NCBI GenBank assembly: GCA_964636085.1
Contig: CAZWPQ010000048.1
Location: 1-11,976, forward strand
DNA length: 11,976 nucleotides
From: an uncultured Nitrososphaerota archaeon
Lineage (GTDB): Archaea > Asgardarchaeota > Njordarchaeia > Njordarchaeales > Panguiarchaeaceae
Direction: 5' to 3'
Position numbers and translations under genes: made by a program. Shown one piece after another: positions 1 through 11,976 of the stretch (position 1 is the stretch's first letter; each line of letters begins with the position of its first letter). A model generated the notes under the pieces. It saw only the letters and a program-made list of their open reading frames with translations. It did no database searches and was not told where the DNA came from.

Positions 1-165
1 CCACGTAGGGCGATCCTTGGTATGTTGGAGAATCTTAGTTGGGAGTCTGTTTCGAGGCGTTATAGGCAATTTTGTTGTTATCTTGGCTCTATTGGTTTGT
101 CTGCTTACGCTCGGTCGAGTTTAAGGGATAGCGATTATAGCCAGTACCTAAAAACTGACATGTAG
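1..165 (+). CDS. 3' end of a gene running in from the left edge; probable glycosyltransferase family 4 (GT-B) C-terminus
   Basis: Frame +1 is open from base 1 to TAG at 163-165: PRRAILGMLENLSWESVSRRYRQFCCYLGSIGLSAYARSSLRDSDYSQYLKTDM*. ENLSWESVSRRY resembles the terminal 'xxFSWxxIAxxY' helix of GT4 enzymes, and a T8 tract follows the stop. Only 54 residues are visible. Confidence 0.45.
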   Translation, partial: PRRAILGMLENLSWESVSRRYRQFCCYLGSIGLSAYARSSLRDSDYSQYLKTDM

Positions 166-173
166 TTTTTTTT
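166..173 (+). terminator. Putative archaeal oligo-T terminator
   Basis: TTTTTTTT directly after the TAG at 163-165. Confidence 0.4.
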
Positions 174-267
174 GGAAACTCTTGGCTTATACCCCCAATT
201 CCTTTATCATTAACCTCAACTAGAGGAGTCTTTTTAAGTAAGTCCTTAAGTTTAGGTATTCTAATTT

Positions 268-499
268 ATTTTAAACCCTTAAATTTGTTCTATTTATGGT
301 ACAATTTGTTGGTGGAATTGTACTATGGGTGGTACAATTATTAATGTCGATAATGTGCTTAAAAGGGTTTTGGTTGAGTCTCAGGAGCTGATATATCCGG
401 CTGATCTTATTGAGCGCTCGGTGGATGTTGATTTTGGCTTTGCGTTTGGGCCAATAGGCAAGGTTTATGCTGTGCATGGGCTAAGGAGGGTTGGTAAAA
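268..499 (+). repeat. Left arm of a 232-bp inverted repeat (partner 1744-1975)
   Basis: Base-by-base comparison: position x pairs with 2243-x. The only mismatches found are 284/1959 and 286/1957. The track ORFs 271..477(-) and 1766..1972(+) are identical except for one residue for this reason. Confidence 0.97.
296..339. promoter_or_regulatory. Operator-like array GTACAATT-N9-AATTGTAC-N8-GTACAATT (left copy)
   Basis: GTACAATT 299-306, AATTGTAC 316-323 and GTACAATT 332-339. The first pair extends to ATGGTACAATT/AATTGTACTAT (10/11). The array spans the GGTGG SD (311-315) and the ATG (325). Confidence 0.5.
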
Positions 500-504
500 A
501 TTAA
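325..504 (+). pseudogene. Truncated duplicate of the 5' end of the AAA_14/DUF4143 ATPase gene (59 aa)
   Basis: ATG 325 to TAA 502-504 encodes MGGTIINVDNVLKRVLVESQELIYPADLIERSVDVDFGFAFGPIGKVYAVHGLRRVGKN*. This equals residues 1-58 of 557..1918 and ends inside Walker A (GLRRVGK|T). The SD and upstream TATA-like sequence are retained. Confidence 0.9.
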
Positions 505-556
505 TTGTCACTATCAGGATTTATTCTAAGAACTAATGTGAAGATTTTGATGCGAT

Positions 557-1918
557 TCACGGATTCGGTATTATATCGACCATTCCTAGAAACCATTTCC
601 AGGCAGGAATTATCTCGATGGTCTTGCCGTTCACGGTTTCTTTATCCTCATCTTTGTATGTGAGGATTATTCCTTTATTAAGTCCGAACTCTCTGCATGC
701 CCTTACTAGTGAGTTTATCTCTCTTCTTTTAACTTCCTTATCTTCTAGTGACCAAGCTACCTGTATTAGTGCTATTGGTCTTAGGTTCTTAATTACGGCA
801 AAATCTACTTCTCCCCTATTTCTATTCCTCCAGTAGTGAATTCTTATCGTCGGATCATTATGCGTCTTCCTTTTTAGTTCGATGTAGACTGCGTTTTCTA
901 ATAGACGCCCAAGATCGTAGCTTATTGCCGTCGAGGTTATGAATATATTATCCGCGATATATATCTTCCTAGGGTACATTAGCTGATCCTTTATTGTTCT
1001 TGAGAATATAGGGACTTGATCCGCGAAGAAAACTTTCTCCACATATCTAATATACTTTCCTATGGTCTCCTTACCGACCCTATGTCCAATGCTTTTAAGC
1101 ACATCATAAGCCTTTGAGATGCTGAACTCTTTGGAGTTTATCAGTAGTTTTATTAGATCCTCAAGCGCTGGTTTGTTGTCCACATCAAACTGTTCACATA
1201 TGTCTCGATTAACTATTGTTTTGAAGTATTCATGTGCTAGGATTATTTTCCTATGCTTTCCCTTAACTAGGACGATCTCTGGCATCCCCCCAAACTCAAT
1301 ATATTCTCGAAAGTAATGTAGGAGTTCAGACAATCTTTCATCGCTAAGTTCTATATGCTTTAGATCAATTCTAGTGCCTCGAAACGTTAGGAACTCTGCA
1401 AAGGTTAATGGAAATATTCGTAGTGGACAACTCCGCCCCCTAAGTTCTCGTGGTATGTCATCCGCTGAGAGCTTACTAGTGGAGCCAGAAATAAACAAGG
1501 TAGCTCTCCTCGAATCATTAATCCTCACGGCCCATGCACTCCACCTTGGTATTTTGTGGATTTCATCAATAAATAAGAATAATTTACCCTTGACTCCAAA
1601 TGTTTCTCGAATTACTGGTATCAACCTTGTTAGAACATTAGTTCTACGCGGTATTCTCTCATCATCCATGCTTATATAATGTGTTCTTAGAGGCTCTATG
1701 CCATGCTTAATTACCTGCCTTCTCAATTGATACAAGAAATAAGTTTTACCAACCCTCCTTAGCCCATGCACAGCATAAACCTTGCCTATTGGCCCAAACG
1801 CAAAGCCAAAATCAACATCCACCGAGCGCTCAATAAGATCAGCCGGATATATCAGCTCCTGAGACTCAACCAAAACCCTTTTAAGCACATTATCGACATT
1901 AATAATTGTACCACCCAT
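557..1918 (-). CDS. AAA+ superfamily ATPase, AAA_14 + DUF4143 (COG1373-type), with C-terminal PD-(D/E)xK-like fold
   Basis: 453 aa. Walker A GLRRVGKT and Walker B LFLFIDEIH are present, as are the family motifs ISGSTS, GRS..IFPLTFAEF, YIEFGGMPEI, RKIYIADN, LLENAVYIEL and YWR..EVDFAV..LIQV. A GGTGG SD (1928-1932, minus strand) lies 9 nt upstream of the ATG. Confidence 0.93.
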   Translation of the reverse strand: MGGTIINVDNVLKRVLVESQELIYPADLIERSVDVDFGFAFGPIGKVYAVHGLRRVGKTYFLYQLRRQVIKHGIEPLRTHYISMDDERIPRRTNVLTRLIPVIRETFGVKGKLFLFIDEIHKIPRWSAWAVRINDSRRATLFISGSTSKLSADDIPRELRGRSCPLRIFPLTFAEFLTFRGTRIDLKHIELSDERLSELLHYFREYIEFGGMPEIVLVKGKHRKIILAHEYFKTIVNRDICEQFDVDNKPALEDLIKLLINSKEFSISKAYDVLKSIGHRVGKETIGKYIRYVEKVFFADQVPIFSRTIKDQLMYPRKIYIADNIFITSTAISYDLGRLLENAVYIELKRKTHNDPTIRIHYWRNRNRGEVDFAVIKNLRPIALIQVAWSLEDKEVKRREINSLVRACREFGLNKGIILTYKDEDKETVNGKTIEIIPAWKWFLGMVDIIPNP

Positions 1919-1975
1919 AGTACAATTCCACCAACAAATTGTACCATAAATAGAACGATTTTAAGGGTTTAAAAT
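1744..1975 (-). repeat. Right arm of the 232-bp inverted repeat (native promoter and first 58 codons of the ATPase gene)
   Basis: Reverse complement of 268-499 with two mismatches. Confidence 0.97.
1904..1947. promoter_or_regulatory. Operator-like GTACAATT triple array (right copy) over the ATPase SD and start codon
   Basis: AATTGTAC 1904-1911, GTACAATT 1920-1927 and AATTGTAC 1937-1944, mirroring 296-339. Confidence 0.5.
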
Positions 1976-2032
1976 TTTTTTTATTATTTTTTGGCTTATA
2001 ATTCTGTAGTGCCTAAATGTTTGTCTAGGTGA
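1959..2032. promoter_or_regulatory. Divergent promoter region for the ATPase (-) and C25 protease (+) genes
   Basis: Palindromic TTTAAA 1968-1973 with an A-tract upstream on the minus strand (BRE-like). TTATAA 1996-2001 lies about 30-35 nt before the protease start. SD AGGTGA at 2027-2032. Confidence 0.45.
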
Positions 2033-5000
2033 ATGTGTTGTATAGATATGTCAGGTCTTTGGTGCTTTTAGGCGTCCTACTATTGGCCTCTATTTCTTCT
2101 ATATTATGGATGAAGGCTTCATCGATGGAGAATACTGTGGAGCAGGGCGATGTAGCAAAGAATAATAAGTCATATGTAAAATCGGGGGGTCTAAGCGATA
2201 AAAATCGTTGGAACGACATATTTGGAGAGGTGTCAAATGTGGAGGATGCCGGATCGGGGGGTATACCTGATATTTTCTTTAAGCCGAGATATCTACAGGA
2301 GCGTCCATATTATAGAGTGCCGCCTAGACAGGGAAGCCTTGATGTTGATTATAAATATACTTTAAGCGGTAACTCTGGAGAGATTATTATCCATATTAGG
2401 TTCAAGGATCCGAGGATGACGCCCATAAAGATTAATGACACAACATACTATATTATATCTCTCGAAGGATGTGGTCTCTCTGGAGGATATGGCGAACCAT
2501 TACTACCCATATGCACAATAGGTGTAGCATTACCCACACATGCAGAGCTGGTCGGGGTCCTCGCTAGTGCTTATGAAACTAGGTTTGTTGGGAAATATGT
2601 ACCTGTACCAAAGCAGAGGCCAGTGCCAATAGGTATGGATCAGAGCAAAAATGAATTCCTAATAAACGAGGAGATTTATGGGCTACAAACATTGTATCCG
2701 GAGAATATTCTCAACGACTATCATATTGGCTATATTAGGGGGATCCCCATAGTTAGAATTTCGCTGAATCCAATCCAGATTATTCCGGCGTCAGGCGGGG
2801 TATATCACAACGCCGAGGTCAAAGTAGTGGTGCGTTTTAGTTTACCAAGCAACTATAAATATGGAACATATGATCGGAAGTCTAAAAGGTTTGTCAAGGA
2901 GCTACTTGGCTCGAGTGTTATAGGCCTATCAGAAGCACTGGAATACTCAGAAGCCGTGTTTTCCAATTCCCTTAGGGGGACCTATGATTGCGTTATCATA
3001 ACTCATGATGATTATTATGAGCTCGCAGAGCTATACAAGACGTGGAAGGAGGAGAAGGGGCTAAGCATCTATATTGCCAACCTATCCTCAATCCTTAACA
3101 ACTACACGGGGGTTGATGCTTCAGAAAAAATAAGGAACTTCATAATCCAGGCATACAACGACTGGGGAATAGAATATGTCCTAATAATAGGCGATGCCGA
3201 TGATATACCGCCCAGAGAGGTCTATGATCCATATCCATATTGGGGAGCTCCAGACATTGATAATGGGACAATACCAACAGACATGTATTATGCATGCCTA
3301 GATGGAAACTGGAACGCGGATGGCGATACGATATGGGGCGAAGTGGAGGATGATGTGGACTGGTACCCAGAACTCGTCGTAGGGAGAATTCCTGGCGATT
3401 CGACAGAGGAGATAGGTAGAGCCATAAAGAGACTAATCCTATATGAGTTTGCACCTGCTGGGGGTGACTGGAGGAGAAAAGCCCTACTACTAGGGGCACA
3501 AGCTTTTGATTATGATGATGGAGCTCAATTCTTCAACAGAATGATCCAGAATTATATTCAGTATACTGACTATGAGCCGATCAAACTATATGACACTGTG
3601 GACTCGCCAAACGATAACCTGACAACAGAAAATACTATCAATTATATTGTGAATGGAGTCGCAATAGTCAATTTCTGGGATCATGGAAGCCCGGATACAT
3701 GGTGGCAGAATGTCCACTCGACTGGAGGAGATCCATTATTATCATCGTATGATGTATATAGCAATATACTCATAAGAGAAGTCATGTATCCATTTATATT
3801 CGCAATGGCATGCGCCACAGTACCATTTGACCATGAATCCATGGATAATAACATGGGAGAGTCTTGGTTTAGGACTGAGATTGCTGGTGCGATAGCATAT
3901 TTTGGCTCTGCAAGAATAGCATTCGCTGGGGATGATGGTATGGATGGTTTAAATGATAGATGGTGGTTCGCCATCAAGAGGTACTGGATAGACAATATGA
4001 CGCAGCCGATCGGATGGCTTATCGCTAGGGCGAAAATAAATCTAACACAGAGCTATGATCCTGATGTTTACGGGAATGAGGTCTCAAGAAAGACATTGCT
4101 TGAGACTGCTTTCCTTGGGGATCCAGAATTGGGGATGCTGATTGCTGATAACCTCACCGTAAACATAAAGAATGAGACAATATCAGTAGACCCAGGCCAA
4201 ACATTGACTATTATGGGTAATGTAACTAGGACCCTTACTGGCGTAGGCATAGCGGCAACAATAAAAATCTGGATTCTTACTAGAGACATTGATATTATCT
4301 CGTCATGTGTAGTGACCAGCTTTAATAATGGTTCATTTACAGCGCAGCTAAATATACCAACAGGTACTTCTCCAGGCGAATATATACTTGCGGTATTTGC
4401 AAGAGCTGGGGATGAAATAGGTCGTGTCGGAAAATTGATGAGGATTGGAACATTAAAGGTCAGCGTAACCAGTGAAGAGTTCGTACAACTATATCACTAT
4501 GTAAACATTTCTGGAAGAGTACTAACTAAGACTGGAACCCCAGTAGAAAATGCCGAGGTAAACATAACTATTATCGATGTTTACGATAACATTGTTAATG
4601 AGGGAACAGTCATCACAAATATAACTGGATTCTTCACCTACTCATGGAATGTAACCACGGCAAGTGAATTTAGGATACATGTCACGGCATGTGACCCAAC
4701 GAGAGCCCATTGGGGTGCCAACGAAACATCATTTATTGGTGCAAAAGGAATAATTAAAATAGCTGTCATAGACTCGTGGGGCTCCGATGCACCAATATCG
4801 GTAACGACGTTTTTGGGGCTTCAAAAGAATTGGTATGAATATGGTGATTATTTATTGGAATTCGACAGGGAATCACTCAATAAGGATGGAATAACATTAT
4901 CCGATATTTTCAATAGCTCGGCTGATGTTTTATTCATATCGGATGCTTGGAACAGTTATTATGGTTGGGAATTTACTGATGAAGAAATCGACGCTATTAA

Positions 5001-8000
5001 GGGATATGTATCGGCGGGGCATGGTATAATAGGTACGGGGGGCACACTATCCTCTGGAGCGTCAAACAATATGAAGCTTGCAGAAATGTTTGGATATGCC
5101 AGTGAACCCGCGGGAAGCTGGGGCTCAGATTTCGAGCCCATATTCAACATTCTAAACTCATCACACCCAATATTTGCGGGGGTCGCATCACCATATGAGG
5201 CTGGAATGAATTATACTGTAACGGGTCTGGAGCTTGATTCTAACTCTCCAGCAACAATAATTGCAAAATCCGTTGATGAGCTAGCACAGATCTCAGAACA
5301 TATGTATGGTAGGGGAATGACCATATACTTCACAAGTATGCCGGAGGTAAACTATCCTAGTATTGGATATACCCCAACAATCGAGGATTATATTGTATTA
5401 TACAATGCGATAGTTTATGCATATGAGTACTCAACCCCAGCACCCTACGAGTTTGTTCCCGAAGAGGTAGAGGCCCCGATACTCATTGATGTAGGAGAAA
5501 CAGCCTTGATTAATGCTACTATAGTAAATGTTGGCTATGAGAACGCAACGGGTGTCACCGTTAGATTAATTGTCGATGGAGAAGAAAAAAGCTCCCAATT
5601 AGTCGATATTCCAGGTATGGGATCAGTCAATATGACATTTAGCTATTCCCCCACACAATATAGGATGTCAAATGTGACTATTAGCGTGGATACACTCCCA
5701 GGAGAAGCCTATGTTGGCAACAACAATAAATCCGCACCAATGATAGTTGCCAAGAAGATATATGAGAATGACTTCGAAACGGATCCAACAGCAGAGTGGT
5801 CGATAGTTGGTTCTAACGCATCCTGGGAGTGGGGCGAGCCGATGTCTGGCCCAGGAAGTGCATATTCTGGCCAATATTGCTGGGCTACAAACCTGACCAG
5901 TACATATAATAACTATGAGAATAGTATGCTTGTAAGCCCAGAAATAGAAATACCAGACAATGCATCTAATGTATATGTGCTATTTTATCATTGGTTCGAA
6001 ATAGAGAACTGGTATGATTCTGCGAGACTAATGATTTATGATGGGACAAAATGGGATCTTGTTGAGCCGATAATAGGCATTGAATACTCAGATACCTACT
6101 ATGGTAGGGGCTGGACTGGAGAGAGTAAGGAATGGATCATTGCAGTGTTTGATATTGCTGAGTATCGTGGAAAAAAAGTGAAGCTAGGCTTTAACATAAC
6201 ATCGGACGTTATAGTATCCTATGACGGATGGTATATTGATGATGTTGTTGTGGCGTATATATCATATGAGCATCAATTGCGCATAAGCGATGTATATATG
6301 GATAAGCTATTCATCTATGGGGAGGATAGAGATATTACTGTCCTAGTAGCAAATGAGGGTACTAATAATGAGACTGGAATTGATGTTAAGCTATACATAA
6401 ACGAGACATTATGGGACTCACAAACAATAGATATAAACAGTATGGAAAAACAGAATGTCACATTCACAGTAAACGTAAACAAATCACTGATCGGAATACT
6501 CAATGTTAGAATAACAGTAGAACAAGTACTCGGAGAATATGTCACCGAGGATAACGAGGTGGAGATGGTGGCCTATGGAGGGACATATTTATATGAGAAT
6601 GACTTTGAAACGGATCCAACTGCGGAGTGGTCAATCACTGGTACTAACCCATCTTGGGAGTGGGGCAAGCCGACATCTGGCCCAGGGAGTGCACATTCTG
6701 GCCAGTACTGTTGGGCAACAAATCTAGATGGCAACTACAACTATAGTGAAGAAAGTAGACTCGTAAAAATATTCAGGGGGCTCAGTTATTTCCACTCAAT
6801 TCCAAAGATACTTGTAGTATTCTACCACTGGTATTCTATCGAACTAGGTTGGGATTTTGCGTGGTTCGAAATAAGTCATAAAGGTACAGCATGGATCAAA
6901 TTGGCCCCGATGGAGGGTCCAGAATATTATTATATTGGGTGGAGTGGATCGAGTAATGATTGGGTAAAATCAATGTTCGATATTACTAACTATGTGAAAG
7001 AGGACGAGGATGTATACATAGCATTCCACTTAAGCTCGGACTATATAATTGCATATGATGGTTGGTACATTGATGATGTTAAAATATTCATAACGGCGAT
7101 TCTATATCACGATGTCGGCGTGGCTGGAGCTAAGGTTCCAGAATCTGTTGAGTATTGCGAGGACATTGCGATAAATGCAACAATAGTTAATAATGGCCTA
7201 GAAAACGAAACAAACATAGTTGTTGACCTCCTAATAAACGGCACTTTAGTTGACTCGGTAACAATCCCCGAGCTGGAGAGCCATGATAAAGCGATAGTTT
7301 CATTCAATTGGACAGTGTACCTCGTGGGACCACTAAATGTAACAATTAATATAACCCCCATATCAGGCGACGAGATACTCCGCAATAATAAATATTCCGA
7401 GATAATGTTCAGCATTGCATTAATAATCGAGTATGACTTTGAAGAAACACCGGGCCCCGAATGGTTTATTATTGGTTCTAATTCATCTTGGGAGTGGGGC
7501 GAGCCGACATCTGGCCCAGGGAGTGCACATTCTGGCCAGTACTGCTGGGCAACAAATCTAGATGGGAACTACAACTATACTGAAGACAGCTATCTAATAC
7601 TTAATCTCTCAGCATTCCCTATAACATTGGGTGCTGAAGAATTACTGTATGCCGCAGTATACATATGGTATGACATAGAGAGCTGGTATGATGGAGCACG
7701 TGTCGAGGCCAGTTCCGATCTTTCGAGATGGACAATACTAAACCCGGTAACTGGTCCAGAATATGACAATACAGAATATGGTGATGCTTGGAGTGGACAA
7801 ATATCTTCATGGACACAAGTTCTATTCGATTTAACAGGCATGGGTACTACTGGTTATCTTGGCTTTCATATGATGTCGGATACATCGGTTAGTTATTATG
7901 GTATATATATTGACGACTTAAGTATATTGGCTTGTGAGTATCCAAGAGCAATAATTATATCCCCTAGGAATGACACATATACTCTTGACACAATAACAAT

Positions 8001-9492
8001 ATATTGGTTAGCTATAGGCCGCAAATACGCCGAACACTTCGAAATATATGTTGATGGCAATCCAGTAAATACGTCTATACCCAGCACAGAAGAAAGTTGC
8101 ACACTAACTGGGCTTCCAGAGGGGCTACACATAATCGAGGTTCGCATGATAGATCTTGCTGGAAGAACCTCAATAACCACTACAAGGATATATGTCGATA
8201 TTACGCCTCCGACGGTAACGGTTAATAGTCCAACAGATGGTAGCTATATCAATAAGAGTAGTGTAACTGTGGCATGGTCTGGGTCTGACAACTATGATAT
8301 TGACCACTATGAGATTTATGTCGATGGTAGCCCAGTAAATATCAGCATCCCGGCCGATGTTACCAGCTGTGTGCTTGATCTTAATGAGGGTGATCACACC
8401 ATCGTTGTCAAGGCTGTTGATTTGGCTGGTAATGAGGCGTCGGACTCTGTGACTATTCATATAGACTTGACGCCTCCAATGGTAACAATTGATGAGCCAT
8501 GCGATGGATATGTTACTAATGAGACCGAAATCCTAGTGAGGTGGTCAAGTACAGACAATTATGATATTGATCATTATGAGCTCTATGTAGATGATAGTCC
8601 CTTAAATACTAGTATTCCAGTCAATGTAGAAAGTTATGTTATAATGTTAACTGAAGGCCATCATACGATCATTGTTAGGGCTGTTGATAAAGCGGGAAAT
8701 GTGGGGGAGGCTGGCGTATCGGTAAGGATAATGATGGGTAGTGTATCTCCCCAGATGAGTATCCAGCCTCTTGGGTTCGTGGTTGATTATCCACAGTACT
8801 TCAATACTACAAATGTTAGTATAATGATGAATGTTACGGCATATACCGAGTATACAGTAATGATATATGTTAATCAGACACTATGGAGCTCAACATACTT
8901 TATGGAGAACATAACGAATGAAGTATTCCAAATAAATCTTGTGAGTGTTCTAGGTAATGCGCCTGAGGGAGCATATAATGTATCGATTGTTGTTGTTGAT
9001 AGATTCGGAAATAGTATCTCGAGATCATTGATAGTTTATGTAGACCTATCTGAACCCACAGTGCAGGTAGAGGCCCCGAGCGAGGGGACAATAATCGAAG
9101 AGGATCATGTTGAAGTGAGGGGCATAGTAACTGATGATCTCAGCGGGATATATAAGGTATGGATAAGGATCGATGGTGGCGAATGGGAAGAGGTCACTAT
9201 TTCGCCTGATGGCTCATTTAGCTATACATTTGAGGATCTAGAGGATGGAAACCACGTAATAATCATAAGAGCTATCGATAAGGCAGGAAATATTGCCACT
9301 GAAAGCATAAGCTTTACTGTAAGGCTCCCCGCAAAGCCATGGTCTTCAAAGATATTGATATGGGCATTACTGCTTTCGACATTAGTGATTGGATTGGTCA
9401 TAGGTGTTGTTGTACTTAAAAAGAAGAAGGCTAAGGGGGTCTTACCAATAGAAACGGAGGACACTTCATTAATAGACTATGCTGAACTATAG
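2029..9492 (+). CDS. Giant membrane-anchored gingipain-like cysteine protease (peptidase C25, clan CD) with propeptide, Ig-like, GATase-like, 3x(CARDB + jelly-roll) and C-terminal Ig/FN3-like repeats
   Basis: 2487 aa. Signal peptide (RYVRSLVLLGVLLLASISSILWMKA), then a C25 propeptide-like region (GEPLLP..VALP, YP..GYIRG..LNPIQ). The C25 domain spans ~2983-4131: YDCVIIT, IRNFI, EYVLIIGD..IP, TDMYYACLDG, PELVVGRIP, catalytic NFWDHGS (His552, nt 3682), AMAC (Cys595, nt 3811), GAIAYFGSAR and FLGDP. TM helix 9352-9417 followed by KKKKAK. The true start may be GTG 2035 or TTG 2038, since AGGTGA overlaps the GTG at 2029. Confidence 0.93.
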   Translation: MNVLYRYVRSLVLLGVLLLASISSILWMKASSMENTVEQGDVAKNNKSYVKSGGLSDKNRWNDIFGEVSNVEDAGSGGIPDIFFKPRYLQERPYYRVPPRQGSLDVDYKYTLSGNSGEIIIHIRFKDPRMTPIKINDTTYYIISLEGCGLSGGYGEPLLPICTIGVALPTHAELVGVLASAYETRFVGKYVPVPKQRPVPIGMDQSKNEFLINEEIYGLQTLYPENILNDYHIGYIRGIPIVRISLNPIQIIPASGGVYHNAEVKVVVRFSLPSNYKYGTYDRKSKRFVKELLGSSVIGLSEALEYSEAVFSNSLRGTYDCVIITHDDYYELAELYKTWKEEKGLSIYIANLSSILNNYTGVDASEKIRNFIIQAYNDWGIEYVLIIGDADDIPPREVYDPYPYWGAPDIDNGTIPTDMYYACLDGNWNADGDTIWGEVEDDVDWYPELVVGRIPGDSTEEIGRAIKRLILYEFAPAGGDWRRKALLLGAQAFDYDDGAQFFNRMIQNYIQYTDYEPIKLYDTVDSPNDNLTTENTINYIVNGVAIVNFWDHGSPDTWWQNVHSTGGDPLLSSYDVYSNILIREVMYPFIFAMACATVPFDHESMDNNMGESWFRTEIAGAIAYFGSARIAFAGDDGMDGLNDRWWFAIKRYWIDNMTQPIGWLIARAKINLTQSYDPDVYGNEVSRKTLLETAFLGDPELGMLIADNLTVNIKNETISVDPGQTLTIMGNVTRTLTGVGIAATIKIWILTRDIDIISSCVVTSFNNGSFTAQLNIPTGTSPGEYILAVFARAGDEIGRVGKLMRIGTLKVSVTSEEFVQLYHYVNISGRVLTKTGTPVENAEVNITIIDVYDNIVNEGTVITNITGFFTYSWNVTTASEFRIHVTACDPTRAHWGANETSFIGAKGIIKIAVIDSWGSDAPISVTTFLGLQKNWYEYGDYLLEFDRESLNKDGITLSDIFNSSADVLFISDAWNSYYGWEFTDEEIDAIKGYVSAGHGIIGTGGTLSSGASNNMKLAEMFGYASEPAGSWGSDFEPIFNILNSSHPIFAGVASPYEAGMNYTVTGLELDSNSPATIIAKSVDELAQISEHMYGRGMTIYFTSMPEVNYPSIGYTPTIEDYIVLYNAIVYAYEYSTPAPYEFVPEEVEAPILIDVGETALINATIVNVGYENATGVTVRLIVDGEEKSSQLVDIPGMGSVNMTFSYSPTQYRMSNVTISVDTLPGEAYVGNNNKSAPMIVAKKIYENDFETDPTAEWSIVGSNASWEWGEPMSGPGSAYSGQYCWATNLTSTYNNYENSMLVSPEIEIPDNASNVYVLFYHWFEIENWYDSARLMIYDGTKWDLVEPIIGIEYSDTYYGRGWTGESKEWIIAVFDIAEYRGKKVKLGFNITSDVIVSYDGWYIDDVVVAYISYEHQLRISDVYMDKLFIYGEDRDITVLVANEGTNNETGIDVKLYINETLWDSQTIDINSMEKQNVTFTVNVNKSLIGILNVRITVEQVLGEYVTEDNEVEMVAYGGTYLYENDFETDPTAEWSITGTNPSWEWGKPTSGPGSAHSGQYCWATNLDGNYNYSEESRLVKIFRGLSYFHSIPKILVVFYHWYSIELGWDFAWFEISHKGTAWIKLAPMEGPEYYYIGWSGSSNDWVKSMFDITNYVKEDEDVYIAFHLSSDYIIAYDGWYIDDVKIFITAILYHDVGVAGAKVPESVEYCEDIAINATIVNNGLENETNIVVDLLINGTLVDSVTIPELESHDKAIVSFNWTVYLVGPLNVTINITPISGDEILRNNKYSEIMFSIALIIEYDFEETPGPEWFIIGSNSSWEWGEPTSGPGSAHSGQYCWATNLDGNYNYTEDSYLILNLSAFPITLGAEELLYAAVYIWYDIESWYDGARVEASSDLSRWTILNPVTGPEYDNTEYGDAWSGQISSWTQVLFDLTGMGTTGYLGFHMMSDTSVSYYGIYIDDLSILACEYPRAIIISPRNDTYTLDTITIYWLAIGRKYAEHFEIYVDGNPVNTSIPSTEESCTLTGLPEGLHIIEVRMIDLAGRTSITTTRIYVDITPPTVTVNSPTDGSYINKSSVTVAWSGSDNYDIDHYEIYVDGSPVNISIPADVTSCVLDLNEGDHTIVVKAVDLAGNEASDSVTIHIDLTPPMVTIDEPCDGYVTNETEILVRWSSTDNYDIDHYELYVDDSPLNTSIPVNVESYVIMLTEGHHTIIVRAVDKAGNVGEAGVSVRIMMGSVSPQMSIQPLGFVVDYPQYFNTTNVSIMMNVTAYTEYTVMIYVNQTLWSSTYFMENITNEVFQINLVSVLGNAPEGAYNVSIVVVDRFGNSISRSLIVYVDLSEPTVQVEAPSEGTIIEEDHVEVRGIVTDDLSGIYKVWIRIDGGEWEEVTISPDGSFSYTFEDLEDGNHVIIIRAIDKAGNIATESISFTVRLPAKPWSSKILIWALLLSTLVIGLVIGVVVLKKKKAKGVLPIETEDTSLIDYAEL
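5446..7930 (+). repeat. Three tandem ~277-aa (831-834 bp) intragenic modules: CARDB-like Ig domain + jelly-roll (cleaved-adhesin/MAM/immune-inhibitor-A-like) domain
   Basis: Each module has I.a.v.N.G..N.T...V.L.i.....S (CARDB-like) followed by DFE..P..EW.I.G.N.SWEWG.P.SGPGSA.SGQYCWATNL...SD......G.YIDD. Measured offsets between copies are 831 and 834 bp. Confidence 0.88.
7942..8730 (+). repeat. Three tandem ~89-aa Ig/FN3-like domains (a further diverged copy lies at ~9045-9325)
   Basis: Repeating P.V.I.SP.DG......V.W...DNYDIDHYEIYVDG.PVN.SIP........L.EG.H.I.V.AVD.AGN; offsets 270 and 267 bp. Confidence 0.85.
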
Positions 9493-9506
9493 GAGATCTA
9501 GAACTA

Positions 9507-9526
9507 TTTATTTTTCTTTTTTCTTT
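9507..9526 (+). terminator. Putative oligo-T terminator of the protease gene
   Basis: TTTATTTTTCTTTTTTCTTT begins 15 nt after the TAG at 9490-9492. Confidence 0.4.
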
Positions 9527-9815
9527 ACAATGTCTATGATGTACTTTTTCGAAACAGCTTTTATGGCATATGATCTTATCATAATGAAGTATCTTAAAGG
9601 GTCTTTATTCTTATCCAAATCTTTCTTAGAAACATTTTATAATCGCTCCAGTGCAACAAGATTAAAGTCATGACGGGCTGTTTGTTTTCACTAGTTTACC
9701 CTCTGCTAAGACCGAATGTTCTGTCATAAATATATGCACATTGTTGCTAACTGTGCACAGAAGTGAAAAAGTTTATTATGTTGCTATGTTGGGCTTTTTG
9801 GACTAGAGTTTGGTG

Positions 9816-11306
9816 TTATGGGAGTCTTGTTTTTCCTTCTTTTGCTATGATTTTTAGTGCTGGTTTCTCAAGTAGATATATTCTTGCTCCTCCCTCTATG
9901 AGGTATTTTGCTTTGTCTATTGCCTCTTTTGTGAATCCCATGTAGGCGATTAGTATTCCCTTTGATACTTTCACTCCAGTATTCTCGGCGATCGCTATTT
10001 TATGTGCCAGTTGAACTACTTTTTCTTGGTCTGCTAGTCCTACCGTTATTTCGTAAATATCTGCGTTGTTTCTATCAATATAGGCTATCGCGTCTATTTC
10101 TCCGAGGGCGCCCTCATACCTAATCACTTTCCGATATGGACCGACACTAATTTTTCTTCCTAGGACATCCTCGATGATTACTGATTTATCTATACTGAAT
10201 AGTGCCTCTCTTATTAGTGCCTCAAAACCATATGACAATATTTTTAGTCTTTGCTCCGATACCTTCCTGTATTCACCAAATTCATGCATCTGCAACCATG
10301 CTTCAAATAGCTTGTCCGTTATTAGGTAATGTGTTTCTTTGCGTGACTTTATGACTTTCCTTATAATGCCCTTCCTCACCAATATTTCGAGTATTGAGTA
10401 CGCACTAGGGATCCTACGGACAATCTCGCTGGCCCGACTAAGCTTTCTACTTAAATGCGCAAGTATTTCTTGTTCTGTTGGCGAAAATTTCTCAAATAAT
10501 AACTTGAAATAAGCGTTGAGCGTTCCGCCGAGCAATTCATCGTGTAGAGTATTCTCAATATCCTCAGGAGACGCCTCTGTCCTCACAGCTGATGTTAGTA
10601 TAACTATGTAGAGCGGTACTCCAAATGTCGCCTCTGCAAGCCGAATAATCGATTCCTCACTCAAGATTTTATCTTTAGCCTTAAGTTGGGATTTAATGAG
10701 CCCTATACTAGCGCAGAATGATAGTGGTTCCAGAAATATTACTTGTTTCATTTCCTTGAAGAGGGGAGCTGAGTAGTCTCTAGTGAGCGTATATATCGAT
10801 TCCAATGATGTATCAGCAGTTATTATCGGCACGGCATATGTGTCTAGAAGACCCTTAATGTGCTCAGCAACGGCCACTGCACCACCATATCCCCTATATG
10901 GATTCCTCATGCCGAATCTGGCCAGGAGAGTAGATATTTCGTCAAATATTATGAATCTAATCTCATTTTCCGAGGAGAATCTAAACACGAGATCAAGAGC
11001 TTTCTTAGAATCCACACGCCTAGGGATTAGACTTAGAAAACTTTTCCGTGCTTCATTGAACTGTGGAATATTGAGTGCTATCTCCATCAAGTTCTCTGCA
11101 AAAATATCCAGCAAATCTCGGCCACTATATATCCTTAGACAATTAACGTAGACACCCGGGACACCATCCTCCATAAATGCTTTATGAAAAACCTTTAGGA
11201 GCGCGGTCTTACCGTATCCCCGCAGACTCAAAATCATGACGCTAGCCCCCGCATCAACAGCCTTTCTCAGTAAAGATAGCTCCTCATGCCGATCTACAAA
11301 TATCAT
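9816..11306 (-). CDS. Archaeal ATPase (COG1672/ATPase_2-like P-loop NTPase) with winged HTH and C-terminal PD-(D/E)xK-like domain
   Basis: Start revised to ATG 11306 (MIFVDRHEEL, the typical 'F.dRe.El' N-terminus), with SD AGGTGA at 11311-11316; 496 aa. Walker A SLRGYGKT, YVNC strand, Walker B IIFDEIS, LEPLS, TFGVPLY (GxP), wHTH-like SPTEQEIL..LVRKGII..YLITDKLFEAW, and C-terminal FEALIRE..GEIDAIA..IYEIT. Confidence 0.88.
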   Translation of the reverse strand: MIFVDRHEELSLLRKAVDAGASVMILSLRGYGKTALLKVFHKAFMEDGVPGVYVNCLRIYSGRDLLDIFAENLMEIALNIPQFNEARKSFLSLIPRRVDSKKALDLVFRFSSENEIRFIIFDEISTLLARFGMRNPYRGYGGAVAVAEHIKGLLDTYAVPIITADTSLESIYTLTRDYSAPLFKEMKQVIFLEPLSFCASIGLIKSQLKAKDKILSEESIIRLAEATFGVPLYIVILTSAVRTEASPEDIENTLHDELLGGTLNAYFKLLFEKFSPTEQEILAHLSRKLSRASEIVRRIPSAYSILEILVRKGIIRKVIKSRKETHYLITDKLFEAWLQMHEFGEYRKVSEQRLKILSYGFEALIREALFSIDKSVIIEDVLGRKISVGPYRKVIRYEGALGEIDAIAYIDRNNADIYEITVGLADQEKVVQLAHKIAIAENTGVKVSKGILIAYMGFTKEAIDKAKYLIEGGARIYLLEKPALKIIAKEGKTRLP

Positions 11307-11329
11307 GCAATCACCTATAAATATTAATA

Positions 11330-11360
11330 CTAAAAAATTTTTTACAATAAAATTTTTTAG
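11330..11360. promoter_or_regulatory. 12-7-12 inverted repeat in the promoter region of the second ATPase
   Basis: CTAAAAAATTTT-TTACAAT-AAAATTTTTTAG has perfect 12-bp arms and lies 24-54 nt upstream of ATG 11306. It is low complexity. Confidence 0.35.
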
Positions 11361-11667
11361 GAAAAAGAGCAACATGAATACAAATAATCCAAGTTATGTC
11401 AACAATAGGCCCCATCAGTAATGGAGATATAGCCATATAGATTTCTAAAGATCTACAGGACATAAAACAACACAATACATAGCACCGACAAAAATAGCCT
11501 AGTCTATTTCCAGTTCTGCCGAATCTATGCCTCCTCACACCACACCGCATCCTCGCTATACGATCCACATGACGCATCGTATGATTTCGCCAAAATAACC
11601 ACTACGTGGTCGTATCCATTTTTTATTTGAAATAAAATATATGAGTACAGGCGTTGGTGTGATATGG

Positions 11668-11976
11668 ATGAGCATTAAGCTCATAAAGAAACTGTCATCC
11701 TCACCGAGATGGAATGTATGGCTTGGGGCGATGGACGGGCAGAAGGTGGTTGTTAAGGCCCCAGCGTTCACAATAACGCCGAGGGAAATGGAATACTACG
11801 CCAAGAGGGCGGCGATATGGTGGGAGCTGAAGAACAACAAGAATATAGCGGAGCTCGTGGCGTATGATAGGAAGAATGCGGCGTTCATAATAAAGTACTA
11901 CCCAAAAACGCTGAGGCAGATACTGGAGCGGAGGGGGAGGCTACCGGTGGGGCTTGCGAGGGGGATAATCTTGGGT
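11668..11976 (+). CDS. N-lobe of a Hanks-type Ser/Thr protein kinase-like protein (partial, runs off the window; degenerate motifs)
   Basis: Open frame from ATG 11641 to the window end. ATG 11668 has GGTGTGA 5 nt upstream and is preferred. MSIKLIKKLSSSPRWNVWLGAMDGQKVVVKAPAFTITPREMEYYAKRAAIWWELKNNKNIAELVAYDRKNAAFIIKYYPKTLRQILERRGRLPVGLARGIILG: KVVVK (VAIK), NKNIAEL (HPNIVKL) and FIIKYYPKTLRQIL (LVMEY..GSL) occur in the correct order and spacing for subdomains I-VIa. Confidence 0.78.
   Translation, partial: MSIKLIKKLSSSPRWNVWLGAMDGQKVVVKAPAFTITPREMEYYAKRAAIWWELKNNKNIAELVAYDRKNAAFIIKYYPKTLRQILERRGRLPVGLARGIILG

Follow-up and report, generated by a model that had tools for sequence, protein, structure and literature searches.

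The window analysed here, a stretch of 11 976 nucleotides, is the entire contig C48 in a metagenome-assembled genome from a vent (G000), which is 83% complete. In its left part, an ATPase gene is enclosed by an inverted copy of its own beginning, with debris of an insertion sequence (IS) and of an antitoxin gene on one side and the divergent gene of a surface protein on the other:

1-165, + strand: C-terminal tail of a Mutator/IS256-like transposase (its frame can be aligned to the tail of the ORF in two IS copies of the sister genome G004, L005 and L007)
144-171, no strand: terminal inverted repeat at the right end of the IS (with a match at either end of the 1.6-kb L007 element)
172-266, - strand: internal fragment of an antitoxin gene of AbrB/VapB type (approximately codons 45-75), truncated by the IS on one side and by the left arm on the other
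268-499, + strand: left arm, an inverted copy of the promoter, the operators and codons 1-58 (repeat comparison)
269-276, + strand: predicted TATA-like box, left copy, TTTTAAAC
285-304, + strand: operator dyad 1, left copy (consensus TTGTWCTA-N4-TAGWACAA, one mismatch), consensus T kept at 286
318-337, + strand: operator dyad 2, left copy (operator consensus), over the start codon, 33 bp past dyad 1
325-504, + strand: stub ORF of 59 aa that ends in the Walker A motif (ORF list; called as a gene in public assemblies)
500-1743, no strand: inter-arm segment, potentially invertible (repeat comparison and in-silico flip; flipped order in the unphased contig L109)
557-1918, - strand: AAA_14 + DUF4143 ATPase, 453 aa, COG1373-type (Pfam), PADLOC family PDC-S01 (2.4e-87)
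1744-1975, - strand: right arm, with the promoter and 5' end of the gene in their native place (repeat comparison)
1906-1925, - strand: operator dyad 2, native copy (operator consensus)
1939-1958, - strand: operator dyad 1, native copy (orthologue leaders and operator consensus), non-consensus C at 1957
1967-1974, - strand: predicted native TATA-like box, with an A-tract (BRE-like) ahead of it
2029-9492, + strand: peptidase C25 surface protein, 2487 aa, divergent neighbour (Pfam)

The peptidase C25 protein is gingipain-like, bears three MAM/CARDB repeats, Ig-like domains and a membrane anchor at its C-terminus, and has a 53%-identical paralogue on contig C33. The rest of the window holds a second archaeal ATPase with a weak ATPase_2 match (9816-11375, - strand) and the start of a kinase-like ORF without a Pfam match (11641-11976, + strand).

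The two arms are reverse complements of each other in 230 of the 232 positions (in-register comparison), the only mismatches being 284/1959 and 286/1957, with an identical core of 213 bp (287-499) and, beyond this core, a fringe of 5/7 matches at 500-506. Each arm takes in 57 bp of upstream sequence and ATPase codons 1-58, and the left arm stops 57 bp short of the ATPase stop codon at 557. This geometry, reported in the first-pass annotation of the sequence, was recomputed and confirmed, and the accompanying claim that a flip leaves the protein unchanged is borne out by in-silico inversion of 500-1743, which yields an identical 453-aa protein starting at 325. The chance expectation of such an arm pair is ~1e-113, and within the genome, the arm sequence is unique to this locus.

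The repeat structure is real. All four repeat junctions are present in Logan contigs of two vent runs, X1 and X2, the graph of which has the expected form, a single 213-bp node into which the arms collapse plus four junction contigs, all free of differences; a contig from a third run, X3, which holds a small share of the words and was used solely for this one exact junction contig, crosses 499/500 without a difference; and both inner junctions are found in two MEGAHIT contigs, ERZ27247980:k141_88224 (L059) and ERZ27248328:k141_113395 (L109). The inverted structure is thus present in at least three runs, that is, it persists; one of the junction-bearing runs may be the source sample. An assembly artefact or amplification chimera would fit the location of the arm near a contig end, the lack of doubled depth in the collapsed arm (50 vs 39-65 in X2; Logan depth proved unusable as a measure of copy number) and the phasing of left-arm bases 317-380 by no independent assembly, but the same junctions were recovered from three runs by three assemblers and the left arm has two bases of its own. 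The chance of an artefact appears minimal, and the suggested check for a chimera, at junctions 267/268 and 499/500, came out against one because the junctions recur in independent assemblies.

Which orientation predominates is a separate matter. Contig L059 fits the order of the window, and contig L109, found via a look-up of the stub protein, agrees over 4174 bp with the flipped state but for one difference. The two states share identical k-mer sets up to k = 214, so that k141 contigs cannot show orientation. Both contigs end 119 nt into the far arm, at an assembler step boundary, and in a toy model, reads from one orientation produced either contig type equally often. Being unphased, L109 was rejected as proof of inversion, and so was L059, on the same grounds, as proof of a fixed orientation. 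That the source assembly, built with 55-bp overlaps (k55), runs through both arms suggests that one main state had the support of read pairs.

The left flank consists of remnants. The supposed GT4-like gene on this side is not one: its sequence is the tail of a Mutator/IS256-like transposase, as judged from the alignment with the IS of G004, in which the L007 ORF matches PF00872 (E 1.4e-7, above the cut-off). Positions 1-171 are found again at the ends of contigs C65 and C50, and in public contigs, many different flanks join at 131-175. The vapB fragment has a DNA identity of 80% to the intact vapB in G003:C175 and 77% to that in G000:C14, and in both cases a PIN toxin gene follows. Because both left neighbours are debris, the left arm does not stand behind an alternative operon. 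The possibility that the arm replaced ~230 bp of the vapB 5' half and promoter was considered and rejected: the sizes roughly fit, but 500-556 has no similarity to vapB upstream regions (200 of 300 and 162 of 300 shuffles score equally high).

The relatives lack this arrangement. Among ~9 orthologue lineages, 55-83% identical and with at least 500 bp of downstream DNA, the inverted 5' copy is found in none, and a downstream operator copy is absent from every Njordarchaeal orthologue. Absence of the left arm from relatives was one half of what the first-pass annotation named as evidence against a switch. Even orthologues at 76-83% identity lie in different gene neighbourhoods. In the sister genome G004, the ATPase gene is deleted down to its promoter and 22 codons at a CTACT microhomology (L011:1485-1612), and at the site of this deletion, the gene is complete in a 94%-identical relative (L062:4940-6560), so that partial remnants of the ATPase gene evidently arise by ordinary rearrangement. 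A search for a relative with the same neighbours as the window locus, which would fix the breakpoints, yielded neither such a relative nor an un-rearranged ancestral allele, and for the ancestral neighbour of the peptidase C25 protein, there is no alignable DNA in the relatives. Approximately 2 kb upstream of an orthologue, L017 (1751-2079) and L062 (2751-3079) have a 330-bp non-coding stretch that is 81% self-complementary.

The enclosed gene encodes an ATPase with the Pfam domains AAA_14 and DUF4143, in this order, and its close homologues carry the labels Njordarchaeota/Njordarchaeia. The predicted model (pLDDT 93.9) has a central helix-helix-helix-hairpin unit, and its nearest folds are Orc1/Cdc6, SSO1545 and PAB2304. 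In the C-terminal nuclease motif, E-V-D-F is kept and Q-V-A stands in place of E-x-K; this motif ends in Q-x-[C/S/A], not E-x-K, in 113 of the 114 DUF4143 matches among homologues P0001-P0120, that is, the PD-(D/E)xK lysine is missing in nearly all close homologues. PDC-S01 is an abundant, experimentally untested family of defence candidates, and most PDC systems have not been validated (PMC12988326); the ATPase gene is an anti-virus candidate.

The leaders of the orthologues, when aligned, contain a TATA-like box (a T-run/AA box at this position) followed by the 20-bp dyad TTGTWCTA-N4-TAGWACAA and usually also by a second dyad, 33 bp further on and over the start codon. In the whole genome, sites with at most one mismatch to this operator are confined to the arms, and among 251 genomes of the phylum, the strict tandem-operator pattern is found only at the window locus and in one orthologue. 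The predicted tandem operator is conserved and private to the ATPase clade of the window gene. The predicted operators are most likely bound by the winged-helix domain of the ATPase itself, resulting in autorepression, a role that is made likely by the similarity of the fold to Orc1/Cdc6 and SSO1545-type ATPases; a literature search for DUF4143 autoregulation returned nothing. ATPase paralogues on contigs C2, C30, C3 and C26 of the same genome carry leader palindromes of their own, with that on C30 clearly unlike the one in the window, which fits private autoregulation. At the RNA level, the tandem dyads (285-337) are predicted to form a single long hairpin (~-22 kcal/mol) that covers the start codon, with a GGTGG motif near the loop. 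A sigma-70 promoter scan of the window was set aside as not applicable to an archaeon.

The proposal that inversion swaps the promoter context of the ATPase holds in part. The arms contain the TATA-like box and both operators, which stay with the gene, so that a flip alters only the BRE region (the six bases upstream of the left TATA-like box are AATTTA vs AAAAAA at the native copy), two bases and the upstream read-through, from the IS. For the ATPase, the effect of a flip would be a change of expression level at most. Because the consensus operator base lost in the native copy is still present in the left one, a flipped state with lower expression is possible, and this direction would be our guess.

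The window locus is not the only one of its kind in this genome. Five same-contig exact inverted repeats of at least 100 bp were found, all 1.2-5.6 kb apart and with unrelated arm sequences, which argues for a general rather than a site-specific process; the four pairs besides that of the window (C19, C23, C37 and C40) have perfect cores of 101-169 bp. In three pairs, the core is perfect while the dispersed copies of the same family are mostly 67-87% alike, and by reasoning, bulge collapse at k55 would not produce cores as short as 101-102 bp. These comparisons point to general exchange between nearby facing repeats in this lineage, by conversion, crossover or template switching. The arms on C19 and C23 are members of multi-copy MITE-like families, and the C40 pair (4068-4222/5324-5478) is of a promoter type, its 148-bp perfect core taking in the first codons of the enclosed 281-aa gene; adjoining it is a 474-aa gene that looks TnpB-like (putative). 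A MITE-like element with perfect 75-bp terminal repeats is seen in the sister species (L095:1072-1146/1841-1915, in G004:C8). When the sister genomes were searched for flipped counterparts of the pairs on C19, C23 and C40, scattered matches were all that came up. Contigs C38/C55 and C73/C74 of G000 are 100% duplicated over 8.6 kb and 4.9 kb, respectively, which is assembly redundancy.

An enzyme dedicated to inversion is not apparent. As the first-pass annotation had it, there is no recombinase gene in the window (ORFs and Pfam), and its view that inversion would require general recombination is judged right; no recombinase is linked to the locus, and RadA is present in the genome. Elsewhere, the genome encodes one tyrosine recombinase (C1), two resolvase-domain genes and two IS110 transposases, all unlinked, though they might act in trans; an SSV/pTN3-type integrase was sought in the 83%-complete genome, with no PF16795 match. 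In Thermococcus kodakarensis, homologous recombination was seen only with stretches of at least 500 bp (PMC5495485), so that RadA alone may be inefficient on a 213-bp core; template switching has been described for much shorter arms (PMC8604942). A non-autonomous transposon with long terminal repeats was also considered and rejected, given that the outer ends of the arms show no direct repeat beyond a T-run that could be a target-site duplication and that there are no copies at other sites.

The most likely explanation, to which we assign a probability of about 0.63, is that the locus is a recent, strain-level scar of inverted duplication that can flip only incidentally. The ATPase transcription unit would have had its first 232 bp copied, inverted, to a place just beyond the stop codon of the same gene, destroying the 5' half of the neighbouring vapB beside the IS end. 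The copy could have originated by inversion with duplication, in line with the inverted duplicate at the segment ends and the truncation of one copy, or by template switching of replication at short AT-rich microhomology, candidates for which are the 5/7 match at 500-506 and an ATTT at 268 that the vapB paralogue on C14 also has, both AT-rich and weak. The likeness of the arms would result from youth and local gene conversion, and RadA-type recombination across the 213-bp core would now and then flip the inner 1.24 kb as a by-product, which exchange between nearby facing repeats makes plausible. The absence of the arm in orthologues, the debris on the left, the variable neighbourhoods and the lack of a linked recombinase all count in favour of a scar. 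Its persistence in at least three runs and the weakness and shortness of the junction microhomologies count against it, as does the match of L109 to the flipped state over 4174 bp, given that flipping may be frequent. That the arm starts exactly at the TATA-like box and keeps the consensus operator base could mean that the copy has been under selection or that it is older.

A working, recombinase-free inverton, in which flipping is frequent enough to keep both states in the population and the ATPase is expressed at different levels, one state combining a strong BRE with a weakened operator and the other a weak BRE with an intact operator, is unlikely, though far from negligible. It would account for the opposite orders in two public assemblies, for the local homogenisation of facing repeats here and in G004, and for the location of both differences within the outermost 19 bp (p ~0.6-1.3% if independent), as with repeated exchange in the core. 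The k-mers shared by the states and the toy model weaken the first of these points, and the two mismatches, 2 bp apart, may be one event; furthermore, the k55 assembly through both arms suggests one dominant state, a weak BRE region is also found in some orthologues, and the arrangement is not conserved. Somewhat less likely again is the broader proposition that Njordarchaeal Asgard archaea recombine nearby facing repeats so readily that a chance self-duplication became a recombinase-free two-state expression switch for the ATPase, one of at least five such segments in this genome.

The copy might, alternatively, be retained as a damper, either through a convergent promoter driving antisense RNA into the 3' end of the gene or through a second operator pair that loops or titrates the regulator. 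It does contain a full unit of TATA-like box and two operators facing the gene, and harbours, with the other arm, the only close operator matches of the genome, but it is absent in all relatives and its 58 codons of coding sequence would be superfluous for this role, so that we consider a damper improbable. More improbable still is a self-mobilising cassette, in which the ATPase would duplicate, invert or move its gene by acting at its own operators: the varying neighbourhoods of close orthologues would be explained, but the Njordarchaeal orthologues have no downstream operator, the arms do not end at the dyads, there is no sign of a target duplication and the nuclease motif lacks its lysine in nearly all close homologues.

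If a one-off scar, the locus is a modest example of a common ATPase family gaining, losing and duplicating its promoter; if the five pairs indeed flip, they would represent rare inversion-based variation in Asgard archaea, without a dedicated enzyme. The conserved private operator offers a direct handle on what PDC-S01 proteins bind.

Among known systems, the closest to the preferred scar appears to be duplication associated with inversion, in which an inverted copy of part of a gene, reportedly formed at the ends of a small inverted segment (Furuta and colleagues, PNAS, 2011), leaves a truncated copy behind. The window has the same inverted gene-part copy and truncated copy, but the order of events is not fixed because no un-rearranged allele was found. 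This process is described in Helicobacter pylori, as relayed in a citing paper (PMC4671568). In Mycoplasma bovirhinis, the aadE*-sat4-aphA-3 genes undergo inversions via promoter-overlapping repeats of 197 and 155 bp, with little phenotype in the case of the 197-bp repeats (PMC8614714); there, as in the window, long repeats take in the promoter and inversion alters promoter details only, but inversion was demonstrated by PCR and two serine invertases are adjacent, whereas the window repeat includes coding sequence and has no linked invertase. Invertons have barely been surveyed in archaea, with 12 putative archaeal cases (PhaVa, bioRxiv 10.1101/2023.03.11.532203). Like invertons and phase-variable promoters, the window has a segment between inverted repeats that overlap a gene, but each of its arms is a 232-bp piece from the start of the gene itself, the protein is unchanged and the opposite orders come from unphased contigs. 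Int-pTN3 of Thermococcus nautili catalyses low-specificity inversions between unrelated pairs of identical stretches of at least 104 bp (PMC5495485), which resembles the situation here in that a vent archaeon and unrelated identical pairs are involved; the differences are that the PF16795 integrase was not found in this genome and that its segments are 1-6 kb long. Finally, the enclosed gene is a member of a very common defence-candidate family, PDC-S01/COG1373 (PMC12988326, PMC3424549), for which the literature search turned up no description of self-bracketing or of operators.
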